The translations under genes and the position numbers were made by a program. A stretch of 63,731 nucleotides of DNA, the filler included, from Cercozoa sp. M6MM (lineage: Eukaryota; Protista; Endomyxa: Ascetosporea): assembly GCA_040357565.1 (NCBI GenBank). It is 9 parts of 9 records of this genome, joined end to end, with 100 filler letters (N's around TTAATTAATTAA, not from the genome) between each part and the next. Parts side by side here need not be neighbours in the genome. Positions count along the whole stretch, not along the records: positions 60,568 to 63,731 come from JBDODJ010001577.1; 8 more parts are not named here. One strand, 5' to 3'. Under the pieces are notes generated by a model that saw only the letters and a program-made list of their open reading frames with translations, did no database searches and was not told the DNA's origin. This document shows, piece by piece, positions 1 through 63,731 of the stretch (its first letter is position 1; the number at the start of each line of letters is the position of its first letter).

Positions 1-19
1 CCCCCCCCCCCCCCTGGTA

Positions 20-1447
20 GCACCAAGACGACGGTACGAGTGACGTCGTGCTGCTTCGCGTCGCTGTCTTGGTCAGCAGCAGGCATGCAGTTGCTGGCCA
101 CTGTCGTGTGCGAACCCTCGCAGCGGTAGTCTTCACTACGGGGGGTTAAAGTGAGGGGTACAGTGAGGGGTAAAGAGGGGGGTATAACCACAGTGAGCGC
201 AAGAAAAAGGGCGCGCGACGCGCCTATGTGGTCGCTTGGGACGTCGCCAATTTCGCCGAGATTTCGCGCGCTGCCTTACCGGTAGGGTTTACCCCCCCCC
301 CTCTACCCTATCTCTTACCTTTTTTACCCCCCCCCCCCAGACGACGTCGCCGCAGGAGGTGTGGCCGTCACACGCGCCGAGTGACGTCGTCGTCGTCGCC
401 AACGAGGGCGTCGTTGTGCTGGTACACGCAGCCTTAATTAAAGAGGGTCTCCTACTGTACTCCCTTAATTAAAACCTCTGGTTTTGTTAAGGACACGGAA
501 ACGCTTGGATTGAGGACATTCGTGTCATCGCCAATGAGGTGATCCTCTTCACTTTACCCCCTTCCCCTGTTTACCCCCGTTGCCCAGCTTCCTCATGGAC
601 GCTGCCTTGTCGCCGGATCGGGTAGGCCTACCCCCGTGTTTACCCCCTCTTTGCCACCCGCTTTACCCGTGTTCCCTTACCCCCCCTATTTACCCCCTGT
701 TTACCCCCCGCTACCCCCTGTTTACCCTCCCTCCCATCAGAGCAAGTTGGTGCTGGTCGGGCAGTCGGAGGTGCAGCTGCTGCCGGTCGATGTCACGCGC
801 GTCGCTCGCTGCCGCGCGGAGCTGTCACGTACGTTTTCCCCCCCCCCCCCCCCAGTTTACCCCCTCTTACCCCCTTTGGGCAGGCGGCGGCTGCGGTGTG
901 CTGTCGTTGTTGTTGTTTTTGTTGTTTTTGTTGTTGTTTGTGGCGGCGGCGGCGCTGGGCGTGGCGGCACAGGCGCACTGCATGCAGCACTTCGGACGCC
1001 ACCGTAAGCCGCGTTTTATTGATCGTTTTTTATCGGTCAGTGAAATGATCGCTGAGTGATGCACTTGATCGGTTCAGTGTGGCACGTGGAGCCGCGCCAG
1101 GTGCTGTCGGAGGCGACGTCGATCGCGCAGGAGTCGCTGCCGGCCGTGCTGGCCATGGCACGCGCCGGCGACCTCGAGCAACTGCGCCTCACGCTGACAC
1201 GTGCCTACGCCGAGAGCTACACCGACACTCTCAGTGACACCCTCAGTGACACCTTCGATCAGTACACCGATCAGTACACCGATCAATACTACGACGGCTA
1301 CGGGCAGTACGAGCATCCCACCGACCCTGCCTGTACCTGTCCCTTTACGGCCTACCCTTTACCCTCTATCCTTTACCCTCTGGATGTGGAACAGACGGAC
1401 AACCTCAGCCGCCGCCCGAGTACTACCCGAGTGACAAGGAGCTGTAA
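20..1447 (+). CDS. Sec12/PREB-like WD40 protein (Sar1 GEF), 5' truncated; C-terminal TM helix and luminal tail ending DKEL
   Basis: Spliced GT-AG exons read ...VTSCCFASL...AYVVAWDVANFAEISR...VVVVANEGVVVLDTETLGLRTFV...FLMDAALSPDR..., then a hydrophobic helix VLSLLLFLLFLLLFVAAAALGVAA and a tail ending YYPSDKEL-TAA (1445-1447). The motifs resemble the last PREB propeller blades. Confidence 0.5.
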
Positions 1448-2153
1448 GCCTCTCCCGACCGAGACCCAGTCGACTTACAGTAGCCCTTACAGTAGTTAGG
1501 CAGTCGACTTCCGTTTCCTTAGGTTCAGTTCAATCACTTTTCTCGAAGTCAATCTCCAAACTGAACGGAAGATCTGTATCCGGTCCGATGACGCCACGGT
1601 CCCCGTAAATTGGGCGATTTTTAGCTCTGCAGTCGATCTGTCGACCACCATGCGAATCAACTGAAAAAGATTGACTGTTCTACTAATCTCGCCAACCGAC
1701 CCAGTACAAAGTCACACAGGGCTTAGTTTCGGTTTAAAGCGAATCCACGGTTGTCGCGCAAATGGGCCAGATTGGACAAAAGGTTAAAAGTGTTTCGTGA
1801 GCTCCGAGAAAGCGATCTCTAGCGTAAAGTCAAGCTCTGACGTTTCCCTGCGCGGTAGAAGCCAACATTGTGTGTGCCGCGTCACAGAAGACCGCGGGAA
1901 CGAGGCAATCGTTCTTCTTTTGGGTCACATTTTGGTAAGCTGGTCCGACCAAGCGCGTTTTGGCAAACCAATGGCTCATGGCAGTGTTCCAACGCTTCCG
2001 CGGGGCGATCTGATTGAGTTTCGCAGGAATGGCACGAAGCCTCTGCACTCTGGTCACTTTTTGTGATTGTTTTTGAGTGGCGTTTCTCCACCGTGAGTGT
2101 CGGTTTGGCTCTTTTTGATTGGTTTTGCAAATGCTGCGCAGCCTACTGACCGC

Positions 2154-3840
2154 ATGGAGGAGGCAAAACAGGTTGCTCCGAATTCCAACTCGCAGGTAGC
2201 TCAACTCCTCATGTTGTGCGATCTGTTTTTTGTTGTGAAAATCAAATTGTAAAACTGGAGTGATCGCAGAGCGTGCATGTGGGCACGAAGCGGAGCAGGC
2301 CCACGGGAATGCCAGTGGTGGCCGGTGTACCGCCGCCACCGACAATGCCGGTGATTACGGCAGTGCCGACGGTAACGGTGCCAGGTGCGAGTGCGGCGAC
2401 ACGGGGCGTTGCCACGGTACCCACCACGGTTCCAGCGACGGTGCCGACGGTGCCAACACGTATGACAGCGGCAGCACTGCGTAGCAGCATGCCACGCATG
2501 CCACTGGTTGGTCAGTCGGGCGGCACGGCGCTGGCGCAGATGCGTGCCAACGGCGCCAAGTCGGCCAGTCACGCGGCACGTGTCCCGGAGGCCGGTGCTG
2601 CTGCTGTCGACGCCAAGCGACGCAAGTTGCAGATGCCGTCGCAGCCGGTGCACCTCTTAACCCTTTAACCTTTCGCCCCTTAAACTTTCGCCGCTTTAAC
2701 CCTTTCGCCCCTTACCCTTTCACCCCTTACCCTTTCGCCCTTTAAGCAGCCAATGCCGTCGTTTCCGATGCAACCTGGCGTACGATCTATATCACCTACG
2801 TATCCCCTACCCCTTACCCCTTGTGTGCAGCAGCGACGCGTGCCGCCGCACTCGTACGTGTTGCCCAAGCTGCCGCCGACAACAGGAACGACGGCGCCGC
2901 CGGTCATGCCGATGCCGCATGCTCAGGTAACTTTGCCCCCTTGTAACCCTCCCTCTTACCCCCGCTTCCACCTTCCAGAGCGTGCGAAATGCGCACTCGC
3001 GAGGCGTACGGCAACACGCAGTGCATCCAAGCGTGCATGGGTGCGTCCTTCTTTACCCCTCCCTATTACCCCTCGTTTACCCTCATGTTAATTTAGCGTT
3101 CACGGCGTGCACAACATGCATGTGCCACAAGGTAGTGTGCTGTGCATTTGTTCTTATCTACCTTACCCCCTCCCTTTGCCCCGTAGTGCAGCACATGCAC
3201 CACCTGCCGCACCACACGCAGCAGCAACTGCGGCAGCAACAACAGCGACAGCACCGGCAGCAGATGGTGCCTCACATTCTTGCCCCCCTACCTCTTTACT
3301 CTTTCAAGCTCCGCAGAAGCAACACAACGAAGCTCTTGCCGAAGCTCGATTCGCTCCGCGACGACAAAAGGCGTACACTTGACCCCCTCCGCTTTACCCC
3401 CTTCTTTACCCCCTTCACAGGAAGGAGGACTTTGAGGCGGAGATGCGACGCGCCGAGCGGCAACGCGAATTTCAAAAGCGCTGCGACTTGCTCAAGGTGA
3501 CTTTGCCCCCCCTCCCCTGTTGCCCCTGTTACCTCCTGGCTGCGCAGAAGGAGGCAGCGCTGCAGGCGATTGGAACGTCGCTGAAGAACGAGATGGCGCA
3601 GCTGGCCGATGCGTTCGTGGCGCAGTGGCGGTCGCTGCATGCCATGGCTTCGGCGGCGGCACCATCGGGATCGCGCGTGCCTGTCACGAGCGAGCTGCAG
3701 TATCCATTGCTTTGCCCCCCCTCCTTTAGCCCCTCTTTACCCTCTCCACCTCGAGTACAGCAAGGACATGAAGACCTTTGTCGAGACAGACGACACGGTA
3801 GAGGCGCTGATCAAGAGTGCGCCCATCGACGAGGACACTG
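2154..3840 (+). CDS. Hypothetical Pro/Thr/Ala-rich protein with a coiled-coil segment, 3' truncated by contig end
   Basis: ATG at 2154; multi-exon frame MEEAKQVAPNSNSQ/SVHVGTKRSRPTGMPVVAGVPPPP...KEDFEAEMRRAERQREFQKRCDLLK; C-rich introns. No family recognised. Confidence 0.5.
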
Positions 3841-3851
3841 TAGTTTTACCC

Positions 3852-3951
3852 NNNNNNNNNNNNNNNNNNNNNNNNNNNNNNNNNNNNNNNNNNNNTTAAT
3901 TAATTAANNNNNNNNNNNNNNNNNNNNNNNNNNNNNNNNNNNNNNNNNNNN
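3852..3951. other. Artificial contig spacer N44-TTAATTAATTAA-N44 (also at 20802-20901, 28053-28152, 37225-37324, 41467-41566, 43532-43631, 59203-59302, 60468-60567)
   Basis: Identical 100-nt spacer with a six-frame stop linker occurs 8 times. Confidence 0.97.
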
Positions 3952-3999
<48 letters not shown>

Positions 4000-4000
<1 letters not shown>

Positions 4001-5654
4001 CAGCACAGAAACTGTCAGGCCGTAGCAGTGTCTTTTTGCACGGCGACACCAGCGAGTGCGGCTGTCGCTCGCAGCGCGCCGACGGTGGCGTCTTGAGCTT
4101 CTCGTTTCGCTTGGCGTTCTGCATTCACACAAGAGCATACTCTTCGCCTTTTGTTCTTAAGTGTATGACTGGCCAAAACGTACAGTCTGCGACTCGGTGG
4201 AAGTGTGACTCGGCGTGACTGATCCATCCTCGTGTTCTGCAAGTGTGCAAGTGTGACAGACACTTTAAAAAAAGCAAGGACTGAACACATACCGGACGCA
4301 GCATCGGTGGCATGAGCGGTGCGCCTCCTCTTGGCGTGTCTCGCCTGGTGCACATCCTCGAACTCGCGTCGGTCAAAATGGAGTGTTTTCACTCGCTGCG
4401 GCGCCAGTGAGAGCTCCAGGAAAAGTGCCTCGGCCCAGCGCACCGAGATCTCAAAGGGTGCCGCCACGATGCCAACGTCGGCACATAACAGCATCATACT
4501 GAGCAGTGACACGCGTGTTTCGTCGCTCAGACTCACTGTTGTTTCTGCTACTGCTGCATCTGTTTCAGTTGCAGCTTTCGTGTCTTGTTTTTGATGCAGC
4601 AACTCGAGCTGCTGGCATGCACTGCGCCAGCGCATTTTCGACAGCTCGCGCGACTCGGCGCTCTCGATGTCCGTGGCCAGCAGCAGGCGAATCAGAGTGT
4701 GTCGCAGTGACTTCTGCGCCGCCGCTGTCGGCGCAATACTGCGCAGCAGTGCCGCGAACTCCGACTGCTCCAGGAAGGCGAACATGCGTCTGCATATATA
4801 ATATATAATACATCATTTAAAAAGTATATATATTATACATACCGCAGTGATTCGTGCTCATTGACGCTCTGATCGTTGAAGCGCTTGGCGCGCTTGGCGC
4901 CCACAGAGACGAGCGCCGAGTTGGCAACGCCCGGGTGTGCCACGTCGTGACACAGTGCGCCTGCATAATATAGGTAGGACAGGATATCCATCTCATACAC
5001 TACCCCTTTAGTAGAGATAGAGAAAGCACACCAAGCAGCAAAGCAGCAGCGTCGAGACGCCGCAGCGGCGCGCGGCAGCAGCGGAGTATGCGAAATGCGC
5101 CAGTGGTGACTTGCACGGCATGCCGCCTAACCGGTATTCATTCGTATATATATATATATGAACACATGCAGACACAGAATCATAAAGCACACCAGTTGTG
5201 GTAGGGATTGCCGCGGTAGCTGTTGCGAAGTGCACCGAGCAGGCGGCGCAGCGCGTGCTCTGGACTCAAGTCCGACTCGTCGCTGCTTGTGCTGTCGCTG
5301 TCACCAGTTTCGCCAGTCGTGGTGCTGTTCCTGGTGCGCTTCTGCGGCAGTTGCACGGCGGTTTCGAGCTTCGCCAACACAGCACAATTAGTTTGACCAC
5401 CCAAAAAATGAAAGCAGTCCAGGAAGCACATTGTGTACCGGCTCATTGGAGCAGTGCAGGCCAAGCAGTCCGAGCGAGCGGAACATGTCCACAATAAGCG
5501 AATCGAGGCGCGGCAGGTCCTTCTCGCTCACCAGCAGCGAGTCAAACGTCTCGTCCAGTGCTTCGACATTGTCTACTGCCAGAGATGGTGGCGACACAGC
5601 AGCTGCCATCTCGCAATCGGCCACGTGTGTCGTTTCTCTTGCTGACGGTTGCAT
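4000..5654 (-). CDS. Class I cyclic-nucleotide phosphodiesterase catalytic domain protein (divergent; 3' truncated, start uncertain)
   Basis: Spliced motifs YRGNPYHNWRHAVQV, ALCHDVAHPGVAN, LLLATDI, LLCADVG and WAEALFLE match the PDEase_I metal-binding signature. Confidence 0.8.
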
Positions 5655-6105
5655 CCAGTGTGCCACTGGAGACTCACGTTTTCACACTCGATCGTGCCAC
5701 TATCACACACTAAACACACGCACAGCACTCTGTGTGCTCGTGGGTGCACAAAGTGTTCAGTGGGCCGTGGGTCCGCTCACGTCCTGACTTGAGCTCGGAG
5801 CACAACCTCGTAATGCTCCAGGCAGCACGCACCTTTCTTGCACTTGTAAATGCACCGGGCACAATGGTGCTGCGTATGGCGTTGTGGCGATCCTCAGTGC
5901 TCGGGGCTGGCTCAACGGCAGTTCGAACCGGACCAATCGGCTCAAGGTTTTCGAAGTTTCGGATCCACCCAGTTCCCTGTTCCTTTTGACGCGCAGTTAG
6001 CGTATCCACGTGCGGTTTACAGACATTGTATCGCAGGTAAACTTCCTGTGACTGCATTTTCCGAAGCGTCCACGTCAGCGGAAAGCAGACTGTCCTCGAC
6101 AGAAA

Positions 6106-7235
6106 ATGTACGCATCCGGTATCGATTTTGGCAATGACGCGTGCGTCGTGGCGGCCACTGCGCGCGGTTCGGTGCAAATTGTGACGAATGAAGTGACGCG
6201 TCGTCGCACGCCGGTACCTTTTGCTTGTGAGTTCGAGGCAGGGTGCGTTGTTTTGTGTTGTTTTGCGACGCATTATGTTCCTGAATAGACTATGGTGGGC
6301 TACAACGCCAACGGCGGCAAGCAGCGCAACCTGGTACCTTGTTGCTGCAGTAAAGCACATCATCGGCCTTACGCTGTGTGCCTCAGGGTGAGTCGGCCAT
6401 GTCGGGCTGGCGTAGCAATGTCAAGACGACGCTGCATGACCTCAAGCTCATCCTGGGCAGGTACTTTACTTGTTTAGCATGTGCATCGTATGCTAGAGAT
6501 TCTAAAAGCTCCCCATGAGCAGACAGTACGACGCGCAGCCGACTCACGATTTCCTGCAGCAGGTGTCGTTCGCGTCCAAGAAGGCTGCCGATGTACGTTG
6601 CGTACTGTCTGGGAGATACGACGGGTTAACTTGAGTTTTGTTTAGGGCACTGTGTTGGTGAGTGTGCGTCATCTGGGCGAGCAGCTCGACCTCAAGCCCG
6701 AGCAGGTGATGGGTGCCTTGCTGGCCAGTCTCGGCCGTATGATTGAGAAGTCCAAGGAGGGTATGTGTTCTATCCGAGGACTCTTGTCGGTGTAAGATGT
6801 ACTTATTGCATGTAGGCCGACCGCTGAGCGACATTGTGCTGTCGTGCCCGGCGTGGTACACGCAGCAGCAGCGACAGGCGCTGCTCAATGCCGCCAAGAT
6901 CGCCGGTCTCAACGTCTCGCGTCTCATGAACGATACTGCTGCGCTCGCGCTGCAGTACCACATCTTTACCCCCCCCCCTCCCCCCGTGCGCTCTCTCACC
7001 TGATATCTTTTGTAGGTACGGCATCCTGCGTCAGCTGCCGAAGGACGAAACCGTTCGTATCGCCTTTGCTGACATCGGTCACTCTGTAGCTTCTGCTTAG
7101 TGCTTGTATGTATATAGACTCTGCGGATATGCTGTACATATGAACTTCCAGGATGCCAACATCTCGATCGTTGACTTCACGGCTGGCAAGCTTTCGCTTG
7201 TCGCGTCTATCAAGTATCTTCTGTCTTGCTTGCTT

Positions 7236-7307
<72 letters not shown>

Positions 7308-8031
7308 CGTGTTTATTTAATTTGGGACGTTTCGTAGTGACGAGTCGGTGAGCGCGCGTCAGTTGGACGACATTGTCCTGGCGCACGCTGTGCAGCAGAT
7401 CCAGCAGAAGTACAACATGGACGTGCGAACCAACAAGCGAGGTACTTTTTTTCTCACGTCTGTAGTACAGTGTATTAACACTTTTTTGCCTTTGACGAAC
7501 AGCACTGCTCCGTCTGCGCACCGAGGCAATCAAGCTCAAGAAGGTGATTTCGGCCAACACCGAGGCCTTCCTTAACGCCGAGTGCCTCATGAACGGTACC
7601 TTGTATTTTATGACCTGTACATACATGCATCTACAAATATGGACATGTGTATGCAGACACGGACGTGTCGCTCAAGATGACGCGCGACGAGCTCGAGCGT
7701 TCGTTTCTAGTTTCATTCAGTCGGGGTTGCTTTGCTGACTCTTTTGATGTGTGCTGACAGAGGCTGCTGCGCCGATGCTGGAGCGTCTGCGGGCGCTGTG
7801 TGTCAAGGCCCTGGCTGTACCCTTTTGTCCATGTGAGTGTATCCATATGGGTCTGAATTGAGCGAATTGTGTGGGTAGTGCACGGAAGGAACGCCGCTGA
7901 CGGCGATCGAGGCAGTCGGTGGCTGCGTGCGAGTGCCGTCGGTGCAGAAGGTGCTGCGTGACGCGTTCAAGATGGACCTGTCTTTCACGTGCAACGGCGA
8001 CGAGAGTGTCGCCATGGGCTGCGCTTTGCAG

Positions 8032-8085
<54 letters not shown>

Positions 8086-9914
8086 TTGATGCTGAATAAT
8101 TGAGGCTGTGTAGTGCGCCATGTTGTCGCCCGGCATGCGTGTGCGACCGTTCGAGGTGCAAGACATCACGCCGTACTCTGTGACGCTCCAGTACTCGATT
8201 AACGAGGCCAGCAAGGAGGTACACAAGTCTTTTATTTGCTTTACTCACTCTTACCCCCCCCCCCCCCCCGTAGAGCGAGCTGTTCCGACGCTTCCACGCT
8301 GCTCCGTCTGTGAAGAGCATTTCCTTCCCGGTAAACCCGCTTAATTTGACAAAGGGTTTGTTGTACGTCTGTATGTGGTATTAGGTGTCTGCTGACGAGC
8401 CGACCAAGATTGCCCTGTCGCTGCGTTACACCAACCCGGAGAACCTGCCGGATGGTGTGCAGCCGCACATTGGTATACTCGCTCCTCGCTTAAGAATTAT
8501 TTCGGTAGAATGAACGTATGCTTAGGCTCCTACGAGGTGGTTGTGCCGCCGATTGCCGAGGCTGATCAGGGTATCTCATATCACACACTCATAAAGTCGC
8601 ATCGCAGAGTTGACCCTTTGTTGTTGTAGGTATCGTTGATCCCGAGAAGCGCAAGCTGAAGGTCAAGGTGAAGCTCGATCTGCACGGCGTGATTTCCGTC
8701 ACGGATGCCGAGCTCACTGAGGTACTTTGTTGTGCAGCTTACTTACGCCGTAGCCTGGTTTACACCTGTCTTGCCACACAGGTCCTGCTGCCGCAGGAGG
8801 AGCCGGAGCAGGCGCCGATGGAGGACGCCGAGGTCGAGGCGACTGCTGATGCTGCCGAGACTGCCGACAAGAAGAAGGAGCAAGAGGCTGCTGCCGCGCA
8901 GGAGACGGAGAAGAAGAAGCGCAAGAAGCGTCGCAGCACGCTGGTCATGACGTGCACTGCCAGGTACCCTGCACACCCTGGGGGTGCGCATGTTTGTATG
9001 TACATACATATATATCACTCGTACATTTGGGGTAGGTGCCAGGGCTACATCGACGACAAGTCGCTGCACGAGATGCGCGAACTCGAGCTGCAGCACGAGG
9101 CGCAGGACCGTCTGGTGATTGAGACGCTGGCCTGCAAGAACGACCTTGAGAGCTACGTGTATGAGATGCGCGACAATGTCGAGTACGGACTCAAGCCCTT
9201 CATGTACGTCTAGCTTCACTCCTTCCTCTGTATATATATCTTCGTATCCCCACTTCGCAGGAAGGACGATGTGCGTGAGGCCTTTGTCGAGCAGTGCAAG
9301 AAGATCGAGTTCTGGCTCGACGAGGATGGCTGGGACGCCACCAAGAGTGAGTATGTCAAGCGACTCCAGTCGCTGCGGCAGGTCGGCGACGCCGCCGTGC
9401 AACGCAAGCGCGAGTTCGACGGCCGCAACGACGCCATCGCCAACCTGTCGGCCGCGTGTGCTCAGGCGCGCGAGATGCTGCAGAGCACGGATGAGCAGCA
9501 CGCGCATATCGGCGCCGACGTGCGCGACCCGGCGCTTCAGCAGGTGGCCGACACGGAGAACTTCCTGCAGCAGGCGCTCGAGAAGCAACAAACACTCACG
9601 CGCGCTGACGAACCGGTCTTCCGCAACGCCGACTTGATCAACAAGGCGCAGCAACTGCTGGCCAAGGCTCAACAGGTACCCTGCTTACCCTTTCTCAGGG
9701 TGCGCACACGCACACCCGTGTTTACAGGTCATGAGCACGCCCAAGCCGGCTCCGCCCAAGGAGGAGAAGAAGCCCGAGGAGACTCCCATGGACACGTAGC
9801 TTCTCCTGTCTATTGCTTTTTTTTTAACCTGAGATTCAATATCGGCGTAGCGAGGAGGAAGGCTCCGAGGAGGTGCCGATGCAGGACGACGAGAGCGAGC
9901 CTGCCGCTGAGTAA
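6106..9914 (+). CDS. HSP110: Hsp110/Sse1 (HSPA4/HSPH1-type) Hsp70-family nucleotide exchange factor, about 23 exons
   Basis: MYASGIDFGN..., VLSCPAWYT...RQALLNAAKIAGL, ALALQYG, DIGHS, NGDESVAMGCALQCAMLSP, KNDLESYVYEMR. 22 GT-AG introns all keep frame to TAA at 9912-9914. Confidence 0.93.
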
Positions 9915-10596
9915 ACTCAACTCTGGCCCCACGTCTTCGGTCCTGTCTGATCGTGTGCGCGCGCGCCGCACCGAACACGCGATTATGAATTCTCTTCGCA
10001 ATTATCTTCGCGTCGAATTATATACGATATTTTTTTTAATGAGCTCATCGCAAACCAGACCCAGACGAAGTTAGTGCCATAGCAGCAGCACAGCAACGCA
10101 ACAGAACTGTAGCTGATAAAGTGACTGGCCCGCCGTGGCGCTCTTGAATGTTTGTGGCCGGCGGTGACGCCGCCTTCGGTAACGGTGCTGTAATCACTTG
10201 TACCGTCGATGGAACACCAATGTGACGCACCGGAGCTGCCGTTCCGCACGCTGTCGTAGCTACGGCACCCCCGTTAAATAAAGCTCTTTGTGTTGGTCGC
10301 CGGCAACAAAGAGGCTCAGGCTAAATCTCCCTGTGAACGCAAAATTTGCATGGAAGTGGCACTCCCATAAACGGCCTGGGTTAGCATGCTTAGCACGGAG
10401 AGTAGCACACTAACCTTCTACTTTACTATGTGCTTCGGACGGTTATTATCCCGAAAACGGCCGATGGGTTTGCAATGCCTGCCTGCCCGCGTCAGTTCAC
10501 AATTAACTTCCGCGCGGTTCCATCCTCTCTTGCAGAAACCAGATTGCGGCCCCGGGTTTTTGCACCGATTGTACAGTAGCTCGCACAGTGTGAGCG

Positions 10597-13212
10597 ATGA
10601 GCGCCCTTCTGCTGTGTCCAGCAGAGCATACATCTCCTGCAAAGGAATCCCACGTTTTGAGTCAAATCCCAGATAAGACAAGCAAGTCTGCGAGCGCCAG
10701 TGATGGGAGCATCGAGAACCGCACGCTAGATGCAAAGGTTATGACCCCTCCGCAGCAAAACCGTAAGCTCGCACTTGTGAGAACCTGCGATGCCGACCGC
10801 TCTGCGAAAGGAAGAAAGAGGCCTCGAGTTGGACTGTCGTTTCAATTTAATCGCATCAACCGTCGAGTCCAGTTCGACGAAAGCTCTGTGTCACCGGCTC
10901 GAGCACAGGGTAGCGAGGCCGAGCGGTCATCGTTGGTGAAATCGCAACACCGGTCGCAAGGAAAAACATGGAAAACAAGACCTCATTCGGTGCAGCACGA
11001 GAAGCCATCGGGGCAGGTGACACACTCCTTGTGGGGACAAGACGTGCGTAATTTTCTTCATAACATCCCACGCGACACCGAGGTGAAGCTGCGTGGCGAA
11101 ACGATAACCAGGACGAGTGCGGTATTTATAAAAACCTTTCTTCCGAAAGTCGGGGCTCGTTTGCACAAGAACAACGGAAAGCAATACACCGTCGAACTCG
11201 ATGCATTCGGACGCGACGCTTCCGAACAGAACTTTACCATCATCTGTTCATTTTGCTCGGGGAATGACATTAAGTTCGATCGACTTGCGCTGCCAGGTCT
11301 TCTGCGGCTGAGTGTCTCAGTGTAAGTTTAAAGCTTGGCGCAACTCAGTTTTTTGCATTTCCTTGGACTTTCAGTTGTTTGTTTTAGTGGAGCAACTTCG
11401 TTCTTTGACGCACTTTGCAAGAGTCTCAATGACAATTTTTGGGTACACACCTGTCCATGTGCACTGAACCTTCAGATACAGTTTCATTGGTTTTGCATCT
11501 GGTCTGGTAAACTTAGATAAACATGCTTCACTCGCTGGTGAACATCTTACACTCTGTGGCTGTCATGTTGACAACCTGCACTTGCTTCGACGATGCGTAG
11601 TACATGAACTCCGACCCGTATCTCTGCAAGTTAATGCGCATGCTCTCTTACGCGTTGTGGTCAACCATTTGGCGATTGCGTCAAAGTCAACCTACTCTCT
11701 TCGTAAAGCACGAGAGGTTGGTGCGTTTTTTACGAGACTTTATGCTTGTGAACGCCAGCTGCCTTGCTCGTTCCCCTGACGAGTGCATCAATTCGGGGGT
11801 GAGTTGTTTCCCCTTTCTCTACCGGCAAATTCTAACCATCGTTTCGCTCTGTCACCTCTCTACCCTCTATACCCTCTGTCTATATGTCATACCCCGAATC
11901 AATTTACTCCATGCCCTCTTATTCAGGTCAGCAAAGATTGCGTGCTCCACTTGATTAACACGTGCGTGAACGACACGCAGCTTTTGGAGACCCGCTTGCT
12001 CCGGAGCCTCATTGTGCATTTTTCGATCACGCTCTTTGCGAAACATGCAGCGTGGAAGAACATCACTTTTTCTCGGTAACACTAGGTGTGAAAAGTCTAG
12101 CTACTGCGTGCTGAAGTTATGGGTGGGTTTGTTTAAACAGCGAAGAGATAGAGACGACGCAGGGAGGAACCCAAAGACTCGCAGTTCGACAAATTAGATT
12201 TCCAAAAATGTCACTCCACGAGTTGTACGCTCGAACAGATGCGCTGCAACTGCAAGGAAATAAAATACAGCTTCCCCAAAGCACGGTCAGGGACATCTCG
12301 GCTGCCTTTGAGACAACGAACGCCACAAACCGCATGGCGATAGCGAGTCACGTGATCAGCTGTTTGCCATTGCTTCAAAAGGTTCTTTCGCCTGCGACGT
12401 TGCTTCCATTGCTTTGTACGAACCTCTGTGCGGTCTGAAGATGTTCAGTCACTTGTGTCACGGTGCCTGTGCAGACGGTCTGACTTCACAACAATTGTGC
12501 ACTGCAAGTGACAGTGAACTTGACTTTTCGATACTCGATGAACTGAACAGAAGAGATATCGACGACGACACGGACGAATTCCAAGTCACCGAAGAGAGCT
12601 TTTTCCGACCTTGGTTTTTCACCGCGCAAGGAGAAGAACGGATTAAACTTCTCGCTGAACGAACCCGTCGAAATCCCCTCCATGGCGAAAGTGTTGTGGC
12701 TTCGCTGATCGAGCCTCATATTCCTCAGGTAGCTATCTCTCACAGAGCACCACCAATATACACGATCAAGTCATTATACTATTTTATTTGCCCGTAAGAC
12801 TCTCAAGTCAGCAATGAAGGTTGAGATGGCGCGAGAGGTCTACGTACATGCGCTCGAAGAGGAATTGTTTGCACAAGAGGAAAATGAAGAATACGACCGC
12901 TCAGAAAATCTATCTCGACGAAAGAGGCGTCGTCCTCGACCCGATAGTTCAGATGACGAGTTCAATTACTGGCTGATGAATTCAAACCTCGACCGCGACG
13001 AAAACGAAAACGAAAACGAAGAAGAAGACAGTATTGAACATGACGTCGATTTCGAACGCGATTTTGACGATGAATACGACTTCGATGACGATGAACAAGC
13101 GCACGCGTACGATTACGATGAAAACGTGCACGATTTTGAAGAACACGTTTCCGACGGACTCGACACCTCCGAGCTCGAATCAGACCCTGAAGAGTTCCGC
13201 GTTTACCAGTAG
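10597..13212 (+). CDS. Hypothetical multi-exon protein with a very acidic C-terminus (start uncertain)
   Basis: 242-aa ORF 10597-11325, further short exons, and an Asp/Glu-rich last exon 12814-13212. No family recognised. Confidence 0.4.
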
Positions 13213-13374
13213 AGGGGATAGCTGCACACCCGCACGGTGCTGCAGTGCAGTATAAATTAACTAAATTTATTGAAATTGCACTGTAAACTGTACGTCTTCG
13301 GGTTTCCGAGTCACTGGTACTGGCAGTGACGTGCAAATAATGTCGCGGCCTCAACTGCGTATTTTAGCCCGCTC

Positions 13375-14644
13375 ATGGCACAGCCTCCAGCCACCGAGTT
13401 GCTAAATAGTTGACTTGAGTTGCGAGTCGCTGTGCTCTTATGCGTGTGCCACAGGAGCCGGAGAACCAACGCTGGCTGATAATAGCGTGCTTGTTGGCGG
13501 CCGCAACGACTCAAGTGCATGCCGAGTGTTTTGTGCAGAGATTCACAGAGGCATTCTTCACACCAGAGACTGCGACAGCTGCACAAAACACCTCCCAAGG
13601 TTTGCCGAACGAGCTGGAAGCATGGCAATCCCTTTTATGCCCTGCACCGGCGCCTTTCGTGCCAGACATTTCACCGGTACCTTTCACGCTTTTTTGTTGG
13701 ATGCTGAAAAGCCCGAAAGATGTTGTTTTGTATCAGCTCATGCAAGGGCTCACGGAAACTTCAATCCCAATAAATGATGTTCGCGTTCCGGTGCTTAAGT
13801 ACTCGCCTCCGCAGCTCGCTCAAATTAGTTCGCAGGTATCGATTAAAATGCTTCAGGAGGATTTTTTGGTGGAATTTTATTGTATCAGTTCAAGGCGAGT
13901 AAAATCGAGATCATTCACCTACAAGACCGGCTGACTTTGCTGAGGTCCGCATTGGACTTCCAACACTTAAGCCGGAAAAGGTGCATTAATTCCTGCTCAA
14001 CACCATATGAAAGAGAGAGATGAGCTGCAGTTTAGCCCTTTATGGTATCAACCATGAAACAGAGGACCAAACGATGTGGACCGAGCATCGCCATTGGACT
14101 CTCATTTAAACAGCATTCGCAACGGAGTGCAGGACCAACTTCGCGAAGTACGGAACTCCCTCACCAAGCGTTTGAATTCGCGAGATGGAGACCTCGTCAG
14201 TTCTTCTCACGAACAGTACTAAAAAATACTGCTTCGCTACGAATTCTGGTATCAACTGAACCGACCAACTGCCAGGTTGACGAAACTTGCCGGCGCGAAA
14301 ATTGGTCGTTTTTCGTCGCGTAAAACGCAACATTTGGATCACTACGCACTCTACTACCAGGTCGCGTATACGAAATACACCAACGAAGTGGCATGCCAGA
14401 GAAACATCGGCGAACTACTCTGGCGCATTGCTGTGCAGTACATTCAGCCCGCGATTGCCCCTATTTTTACCTTCCTGCTTTTGTTCAGTTGAAACTTCGA
14501 ATGCTGAGTATGGGCCCGACGACTGAGATTCCGCCAGTGCTGAAACTACAGGGCAGCAACAGCGAAAAACGACTGCATCAGCAAATGACACTGCTAAAAG
14601 AACTGGTAAAACTACCTGTAGTCGAAACGTCAACAGCAATTTAA
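13375..14644 (+). CDS. Hypothetical protein (exon structure unresolved)
   Basis: Several 70-160 aa ORFs with GT-AG-bounded gaps on the + strand. I could not close a single frame. Confidence 0.25.
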
Positions 14645-14869
14645 CTGAACCCATGGTCAACATCTAACCCAGGAAGTGCGCATCAGAAGACGCTCGCTGG
14701 GTATGCAACCTGACAGAGAAGAAGTCTGCACACGCGCTGACGCTCACTCTGACGGTGACACTGACTGGGTCAGTCTGTGCGAGGCCACCACCACGTGCGC
14801 GTGCAGCGACCCAACCTACTCTGATGCAAGTCAGTGTTACCACTGCACTCGAGAGGACGAAGCCGACCT

Positions 14870-16089
14870 CACTCAGCTTGGCGTCTGTGTCTCCGAGATG
14901 CTCCCGCTCTGGGCTGTGCCACGTTGACCTTCACGAAGATGTTGATCGGCTCGACAAATCGTGATGTGTACCGTACCATACACAGTACATGCATGCGCGC
15001 GCCCCATGAGGACAGGTTGTAGACAGTCTAGAACGCTTCGACAGTCCAGGGCGGCTAGGACTGATCAATATCAAAGGAAAGTCGATGCCAACCAGCGTCA
15101 ACGGAGCCTTAGCCGTTTGCGATGCTGGGTTGACTTGCTTGTTTCTGAAACCATACAAAGACAATAAACACACGCATAAATACATGAAAAGACTACCAGC
15201 AAGGCAGACCAGGCCGAGGTCCAGTTCTGCACGGACGTGAGAATGCCAGCAGAGTATTTGTCTGCGAATTTCAGAACAAAAGAAAACCCAAACTTCTGGG
15301 ATACGCAGAACAAAAGAAAACCAAACTTCTAAGGAAACGCTCAGACAGTTCTACAAGGTGCCCGGACTCGACTCCTCATGGGGGCGGAGCGCCGTTGGAT
15401 ACGTCACGTTAGTACGGTACAACGATAAGACACGATACTAGCGGTATGCCGTGCGATGGTTGAACTGCCGATAACGACATGCGATGAGTTTAACGGGAAA
15501 GCTCGTCATCCGACTCATCATCGGAATTTTTGGCCTTTAAAGGGAAGCCTCGAAGCTCCGCTGCCAAGAGGAGATCCACCTTCGAGTCGTCATCCAAGTC
15601 AGACTCGACAGCCTCGTCGTCAGTCTTCTCGACAGCCTCGTCGTCAGTCTCCCCGACAGCCTCGTGCGACTGCTGCTTCTTACGCCACGGGAACGGCGTT
15701 CCGCGTTTTCGCATGTGCTCGTCTTCCACCTGTGCAGTTAGGAGATAAACCTGCCTACCTTTGATGAACAGAGCAGAGCAAGCGCATACCAGGTCAACGA
15801 TATCGTCGGCATAGATCTGAAAGTAACTCAAACGACTCGAAAGACACTTCTGCACATCAGTTAGTCTCTCCAGAACGCCTGCACAACACGCAATACAGAC
15901 ATAAGTAGACAAGAAACAGATTGTACGCTGCGAGTCGAGGAACGAGTGCGGCTTCAGGCAGCGCATCACCCAGGAGAGCTTCCGCATGAGGAATCTCAGT
16001 CTACAAACACCCAAGTACCAAGTACCAAGTACCAAGTACCAAGTACCAAGTACCAAGTACCAAGTACCAAGTACCAAGTACCAAGTACC

Positions 16090-16140
<51 letters not shown>

Positions 16141-16150
16141 NNNNNNNNNN

Positions 16151-16202
<52 letters not shown>

Positions 16203-17632
16203 ACACACAGACACAGACACAGACACAGACACAGACACTCACACACACACAGACACACGCACAGACACACAGACACACAAGAGCTATAAGCAAAAACAAC
16301 GTACTGAACAGGCGACCAACGATCGTTCCCCATTTCGTTTTGAATGAAGTTGAGCGTGCCAATCAGGGCCGACACCTGCCCAAAGCAACACAAAAACAAC
16401 GCGTATCTCACTTCCTTCTTGACTGGACAAACACAAACCTCCGAGCGATTCGGGACGTAATTATCTATGTACTTGAGTCGTTTGGGCAAACGGTTCTGGG
16501 AGAAGGGAGGGGTAAAGACAAAGTGCTAACAAGAAGGAGGAAACGCTACCAGCAAGATGGAGATGTTGGTTAAAGAGTAGTTCGTGACTTTATCCTTCGA
16601 GTTCACTTTCTGTGGGCACTCAAGTCCATAGAACTTTCATTCAGCGGGCACACAGAGCATAACTACTTTGAGAGCAGTGATGAGCAGTCGATGCGACAAG
16701 AACTGCAGCTTTGCCGGCGATGCCCAGGACTGAACTTGCACACAAAGACACATGAAGAGTGTCCCCCCCCCCCCACCCCAGGGAGGGAGAGTCAGGCAAT
16801 CTCTACCGGACTATCGGCGTCAAACCGCAGGTTATTCGAGGCGAGCCAACGCTGCATCTGGTGGATGCACGATAGGAACGGTCGGACCGAGCGGATGTCG
16901 ACCGTGTCTTCCTCGAGCCAGACCCTGTGCATGTGTGCTTCTAGCACAATCCAACACAAACACGGCTGGCACAAAACGATGAGCTACGATTTCAGGAAGT
17001 ATCGAATGGAGTCTTGCAAGTTCACAAAGTTCTCCACCCGCACCAGTCCGGGCTTTCTCCATTGTTTAAGCATCGATACAGCTGACAGCAGAGAGAAAAC
17101 TCCAACTCATATAACAACCAAACAGTCAAACCTGCACACACACACCTTCTTGAAACAGGTCGAGTCGCTCCTTTTTCAGACAAGCCACGGCCAGTGCAAC
17201 GTTGACGTTTCTGTGCTCGGGTGTCATTTCCTTCAGTTCCGCCTCGAGCTGCATCATGAAAGGCTCAAATCAAACCCAAAGCAGTCAAGCATACACTATA
17301 CCTGCTCATCCGTGTACATTTCGAACTCGCGGAACTCGTCTTCATCCGAAGCGTAATCACGGCGCGTTGAGAAGCGCTCAGTCTTCTGAAAGTTCGTCAC
17401 CTCTCTCGGGCCAAAGTCCTCCAAGTCCTCAGAACTGCTGCACTCGTCGTCTGAATCCGAATCACTCCAGTCATCAGCATCAGGGATACGCTCTGTTGAA
17501 ACCGACAAGAATCGGCACGGCTGCTGCAGCACCTGTCACAAGCACGAGTCAGAAGGAAAAGGGAAACACAAAAGCAAAACAAAAACTACTCACCGTGAGC
17601 AAGCGCCGTGCACGCAAAGCACGACACAACAT
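14870..17632 (-). CDS. Hypothetical, probably mitochondrion-targeted protein (3' end uncertain)
   Basis: Spliced N-terminus MLCRALRARRLLT/VLQQPCRFLS is Arg-rich and acid-free like a transit peptide, followed by an acidic tract; multiple downstream exons. Confidence 0.4.
16011..16094. repeat. Tandem heptamer (CCAAGTA)x12 followed by a (CA)n tract, intronic
   Basis: Seen directly in the sequence. Confidence 0.95.
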
Positions 17633-17798
17633 CTTGTGTTACAAGGTCGCTCTGGATTTCAAAAGAACGCGAAATTTGAGGCACTTGAATTTGGTCAGCA
17701 ACCTTAATTAAATATATTTGTGTTGCTGTCGCGTGCATCGATTCGTCAGTACGTACCGTTCTAGCTAAGCAACAATCAGGACTAGACTAGCTTCATGA

Positions 17799-18566
17799 CT
17801 ACTTGGACTTGAGTGTCTTGTCGCGCACGTCGAGTTGCTTGACCTATAGAGCGTTCCAACATCGCAACGAAGGGCAATCGATCGCTGCGAAAAAAAGGTA
17901 CAGTGGCCAGCACGTTCTTCTTGTTGGTTTCCACAATGCGTCCGTTTTGCACCATCTCATCCAGGATGAAGTGTGCCTACAGTATGGCATGTTCAGCAAG
18001 TCAACTTTAACCGGAACACAAGAGCACCTTCTCGAGGTTGTACATGATATCAAGCTCGCACACTGACGTAAAGAACGCGTCGAGACTCTCCACAAAGCAC
18101 TAAGGCACAAGAAAGCTTAATTTAAAAACACTCAGAGAAACGCGTGCGGGTGGAGAATACACGAAAATCAATACAAGAAAATCAACCTGAATCAGCTCAA
18201 GCAAAGCGATCTCGTTGTCCGCGTCTTCTTCGCGGCTGGTCGGATTGCGCGAGCCCACCAGGAAGAACAGCGAAGCGTACCGCCGGTACACCTGTTCACA
18301 TCGAGAGAATATTGAATCGACAAACGACGGCACAAGGGGTGCTACCACTTTGACGTCACGCCAGTCAAAGAAGCTGCACTGACGGTCCTTGCGTGACAAA
18401 CAGGTGCGAACCACCTCACTTTCCTGCACGTCGAGTGAACCTTTTTGTACATCGCACAATTGGATCTCCCTACCAGAGCAGAGCGCTCTTGTCGCGTCTT
18501 GTCGACAAAGTAGCGACTCAGGCGCGTCTGTCCTTGCTTGTTGACGAGCAGCACAAACTCGATCAT
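17799..18566 (-). CDS. AP4S1: AP-4 adaptor complex sigma subunit
   Basis: MIEFVLLVNKQGQTRLSRYF...VYRRYASLFFLVG...[53 protein letters not shown]; 5 introns. The KQGQTRL motif is typical of sigma-4. Confidence 0.88.
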
Positions 18567-18811
18567 CGCCAAACCACCAAATTCTGTCACCTAAAACAAG
18601 CACCACTCTAGTGGGTTCACACGTGTGCTAAAACAATATCAGCACTCTTGCATTGCTTTGACGCTGTGCTCTGGCCGCACTGACGCCCTCCGAAGCTTTA
18701 AGAATATTGGTATTTTGATCGTCAGGTCTCACAATGATGTTGTTGTAATTTATCATTCTTTCAATTCTATGTTGCGTCCAGTTGTCTTCCGCTGGGGGAG
18801 TTCGTTTCAGT

Positions 18812-20628
18812 TCAGTACTGGATGTGGCCGTAGCCGTTGTCGTACTGGTTGTACGAGGCGTAGCTGTTGTCGTAGCCCTGCGAGTAGCCGCCGCTGCCGT
18901 AACTGCCAGAGCTGCCGTAGGCACCAATGTTGCCGTAGCCGTTGTCGTACTGGTCGTACGAGGCGTACGAGTTGTCGTAACCAGCGTAGCCGTAGCTGTT
19001 GTCGTGGCCACCGTAGCTCGGCGCACCGTAGCTGTTGTCGTAGCCGCCGTAGCTGTTGTCGTAACCACCGTAGCTGTTGTCGTAGCCGCCGTAGCTGTTG
19101 TCATAGCCACCGTAGCTGTTGCCGTAGCCGCCGTAGCTGTTGTCGTAGCCACCGTAGCTCGGTGCACCGTACGAGTCGTAGCCTACACAAGAAAAATACC
19201 ATCACTCAGTCCTTATACATTACAGTAATTTACAGTAGATGCACTCTGTTGAGCTTAGAATTAAAAGTTAAATTTACCGTAGCCTGGCTGTTCGTAGCCA
19301 TAGCTACTGCCGTAGTTGCTGCCGTAGCTACCGCCGTAACTGCTGCCGTAGCCGTAGTGTTTCTGCGGCTTCGGCTTGCCCAAGTGGGGACGCGCGAACT
19401 TAAGGATCAGTTCCGACACGGGCAACACCTGCGCGCAGTGTTGAAAGGATACTGATAAAGGAAAACAAGGTGAGAGAAGTGTATTCAAACACAAGGCAAC
19501 CGACCGGGTAGGGACCGTCAGGAAGAGGAGTGGCCGCGGTATTTTGCGGATCACCCGCTGCGTTATCGAAGCGCAGAAGGATGAGCACGATATTGTTGAA
19601 CTGCCAGTTCTTGCCGTTCACCAAATGTTGCATCTCCTTGGACATGTCAATGTCAAGAAGTGCTCCCTCGACCTGCGACTTGACCAAACTGTCGTCCTTG
19701 CCAGTGAGACCCTTCTTCAGCAGAGCGCCCACAGCCTTGCCGTCCTCACCACTACAACAAGAGCATTTCAGTTTTTACACGCCATGTTTTCACGGTGTCT
19801 CGACTCTAAAATAACTTTACCACTTGTTGGGGAAGGCGGTAGCATCGACCACGTAGTCAATTGCCGTGTCCGACAGCAGCTTCGGCAATGACGTGTCGTC
19901 AACGCTGGCCATCCAGAACTTGGCCACATCGTCATCTTCGACAACACCTTCGACTCCGATACGCAGCGAGGCACGCACCTTGCTCGCCTTCTTCACGATC
20001 GGCACGCGGAAGCCGAGCAGACCGGCGTGCTCGTGGTCACCGTCCAGAACTGTGGCATCACCAAGTGCCTGGAACACTTCCGCGAACAGACAGATCGTGT
20101 CGTCTGACGACAGCACGTTGTTGGGATCGACAGCGCCGTCCTCGAGCACAGAGAGGGCCAGAGACGGTTTGGAGGATAGGCCCGTGCACCACTTGGGACC
20201 TGCCAATATCGTGGGCTACATTTTCCTACATTCGAAATAAAACTCATTTACACAGATGAGGAGCCTTGGCGTTCATGGCCGACAGGCACTGCGAGGCACA
20301 CCCTTCGCCAGCCGAGGGGGCAGCACTGACACCTTCGAGTGCCTTGACCTTCTTGCTGAGCGAAGCCACTTGGCTTGCGATGTCTTCGAGCGACTTTGTG
20401 GGTGCGTAGTCGGCACCGCCCTTGGCTGGTGCCTTGGTGCTCGAGGGCTTTCCGCCGTACATGCTCGAGTACTTGCTCTGGCTCGGCGGAGCATAGCTCG
20501 GAGTGCTCGGTGGGCCGTACTACAGTGCGTTTTTGAAGTGAGTGGTCGAAACAGAGGAAGCCAGAAAATGCGAAAAATACCTGAGCAGTCACGGCTGCAA
20601 CGAGGGTCGTCGAGAGAAGCAATTTCAT
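18812..20628 (-). CDS. Secreted protein with a Cys-containing globular region and a Tyr/Gly-rich (GGYDNSY)n C-terminal tail
   Basis: Signal-peptide-like MKLLLSTTLVAAVTAQ; spliced exons; last exon 18812-19182 reads GYDSYGAPSY(GGYDNSY)n...YGHIQY-TGA. This frame is absent from the ORF track. Confidence 0.75.
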
Positions 20629-20950
20629 CGGAACTGGGTCAAGAGGGTATCTAACGTTCACCTAAGAGTAACTGTGCAATGCAAAAGCCAAACAATCACT
20701 TTGCTGGAAGTGGGAAGCAATCAGCGGAAGGAGACAAAATAAGAAAAAGTGAAATATACAGCGAATATACCAAAAATCGCATTACCCAGATTCCGCGTCG
20801 ANNNNNNNNNNNNNNNNNNNNNNNNNNNNNNNNNNNNNNNNNNNNTTAATTAATTAANNNNNNNNNNNNNNNNNNNNNNNNNNNNNNNNNNNNNNNNNNN
20901 NACCCCTTACCCCCCCTACCCCCCCTTTACCCCCCTACCCCCCTGGACAG

Positions 20951-22367
20951 GACGCGTCGTCGCTCAACGTGGCGGTCGACGAGGGCCAGCAACTGCACGA
21001 GTAGCCACCTCTTTGTTAAAGGGGCCTCTCTCTCCTTGTTAAGGGCGTCTATGCATCCGCGCGGACACAGGCAGCGCGCCAACAAGGTTGTTTTCTACGG
21101 CGTTTTCTGGGACGACGCCGACGCGCGCGAGCGAGTGCTGCACGAGACCAAGGTACGCCGACTGTCTCTCTCTCTCTGACTGTGTCCATATGGACCGTCC
21201 GTATGGACCGTCCGTATGGACCGACCGTCTTGTTGGTCTGTCCATCTGTCCGTCCGTCTGTACGCAGGCCATGCTGGACGCCGAGTTGGACTTGGACGAC
21301 TTCCCCACCGAGAAGGCCGATCACGGTAGGAGTCACTTACCCCCCCCCCTCCCACCTTCACCTCAGTCGGCACGTGGCCCACCTGACTGACTGAGGGACT
21401 GAGTGACACGTGTGCTGACTGAGTGACACGTGTGTGCAGTCACCCTGGCGCACAAGTCGTCCGCACGGACGCAGGCCGACGTGTGGCAGCGCTGCGGCGC
21501 ACTGGCCGCGCAGCAGCAGCAGGTGCGTCACCCTTGTCGGTTTCTCTTGTTGTTTCAGTTGTTGTATTTGTGAGTGTCCGCGCGGACGAGTGTGTGTGTG
21601 GATGACTGCAGGTGACGGTGACCCTGCGGTCGGTGGCGGTGTCGCAGCGCGCCGTGTGTCTGCGTGCCTCGCTCGCTCTGCCCGACGGTAGGGGATTCCT
21701 TGGGGGTGGGGGTAAAGGGGAAAGGGGAGGGTAGGGGGTACACCATCCGCGCGGATGCAGGCACCTCGCTGGACGACTGCGTGACTTCGCAGGTGCCGCA
21801 CACCACGGTACCTCCTGTGTCTCTATAGTGTATCTGTATATATCTATATGTATCAGAATAGTGTGTATGTATATATATAATATACCTATATATACCTAAT
21901 ATACCTACATACACTACACATACACCTACATAAACATCTATATCAATATGTACCTATATAATTATAGATATATATATATATATATATATTACATATTTAT
22001 ATAAATATGCAGGTGCTGCTGCGCAAGCGCGTTTCTCCTGTCGAAAGCGGCGACGTGTGCCGTCTCCTGGACGGACAGCCTTGTCAGGTACTGGATACAG
22101 TACCTCCCCTCAGTACGGAACAAGCCTGTCCGTGTGTAGAACTCGAGTGCCGAGGCACACGGCCAGGTGCGCGAACTGCGCTTCGAGGAGCCGCTGCTGC
22201 TGCGCGGCACTGTGCGCGCCTTCCCGCTCTCCAACCGCAACAACAACAACAACAGCAACAACAACAACAACAACAACAACGGGAAGGCAGAGGACGGCGA
22301 CGAGAGGCGGCCGCGCCGACGCGGAGGACGACACCGCCGCCGCCGACAGACAGGCCGACGTGACTAA
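20951..22367 (+). CDS. C-terminal 2H cyclic phosphodiesterase domain of a Trl1/plant-RNL-type tRNA ligase (5' truncated)
   Basis: Splicing creates two HxT motifs, KADH/VTLAHKSS and SQVPHTT/VLL, plus the terminal FEEPLLLRGTVRAF. These resemble the plant RNL CPDase (HVTLAHK...PHVT). Confidence 0.65.
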
Positions 22368-22879
22368 ACTTTCCTTCGGAGACGCTCGCTTGTTAGTTGT
22401 GGCGTGGCTGTATCCAATGGATGAAACGGCTTGAAGCCAAATCGTCGATGACAGTTTGTGTTCTCGTTTCTTAGTAGCTATTAGTGAGCCTGGGCGTGTG
22501 CCTATGGTGATGTCTTCACGTTACGCTCATGTACTATCCTGCAAGCTGCCCTGCTGTCGTGTGATGGGTGAAACGGAAGATTGATCTGTCGTGGTCTTGC
22601 TGGTCGGAGGCTCGTTGTATCGATACTCTCTGTTCCCATCGTTGATGTCGTCAGCGAAGATGGGTGGTCGGTGATTGGTGTTGACACAAGAAGCGAGCAT
22701 CCAAGAGAGACCTTGGACACACTGCGTGTGTTTTGCTGCCGCGAGAGTGTCCGCGTGGGCGTAAAGCGAAAAGCTGTGATTTGCGTACGACTGTACTGGG
22801 TGAGTCTGAAGGGCCGCACATGTTGTTTTGTTTTTAATGATGCGTGTTTCTGCCTGCAAAGTTGATCGCGAAAGACGAG

Positions 22880-28052
<5,173 letters not shown>

Positions 28053-28152
28053 NNNNNNNNNNNNNNNNNNNNNNNNNNNNNNNNNNNNNNNNNNNNTTAA
28101 TTAATTAANNNNNNNNNNNNNNNNNNNNNNNNNNNNNNNNNNNNNNNNNNNN

Positions 28153-28195
<43 letters not shown>

Positions 28196-28204
28196 TTCAC
28201 AAAA

Positions 28205-31200
28205 GGCGCTGCCCTCGTTGGCAAATCCACTGCGTTCGTTGACTTTCGTGCGCTTATTTTTGCGCTGCGTGACTGTCTGTACCGCAATCCAGAAATCCGA
28301 CTGACGGCTGCCATGCTTGCTGCAAAGTAAAGTTTTGTTTGCTTCTTAGTTTCGTTTATCTTTGATATTTTTCGTTTTTATACACTCTTGCAGGCAGAAA
28401 AACGGGCCGGCTTTGATGACGCTGCTGCGACTGTTCCCGCGTGACGACTTCGTTGTTGCCGTCGTTTTGCTTGCTTTGCGGTATTTTTGCGATATGGCGT
28501 GTGATCATTTCTGTCGAAATTATCTGCCGCTACAGGCGTTTAAATCCGCCGCGTGGTTTGTGGAGAAAAGTTCTCGCCCTGTGGACTGAAGGTACGGCAA
28601 CAGGATCGCCCGCTGTGTCGATATTTGTTTGTATTCTAGGCGGCAATTCGTTGTGCTCTGTTGCGTTGAATCAACTCCAATACTCAAATTTTAACTTCGT
28701 ACATTTTGACTTTACACGCCCGCAGGTGTCATTCCACTCACATACTTTCATTTTCGCAGGCACACAGCATCGTGCTGAACTCGGAAAAACGCAGCGACTG
28801 GCGGTTTCTCGTTTGTGCCGACCTCGAACTTGTATCTTCTCAGTGTGTTTGTTTTTGTTTAACTCAATGTGTATTCCCCGTGTTTCATAGGGACAAGCGA
28901 ATCCTGTGTTCTGGGACCTGCTTTTGTTGCATTTGCGCGAATACCCGCGAACGTGGCGCGGTCACCCCGTTGACTTGAATGTTGAAACTAACGATGACAA
29001 CGACAATACCAATGACAGCATCGATGATGACGAAAGCAACGAAGACGGTGTTGACTATGTCGGTCCTGACGATCCCCAGAGCGGTAGAATTGTTTTTTTA
29101 ATTCGTATGCTTTGTTTTTTGTGCTGTTTTATGTTTGGTCCTTTGTGCTGTGCTGTGTCTTCAGTACTCATGGCAGCCGCGATCGACGACACTACCGATC
29201 GCGTTACGGACCGAACCATCGCAGGACCTTTGATGCGACCGATGCTGGCTGCAGCTGTCCTGACACGTGCCTTTCACGAGGCAAGGCTTTCGTTAACCTT
29301 CTCTTCTGCCCTGTGCGTGTGCTGATTGCGTGTGTGTTTTGTGTGACAGCTTGGTCCGGATTTTCGACTAGTCACGTCGATCTTGCCAGTGTAAGTTTCC
29401 TTTTTCTTTAACTTCCTTGTCAGTTGAACTGTTGGCGTTTGGTGCTTCAGTGTCGCCGACCTGACGCGTCGCGAGTTGCGTCTGGATCTTGGCGATTTGG
29501 CGGTAGATCTGCCCTGAATTCACCTGCTGTTCGCACATTCCTACCAACTCTTCCTTGCCTTGCAGAGCATCGACGATGTACCTCTTGAACGTGTGCCGGA
29601 ACTAACCCTGATGGTGCGTGTAGTCTTAGCCCTGTGGAGAGGTTTCCTACTGTATGTCTCTGTGAGTGCAGGCACACGCCGCTCGCGTGGCCAAGTTTCT
29701 GTGCGACTCTGACCACCACAGTGACGCACTCGACGTGTTCCTGTCCGAGACTGAGCACTGGCTGCGATGGTACATACACAAAGCAACACGTGTCGTGACC
29801 TGGCATGCGTGTTTTGTTTTCAGGGAGCACGAAATGCTGAACCCAAGCGACGTCAGTAAAGGTGCGAATGCTCCAACTCTCCTTTTTATACGCAAAGTTT
29901 AACTTGTTGTGTTTTGTTTCAACAGTCGTGCACGAGCGACCACCCACCTTTAGTCAGTTATCTCGCAACAAACGACGCGAGTTCGCTTTGTTTGTATCCT
30001 TTCTTTTCACATTCGTTTCTTTCGACTGCAGGTTCTGATTGAGAGAGTGTATTCGCAGCGACACCGAGTGATACCGACCCCAGTTGTTGTCGCTGCCATT
30101 CGTAGCTCGCGCTCTCTACGCGAGGTCCCGTTTTCTCCCTCTTTTCCAGTGCCTTGTTTTCATTTATCCCCTCTCGTTGTGCTACTCTGTAGGCGCTTCA
30201 GCGACAAGCGAGAATGTCAGAGATCGAGCCGTCGCTTTCACATCGATCTGTCATTGTACCTTTCGTGTCTGTGCTGAAGGTGTAGTAGTAGTGTTAAAAA
30301 GCATCTGTGGTTGTGCTTCAGGAACTTTTGTTGGTGGCCGAGGCTCAGAAAGACCTGTCGCTTGTGGACCTCGCACGCCTGGCTGTACCTCTAACTTCTA
30401 GCACTACGCTGTTCATGTGAGCTTTTATTGTCAAACTGGAAAGCAGGCGCTACACGCAGCCGCACAGAGCAATCACGCGCCGCTCAAGTCGAAAACACGT
30501 GTGGACTTTGCGCAATTGTCGTGTCGTATACAGCGCTTCGTGCACGCACTCGATTCTGGTGCGTCGGTCGACTCTCGCGCATCTAAGGTTCTCTATGATC
30601 GTGGCCACAAGAAACTGCGTCGGGCTTCTACCCAGTTCGCGCAATTCTTGGCGCCAATGTTGGCACGGCTGCCTGATCAGCAAGAGGTATATCTTTCGCG
30701 CTTTGTTCTTTCTGTTGCAATAGCTTCGATTGCTCGTTCTCGCAGACTGAACAACTACTTGATTTGCTTGCGCCAGCATATCCTGGTATGCTTGTTTCGA
30801 CCTCTTTCGTGTTGTAACCATGTTTTCTGCAGACTTGAAATCGCGCTACATGACTGCGAAAGCTGCGCGACGCGGAAACTTGACTCATTCGCCAAGGAGG
30901 CGGCAGTCGCCGATTCCGCCTCGCTGCGCTGTCGCACTGCGAAATATCGTATTTTGATCCTTTTTGGATTCGCTTTTTTGTTTGGAGGAAGTCAATATGT
31001 GGTGTGTTGATTGTTTGGCAGTTGCAAGAGTTTCGCATCGATCGCATCTTGCTCGACAAACAGCAAGAACGCGTTGACTTGCCGGACATGCCGTTTGACC
31101 AGTTGGACCGGACTCGAGAATTGTTTCCAGACCCGCGAATATGCTTCGACGAAAGTGCGGTCGAGGTGCGTATTTCTCTGGGGTTTGTTTTGTTCTCTGA

Positions 31201-32907
31201 GACCTGGTCGTTGGTGTCGCAGAAACAAGTGCGAAAACTTGCGAAACTGGGCCGACTCGTCAAAAAGGCCAAACAACTGCAAAACGACGATGACTTCAAC
31301 GACACACTGCAGAATCTGCACTCTTATGCGAACAACTCGCGGGAGTTTGCTGCCTTGCTGCTTAATGTTGACCCAGCAAAGTCGGTGAGTCGACTCAGAT
31401 TTTCTTCTTTTTCACGCGATTGTTGGTTGTTGTGGCGTCGCTTTGTTTTCTGCTGTTTGCACTCAACTGTGTTTGCGCAGTATGACGATGCTCTAGGCCT
31501 GGTGTGCCTATTACCTCTGGCGGTGCAGCAAGAGCGCGACACTCAACGATGGCTGCTGCGTCGGCTTCTTTTGGACAAAACGATTTCTGTACGTTGGTTC
31601 GGTGTCTTTTTTTTTGTGTGTCGAATGATGCGTGTTGAGTTGTGTATAGAACAAGTGGCAACTGCTTCCGGTGCACTTGCGCGGCAGAAACGCCGACGAC
31701 TTTGCGGATGCAGTTGCTCTGGTGGTGACGTGCCAGTTGCAGAGGCAGCGGCGGCAAAGAGGCGTGCCTGACGAGCTTTCGTGGCAGTACATGCCGCGGA
31801 ACTTTGCACGCTGCGTGGGCGCACTCTTGCACGGTATCTGTGTCTTCTGTCAACCTCTTTCTTGTGTGTCCGCTTGATGTTGCCTCTTGGCACAGAGAGT
31901 GTTGAGTGGAGCGACCGGGCCATGGTGCGCATGATGCGCACGATGCTGCTCATTGAGCACGATCGGCCCGAGCTTCAGCCGCTGATGCTGCGTCTGGTGA
32001 CACTGCTCGCGCGCGTTCGTGTTGATCGAAAAGGCGACTCGGAGGCCACGCAGCTGCCCTACGAAACGCTGCTGCCAATGCTGCGTGCGCCATTCCTGTG
32101 TGCGTTATCTTTGTTTTTGTGTTTGGTTGTTGGTATGCGTGTGTTGTTGTTTGTTGCAGGGCGAAGGCAGAAAACCTCGTCGCTGGTGGCCATTGTGCTG
32201 GCGGCGATCGAGTGCGGAATACCGTTGGAGACGGCACTGACCGAGAGGCGGCAACTCGTGTCAAGTCTGTCGCTTGAGTCGCCGTTGCGCTCGTTCTTCG
32301 CCTCGTTCGGCATTTTGTTTTCCTTGTAAGCTTCTGTTCGTAGAGTTCTCGCTCCCTATGTGTTATGTGCTGTCTTTTTGTGCGAGCAGTCGCAAGGACG
32401 ATTTATCGGAAGAGAAGAACCTGCGTCCGGATTTCTTGGCCGATTTGGACGAGGATGTTCTCCTCGTGGACGAAGACTCGTACCCGCGACTCAAGCTTCG
32501 TAAATCTAATGTCTGTGCTCTGGAGTTATTTTTCTTGGCGTTTCTGATTTCTACGGCTTTTGCAGGTTCGCACGGCCTGGTCGCAAATGAGATCGATAAC
32601 ATTTTTACGGCCCGCAGTGTCGACGAGGTCGCCGGTAGGGACGCGCTCGTTGCCATGCTCGAACAGGAAGCTAGCTTTCCGCCTCCGCAGTGGTATCACT
32701 CGTCTGCCCCATCTGTATTGTATTGACATCGGTATACTTCTTGTGCTGTGCAGGGAAAAGCATATTCCACCAGTTCACTCTACGCCTTCGAAACATCACC
32801 GACGAAGACGTCTCGACATTGACCTAGAACTCGCAAAGATTGAGAAACAACTCGCCGCTGCAGATCTCGCGTCGGATTCGCCGGCGACGACGTTTGAGCC
32901 GGTGTAA
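28205..32907 (+). CDS. Large hypothetical helical protein, 5' truncated (may or may not continue the previous contig)
   Basis: Multi-exon + strand coding sequence ending ...SPATTFEPV-TAA at 32907. Confidence 0.5.
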
Positions 32908-33166
32908 ATTTAGCGTTGTGTTGCATTTGTGCTGCGTTTGCTGATTTAGAGCATTCAGTTCAGACTCAACTGAACTTTCACAACCCAATCAGTCGGGTCT
33001 GATGGACGACTCCCGGGAATAACTGCATTCGTTCAGTGTACTTTGATTGCGTGAATTAAGCGCAATGCCGATGCCGTTGCGCGTTGGCAGACATGGACAG
33101 TTGAGTGCCGTGCGATTTAAGTAAGGGATTGGTCTGCTGCGCAGTTTCGCGGCTCGGCCCGGTCAG

Positions 33167-34732
33167 TCACCCGACCTCTGACCCTCGGCCTGCGACCGTA
33201 TGATGACTCTCACAGCGCCAAGTCGCTGTCGGTCGACATCGTCCGCCAGGTCGTGTTGTTGGACATCGATAGATGGCGCATTGACGCTGTTTACCACTTG
33301 GATGGGAAGAGCACTGCGCAAACCCGCGAGCGAAAAAGGTCCCTTGTCTAAACCAACCCATATATCTGTTTCCCAGTTCAGACAAAGAACTCTTAATCTA
33401 GCAGTCAGTTTATATTACCGTTGATAAAAATGGAAGATCGCCTTCGTCGAATGCTCCTGTAGCGACGTCGCAAGTTGCGACACGTCAATACAAATGCGAT
33501 TATCAGAACAAGAGCACTTCCGCCGCACGTGATCACGGCAGCCACGAGGGCACCCGCCTTGAATCTTCCATGCGTGTAGCTCCAGTAGAGTTCGGCAAGA
33601 AGGTAGGCGAGCCTTCCGCCATGACATAAGGCGAACAGGTAGAGCAGACAGTTTCCTGAGATATTAAGTTAATGGGACGACGGTATTGTGCCGTCAGAGA
33701 ACTTTAGTTGAGATCCCAATACCTGCGCTAGAAATGGTAGCGAGTAGACTCAACGCCGACAACCCAATTGCAACGTCGAGGACGCCGATCACACCATCTG
33801 CATTGACAGCATACCCGCGGTTTAGGCTTGATCGTAAAGCAGACTCACAGATAAGCATAGACGAAGTTTGGCGCTGGTTTCTTGGATTCTGGCGTAAATT
33901 TATCTTGTCAGATTAATGTAGACAAAGGATATTATTATGACCCTGGAAATGGGAAACGGTACAAGGGCGTCGGTCACGTAAAAGGTACAAACTGCACCAA
34001 GTACGAAGACATTGAGTCAATGCGCAGAATAAAATTTGAGGTATGGTACTAAACATCCATCCGAGAATGCCAGAAAGAAGGGCGACCAAGAACCATCTTT
34101 GCGCAGGCGTGATGGCACTGCACACTCGCAACTGTTAGATCACTGCAAAAGGTGTGATGGCATTTAAACAGTGATCTCATGTGAGATTCTGTTTTTGTTA
34201 TCGTATCGATATTCATGAACACTGGGCCCTCAGAACGTATGTTGATCAAGTAGTGTCGGCAGTACCCTTGTCTGCCACAGCAGCCGCGTCTTGAGCAAGC
34301 AAACAAACTGAGAACCGCAAGACAGCAAAACCCACACTTTTCGGCCTTCGTCGCAGTTGTCTTCACCGAGTACCTGGAGAAAGAAAACCTTCCCAAGATT
34401 TCATCGAGACGCGAGTCTATTTACCGTGTCTTGCAAACGGTACACATGAGGGCATGATCATTCCTACTCATGACCATACGCAGCTCGTTTCTCAGACAGT
34501 CGTAGCAGATCCTTGTGCGACTAGAAATGAACAACTGACTTTCTCAGAAGGAACTGGAAATGGGGGAAAGGCACCACGCACATGCGCTGAAGTTCTGCTG
34601 TTCGGACACTGGCTCCAAGCAAATGCGACAAAGGTACTCTTCCTCCTCTTCTTCGTCTCCAAAGTCCTTCTTGTCGCTACTTTGACCGGATGTTGCAGAC
34701 TCACGGGCCTGCTCGGTACGGGCTTGTTTCAT
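33167..34732 (-). CDS. Degenerate RING-CH (RINGv/MARCH-like) membrane protein; 3' end uncertain
   Basis: Spliced YLCRICLEPV...SACARTRICYDCLRNEL...MCTVCKTRY, followed by hydrophobic segments (WFLVALLSGILGWMFS). Confidence 0.5.
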
Positions 34733-34957
34733 ACTGTACGGGCTTTGAACGGACACCAAATGCTGTGCCCATTAGCATCTATCTGCATTGGTGCTATCAC
34801 CGGCGGACTAGCTGTCAGCACATCAGTATTACAGTGGGAGAAACGCTGCCCTCGGCGGAAAGCAATCAAATCTTCGCGCACCAAGGAACTACTTTGAACT
34901 GGGTGGCTTAAGTGTATCGCTGTAACAACCGAACGGCCTCGCTAGCAACAAGGGCAC

Positions 34958-35683
34958 TTAGTTGGTCTCAGCGGCCTCGTTGTTGTAGTAACGGAGCTCG
35001 TACGACGCCTTGGAGTCGGCGATGACGCGCAGGTAGTCGCGGAGCTGGTTCTTCTTGAGGAACTTCTTGGTGTAGTACTTGAGCGAACGCTTGGAGAACT
35101 CGCCCTTGGCCTTGACGAGAACGTTGCTGCCCGAAGCCTCAACGGCAACGACATCACCGAGAGCACCGGCGACACCGTCGACCTTGATCTTCTGCTGCAG
35201 GTACTGCACGAGCTGGTCGACCTGGAGGAAGCTGTCGGCGACCGGCTTCTCGCACTTGATGGTGAACACCGTCTGCGACGACTTCTTGCTCTTCTGTCGA
35301 CACGCAAAGGCACAAACACGTAAGTGGACTTCAACGCGTTCAGAGAAGGGCACTCTGAGACAGCTCGTGCTGTGACCTGACGCCCGACCAGGAACACCAA
35401 CCCGGCCGCCCAGCACAACACAGCGAGAGAAAACACAACAGTCACACGCACGAGAACAAACTCGCTCGAGTGATCGAGTGCCGCTCGCAGGTGCGCTGGG
35501 CGATCGAGTGTGTGCTCCAAGCCGAGCCGGCCCACAGCAATCCAGAGAAGTGGCTCTGGTCGCGCTCGAAACAACCGAGACTCACACGATTCACCCCGCG
35601 CACCGCAGCGGGCGAAAATCGCTCACCCGGCGCCACGAGTCGTGTCATGCAATGCGTACAGGAAGGCGTACCTTGATGGCCAT
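34958..35683 (-). CDS. RPL22: 60S ribosomal protein eL22; exons 35672-35683 and 34958-35293
   Basis: MAIK/KSKKSSQTVFTIKCEKPVADSFL...KIKVDGVAGALG...FSKRSLKYYTKKFLKKNQLRDYLRVIA...YELRYYN; GT-AG intron 35294-35671. Confidence 0.95.
35340..35559 (-). promoter_or_regulatory. Two candidate eL22-binding hairpins in the RPL22 intron
   Basis: Transcript-sense CCAGAG-CCACUU-CUCUGG (35542-35559) and UCAGAG-UGCCCUU-CUCUGA (35340-35358). Confidence 0.45.
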
Positions 35684-35870
35684 TTTGGAGATTCAGCGAA
35701 ACACAAAAAAGTGGGTTGCGATTTTTTCTTGATTTTTTGAGTTCAACGCGCGGCGCTCTTTTGGTCCCGGAAAAACACTGATCGTGCCAAACATAAAACA
35801 AACCGCTGTGCGGGGTGAGTTCTAAAAGCGCGTGCAGAGTGCGTGTAGGTGTGTGCGCGTAATTTGCGTT

Positions 35871-37209
35871 ATGGGAAACAAGACGAAGCGTGAGGAGAAG
35901 CCAGAGGACGAGGTCGAGGAATCTTCGTCCTCGTCGGAGTCGGAGGAATCGGAGGACTCGAGCTCGTCTAGCGACGGCGAGAGCGACGACTCGGGTTCGG
36001 ACTCGTCGGAGGACGGTGCCTCTGACTCTGATGATGATAGTGACAGCAGCGACAGCGAGGATGACGACGGCGAGACTGTCGATACGTTGCGCGTCAACAA
36101 GACCTTTGAGCAGCAGTTCAATCAGGAGAAACGCCGCGAGGAACTCAAGCGCAAAAACAATCTTCTCGCCATCCGCGAGGAACAGGTACCGTTCACCCCC
36201 TTTACTCTCTTAGTTTCTAGCGTCTCTTACCCCCATTATCCTTTGCCCCTTTACCCCCACCCCCCCCCCCCCCCACCCCAGGAGATCCATTCGGACTCGG
36301 AGAGCGAGGACGAGGAGGCCGAACTTTTGAACGCGCAGCTTGATCGCGACATCCATGCTACTCTGGTAGTTTCACCCCTCACCCCTCTCATCCTTCGGCA
36401 TAACCCCCATTTACCCCCCCCCCCCTGAGCAGTTAGCGATCAAGAACAAGGACCCGCGCATCTACGACGCCAAGGCCGAGTTCTACCACGAGGCGCCTGC
36501 CGACGAGGACGACGAGAAACGCTCCGCGCGGAAGCAGCAGAAAAAGGAAAAGAACTGGCTTGTCGAGGCCATGATGCACGACGGTTCTGACGACACCGAG
36601 GTGCTTGACCCCCTCTTATCCCTTACCCACCCTGCGCCCCCCCCTTTACCCCCTACCCCAGATGGCCCCAGCGGCACGACGTCGGCGTGAGGAAGAGGCG
36701 GCGAAACGCGCCTTCCGACAGGCCGATGGCTCGGATGACAAGGACGACGATGAGGACGAGGACCTCTTCTCGGTCAAGATTGTCGGCGCTGCCCATGTAA
36801 GTGTTTACCTCCCTTTACCCCTACCTCTACCCTACCCTACCCCCCCCCGCCCCACTCCCAGGAGGACAAGGAGAAGCTCTGGGGCAGCGAGTTGGCCGAC
36901 TACTTTGAGTCCGACGAGGCGTTGGACGAGAAGGAGGCCTGGCTGAAGCACTTCTTCACGGAGGACCAGTGGCGCCGCGGACAGATGCTGCGCAAGGACC
37001 CGAAACTCGAGGGCGACGAGGACGAGGCGGCGCTTGGCGACCTCGAGGCCGAGGACGACTTTCTGCTGCGACAGAATCGTTTCGAGGCTGAGCACAACTT
37101 CCGCTTCCAGGTGTGTGTGTCTACCCTTACCCTCACCCCCTCCCCCTTTACCCCCCCCCTGCCGCAGGAAGAAGGCGGCGACGAGATTCAACGACACGCG
37201 CGCGATCAG
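35871..37209 (+). CDS. KRI1: KRI1 family 40S biogenesis protein, 3' truncated
   Basis: LRVNKTFEQQFNQEKRREEL, ESEDEEAELL...LAIKNKDPRIYD, EAWLKHFF...W and FEAEHNFRFQE match Kri1 conserved blocks. Confidence 0.85.
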
Positions 37210-37432
37210 GTTACCCCCCCCCCCNNNNNNNNNNNNNNNNNNNNNNNNNNNNNNNNNNNNNNNNNNNNTTAATTAATTAANNNNNNNNNNNNNNNNNNNN
37301 NNNNNNNNNNNNNNNNNNNNNNNNCAGGGGTGGGGGCTTAAGCGGGTTTAAAGGACTTAAGGGGGCTTAAAGGGGCTTAAGGGGCTTAGGTTAAAGGTGG
37401 TTAAGGGGCTGGCTTGAGGGGGGTAAAGAAAA

Positions 37433-40083
37433 CTACGCCGCTGCGTCAGCACAAAACTGTGTTCGGTCAGCACGTTCCGTGGCATTCGGGGCATGCCGAT
37501 ATACAACGTGTCCTGGGGGAGGGGGGGGGGGGGGGGGGGGTAAAGAGAGTGAGTGGGGGAGGAGATAAAGAGCAGGTAAAACCCGCATGACCGTTTGCGC
37601 GAATTCCCGCAGAGATTCCGTCAAAGTCTGTGTCACATGGGTAGGTGGTAAAGGGGGTATAGGAGGGGGGTAAAACACGACGGCACCGCAGTGAAGCACA
37701 GCGTGCGCCGATGTGGACTTGTATTTTTGGACTCCTCATTGATACGACTGCAGTCCAATCACTCCTTTAACAACAAAAACGCAACTTTAACAAAACAAAA
37801 AAAGAGGCTACAAAATATCTTTGCCGTGCGACATGTCCAGCATCACGTCCAGCTCGTCCATCACAAACTACCGTCGGGGGGGGGGGTAAAGGGGGTAAAG
37901 GGGGTAAAGGGGGTAGGGGATAGGGGTAAAGGAGGAGGGGTAGGGGTAAAGGAGGAGGGGTAGGGGGTAAGAGGGGGGGGGGTAAACAGGGGGGGGTAGA
38001 AACGCACCCAGCGGCAGTCCCGCAAAAAGACGCGATTGAACATCGACGTTTTTCGTTTCACGTGGTCCCACAGTCGGCCAGGGGTCGCCACCTGAGCACG
38101 TGGTCACTCCTGACCTGTCCGCGCGGACAGTTGAAACTACCAAAATGTCCGGCAGCGCGGCGAACGAGACGTCCAGGTCGCCCCGGCTCGTGCCGCCGTA
38201 GCTGCGCACACCGCTCGGCTCACTCAGAAAAAACAACAACAGCAACAACACCACAACAATGATACAAAAAACAACAACAACAAAAAACAACAAAAACAAC
38301 ACAAAAACACAAAAAACAACAACAACAACAACAAAACAACAACAACAACACAACACAAAAACAACAGCAACAACGAAAAACGAGAAAGAAAACAACAAGA
38401 CAACAAAAACAACAACAACAACAACAACAAGAAACACGCAAAAACAACAAGAGACAACAAGAGAAACGCACAGCAGCGAAACGCTAATGTTAGTGCCGTG
38501 ACACAGCATGGTGGCCATACGTGCCACCTGCTCCGCTAGCGAACGTGTTGGGACCGTTACTACCGCCTGTCGGGGGTGTGGGTAAAGGAGCGGTACAAGG
38601 GGGGGGGGTAAGGAAGGGGAGGTTCAAACTACAGTTGGGTACGTTTGGCCCCTCGAGTGAGATTTGTTTGTATCTCGTTCTGCAGGGTTGCTCAACAGGT
38701 CGGCAATGATCGGTACCAAGTACTGACCATGGGAGATAACAGGGGGTAAGGTAAGGTAAAGGGTAAGGTAAAGGGGTAAGATAAAGGGGTAAAGTAGAGG
38801 GGTAAAGTAGAGGGGTAAAGTAGAGGGGTAAGGTAAAGGAGTACGGTAAAGGAGTACAGTAAAGGGGTAAGGACAGGGGTAAGGTAAAGGGGGGTAAAGA
38901 GAAGAGATACGGCGCCAGACTTGCCACTGCCGGTGCAGGTTTCGACCATGACGTCCACTCTGCGCCACGTGCGCAGTGCCTCGACGCAGTACTTCTGCAC
39001 CGACAGAGGACGTCTCCACTGCAGTGGTCCCTCCAGATTGCGCAGCAGAGGTGCCACCGCCTGTCCCTCCGGCAACAGGTCGCGCCACTCGCTCGCCGGC
39101 CAACACTCTAGCGAATACTTGCCTTGCTTCACCTGCCCCGGGGTAGGGATAGGGGTAGGGATAGGATGTAGGGGTAGGGCAGGGGAAAAGAGGTAGAATA
39201 GGAGGTAGGTGGGGGGTAAGATACCACGAACTCCGTATCCAACTGTGACAGCACTTCCAACGCCTCTCCCGGTGTTACTAGTAGCTCCTGCAGAGGGAGT
39301 AATATTGGGGAGGGGGGGTAAAAGAGGGGAGTAAAATAAGGGGGTAAATAAGGGGTTAAAAGGCGGGCAATTGGTAAGAGGTAAGAGGGGGGTCAAAGGA
39401 GGAAACACCGGTTGCTGCGCCCGCTGTGCCAGCGAGCGCGTCATGAAACCCTCGGTTCGCTTGCCGGACAGCACGAGTCGCGTGACACCCGATGACTCGA
39501 TGACGGTGTCATCATCCGTACTGCATAGAGACACACACGTGCTTACTAGGTGGTCAGTTGGTGATCTGAGGTGGTCACTTGAGTGATAACTTGAGTGATC
39601 ACTTAAGTGGTCACTAGGGTCATCACACCGTCGAATGTGCGACGGCGGAGGACCCAGTGGCAGCGGGCGAGCCTGCGGCTGTTCTCGCTCCAGTTCTCGT
39701 CTCAGACACAGCACGAAACGGAAGCCACCTGTACACACGGTACAAATAAACCACTCTGTTCTACTGTACCGAACAACAGAACCACTGCGTACCATCAAAG
39801 TTGCATGCCTCCAAAAGTCTCTGCTGTGACAAGGCGCGCAGCTCAAACTGCGACGCCAAGCCACGCCTCTCCAGTTCCGACAGCACTGTCGCACAAACGA
39901 ATGCAACTACAGGTGCACTCAGTCCAGACGAGTGATCACCCCAAGTACCCCTCGAAACGTCGTCTCCGGAGAAGCTGCTCGTGACAACGCGCCTCACGAA
40001 TTCATCCGTTCTCTACGCCAAAAGAACCAAGCTCAATCATTCATTCTGGGCCACCAATTTACGACTGTACACTGTACCCACAT
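37433..40083 (-). CDS. DEAD-box RNA helicase with variant motifs, 3' truncated
   Basis: Q motif PLSVQ, motif I TGSGKS, Ia PTRSLAEQV, Ib ATPGRLWD, II DELD, III FTA/T after splicing; probable start MW/RTDEF at 40083. Confidence 0.8.
38228..38461. repeat. Degenerate (CAA)n microsatellite, intronic
   Basis: Seen directly in the sequence. Confidence 0.9.
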
Positions 40084-40271
40084 GTGCCGATCGCGTCACA
40101 CGAAACTCAAACAGTCTTAATAGCCCTAGGAGCACCAAGTTTGACTCCGATTGTTGTGGTCAACGCAGACTTAATCACAAGCCCTGTTGACCAGCTTGTC
40201 GTTTCTGGGCCTTCTAGACGAAAATCAGAAGGCTGACGTGCTTCCAAGTGTAGTAACACATACTCGCTTAC

Positions 40272-41018
40272 ATGCATGAGTTTCGGCATGAAGGACGGCT
40301 CATTTACAAGTGGGAACAGGTACCTCCGGACGTTCTCAGCATGCTTTCCCCTCCTCTTACCGACCGATTGTTGCCCCTTCACAGTCACTGGATGAGGTGA
40401 TGGTGTACTTTGTGCCGCCGCCACAAGTAACAGCGTCTCAGTTCGACATTCGCATCGAGCGGCATTCACTGGTACGTTGAGTGTTCCTCCCGCCTCCTGC
40501 CGAGGCCCGTCCCCTACCCTGTGTGAACTTATCCGCACAGTCAGTGGGCTTGAAAGGAGCGGCGCCTTTTTTGCGGCACGCGCTGATGCATGCAGTCGAC
40601 GTGGACGACTCCACATGGACACTCGACGACGGCGAACTGTATTGCCTTTCCCTTTGGTTGCCTTTCATGTGCGTCTTTATTCTGTGCTCTCAGCTGCATT
40701 ACGCTGGCCAAGGCCAAGGCAGGCGTCACATGGAATGCTGTTTTCCCAGCTCACATGCAGGTAGCATATTCATGGGTTGTGAGATTATTCCGTTCAGTTG
40801 CCTTTTTGAATTTCAAAGGAAGAACAAATTGAGGACAAGAAACAGATTCTGCGCGAACGCTTGCAGCTAGAGCACCCGGTAAAGCACCATTTGAGACAGC
40901 ACCTCACTTTTGCTGTATTTCCCTCCAACAGGGTTTCGACTTCCGCAACGCCGACATCACTGGCACGGTGCCTGACGCGTCAAGCTTTCTCGGCGGTTTT
41001 GATCCCAAGCGTCATTGA
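40272..41018 (+). CDS. NUDCD2: NudC domain-containing protein 2 (CS/p23 domain co-chaperone)
   Basis: Six exons splice to MHEFRHEGRLIYKWEQSLDEV...VDDSTWTLDDGELCITLAK...KKQILRERLQLEHPGFDFRNADITGTVPDASSFLGG. Confidence 0.88.
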
Positions 41019-41312
41019 ACCACCGGCTGACACAAAAGCACTTACATACTGTAGCATGTCAGATTGTACATTATGAGCCCATGTTTTCCGGCTCGCAAAA
41101 AGTCAACTCGAAACCTTGAGCTTACAGTAGAGTATTTTACTTGATTGAAGTCTGCAGCTGCGTGCAAATATGCTTGCTATCGCTGGCAGGCGTTTAGTGT
41201 ACGCCAAAAATGTGCACAGGTGGTTTCGAATTTTTTTCGCGGATTGTTTCGATGGTCGCTGATCTTTTTTTGTCTACTTCGCAGAGGTGCACGCGCCGTG
41301 TTTGCGGCACAA

Positions 41313-41427
41313 ATGCGACCGACAGCACAGTCGAAAGTCGTTGAAGCGGAAGAGAGCGCGCAAGAAGCGACGCAGCTTGTGAAGCAGGCGCGTCAGACTG
41401 CGCTGGTGCAGGCCATGCGGAATGAGG
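41313..41427 (+). CDS. First exon of an unidentified gene, truncated by contig end
   Basis: MRPTAQSKVVEAEESAQEATQLVKQARQTALVQAMRNE followed by a GT donor. Confidence 0.35.
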
Positions 41428-41566
41428 TATTGTTGGGGGCAGAGGGGTTAAAAGGGGGGGGGGGGGNNNNNNNNNNNNNNNNNNNNNNNNNNNNNNNNNN
41501 NNNNNNNNNNTTAATTAATTAANNNNNNNNNNNNNNNNNNNNNNNNNNNNNNNNNNNNNNNNNNNN

Positions 41567-41613
<47 letters not shown>

Positions 41614-41615
<2 letters not shown>

Positions 41616-41952
41616 CACGTTGGATGGCAGCCTCCAGCACCGACAGCAGTTCGACCAGATGCGGTTTCGACACCTTCCAATCGCTGCTGCAGAGTTCCTT
41701 CCTGCGACACAAACACGCACACGGTCACAAGTTGTCACCTTACACATAGTGACACGTCCACGCGGAAGGTAATTAGCTACCACTCGGGAGGCTTGTATTC
41801 GGACAGCGGGTCGATCTCGGCCAGACCAAGTGCGGCCAGGTGGTTTGTCGCATCGCCTCCACCGGTGGCTACACACAAATAGCCTTACCGAAGGGTGCCG
41901 AGGTATCGCTTGACTCCATAGTAGACACAGGACATCTGCAGACACACCAGAG

Positions 41953-41988
<36 letters not shown>

Positions 41989-42735
41989 CACATTTCGTCG
42001 TGCTTGAGCGGCTTCATCGGCACGAACTCCTGCAGCGGCATGTTGTCGTACTTGTCCAGTGTCTCCTGCAGCTCCTGTTTCACACACGCATGCACATGCA
42101 CACAAATACATGCACATACACGCATACGTAAACATGCAGAGATATACGCACACTACCTTGACCTGAGCCGTGCGCAGTTTGAGCTTGTCGAAGTGATCGC
42201 GAAAGATAGGACCGACAAAGTCGAACATGGCCACGATGAGCTGCTTGCCGGCGTCGCGCGTTTTGTTGCAGCCCGAGTTGCATGCTGCCGCCAGACTGGG
42301 GGCTGCATACACACCATTATACATAATCGGACTACTTCCATGCACGCATGGATACACGAATATATGCATCCATGCAGACATGCATACATACACACAGATA
42401 TACATACGTATAAAAAGCAACGAGACTGGTACCCAGTGCAGCCACCGAGACGCACCGGAGACCGTAGTTTCGCAGCACACGCAGCACCAACTCCGACGTC
42501 GGCGCCGACACCTTGCTCTTGCGGTCGCCAAAGCCTTTGCACAGTGCCTGCCAAGCACACAAACACGAGGGAGGGTATACAGGTAGATGCTATACCAGAA
42601 TACATCACACAGGCATGAGTGTGTCTATACTTGAGTCCACGCGTCCAGTGCCTTAGAGTTCGCAGCTGCCTGACGCGAGCCTGCCTCGGCAAAGACCTCG
42701 GCTAGGCACAGACAGGGGAGTACGGAGGTCACTTG

Positions 42736-42772
<37 letters not shown>

Positions 42773-43531
42773 ACGTGGGCCTACCTGCTTCCAGTGCGTC
42801 CCGGGCAGCCCGACCGCCGAGACACTTGCCCTGCACAAACACCGACCATACGTCCCAACGCACCACTACTTCTCCAGACAAACGGTACCACAAGGTCAGA
42901 GAAAAGCCTCAGCACTCGCTTGGCGCTCTCGTCACCCTGACGGAACAAGTAGTCATCGTCCGCGCGGAACCTGCATACCGATGTGTGTTTGACTAGTACA
43001 CAGACAACAGAAGGGGAAGAGATAAACGCACCAGTCGCTCAGTGCCATCAGCGCGGCACGCAGCGGCTTGAAGATGCGCTCGCTCTTTGGCGCACTCAGC
43101 AGAGCCTCGCGGTACGGAACTGCTGCCGCCGCTGTGGCACATGGATAACATGGGGGATACGGCATGGGGGACATGGGGGGGGGGGGGTAAGATAAAAGGT
43201 ACCGCCGCCTTGACGAATCTGCTGCGCCATGATTTCGTAGCCTCTCTCGCGGTAGCGCCACTTGGCTGCAGACACACAGACAAAGAATCCAACAGGGGAC
43301 AGGAACAGGAACAGGAACAGGGACAGGGACAAGGACGACAGGGGAAGGGACAGAGGACAGGAGAGTACCCTTGTTGGTGATGAGTTCCAATGGCGGCAGG
43401 TCGGGTATCTCCTCTTCCTCCGGGTCAGCGGCACCAGGAGGTAGCATTTTGGACAGGTCCGGCTCAGCAGACGGCGCAGCTGCCTGTGTGGACGCCGGTT
43501 TGGACTTGGGCTTGGACTGGGCAGCGACGGC
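41614..43531 (-). CDS. XMAP215/ch-TOG/Stu2 family TOG-domain protein fragment (both ends truncated)
   Basis: KGFGDRKSKV...LRNYG, KTRDAGKQLIVAMFDFVG...LRTAQ/ELQE and SSDWK resemble TOG1 HEAT repeats and the start of TOG2. Confidence 0.65.
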
Positions 43532-43689
43532 NNNNNNNNNNNNNNNNNNNNNNNNNNNNNNNNNNNNNNNNNNNNTTAATTAATTAANNNNNNNNNNNNN
43601 NNNNNNNNNNNNNNNNNNNNNNNNNNNNNNNGTGTGTGTGTGTGTATGAATACTGGTTCCATTAATTTGATCCGTACACGATGTTCCAG

Positions 43690-44333
43690 GTGGAACGCTC
43701 GATGAGGTTTCCGAGGTGTGCAAGAAAGTACGCATGTCTCTCTCTCCTTTCTCCTCTCAGTGATTGCTCTACGCTTCCTTTGCCCTCAGTACTTTGCCTA
43801 CATCGATCGCGATGTACTCGAGGAGGCCGAGGAGACCGGGCAAGATGGTGTGCTGTCAATTGTCAACTATACTGTCACTACTTGCCTGTACCTTCTGTGA
43901 ATATGTGCCTACTGATTGCAGACTACCTCGTGCAACACACGTACCACACCTTCATCATCAATGCCGACGGCATCTGTGTCGGCATTCTCAATCCCGAGGA
44001 CACGTACCTTTGCCAGCTATTCCCTCCTTCTGCCTTCCTTTTAGACTCAATTTTTTCTTTCCTGCAGGATCCCGCAGTGTGCCGACAAGGTGCGCACGCG
44101 TCTTCCCGAGTACAACAAGGCTGTTGCCACCTTTGCGCGCTTCCAACAGAAGCGAGCGGCCGAAGTACCTCATCATCTTCAATTTGAGCAGTTTTTCATC
44201 CTTTAAGTCACCCTTTCCTGCGCAGGCAGCAGCCCAGGATCAGATGTTGCGACTCGAGGATGCTGAACGAGCCGCGCGAAAGAAAAACGCCGATGCACGC
44301 ATCAACTCGCTCCCGTCTGCAAACCCTGAGTAA
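43690..44333 (+). CDS. SCO1: SCO1/SCO2 (SenC) cytochrome c oxidase copper chaperone, C-terminal part
   Basis: GTLDEVSEVCKKYFAY...DDYLVQHTYHTFIINADG retains the copper-ligand His of the DYxVxH motif. Confidence 0.65.
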
Positions 44334-44663
44334 CTTCGCAGACGTAGGTAGTTTGGCGCGGCGTATGGGAGTTAGATACGGTAGCCGGTCCGTCGCATAG
44401 CTCGACTATCGTGCCCGGTTGCGGTGACCCGCGTCCGCAAGGACTTCGCACCGCGCATGGCTGTTTACCGGCTTCGTGTCGTCAAGCTTCAACGTCCTCA
44501 GAAGACAGAACAAAGTATGGCCGTACTGCACTAAGCGGACAGTAGACAGACTCAACGACGAGTTACTACTCTGGGTGCTTCAGTTCCCGGGTGGCTATTC
44601 GAGTCGTGCCCAGTGACCGCTCACGTCCACCAACCAACGGAAACACACGTTAGTGTTGAGGCG

Positions 44664-47238
44664 TCAATCAAGGCTAGGCGCAGGCAGCATGTAGCCCGGC
44701 GGCAGATCGAGACCGCGCTGATACAGGCCGGCCACGAGCGAGTCGGCCGTCTGACGCAGGCGTTCGACAACCTCGTCGTCGTCGAGACTGCAACCTGTCC
44801 CTGCAAACACAAAAAGGAAGATAGCAACGGGAGGAAGGAAGAAGGTCGAGCGACCAATACGAGAAGGAGGTAGCGCTACCGAGTCGAAAGTGTGCGAGGT
44901 GCTGCACCCAACCCAGCAGGAGCAGTGCATCGTCGCGGTAGTTCTCCAGAGTATGCCGATCCAGCAGCACGCTCGTCCACGACAGCTGTTCGAGCAGCCA
45001 GTCGGCACGTGTCTCGTCAAACTACAACCAATCGTACGTACCTAAGCTTCTTTCTTTGGATCCATTACGATACAATGAGTACCCGCGTGCGTTGAGACAG
45101 AGCGAGTCTCTTGGCGATGGCCGGAAAGTCTACCTCATCGGCCTTCAAGTCCGTGGCGGTGCCGAGTGCATCCCGGAGCTCCAGGTAGGCCAGTCGACGT
45201 CGTAGCTGCGACGACACCGCCGAGCCCTCCGCTGGTAGGATACGCAGACACAGCAAGCGCGCGCGCTGTAGAGACAGGGAACAGTGCGGAGACGCGTAGT
45301 ATCAGTGGCAGATATATGCTAATGAGAGCCACCGAGTCCGTGAGTGTCGTCCGGATCGCACGTGCTGTTTCTTGAACCAGACGGTTTCGTGCAGCCATCG
45401 GCAGCCGCGCGGACGCCTCCAGTGCGCGTCGAGTGACCCCGGACAGCATGATGCGATCGCCCAGGAGACGTTCATCCAGCACGCACAGGCAGCAGTGCAA
45501 TAGCACGCAGGTGAGTGCTGCCTGCACCTGTTGCCACGTGTTTTCTGCGACCCAACAGCCCATGCACACATGGTCTTTTTGCAGTTAGTCATGGGATTCG
45601 GTACCACTGACGGTCTCCTGCTGGGTCGACAGTGAGTGAGCACGTGCGTACAGCAGGTCAGCCGTCGACTGCAGTGCCGCTAGCACAATGGCCGCGGCAC
45701 GTGACAAGTCTTCCTTTTTGTGACCGCCCGTGCCTGTGCTTGAGTCAGGATATACATGAGTCAAGATGCACTGATATCAATCAGTAGCAGAGAACACTAA
45801 GATCAATGCGCACCGTCATACGGTGTGGCAGCGATCATACGACTCAGACCGGTCGTGATCAGGTCGATCGACGGCGACCACGGCGCAAACGGCGCCGGTG
45901 CGTCGGTTCGCAGGTGCAAAAAGCCCTGGGAGCAAAAGGACGGGTAAAAGTAATACGAGGTAAGACGTAGAAAGGTACAGTTAGTTGGCGCAACAGATAC
46001 TCAGCACGTTCCAATTTCGACTCTCGAGGCTGACAAAGAGAGCAAAGAAACAAGACAATAAAGTGGAGGTATCAAGGGGGACAATGGGCGATGATACGCC
46101 AGTGTTCAAAGCCAGAACAGACAGTCGATCGGCTGCATTGCGTGCCTGGAAGACAACTGAAATGAAGGAAGTCAACAGGACAAGAAGCTCAGGTACAAGC
46201 AGAGGCGCCTGCGTGTTGTGCACCACCGCATGCCACAGTGCTCGCAGCGAGGCCTGTACCCGAACCACAAGCAAATTAGAGGCAACAGCCTTAAACAAAA
46301 AGTAAAGACACACCTCGCTGCGCTCAGTCTCGCGCACTTCGACAAAGCGATCGCCTGGGCCGACACAAGCAAGGTGAGAATACTCAAAAACTCTGACAGG
46401 TGGCTCAAAGGCACAAACCCATGCGGACGTAGGCTGTGTCATCTCGAATCGCCAATGCCGGTCGATCGACGCAAGGGCCCACTGGAACCTATGCAACAGG
46501 AGAGGGTACGGGGTAAAGGGGAGTGGTCAGAAGGAATTACACACCAGAACGTTGCGTGAGAGCGGGGCGTTGCGACGCGCGTGAGCAAGCTGACGCTGCT
46601 CGCGCTCTTGCTTGCGCTGCTGCTGTTGGTTGCGTTGCTCCAGCTGGCGCCGCAGACTCTGCTCAATGAATCAAACATCAGACAGATGCACATACAATTT
46701 ACGCCATACACGTCTATATATATACATATATACACATCTATGAACACAAGTTAAAGCTCTCCAATGCACAGTGTTTTAGACAACACAATATCTCGGTTGG
46801 ATAGTTAATATACCTCCTCCTGTTTTTGTTGCTGGCGCTGCGCGTGGTCTTGCAGCTGTTCAAACCCGCAGCTGTTAAAATCTCACATCGATGCTTTCAT
46901 TGAGCAAATCACCTGCTGAAGCTCCCGCTTCCGTGCGGTCGCTCGTTCCAACTTTTTCAGTGCTGCGAAACGCACACGAAAACACTGCCGCATCGCATCT
47001 CAGCGCAAGACAGACACAAAACCGACCAAATTCGTCGAAAGCGTTCGTGGCACGTGGCCGTTTGGAGCCCACCAGAACGCGCGATTCTTTCTGCAACTCA
47101 AGAAGCAAAAGTGTAAAGATGAGTGCCATGGAAAGGCTCAACATGCAACGGAAAAGTGGCGGGTACAATCATCTCGTCAACCTCATCATCGATGTCGAGG
47201 TCGATATCATCCAGATCACTGAGATCTAGATCTGACAT
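44664..47238 (-). CDS. Hypothetical multi-exon protein
   Basis: Start MSDLDLSDLDDIDLDIDDEVDEMI/KESRV; last exon ends ...PAPSLD at 44664. No family recognised. Confidence 0.5.
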
Positions 47239-47415
47239 TGTTTAACTATCCAAGCTGAAAAACGATGTGCACACCGTGAGGCACGTTTAACTCCCGCTGT
47301 GTCGTCTTTTTTGAAACTATTAGAACACCACAAAATCATTAAAAAGTGCTGCCGCTTCAGTTGTATCATACGGGACAGTAACAGTTGGGCGCTTTATTGC
47401 ATACAATTCACTTTA

Positions 47416-49358
47416 ATGACCCGCCTGCGACGACTTCTTATTTTTGATGGCACGGCGAGCGTGTTTCGCGCATGGAACGCCTTTCGGGTTTGTTGTACCT
47501 GTTGTTGTTTTTCTTTTCTGGCATCCGTGACGCATTTTGTTGTAGCTCCATTCTCTGACAGGGCCCAACGGACGTCCGGTCCATGGTACAGTACATTGAC
47601 GGAATGATTGATTCTACACAACTGGATCACTTGGGGGTAGGCATCCATGGCGCTGCGACCTTTGTTCTGTCCGTGCTGCGCGCCGTGAGACCGACGCATG
47701 CTGTAGCGTTTCTTTCTGTGTGTGTCACTGCTGTTAAGTGTGGCCACCCGACTGTATCAGTTGTTGCACTTGTGTACGTGGCATACAGGTCGTAGTGTTC
47801 GATCCTCGTCGCGGCGAAACGTTTCGCAAGACGTTGTGTGCCGACTACAAGGCCACGCGACCGCCTCTGGAATCGGACCTGCGCTGGTACGCTTCTGTTC
47901 TATCGTCCTTTATGTGAAATCCTTGTGGATCTGGCTGTGTGTGCAGGAACTTGAGCGAGATGATGGGTGTCTTTGAGACGATGGGCGTGCCGTGTCTGAG
48001 TCGCAGTGTAACCTCTCCATTCTATTTAATCTGTTGTTTGTTTACTCCTGCTTACCTGTGCTGACAGGGCTTTGAAGCTGACGATGTGATTGCTGCGCTG
48101 GCGACGCGAGAGATGACTCGAGGTAGGCTGGACCCCTTCCCGCTTTGCTTCATTCGCACCCGCTTTATGGGGGCATGTTTACAAGTAGAGGGCGACGATG
48201 GCGTGGATGCCGTGCACATGTTTACGATCGACAAGGACTTGTTCCAGGTGCTCGAAGCTACGCCCGGCACTACGCCGTACCAGGTATTTGTGGCAAGTAG
48301 GATAGAGGCATGGCAGGAAACAAAACAAGATGGCTCTTCTGCAGGAACACAGACGCATCACGCAACTGCTGCCTAAGAAGAATAGCAAATACACCGTTAG
48401 TCCTGACCTCGGCGGTACGATTTTCTTGCCATGGCACTTCTTTACCCTTCCCCCTTGTTCTCACCGTGACAGACGCGGCCATCGACACCATGTTATGCAC
48501 AAATTTCGAGTCCATGGACGCAAACGCTGTACCATAGTGTGTACCCTAAACAGGCGCGCAACAAGTACTTTTGCTTGCAGGTCCAGCTGAAACTAGGCGT
48601 TCCGCCTTCGCGTATCGTGGACTACTTGGCTCTTGTAACCCCTCCTCAGCGTCATACTTTATTGCATTACTCTTCCTGTCCCCTTCCCTCATGTGTGTAG
48701 GTCGGCGACCGAGTTGATAACATTCCAGGCGTCAAAGGCATCGGTACATTATGTGTACATGCGGTGAAACGTGCCCCGACTGGACTTTACGTCCGTGCAC
48801 AGGACCAAAGCGAGCGGCCAAGCTGCTGAGTCCGACGGAGTTTGATTATGACTCGGTCGAAGCCGTCTTGGAGGTCGACTCGTCTCTCATACTTGCTTTC
48901 TATTATGTCAGCCGTGTCTTTATCTTTTTCTCGCAGGCGGCACGCTGCCAAGACTCGCGAATGCAGCCGTCGGTGCGACGCAACCTGCTGCAGGGCGGCG
49001 ACAAGGCACTCCTGTCGCGTTCGCTGGTTGAGCTTCAGCGCACGGGTACCGACTGCTCTTTTCCTCTGTCCCTGTTTTCTCGGGGCATCCTGTGGTCAAG
49101 TAGAAGGCGAGCAAGAAGGCTACACGCTATCGCTGCCGCCACTCAGCGCGCTCAGTACCGAAGACATCAGTGACCAGTACCCCCCCTTACAAAAATGCCG
49201 TTAGTGTCTTTGCCGATGCAACTTTGCGTAGGCATCTCGATGACTTGAAGAAGGAGTACGGCCTGCAGAAAGTCGCTGATTTGGCGCAAAAGCTCGCTGC
49301 AGAACTTGAAGCTGATCGTTTCGAAGCTGATCGTATCCGAGCCGCCAATCCGGAGTAA
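47416..49358 (+). CDS. Stand-alone bacterial PolI-type 5'-3' exonuclease/flap endonuclease (organellar OEX/ExoIX-like)
   Basis: LLIFDG..VFRAW, VVFD...FRK....YKATR, GFEADDVIA, TIDKDLFQ and [28 protein letters not shown] (H3TH). Stop at 49358 with no polymerase domain. Confidence 0.9.
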
Positions 49359-49825
49359 TGAGTCCAACGGTTTTCGTGGGACGCAGCGCAAACCGCGGAC
49401 GTTATTTATTCTGTTTCGTTTCGAGAGCAACAACGACTTCCTAAGGGATCCCAGCCGCGAAAAATGTGTTTGAACTCGAAGTATCTTTAAGTTGTCTATT
49501 ATGCACTTTAACAACTTAATTTATAGCGTTCTCGTATTTTTACGCTCCCGTATCTGCAATAACTGCAGCAAATGTTGCATTGATGCTCGGGGGGTCCACA
49601 GGGAAGTTTCGATCACGAAGAATTTCCATGGAAGTTCGAAATCCGCGAGCTTGCAAGATGCACACCACATTTTTTGTGTTTTCAGGGCCCAGGCTTAAGT
49701 GTTAAGCGCTGCTCCCGGACAAGACAACAGCATACTCAAGTGTTGAGTTTAATTGCAAGAAAAATCCCGTTTTGAGACTTCCTCCCGAGAAGCCAAACCA
49801 AGTAAGAACGATTCCGACTTCAAAG

Positions 49826-50107
49826 ATGATGATCAAGCTGAAGATCGAGTTCAATGGCGAGATTCGCCGCACGCAGGTACCTTTGCCGTTTTCTGTCGCT
49901 GATGCATTTTCTTGCAGTAGCGGTACCATGATTTTTGAACAGGTTTCGAACCCGCTGACGATGGCGTCGCTGCGCGAGGCCGTGCAGGACATGTTCGAGA
50001 CGGACATTGTTGCCTCCATGGCTCGCATCAGCTACGTCGACGAGGAGGGCGATACCATTGTCGTCACGCAGGACATCGAGCTGCAGGAGGGTACCTCCCT
50101 GCCTTAG

Positions 50108-50154
<47 letters not shown>

Positions 50155-51315
50155 ATAATATATATATATACCCTGAGCAGCCGTCCAGGTCTTCAATGGC
50201 AAGGCCGTGAAGCTTCGCGTCGCCAGCGTTGAGCCCACCGAGGCGACGACGGAAGTGCCTGCCGATGACGCCGCTTCCGATGCTGCTTCCGAAGCAGGCT
50301 CTGATATCGACATCGACGTCGAGGCCGTCATGGGCGCTGCCGGCAACCTCCTGGAGCTGCTGCCCGAGGCGCTCAAGCTGTTCGGTGACTACCTGGCCGC
50401 CGGCGTTGCGCCGGCTGCAGCTGCTGGTGCCTTTGTTTTCATCTGCAATGCATAGTGCATCTACCGGGGTAGACAGTAGATATGTATAATATACCTTGTG
50501 CAGAGAAGGTGCTGGCAGAGATGCCGGGGTTGTCGAAGCATGCCGACGAGGTGCGTCGCCACTTCCGCGCGCACTGTCGCCGTCAGCGCCGCTGCGGACG
50601 CGGTCGTCGCGGACGTGGCTGTGGTCGTGGTCGTCACTTCCATGCGCGTGGTCACGCCCATGGGCACGGTCACTTCCATGGACACGGTCCCGGCTTCCTG
50701 CGCCGCTTCCTGGGCGGTTTCGGCGTGCGTCCGCACGGCATGCGTCACGGCGGCATGCGGCACTGCGCGTCGCAGCTCGGCCTGGGCGCGACGTTCGTGA
50801 AGGACGTGTCGCTGCCGGACCACGTGGAGCTGCCGACCGGCTCGGTGCACATCAAGACCTGGCGCTTCCAGAACACGGGCACGGCCGAGTGGCCGCGCGG
50901 CACGCAGCTGCACTTTGTCAAGGGCGCTTACAACGTGCTGCAGGGCCAGACGGCGTTCGACGTGCCGTGTGCCAAGCCGGGCCAGACAGTCGAGATCTCG
51001 GTCCCGGTACAGGTGCCGGCGCAGGTGCCTGTGGGCGCGCGTCGTCGCGACCGCCGCGTCAAGGCGCTGTTCCGTCTGAGAGCGCCTGTGGATGGCTTTG
51101 CGCGCCCGTTGCCCTTCGGCGACCGCGTGTGGCTCGACTTCAACGTCGTTCCCAGCGACAAGCCGAACGACGTCGACGCGCTCGTCAAGCAGGCGCGCGA
51201 GACGCTGGGCGACCGCGTGGCTGCCTTCTCGGACGAGGAGCTGCAGCAACTGCTCCGCGCCTTTGACAACGACGTCGACACGTTCGTGCGCGACGTGCTC
51301 GGTGGCTCGGCCTAG
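49826..51315 (+). CDS. NBR1: NBR1-like selective autophagy receptor (PB1 + FW/N_BRCA1_IG + UBA-like)
   Basis: PB1: IKLKIEFNGEIRR...ISYVDEEGDTIVVTQDIEL. FW: FVKDVSLPD...KTWRFQNTGTAEWP...FGDRVW. UBA-like: AFSDEELQQLLRAFDNDVDTFV. Confidence 0.78.
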
Positions 51316-51624
51316 GCTCGTCAGTCCACTCCGTACGTTTGACTTTTGTTCCCTGTCATTCTGTCGTTTTTGTATGTCATTCTTTCTGCTGGACTGAGCA
51401 GTTCATCAACGCCTGCACATATGATGTGCCGCGCTGAAACAAACAATCGCAAAACGCCTCTTCCGGTGGGGAAAGCGGCACCAAAACAAAACAAAAATAC
51501 GACAAACTGAATTCGACGTCTTCTGTTTGGACGTCTTGTGAAATAAGGGCAGAGTACTGCCAACTAAATTCCCCATCAATTGCTATAACTATAATCATAC
51601 GTCACGTATCACTACCGTATGCTG

Positions 51625-53404
51625 CTATATCTCATCGTCTTGAGCACTCATCGGTGCACTCTCTTCCTCAGTGATCACGCTGACACTGACACTGGTACTG
51701 GCGCTCTCGGCCTCGGCCTGCTCACCTGTGGTGAAGCTCTCGCTGCCCGGAGACGACTCAGCAAGAGGCTCGGCTGCGCCAGAGTCGTCACGACTTTCTA
51801 ACCTCGAAGAGTTGGCAGACTCGGATGCCTCCAAATCGGCCTCAGGTCCCTGTTTTGGCAGAAAACATGCACGTCAGATAATGCCAAAAAAAGGCAAGCA
51901 TACGAGACGTTTCTCGAGGAAGAGTTGCGTGATGGCGTCGCGTCGGTCACGCAGTTCGCTCAGAGGTTGAATCTCAAGTGGCAGCTCCTCCTCGGTGCCA
52001 CTAGGCGCGAATAGCAAGGCCTCTGCCTCTGGTCGAAAGCCTAGAGAAACTGGTAAACCACTTCACTTGATTAATCAACACAGCCGGTACCGGATTGAAC
52101 TCTGATGGGCGGCAGGAGGCCCCAGTCCAGCAAAGAAGAATCAGAGAGTTTCATGTCGCTGCCGTCGTCCAGCTCGAGGTTGAACTCGCCGCCTCGCACT
52201 GCGAACACTGTCGATTATGTACCTCCCCTCACCCCCTCATTAAAGCAACGAGTATACCCGAGGCACAACCACTGCGCCACTCGGCAATACCAGCTTTATA
52301 GAGCCAGATACGGCCTGCCTCCGGCGCCGTCTCTTCGTCTGTTTAAAAGGGGTAAACGGGAGGGGTCAAAGAAGAGTGGAAGGGATAAGAAGGCAATGAA
52401 GTACACGCGACACGATCGACAAAGGCGTCGCAAATGTCGAAATCAAGAACACGCAGCGCACCTTTTCGACACGCCTGGGGGAGGGTAGAAGGTAGGGTAA
52501 AGGGTAGTGGGGAGGATAGAGGGTAGAGGGTAGGAGGAGGGTAGATGCTAGGGGGTAAACTCGCACCTGAACAGCACTTGACGGTAGTGACGCGAGCACC
52601 TCAAAATCGTCGAAATCGCCGCCAAAATGTTCTGGGGTAAAGGGGAGGGGGTGGGGTAAATGAAAGGGGTGGGGGTAAATGAGGGGGGCAGGGGATGGGG
52701 TCAAACTGTACCATATTCGGCGTGCACAACGAGAAACTCAAGCGACTGCGACAGCGCCGCCTCTGGCACAGGGTCGGCGCAGCACTCTCCCTGCTCGTTG
52801 AGGTAGGGCCGCAGTGGGTGTCCGCTGAGCCACTTGTGTCCTCTCCTGGGGGAAGGGGAAGAGAGGGTAGGGGTAAGGGGTATGTGGGGTCAGGAGAGTA
52901 AGAGTACCGATGCAGCTGCTGCTGCACACGCTGCACGATGCGTGCATTGTGCGCATCGATCCCACCAGTCTCGTTACCTTGTGCTTCTGCCGGCACACCC
53001 TTAAATAGTCCACAACAAGGGATGGCTACTAGAACATACCTGGATCTATTTGTAGCCAGTTAAAATCGCGCTCACTCGCGGCTGTTTTTGGTCGAGCTGC
53101 CACGATGCGGCCACGCCAGATCGCGCCGGCTCCTGGGAAAAGGGGGGGTAAAGGGGTAAAATTAAGGAGGCTACGAAGGGTAAAATGTCAAGGAGGATAA
53201 CCGGGGGAGGGGTAAAGGGAGAAGAACCAAGAGGCAGCAGTCCAATACGCATGCCGACACTGGCACGCGCCGGGAAACGCCGCACGTGTCGCAGAAAGAA
53301 GTCGTCGCTATCTCGATCGTCGCTCCCGTTGCGTCCGAAACAAATGTCAGCAACGATGTCCTCCACGCGACGCCAGTGACCCTGTTCCAAGGTGTGTGTG
53401 TGTG

Positions 53405-53463
<59 letters not shown>

Positions 53464-53814
53464 GTGGGAAAGCAGTAAGGGAGACTCTCACCTCGGCCTG
53501 CGCATGCGGCGGTGGCAACTGTTGCGGAAAACCACCGGGCCACTCGCGCTTCTGCTGCTCTGTCGGCGCTACAAAACGCCTGCGTTCTTTCTTGGCTACA
53601 GTTAAAGTACGAAGGCATACAACACAGGGCAGTTATTGTATAGATCAGTCCTGCAACATAAACACACAAAGGAGACAGTAGACTTACGACGCGCCTTAAT
53701 TCTCAGGCCACCCTTTCGCTGTGTCGGCTCCGTTAACGGTCGTTTCTTCAGTCGGAACTTGCGTTGACCTGTCGACGGACGCGGTATCGTTTTCTCGGTG
53801 GCCGCACGTGCCAT
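51625..53814 (-). CDS. Hypothetical multi-exon protein with a Ser/Glu-rich C-terminus
   Basis: ATG at 53814, GT-AG exons, C-rich introns in the sense orientation, stop at 51625. Confidence 0.45.
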
Positions 53815-54446
53815 CTGTGCACCACGAAGGCAAACGGGTAAACTGCCGATTTCAAAAACCGAGACAGAGCGTATACACTAGCGGTGGCGACATCGCCTTT
53901 CCGCCGCAGGCGCAGTCGCTTGCGCGGAGGACCGCTCTACCTCGTGCCGAGTATTTTTGGTACATTTGTATCACTACATTGACATTCGACCGAAGAACTC
54001 ACCTCGCTCATAGCACCCCAGTTAACGAGACAAGCCGGCCACACCGCCTCTGCTGCTCTAAGTCGCTGTAGTATGTCTGATCTCAATCTCCATATATATA
54101 GTTGTCCAATAGTAGGACAAACAGATAGCGGCTGGCCAAAAGATTAAATCTGACATTTTTCACCGGACGAGTTTGGCAACTAGCGACGCTGTGTCGAGCT
54201 GCAGTGGCCTAAAGGTGCGTTAGCCAGCATAAATGTATGGCTGTGGGGCAGCTGCCGCACGTGTTTGCCAAGTGCTTTTGGGTGTGAGTGTTTTTTGCGT
54301 TGGCTGTTCCGCGTGATTAAACACGTCTCATGTTCACACTGGACATGTTCACACTGGACAGAAATAGTGCGTCTCTATTTGTCACGTGCACCACTCTGCT
54401 GACAGTGACTGAAAGAGAAGCCACGATAGGAAGTTAGAAAACAAAC

Positions 54447-55215
54447 ATGGCAGACAAGCAGAAGGGCTCATTTGGCAGGACGCTGTCGTTCAAGCTCGTG
54501 CTGCTCGGTACATCCAACATGTTGTACTTGTACTTCTTAGAACTCTGGCTAACTGACGCCGATGTGTTGATTAAACAGGCGACGCTGCCGTCGGCAAGAG
54601 CTCGTGCGTTGCGCGTTTCGCCAAGAATGAGTTCCTTGACTTTCAGGTGGGTTGCAGCTGTAGCATATGGCTTGGCTGACTCGCCGAATGACTGAGTGAT
54701 TGACTGACTGACTGACTGACTGACTGACTGGCTTGTTATGTGTGCTATGCAGCCACCCACCATTGGCGCCGCTTTCCTGGCTCAGACCATCAATCTGGTA
54801 CATCTCCGACCGACGCGTGTCTCACGGTTGCTCAAGCAAGCATGTGTTGTGTGGTGCCTTTAGGGTGAGCACATCGTCAAGTTCGAAATCTGGGACACGG
54901 CTGGTCAGGTAGTCTCTCCTGGTATCGGCGTGTCTGTGTGTATGTGTCTGTGCGTTGCAGGAGCGCTACCGCTCGCTGGCCCCGATGTACTACCGCGGCG
55001 CCGGTGCTGCACTCGTGCTGTTCGACATCACGGACTACGGCAGCTTCAACGGCGCCAAGACCTGGATCGAGGAGCTCCAGAGGTCGGCCAGTCCCGACAT
55101 TGTGATTGGCCTGGCCGGCAACAAGGCCGACCTCGAGGAGAAGCGCAAGGTGCCGACGGACGAGGCGCGCGCGTACGCCGAAGAGAACGGCTGCGTCTTC
55201 TTTGAGACGGTACTA

Positions 55216-55295
<80 letters not shown>

Positions 55296-55565
55296 GCACG
55301 CACGCACGCACGCACGCATACGCACAACACTCTTGTATTCTGTGTCTCCAGAGTGCCAAGACGGGCCGCAATGTTAACGAAATCTTCCGTGCGATCGGTA
55401 CCGCTGCTAGCATTTGTGCGGGGCCAGGGAGGGGCGCATCGTGTCATATGTGTATATGTTTGTACAGCCGAGAAGCTGCCGACGACGCCGGCGAATGGCG
55501 CTGCCTCTGGCCCGGAAAACACGATCATCCTGCAGAACGATAACCAGCGCAGCTGTTCGTGCTAG
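54447..55565 (+). CDS. RAB5: Rab5 family GTPase
   Basis: [60 protein letters not shown], and a C-terminal CSC prenylation motif; 6 introns. Confidence 0.95.
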
Positions 55566-55654
55566 GCGCAGCTGGTGACACACCCACTCAAGCATTATTC
55601 ACAGCTACAAAAGCACACCGAGCAAAAGCAAAGAGACACTCTGACCGTACCCAG

Positions 55655-55704
<50 letters not shown>

Positions 55705-56377
55705 CTCACTCAAGCCGAGCATTCATGATTATGCACACAGTGCAGGCACCGTTTCACCACAACTCGTCAGTCTACGTCGAGTCGTGCAGGCCAATGTAGT
55801 AGTTTTTCAGTCTGATGTCCGTGTCGTGCGTGACTTGGCTTGCCGGCACGTACGGTGGTCGTTTGTTTCGTTTCCGTACGGTACATACTGTCAAATTTAG
55901 AATCGACTCAGCACGGAGATTGCACAGTAACTGAACGTGACACGGATTATGCAGTCTCCGCCAGACTGACAAATTCTACCATCATTCTGAAGCAAAAGAG
56001 AAAGAGTCAAGAGTTTGTGGCTCTGCGATACTGCTGCCTATAGAGCTGTGACTGGACCTGTCTGAAAGCCTGCCTGTCCTTGTAGATTGAGCTGCCAGTT
56101 GGCCAAGAGAAAACCTCATCTACTTGGCGTCAGCTGGTCAGTTGCTCTGTAGTTTGTACTGGTATCCACTCTACAGTAAGCATTGGCTGCTGTAGAGAGA
56201 AGGGTTTTTAAATCTTCTCACGATTTTCCCTGACAGTTGGTATTTCTTCACTTCGTTTCTGCAAACTGAATCAATTTTTCCTCGCTTCTCGAGTTGACGA
56301 CTTACTTCTTTTATTTAGTAACACGATCAACTAAATCGACCGAGACGCCTGGCTTGAGTCGCGTCCGTCCCTGGAAC

Positions 56378-57728
56378 CTAGTGATCGTACTGCTGTTGCC
56401 GCTGCTGCTGCAGACGCGCCTCGCGAGCGCGAGCGCGGTTCTCCTCGGCGAAGCGTCGGCGCGTCTCCTGCATGCGAGTAAGCTGACGCTGCTGTGGCTG
56501 CACGCGCATGGCCTTGCGTGCACTCTACATCAACGAAATAAACGACCACCTCCACGAGAGAAAGCAGGAGAAGGATCGGGCACCAATGGAGTGCGTCGCT
56601 GCGGTGTGGTACGCTGCGGTGTGGTACGCTGCGGTGTGGTACGGCGAGGCGTCGTGCGACTGCGCCGAGGTGTCGTCGCCTGGGCGAGGCCGGAGGAGAC
56701 TCGTGTGACTACGGCAGTTGTGCCACCGGCGGTGTTGTTGCTACTTCCTAGTCGTCGGTGAGTCGGCGTGCGTGGCACTGACATCACGCTCGGTCGCGGC
56801 GAGCCCTAGTAAGGTACACAGGGATATAGGGGTTGTACACAGAGGTCGAGAACACAGCCAAAGGTACCTGTGATCGCTTGCGCAGCTCCTGCAACGCACG
56901 CGCCGACGGCGACTGTCGAGTCGGCGTCTTGACGACATTCCTTGCTGCTGTTCTTGATGGTGTCCTCGGAGGTGTCTTCTGAGGTGTCTTCTGAGGAGTC
57001 TTCCGAGGAGTCTTCAAAGCAGGCTTTAGAGCAGACTTCACGTGGGTCTTCGGAGGCGCCTGTGGAGGTCGCTGCGGCATCGGCGGACGCGGCACGGCGA
57101 CCAAGGATCGTCGGCGCGCCGGTGAGGATGAAGACGGTACCGCAGACATGGCGGCTTTGTTTCCACGCGGACGACTGCGACTGCGACTGCGACTGCGAGG
57201 ACGCGACAGACGGTCCCACTTGGCACTGCCCTCACAGCACAGTCAAAAATCAAAGGAATGGCAACAATACCAAATAAGTAATTCAATATGACAAATCTTG
57301 CAAAACGGCACAACAAGGTGCAAAAAAATAGGGAGGCACCTTTCTTTCAGCAGGCGTTGCTTTCGCTCCTCGTGGAACTCTTGGTATTCGGCCAGTGACA
57401 TTGCCGACGGAGCCGTGTGCTTCTTTGTCTCGGCTGGTTTCGTCGCCTCGGGTTTCGCCTCGGGTTTCGCACCCAATTCACGCACTTTCGCAGAGTTAGC
57501 GGTAATTCCGGACGTCTCCTGCTCGCGCGTCGTCGCTTCCGTCGCCTCTTGCTTCGCCTCGTCCTGCTGCTGCAACAGACGCGATTCGCGACGCTCGGCC
57601 CAACTGCGACGACGCTTCTTGCGTCTAGGTGTGCTTTCTTCAAACTTTGCGTACGGATTCATGTCCACGTTTTCGTCTTCAAGCGGACTGCCCGAAGCCA
57701 GGCGCTGCGCGCGCGTTCGCACAGGCAT
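56378..57728 (-). CDS. Basic disordered protein rich in S/T-P-x-R/K sites
   Basis: MPVRTRAQRL..., KTPRKTPQKTPQKTPPRTPSR, (TTPQR)x3 and a C-terminal charged helix. One splice junction (about 57230-57340) is ambiguous. Confidence 0.5.
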
Positions 57729-57939
57729 TCTCGGCACAACTAGCAGAGAAACGCTTCCAGAAAAAGCAAAACGAGCCGCCAGACTCAACGCTACACTTGC
57801 ACGCTGTTTAGTCACACACCTGCAAGTGCTGCCCTGATCGCAAAGCTGCCTGGGGAAGCTGCAGATGAGGCGCCAAAACAGGGCGTCGTAAAATTCGCAT
57901 TAGCCGCAATCCTGTGTACTTTAACAGATAGAAAATGAT

Positions 57940-59080
57940 ATGACAGACCTGTGGCACTATGATTTGCGTGCGGATGTGCAATCTGTGGTAATCTGTTCCG
58001 CCCATTGTTTTGTTCCTCTCATTGCCTATTTCTCAGTTGCTCGACCACGGCGTAGACACGGTCGAACAGCTGCGCGACCTGAGTGACCTCAAGCGCTCCA
58101 ACCTTCAGTGGGATTTGCGTCGGCGTTTTGACACTTCGATCGGTATCTTGGTGGTCTCGCCAGCAGAGCGCTCCGGACGTGGACATGCACTGTGTGTGCA
58201 GAGGAAATCGAGCAAGTGATTGAAGAAAATGACAGTCAGATTGAGTTCGTGGATGTGGTTTCGCGACAGAGAGAGCTCTTTTCGCTCAAGACGTTCGTGC
58301 CTTCGCTCGATCAGGTGATTACTCAATCCGGTATCGATCGTGGGGATTGGCTTGTGGCAGGTGCTCAGCAGCGCCGGTAGACGCCACGAAGGCGCGCAAA
58401 GTGGCAGTGTGGTCGAACTGTTTGGGCCTACTTGCAGCGGCAAGACACAACTGCTGTTACAGTTGACTGCCAACACACTACTCGCAAATTCAAATTCTAG
58501 TGGTAACAATTTTTGACCCATGATGTGACAGATTTAGACACGCTGGCTTTCATCATTTAAACTCATCTTTGCTTGGTGGGAAGCATACTCGATCGTGGGC
58601 CTCTTGGCTATGATCAAATGTAGTTTCTGTTCTTAATCTTGTAACAAAGATTAGCAGTCCTTTGTGACTGTCATTTCTGTTACTCACTGTTTGCGGTGAC
58701 AGTCGGGTGTGTCGATGGCTTGCCACAGCACCCGGCGCGCATGGCACCTGGCTCACACTGCCCCAGGTCTCGCCGTGTCACTTCCTCTTTTTTTCTCGCA
58801 GAACCGGTGGTATTTTGGGTGGACGCGCGCGCGCAAGAAGACTACCCATGGCAGCGCTTGTTTTGTATGCTTCGCGGTCAGTGTCCGGATGTGCAGCTTG
58901 ATTTTGAGGAGGTGCGTGGTTTGTTGCTCTGTTTGTTCTTTGAAGCATATTCTGGGCGAGGGTGCAGTTGTCCAAACGAGTGCTCGTGTGGCGCACGCGG
59001 TCGCCTCAGGAGCTCTCGAGAGCGTTGAGCAACTTTGACGCGTTCCTAGCAGCCTGTCACCCCTCGGCATGCTCGTGTAG
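57940..59080 (+). CDS. RAD51 paralog (RAD51D/XRCC2-like RecA-fold), 3' truncated
   Basis: LKTFVPSLDQVL...GSVVELFGPTCSGKTQLLLQLTAN (Walker A), VVFWVD. Confidence 0.72.
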
Positions 59081-59120
59081 GTCTAGATGTTCGGTGCTGG
59101 CGCAACTGTGTCTGTGCTTA

Positions 59121-59202
<82 letters not shown>

Positions 59203-59472
59203 NNNNNNNNNNNNNNNNNNNNNNNNNNNNNNNNNNNNNNNNNNNNTTAATTAATTAANNNNNNNNNNNNNNNNNNNNNNNNNNNNNNNNNNNNNNNNNN
59301 NNGGGGGGGGGGGGTATGAAGGGGGGTAAACAGGGGGGGTACGAAGGGGGTATGAAGGGGGGTAAACAGGGGGGTATGAGGGGGTAAGAAGGGGGGTAAA
59401 CAGGGGGTAAGAAGGGGGGTAAGAAGGGGGGTAAACAGGGGGGTAAGGGAAAGGGGGATAAGGTGTGCGTGT

Positions 59473-60413
59473 ACCAGCCATGCCGAGGATGCGCACAGTG
59501 GGCAGTGCTCCCATCGGCTGCACGCACTGCTGCCGCACGAAGAACTGCGTCGTGGAGCCGTAGGCCACGTCTTGCGCCTGCTCCGGTCGCACTGTCACAC
59601 ACGGCGGCTGCTTTACCCCCCTTCTTACCCCCCTGTTTACCCCCCTTCTTACCCCCCTTCTTACCCCCTGTTTACCCCCCNNNNNNNNNNNNNNNNNNNN
59701 NNNNNNNNNNNNNNNNNNNNNNNNNNNNNNNNNNNNNNNNNNNNNNNNNNNNNNNNNNNNNNNNNNNNNNNNNNNNNNNNGGGGGGGGGGCAAAGAGGGG
59801 GGTAAGGAAGGGGGCAAGAAGGGTGACCGGGGAAGTAAAGAGGAGGGTAGAGAGGGGGTAAAGAGGGGGGTAAAGAGGGGGGCAAAGAGGGGGGTAAAGA
59901 GGGGGCAAAGAGGGGGGAGGGTAAAGAGGGGGGAGGGTAAAGAGGGGGGTAAAACCTTAACGACAGCGGCATCGGCGGGATCGCGCTGCAGTCGGAACAA
60001 CACGTCGACCTCGCCGCTGCGGAACAGCGGCACGTCCGCCGACGACGAGTCCGCCAGCAGCGCCTCGGCCACGCGTCCGCGCGGATCGACCTCCCCTCCG
60101 CGCGGATCGACCTCCCCTCCGCGCGGAGCCTCGACTGCCTGCGGTGCCTGCCCGGGAGGTGTAAGGGGGAGGTAGGTAGATAGGTAAAACAGTACCAGTC
60201 CCAGCAGGTCAGTTTCGTCCTCCTGAGCGTCCGCGCGGACCTTGAAGTCATCGTCCGAGCCACCGTCCGAGCCACCGTCCGAGTCACCGTCCTGATTGTA
60301 GCCACCGTCCTGATTGTAGCCACTGTTGTAGCCACCTGTGGAAACAGTCGGCAGCGGCGCCTCCGACTCGCTCAGTTTGCTCGCCAGTGTGGCCGCCTCC
60401 ACGTCGGCATCTC
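59473..60413 (-). CDS. Gene fragment resembling an adaptin large-subunit hinge plus appendage (ear)
   Basis: Disordered hinge with DLLGL, then PLFRSGEVDVLFRLQR and QFFVRQQCVQPMGALPTVRI; interrupted by an N100 gap. Confidence 0.3.
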
Positions 60414-60567
60414 TGCCCGGGGGGGGGGGGGGGAAAGGGGGAGGGGTAGGGGTATGGGGTAGGAGGTNNNNNNNNNNNNNNNNNNNNNNNNNNNNNNNNN
60501 NNNNNNNNNNNTTAATTAATTAANNNNNNNNNNNNNNNNNNNNNNNNNNNNNNNNNNNNNNNNNNNN

Positions 60568-60617
<50 letters not shown>

Positions 60618-60637
60618 GAATATGTGGATGTGTGCAG

Positions 60638-61977
60638 TCGCAACGCAGTCTCGACTCGTGCATCCAGGAGGCCTGTGCCGACTTCAACGGACCCTCGATG
60701 CCGCTCGGCATTGGTGGACAGCCCACTGGTAGTCCTGCGGTCCCTTTAGTCTCTCCAACCGCCCTCTAACCCTGCTGAAACCAACAGGCCGCGGTCGCTA
60801 CACGGAAAAGGTCGTGTGTCTCCTCAGTGGCGGCATCGACTCGCCTGTGGCGGCCTTTAGGTGCGTCCCCGCTGTCCCACACTCGAGTATCTTTCATTTC
60901 GAGTGCTTTAGGATGATGAAGCGCGGCTGTAAGGTCATTTTGGCGCATTTCCAGGTTTGTCTCTTTTTCGGGGTTTTCTTGTGCCGCGAAAATAAGGAAA
61001 GTGGGTTTTTGTTGTGCCCAGAACGTCAACCAGCTTGCTGAAGCCGCTGTGCGCGACAAGATCGAGAAGATCGCGCGTCAGCTGTCGCGATACCAGGTAT
61101 AAGTGCTCTTTGGGCCTGTGTTCCGGGTCCGGTTTTTTGTTTCTTTTTTTTTGTGTTGTTGGCGTGGTGCGATGAAGACGGGTTTTGAGTGAGTGTGGGA
61201 GTGTGCATGAGTGTGTGTGAGGCGTGTTTAGGTGGAGACCAAGCTGCTGGTGGTGCCGTTCGCGGAGTTGCAGCAAGAGATCATTTTGCATGTGGCGCCG
61301 CAGCATCGCATGCTCGTCTACCGCTACTTTATGCTGCAGATCGCGCAGGCTGTACTACCGTTCTTGCCTCCTATCCTCTGGCCTTCTATCCTCCCCCATT
61401 TAACCCCTGTGCCACACGCAGATTGCGCGCAAGTACAAGGCAAAGTTCTTGTGTACGGGCGACTCGATGAATCAGGTGGCCTCGCAGACGGCGCGCAACC
61501 TGGAGGCCATGTACCGCATGACAGACATGGTGCTTGACCCCCTTATCTCCCCCTTAACATTGTGCTTGACCTCCTTAACCTTTAAGTCCCTTTATGCCCG
61601 TTAACCCCCTGTGGACAGCCGCTGTTGGCGCCTTTGATAGGCGAGAACAAGGACGAGATCACAACGACGGCGCGTCGTATCGGCACCTTCGAGTTGTCGG
61701 CGCTGCCGTACGGCGACTGCTGCTCCTACTTCATCGCTAAGGTGTTACCCCCCTTTACCCCCCTCTTTACCCCCCCCCCCCTTTACCCCCCTCCCCCAGC
61801 ACCCGACGTTGTATGCGACGGAGGAGGAGCTGCGCGAGTGGACGAGCGGCATCGACAAGCGTGTGGCGCGGTAGCTGCGCTTCACCCCCCTGTTTACCCC
61901 CCTGTTTACCCCCCTATACGGTCGGTAGTCGCGCGATGCAGTGCGCTCAGATTCTGGATATCTCGGCGCCTGATAAG
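60638..61977 (+). other. thiI: ThiI PP-loop adenylation/thiolation domain
   Basis: [32 protein letters not shown]...[37 protein letters not shown]...[26 protein letters not shown]. Confidence 0.93.
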
Positions 61978-63535
61978 GTAGTAGTGTTACCCCCGTACCC
62001 CCTCTTACTAACCCCCCCCCCAGGTGGTAGAGTCGCAGGCGCTGCGTATTCCGGGCGATGTGGCACTGCCGGTACGGGACTGCTGTCCATGTGGACCAGT
62101 ATGTAGCCAGGCAGTATGCTTAAGGGAGCGTGCGTGTAGGCACCCGGCACATGTGGTTGGATGCCGACCAAGAAGGAGAACTGGCAGCATCAGATCCAGC
62201 AGCAGGTACACTTTGTACCATGGACGGTACAGATGGACCGACGTGTGCCTGTCTGGACAGGGTCAAGACCTGGATGACGAGAAACGCAGCAGTCAGTCCG
62301 CGCGGTCGGAATCACAGTCGGAATCAAAGTCGGAGTCAAAGTCGGAGCTGCCCAGTGTGCGCAGTATCGAGGTACCCCTTAATTAAGTACAAGTACAGAT
62401 GGGGGTACATGTGTACGGTACATATGGGTGGACAGTACGACCCGTCCGAGCAGCCGAGTGCGTACCTGGACAATGCGGCCACAACGCCGTTGGACGCGAG
62501 TGTGCTGGAGGCCATGCGGCCCTTCCTCACTCTGGCCTGCGCCAATGCGCACTCGCCGCACGCCATGGCCAAGGTGTCTCCCTGCCCCCTTACCCCCCTG
62601 CCCCCCCCCCTTACCCCCCCCCCCCCCCCCCCTTGACCCCCCCCCCCCCTGGTAGGACGCATCGCGTGCCGTGTACGAAGCGCGTCAAGTGGTAGATGGA
62701 AACACATGAGGCAGGGGGGTAAGATGGGGGGTAAGTCTGTCTGCATGTGTAGATTGCCGAGTCGATCGGCGCGAAACTGCGCGAATTGACCTTCACGTAT
62801 TACACGACCTTGTCCCACTTTTCCCCCCCCCCCCCCCCGGGGGGGGGGGGGGGGGGGGGGGGGGCGGGGGCCAACAACCTGGCCATCAAGGGCAGTGTTC
62901 TGGCACGTGTTGGGTACTGTCCCCTTGTCCCTGCCCCCTTAACCCCCTAACCCCTGTCCCCTTAACCCCCTAACCCTGCCCCCTTAACCCCTAACCCCTG
63001 CCCCCTTAACCCCCTAACCCCTGCCCCCTTAACGCAGCAAGTTGCCGAAGGAGACGCGGCGCGTGCGTGTCATCACGCAAGTGACGGAGCACGACTCGGT
63101 GCTCAAAACCGTTCGCTGGCTCGGCGCGTCGCCGCTGCTGCGTCAGTACGTTCTTACCCCCCCCTACCGCCCCCTTAACCCCTACCGCCCCCTTAACCCC
63201 TACCTGCCGCCCCCTTAACCCGAACTACCCTGGGTAGGTACGTGGACGTGAAGTTCGTCAATGTGAAGGAAGACGGCACTCTGGATCGTGCGCATCTGCA
63301 GGTAGCTTGCACTCTCTCTTAAGTGGGCACTCCTTAAGTAGGCACTCCCTTAAGTGGGCACTCCTTTAAGTGGAGGAGAGGACGCAGCCTTATTGGTATG
63401 TGTGCGCAGAGTCTGCTGGACAAGGAGGACATTGCGGACGAGACGGAACGCGCGGCGACAGAGACGTTTTTGGTGTCCGTGATGCAGGCCAACAACGAGA
63501 ACGGCGTCATCTTCCCGGTGCACGAGTACGCCAAG
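60638..63535 (+). CDS. thiI: ThiI (tRNA 4-thiouridine synthase)-NifS/IscS cysteine desulfurase fusion protein, about 19 exons visible, both ends truncated
   Basis: Exons splice GT-AG in one frame with no stop from GIGGQPTG...[10 protein letters not shown] through to YLDNAATTP...ELTFT. After one garbled poly-C/G stretch (62821-62870) the NifS motifs continue to VMQANNENG. Confidence 0.8.
62436..63535 (+). other. nifS: Class-V aminotransferase, group I cysteine desulfurase (NifS/IscS) N-terminal half
   Basis: [37 protein letters not shown]...[33 protein letters not shown]. Confidence 0.92.
62935..63032. repeat. Degenerate CCCCTTAA/CCCTAA telomere-like repeat filling an intron
   Basis: Seen directly; a similar unit recurs at about 63157-63220. 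Confidence 0.8.
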
Positions 63536-63543
63536 GTATGGAC

Positions 63544-63547
<4 letters not shown>

Positions 63548-63590
<43 letters not shown>

Positions 63591-63700
63591 ATCTATCTAT
63601 CTATCCATCCATCTATCTATCTCTATCTATCTATCTATCCATCCATCTATCTATCTATCTATCTATCTATCTAACTATCTATCCATCCATCTCTCCATCC

Positions 63701-63731
<31 letters not shown>
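63548..63731. repeat. (CT)n plus (TATC/CATC)n microsatellite, intronic; a (GATA)n tract is at 60568-60617
   Basis: Seen directly in the sequence. Confidence 0.95.

Follow-up and report, generated by a model that had tools for sequence, protein, structure and literature searches.

Can a eukaryote make 4-thiouridine in tRNA with one polypeptide that holds both the sulfur donor and the sulfur acceptor? Reviews have eukaryotic cytosolic tRNA thiolation depend on mitochondrial Nfs1, and the figure of 'two protists of 60 eukaryotes' reportedly goes back to Kotera et al. 2010. A gene fragment from Cercozoa sp. M6MM (NCBI MAG) bears on this question. The initial annotation read it as ThiI running into a cysteine desulfurase, with no characterised eukaryotic counterpart known. 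On the latter point the searchable literature agrees: no paper describing a ThiI–desulfurase fusion was found, s4U8 has yet to be reported from any eukaryote (PMC5372739), and ThiI homologues are merely mentioned from a few eukaryotic genomes (PMC5372739, PMC9825150). The analysis below favors, with a probability of roughly 0.7, one intron-rich nuclear cercozoan gene in which a rhodanese-less ThiI is joined to a dedicated desulfurase of the NifZ/NifS type, the two forming a relay that makes 4-thiouridine.

Structure of the gene

The fused-gene fragment fills a whole contig of 3,164 bp, at 60568–63731 of the window (the entire 63,731-nucleotide stretch analysed, along which positions are counted). 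Its features are as follows.

60568–60617, no strand: (ATAG)n microsatellite at the left contig end, period 4, 12.5 copies
60638–60728, plus strand: exon 1, end of the THUMP-to-PP-loop connector (...IGGQPTG), with AG/GT flanks; corresponds to Nonionella P0008 residues 291–297
60788–60860, plus strand: exon 2, PP-loop ATP-binding motif SGGIDS at 60826–60843; ThiI match, E 2e-6
60912–60954, 61022–61096, 61232–61351 and 61422–61529, plus strand: exons 3–6, ThiI PP-loop domain, GT-AG introns; ThiI matches in exons 5 and 6
61619–61741, plus strand: exon 7, catalytic Cys-Cys pair at 61718–61723; ThiI match, E 1.3e-10
61800–61870, 61929–61977 and 62024–62071, plus strand: exons 8–10, completing the ThiI fold at its C-terminal side, with the last strand in exon 10
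62140–62205, plus strand: exon 11, linker with a nearly invariant Cys (codon 62152–62154); own-frame GC3 0.77
62261–62371, plus strand: exon 12, acidic Ser-rich linker; 12-nt tandem repeat at 62305–62346
62436–62573, 62656–62691 and 62753–62796, plus strand: exons 13–15, start of a class-I cysteine desulfurase; Aminotran_5 match, E 1.8e-5
62823–62870, no strand: poly-C (16) abutting poly-G (about 31), likely a sequencing or assembly artefact
62871–62913, plus strand: exon 16, readable 3' part; matches the orthologue SGGTE-NNLAIKG block, and its phase fits exon 17
63038–63145, 63238–63301 and 63410–63535, plus strand: exons 17–19, desulfurase, with the active-site His at 63090–63092
63548–63731, no strand: (TCTA)n microsatellite at the right contig end, 46.5 copies

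The model comprises 19 exons and 18 GT-AG introns and is free of stops, with splicing at the Cercozoa sp. M6MM locus predicted from the DNA. Exons 1–15 (60638–62796) give 398 codons and exons 17–19 (63038–63535) another 100, neither stretch containing a stop. GC3 ranges from 0.58 to 0.91 across all exons, and both GC3 and intron style are uniform along the contig. Around the domain junction, exons 10–13 measure 48, 66, 111 and 138 nt, all in phase 0 with GT-AG borders, and the frame runs open from ThiI through the linker into the desulfurase, just as had been proposed. The poly-C/poly-G junction masks where intron 15 stops and exon 16 begins; this defect is situated downstream of the join between the domains. 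The assembly probably broke at the left end because of the (ATAG)n microsatellite. Upstream of this end would fall the NFLD/THUMP region, and the exons for the PLP-binding Lys and the Cys loop would fall beyond the right-end (TCTA)n microsatellite; these parts had correctly been placed outside the visible sequence.

In GenBank, this gene model already exists as a partial "hypothetical protein" without a name. The deposited protein (P0002, 478 aa) has the exons of the present model minus exon 16. Since the deposited model skips 62797–63037, the conserved SGGTE-N loop is missing from it. The sequences are thus public but unnamed, and the gain made here is one of interpretation, not of new sequence. 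A check for minus-strand ORFs and an Rfam search of the contig returned nothing. When metagenomes were scanned with P0002, the matches were all stand-alone, prokaryote-like ThiI genes (≤54% identity), with no Cercozoa sp. M6MM transcript among them.

The ThiI half

Searched exon by exon, exons 2, 5, 6 and 7 matched Pfam ThiI (E from 2e-6 to 1.3e-10, each above the gathering score of 20.5 bits), and P0002 matched it with an E-value of 1.9e-63 (214 bits). Exons 3–6 were colinear with four orthologues in tblastn. In alignments with PDB structures, exon 7 pairs with residues 310–349 of T. maritima ThiI and 321–359 of B. anthracis ThiI, and the Cys-Cys pair is aligned to the catalytic Cys of both enzymes. 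We take this pair to hold the equivalent of the catalytic Cys344 of E. coli. Both of its Cys are invariant in the fusions, as is the SGGIDS motif (16/16).

An end of the ThiI fold at ...APDK, in exon 9, had been proposed, which is one exon too early. The orthologue from Pygsuia aligns along T. maritima ThiI to residue 384 of 388, and the structure model of the Nonionella orthologue has strands at 508–524; by this alignment and this model, exon 10 is the last beta-strand. Toward the other end, ThiI_fer was matched in orthologues, which align with full-length ThiI structures, while their THUMP region stays under the Pfam threshold. The orthologues also have an additional N-terminal stretch of ∼180–290 residues before the ThiI core.

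A C-terminal rhodanese domain is confined to the E. coli subclass of ThiI, and three Fe–S Cys to the methanogen subclass. No match to rhodanese (PF00581) was obtained in any fusion protein, and hence the fusion ThiI belongs to the rhodanese-less subclass. Nor did the fusions contain three conserved Cys of the Fe–S type; the invariant Cys of the PP-loop domain are those of the Cys-Cys pair only, with no conserved CxxC.

The desulfurase half

Aminotran_5 was matched by exon 13 (E 1.8e-5), by exon 19 (E 0.03) and by P0002 (E 2e-14), so the profile check suggested at the outset finds both domains in single exons and in the deposited protein. Exon 13 aligns to residues 5–40 of NFS1/IscS chains, and exon 19 to residues 134–166 of H. 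pylori IscS. By sequence, the half belongs to the class-V aminotransferase fold and is colinear with IscS/NFS1 right from the start of the domain. For the Pygsuia orthologue, the match covers residues 8–378 of a solved desulfurase (E 2e-74). The active-site His, conserved in 15 of 16 fusions, occupies the position of IscS His104. Two further residues would lie beyond the contig end here: the PLP-binding Lys (His-Lys motif), which is present in all 14 fusions that reach that region, and the persulfide-forming loop Cys, present in 12 of 13.

The desulfurase visible on the contig amounts to its first ∼170 residues (to about residue 168 of 400), or ∼40%. Moreover, the poly-G run (62839–62870) partly overwrites the SGGTE-N loop, such that only ...ANNLAIKG can be read. 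These features, along with a long P0002 branch in the desulfurase tree (1.69), could point to a decaying or truncated copy, its desulfurase half non-functional in Cercozoa sp. M6MM. We consider decay highly improbable. The range of GC3 holds in all exons without a stop, the abnormal codons coincide exactly with the homopolymer artefact, and the long branch is expected because this row of the alignment has 40% of its columns filled and lacks one exon.

The linker and its cysteine

Between the two domains, a low-complexity linker had been described. This fits exon 12, which is acidic, Ser-rich and repeat-bearing, but not exon 11, whose Cys is found in 15 of 16 fusion sequences. In 14 fusions it follows the Cys-Cys pair at a distance of 65–81 residues (44 in P0151). 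Linker lengths vary from 101 to 337 residues among the fusions, yet this distance is near-constant. Exons 10–11 resemble the Nonionella linker more than shuffled sequences do (z 3.1, 8/500); with the exceptions of Nonionella and P0006, linker similarity to the orthologues is at shuffle level. In the Nonionella model, the linker is predicted to be disordered (pLDDT 25–32), including its Cys and the segment equivalent to exon 12. A docked position of the Cys is thus unsupported by the structure model. Because of the predicted disorder, we propose a relay role for this Cys as a hypothesis only.

The linker is also where the fragment could be divided. ThiI might end after exon 10, and a desulfurase mRNA might begin at an in-frame ATG in exon 11 (62161), making this a case of two adjacent genes or of alternative transcripts. 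The bacterial counterparts are indeed separate neighbors, and the linker exons were predicted from the frame and GT-AG borders only. Against such a division, the frame stays open at 62024–62371 with introns 10 and 11 retained, leaving the inter-domain stretch stop-free whether spliced or unspliced, and a 3' end plus a promoter would need to fit into <200 nt. The conserved linker Cys lies upstream of the ATG, and transcriptome ORFs of Pygsuia and Nonionella cover both domains. Division into two genes is, on this evidence, very unlikely, and we retain the single fused gene.

The same fusion in other protists

The order ThiI then desulfurase is common to about 16 independent protein clusters. Two come from transcriptomes of named protists: the breviate Pygsuia biforma, with a complete ORF, and the foraminiferan Nonionella stella. 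In both, a single full-length ORF spans the two domains. These clusters lend support to the original reading of the locus as a ThiI–desulfurase fusion. Full-length fusions retain SGGxDS, the Cys-Cys pair and the His/Asp/Gln/His-Lys/Arg set of the desulfurase, with the loop Cys conserved as given above. The search of protists and giant viruses for this architecture, also suggested initially, yields same-order fusions in distant protists. It yields in addition a reverse-order ORF on a giant-virus-like contig, which is taken up below.

Relationships of the two halves

The trees were built by quick searching, with SH-aLRT as the only support measure. Among the desulfurases, the fusion domains form one clade (SH-aLRT 98), which joins the Bacillota NifZ-type and DPANN-archaeal enzymes (97), apart from alphaproteobacterial IscS. 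The claim that the desulfurase is separate from mitochondrial Nfs1 agrees with this placement, in trees that contain no eukaryotic Nfs1. In the ThiI tree, the fusions and DPANN sequences form a clade (SH-aLRT 99), and constraining the 14 fusion ThiI domains to one clade was not rejected (p-AU 0.785).

These quick trees suggest that each half has its closest relatives among DPANN-archaeal genes, of ThiI and NifS respectively (Woesearchaeota, Nanoarchaeota, Diapherotrites, Pacearchaeota); the best desulfurase matches among them are L001, L002 and L004. The DPANN ThiI proteins stand alone, at 380–440 residues, whereas ThiI is fused here. No thiI was found within 4 kb of three archaeal nifS loci. 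A simple fusion of a Bacillota nifZ-thiI operon was also considered. It is unlikely, since that operon has the two genes the other way round and the fusion's ThiI half is of another type.

Could an assembly chimera or a contaminant have united unrelated ThiI and NifS fragments? The contig is short, comes from a MAG, ends in microsatellites and has one obvious homopolymer mis-join. Yet the mis-join is within the desulfurase, away from where the domains meet; one intron style and a uniform GC3 run along the whole contig; and in the trees the two halves of its protein fall among the same fusion orthologues. Such an origin is barely credible, and a genuine fusion accounts for the contig better.

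A proposed single-chain relay

We infer what lies in the missing N- and C-terminal parts of the protein, what it acts on, where in the cell it works and what its linker Cys does. The ThiI part would consist of NFLD, THUMP and a PP-loop ATP pyrophosphatase, tethered to the desulfurase by a flexible, acidic linker of roughly 85 residues. The PLP domain would draw sulfur from L-cysteine as a persulfide onto its mobile Cys loop, and ThiI would adenylate a tRNA uridine, most likely U8. The Cys-Cys pair of ThiI would then receive the persulfide sulfur, either directly or via the linker Cys. In the latter case, the linker Cys may act as a swinging arm that replaces the rhodanese Cys456 of E. coli. 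The predicted product is 4-thiouridine.

A real fusion may instead serve another purpose than cytosolic s4U8, such as modifying organellar tRNA, another position or another RNA, or supplying sulfur to another acceptor. There is no known eukaryotic s4U8 (PMC5372739), in archaea position 9 can be the target of ThiI relatives (PMC9825150), and the orthologues combine an extra N-terminal region of ∼180–290 residues with a THUMP too divergent for Pfam. On the other hand, the PP-loop, the catalytic Cys and NFLD are conserved as in bona fide U8 enzymes, and the fusion lacks the rhodanese domain on which ThiI's part in thiamine synthesis depends (PMC9825150). We judge a different role to be unlikely, and cytosolic s4U8 synthesis remains our preferred function for the fusion.

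A broader proposal, possible but doubtful, is that an Nfs1-independent, one-polypeptide s4U synthase exists in a small, patchy set of protists spanning Rhizaria, a breviate and some metagenomic lineages, with both halves derived from DPANN-type archaeal genes and a single conserved Cys on the disordered tether replacing the rhodanese shuttle. ThiI-made 4-thiouridine in tRNA would then have its first eukaryotic examples in these organisms. The conserved ThiI–desulfurase gene marks organisms, including the cultured Pygsuia biforma, for which the statements of 'no s4U8' and of Nfs1-dependence may fail.

Comparison with known systems

We rate the fusion gene as a variant of the known two-protein system of ThiI plus desulfurase. 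The partnership of NifZ and ThiI is established in Bacillus (PMC8300815). The B. subtilis pair and the fusion share the same two catalytic modules, a lack of rhodanese and, presumably, direct persulfide transfer. They differ in that B. subtilis has separate polypeptides, desulfurase then ThiI, whereas the fusion is a single polypeptide with ThiI first, a Cys-bearing linker, introns, a eukaryotic host and a ThiI half not of the Bacillota type. Adjacent nifS-thiI pairs, as separate genes, were seen at 36 Bacillota/Alistipes loci. The fusion can be viewed as a natural single-chain model of the NifZ–ThiI relay, with one mutable candidate shuttle Cys.

With E. coli IscS and ThiI, the fusion would share U8 adenylation by the PP-loop, a persulfide relay and the Cys344 equivalent. 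E. coli, however, uses the housekeeping IscS and rhodanese Cys456 as persulfide carrier. The fusion is without rhodanese, and has one conserved Cys on a disordered tether where that domain would follow.

Natural cysteine desulfurase–rhodanese chimeras and relays of the ABA3/STR18 type likewise fuse or pair the donor with its acceptor (bioRxiv 10.1101/2020.03.25.008375). There, the acceptor is a rhodanese, whereas in the fusion it is a tRNA-modifying PP-loop enzyme.

The viral contig L081 (IMGVR_UViG_3300036765_000124) also has both domains in a single ORF, of 921 residues. Its order is NifS-THUMP-ThiI, with the desulfurase first, opposite to the protist fusion. The giant-virus-like contig is 24% GC and intronless, and its ORF sits beside an alanyl-tRNA synthetase fragment and has a very long branch. 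It is probably an independent fusion. Together with the DPANN relatives of both halves, this reverse-order ORF offers cases for the study of gene transfer and of convergent fusion between partners.

Gene model and domains of the fusion

Searched without a profile against 1.84 billion proteins, exon 7 alone returned a 478-residue protein, P0002, that is 100% identical. Its record (NCBI MES1917060.1, 'MAG: hypothetical protein MHM6MM_008820, partial') is encoded on a 3,164-bp contig equal to 60568–63731, with microsatellites, (ATAG)n and (TCTA)n, at its ends. The source organism, Cercozoa sp. M6MM, is an unclassified cercozoan (Rhizaria). The gene has 18 predicted GT–AG introns of 46–135 nt, many with C-rich repeats, and is therefore eukaryotic. 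Rebuilt from coordinates, the model reads as follows:

60638–62796, exons E1–E15: 398 codons, zero stops, all junctions AG...GT
63038–63535, exons E17–E19: 100 codons, zero stops, all junctions AG...GT

The four exons that the initial annotation had placed across the linker and junction were right in position, length and phase, and P0002 uses the same exons as the rebuilt model except exon 16. GC3 was 0.58–0.91 across all exons, versus a total GC of 0.45–0.79 in introns. The rest of the contig was empty, with no family match for the longest minus-strand ORFs and zero Rfam families. Many introns (e.g. 61745–61797, 62585–62649, 62929–63033 and 63156–63221) are built mostly from tandem C-rich units, for example CCCTGCCCCCTTAACCCCCTAAC, that resemble telomere-like repeats; others are G-rich instead. 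Intron 2 (60861–60911, 51 nt) is in frame and stop-free, and its retention would add 17 residues directly after the PP-loop motif.

When exons were scanned individually against Pfam, the ThiI profile matched exons 2, 5, 6 and 7 and Aminotran_5 matched exons 13 and 19. P0002 as a whole scored 1.9e-63 for ThiI and 2e-14 for Aminotran_5. Exon 7 aligned with residues 310–349 of T. maritima ThiI and 321–359 of B. anthracis ThiI, including the catalytic Cys; exon 13 aligned with residues 5–40 of NFS1/IscS, and exon 19 with H. pylori IscS 134–166. The observation of a ThiI–desulfurase fusion is confirmed, and its interpretation as such is supported. The end of the ThiI domain, by contrast, had been set too early. 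The alignment of the Pygsuia biforma orthologue to T. maritima ThiI runs to residue 384 of 388, in the stretch that corresponds to exon 10, and an AlphaFold model of the Nonionella orthologue places the final two strands at 508–524; the fold thus reaches into exon 10.

Reading frame across the junction and a homopolymer defect

With introns 10 and 11 kept in, 62024–62371 forms a single open frame of 116 codons, so neither predicted intron is needed for the fusion. Exon 11 has a GC3 of 0.77 in its own frame versus 0.54 for the retained reading, and codon-position GC thus favours the spliced form. Introns 10 and 11 plus exon 11 add up to 189 nt and can be read without a stop in the frame that exons 10 and 12 use, so that an intron-retaining isoform would still encode a fused protein; in it, a Cys-rich insert would replace the conserved linker Cys segment.

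Within the desulfurase coding region, away from the junction, 16 C abut ∼31 G at 62823–62870. The expected start of the conserved SGGTE-N loop falls here, and only ...ANNLAIKG... is readable. The deposited model treats 62797–63037 (241 nt) as an intron, so its protein lacks the loop. The poly-C/poly-G junction resembles a homopolymer artefact of sequencing or assembly, such as a poly-G read end bridged by the assembler. Codons beside it read like bases overwritten by G.

The same fusion in other protists

Long proteins among the best exon 7 matches include P0004, P0006–P0009, P0011, P0014, P0071 and P0122, and every one scanned has ThiI followed by Aminotran_5. Searches for full-length relatives gave ∼16 clusters with this order and found no other proteins of that size. 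The Pygsuia biforma transcriptome supplies P0004, a complete single-transcript ORF spanning both domains; P0008, from the EukProt entry of Nonionella stella, is likewise a single-transcript ORF across both. Wherever sequences reach the relevant columns, SGGxDS, the ThiI Cys–Cys pair and the desulfurase His, Asp, Gln, His–Lys and Arg are kept, and the desulfurase loop Cys is present in 12 of 13. With these motifs kept, both halves of the family look catalytically competent. This comparative evidence argues strongly that the fusion is real.

In the full-length fusions, a further N-terminal region precedes the ThiI ferredoxin-like domain (residues 1–180 of P0004, 1–110 of P0008), with predicted alternating helices and strands and zero Pfam matches. 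Five much larger proteins (P0001, P0010, P0013, P0018 and P0029; 1,608–5,649 residues), encoded on contigs of up to 2.4 Mb, match the 41-residue exon 7 6–10 times each; a ThiI segment repeated in tandem, or an arrangement like that of a polyprotein, could account for this.

A linker cysteine shared by most fusions

Inter-domain spacing varies from 101 to 337 residues, and an alignment of 16 fusions showed a single well-conserved linker position, a Cys (C252 of P0002; exon 11, codon 62152–62154). It is present in 15 of the 16, and the inter-domain stretch usually has either no other Cys or one more. In 14 fusions it lies 65–81 residues past the ThiI Cys pair, and in P0151, 44. Bacterial ThiI proteins stop short of this position. 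Exons 10–11 scored above shuffles against the linker of Nonionella, the closest relative (z 3.1; 8 of 500 shuffles reached that score) and, weakly, against that of P0006; no score against the other orthologues' linkers exceeded shuffles. The structure model of Nonionella predicts residues 524–617, which include the Cys, to be disordered (pLDDT ∼25–32), and the conserved residue would therefore sit on a flexible tether. A persulfide shuttle from the desulfurase loop to the ThiI active site would fit this arrangement, a fit that is not evidence for it. A 12-nt tandem repeat, present in 3.5 copies at 62305–62346, encodes the linker's Ser/Glu/Lys-rich part; different strains therefore probably have linkers of different length.

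Ancestry of the two halves

In a quick maximum-likelihood tree, the desulfurase halves, that of the P0002 contig included, formed one clade (SH-aLRT 98), which joined thiI-linked desulfurases of Bacillota and a small group from DPANN archaea (SH-aLRT 97). Consistent with the proposed separation from Nfs1, they were separate from the IscS clade of alphaproteobacteria and other proteobacteria, in a tree built without eukaryotic Nfs1. Trees of the ThiI PP-loop domain placed the fusions away from the Bacillota type, in a clade (99) otherwise made up of ThiI from Woesearchaeota, Nanoarchaeota, Diapherotrites and Micrarchaeota. Constraining 14 fusion ThiI domains together was not rejected (p-AU 0.785) and gave a higher likelihood. 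P0157 and P0151/P0071 were long-branch outliers in both trees and were omitted from the last ThiI tree. Because these were quick searches without eukaryotic Nfs1, and most metagenomic rows carry no taxon, we take the apparent DPANN-type affinity of both halves and a putative single origin of the fusions as working conclusions.

Prokaryotic and viral counterparts

A prokaryote scan of one genome per species returned 80 loci, 39 of which had a desulfurase gene and thiI within a few kb. These were separate ORFs with the desulfurase first in 36, mostly Bacillota, and thiI first in three; none of the 39 was fused. The neighbour pair is the known NifZ–ThiI arrangement (PMC8300815), in which separate bacterial ORFs run desulfurase first, whereas the eukaryotic fusion is a single chain in the reverse order. 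The sequences support reading the family as a conserved eukaryotic single-chain version of NifZ–ThiI, with reversed domain order, a conserved cysteine on a predicted tether and probable archaeal-type ancestry of both halves. A review states that s4U 'is absent in eukaryotes' (PMC5372745). The initial statement that no eukaryotic example had been characterised holds for the full-text literature searched, a body that leaves most subscription journals outside its coverage: no ThiI–desulfurase fusion is described there. Public databases already contained the sequences without a name, and the novelty lies in how they are read.

The nearest approach to the ThiI-then-desulfurase order among the bacteria scanned was a Clostridium sp. 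MAG (L013:3998–7436), with a desulfurase gene on either side of thiI, the downstream one overlapping the thiI ORF by 36 nt. The viral scan yielded one contig with a fusion, IMGVR_UViG_3300036765_000124 (171 kb, 24% GC, classed as viral). Its 921-residue ORF (L081:3923–6688) reads Aminotran_5, ThiI_fer, THUMP, ThiI, the reverse of the eukaryotic order. This ORF leaves about half of the desulfurase profile unmatched, and beside it lie a catalytic fragment of an alanyl-tRNA synthetase and an EF-hand protein.
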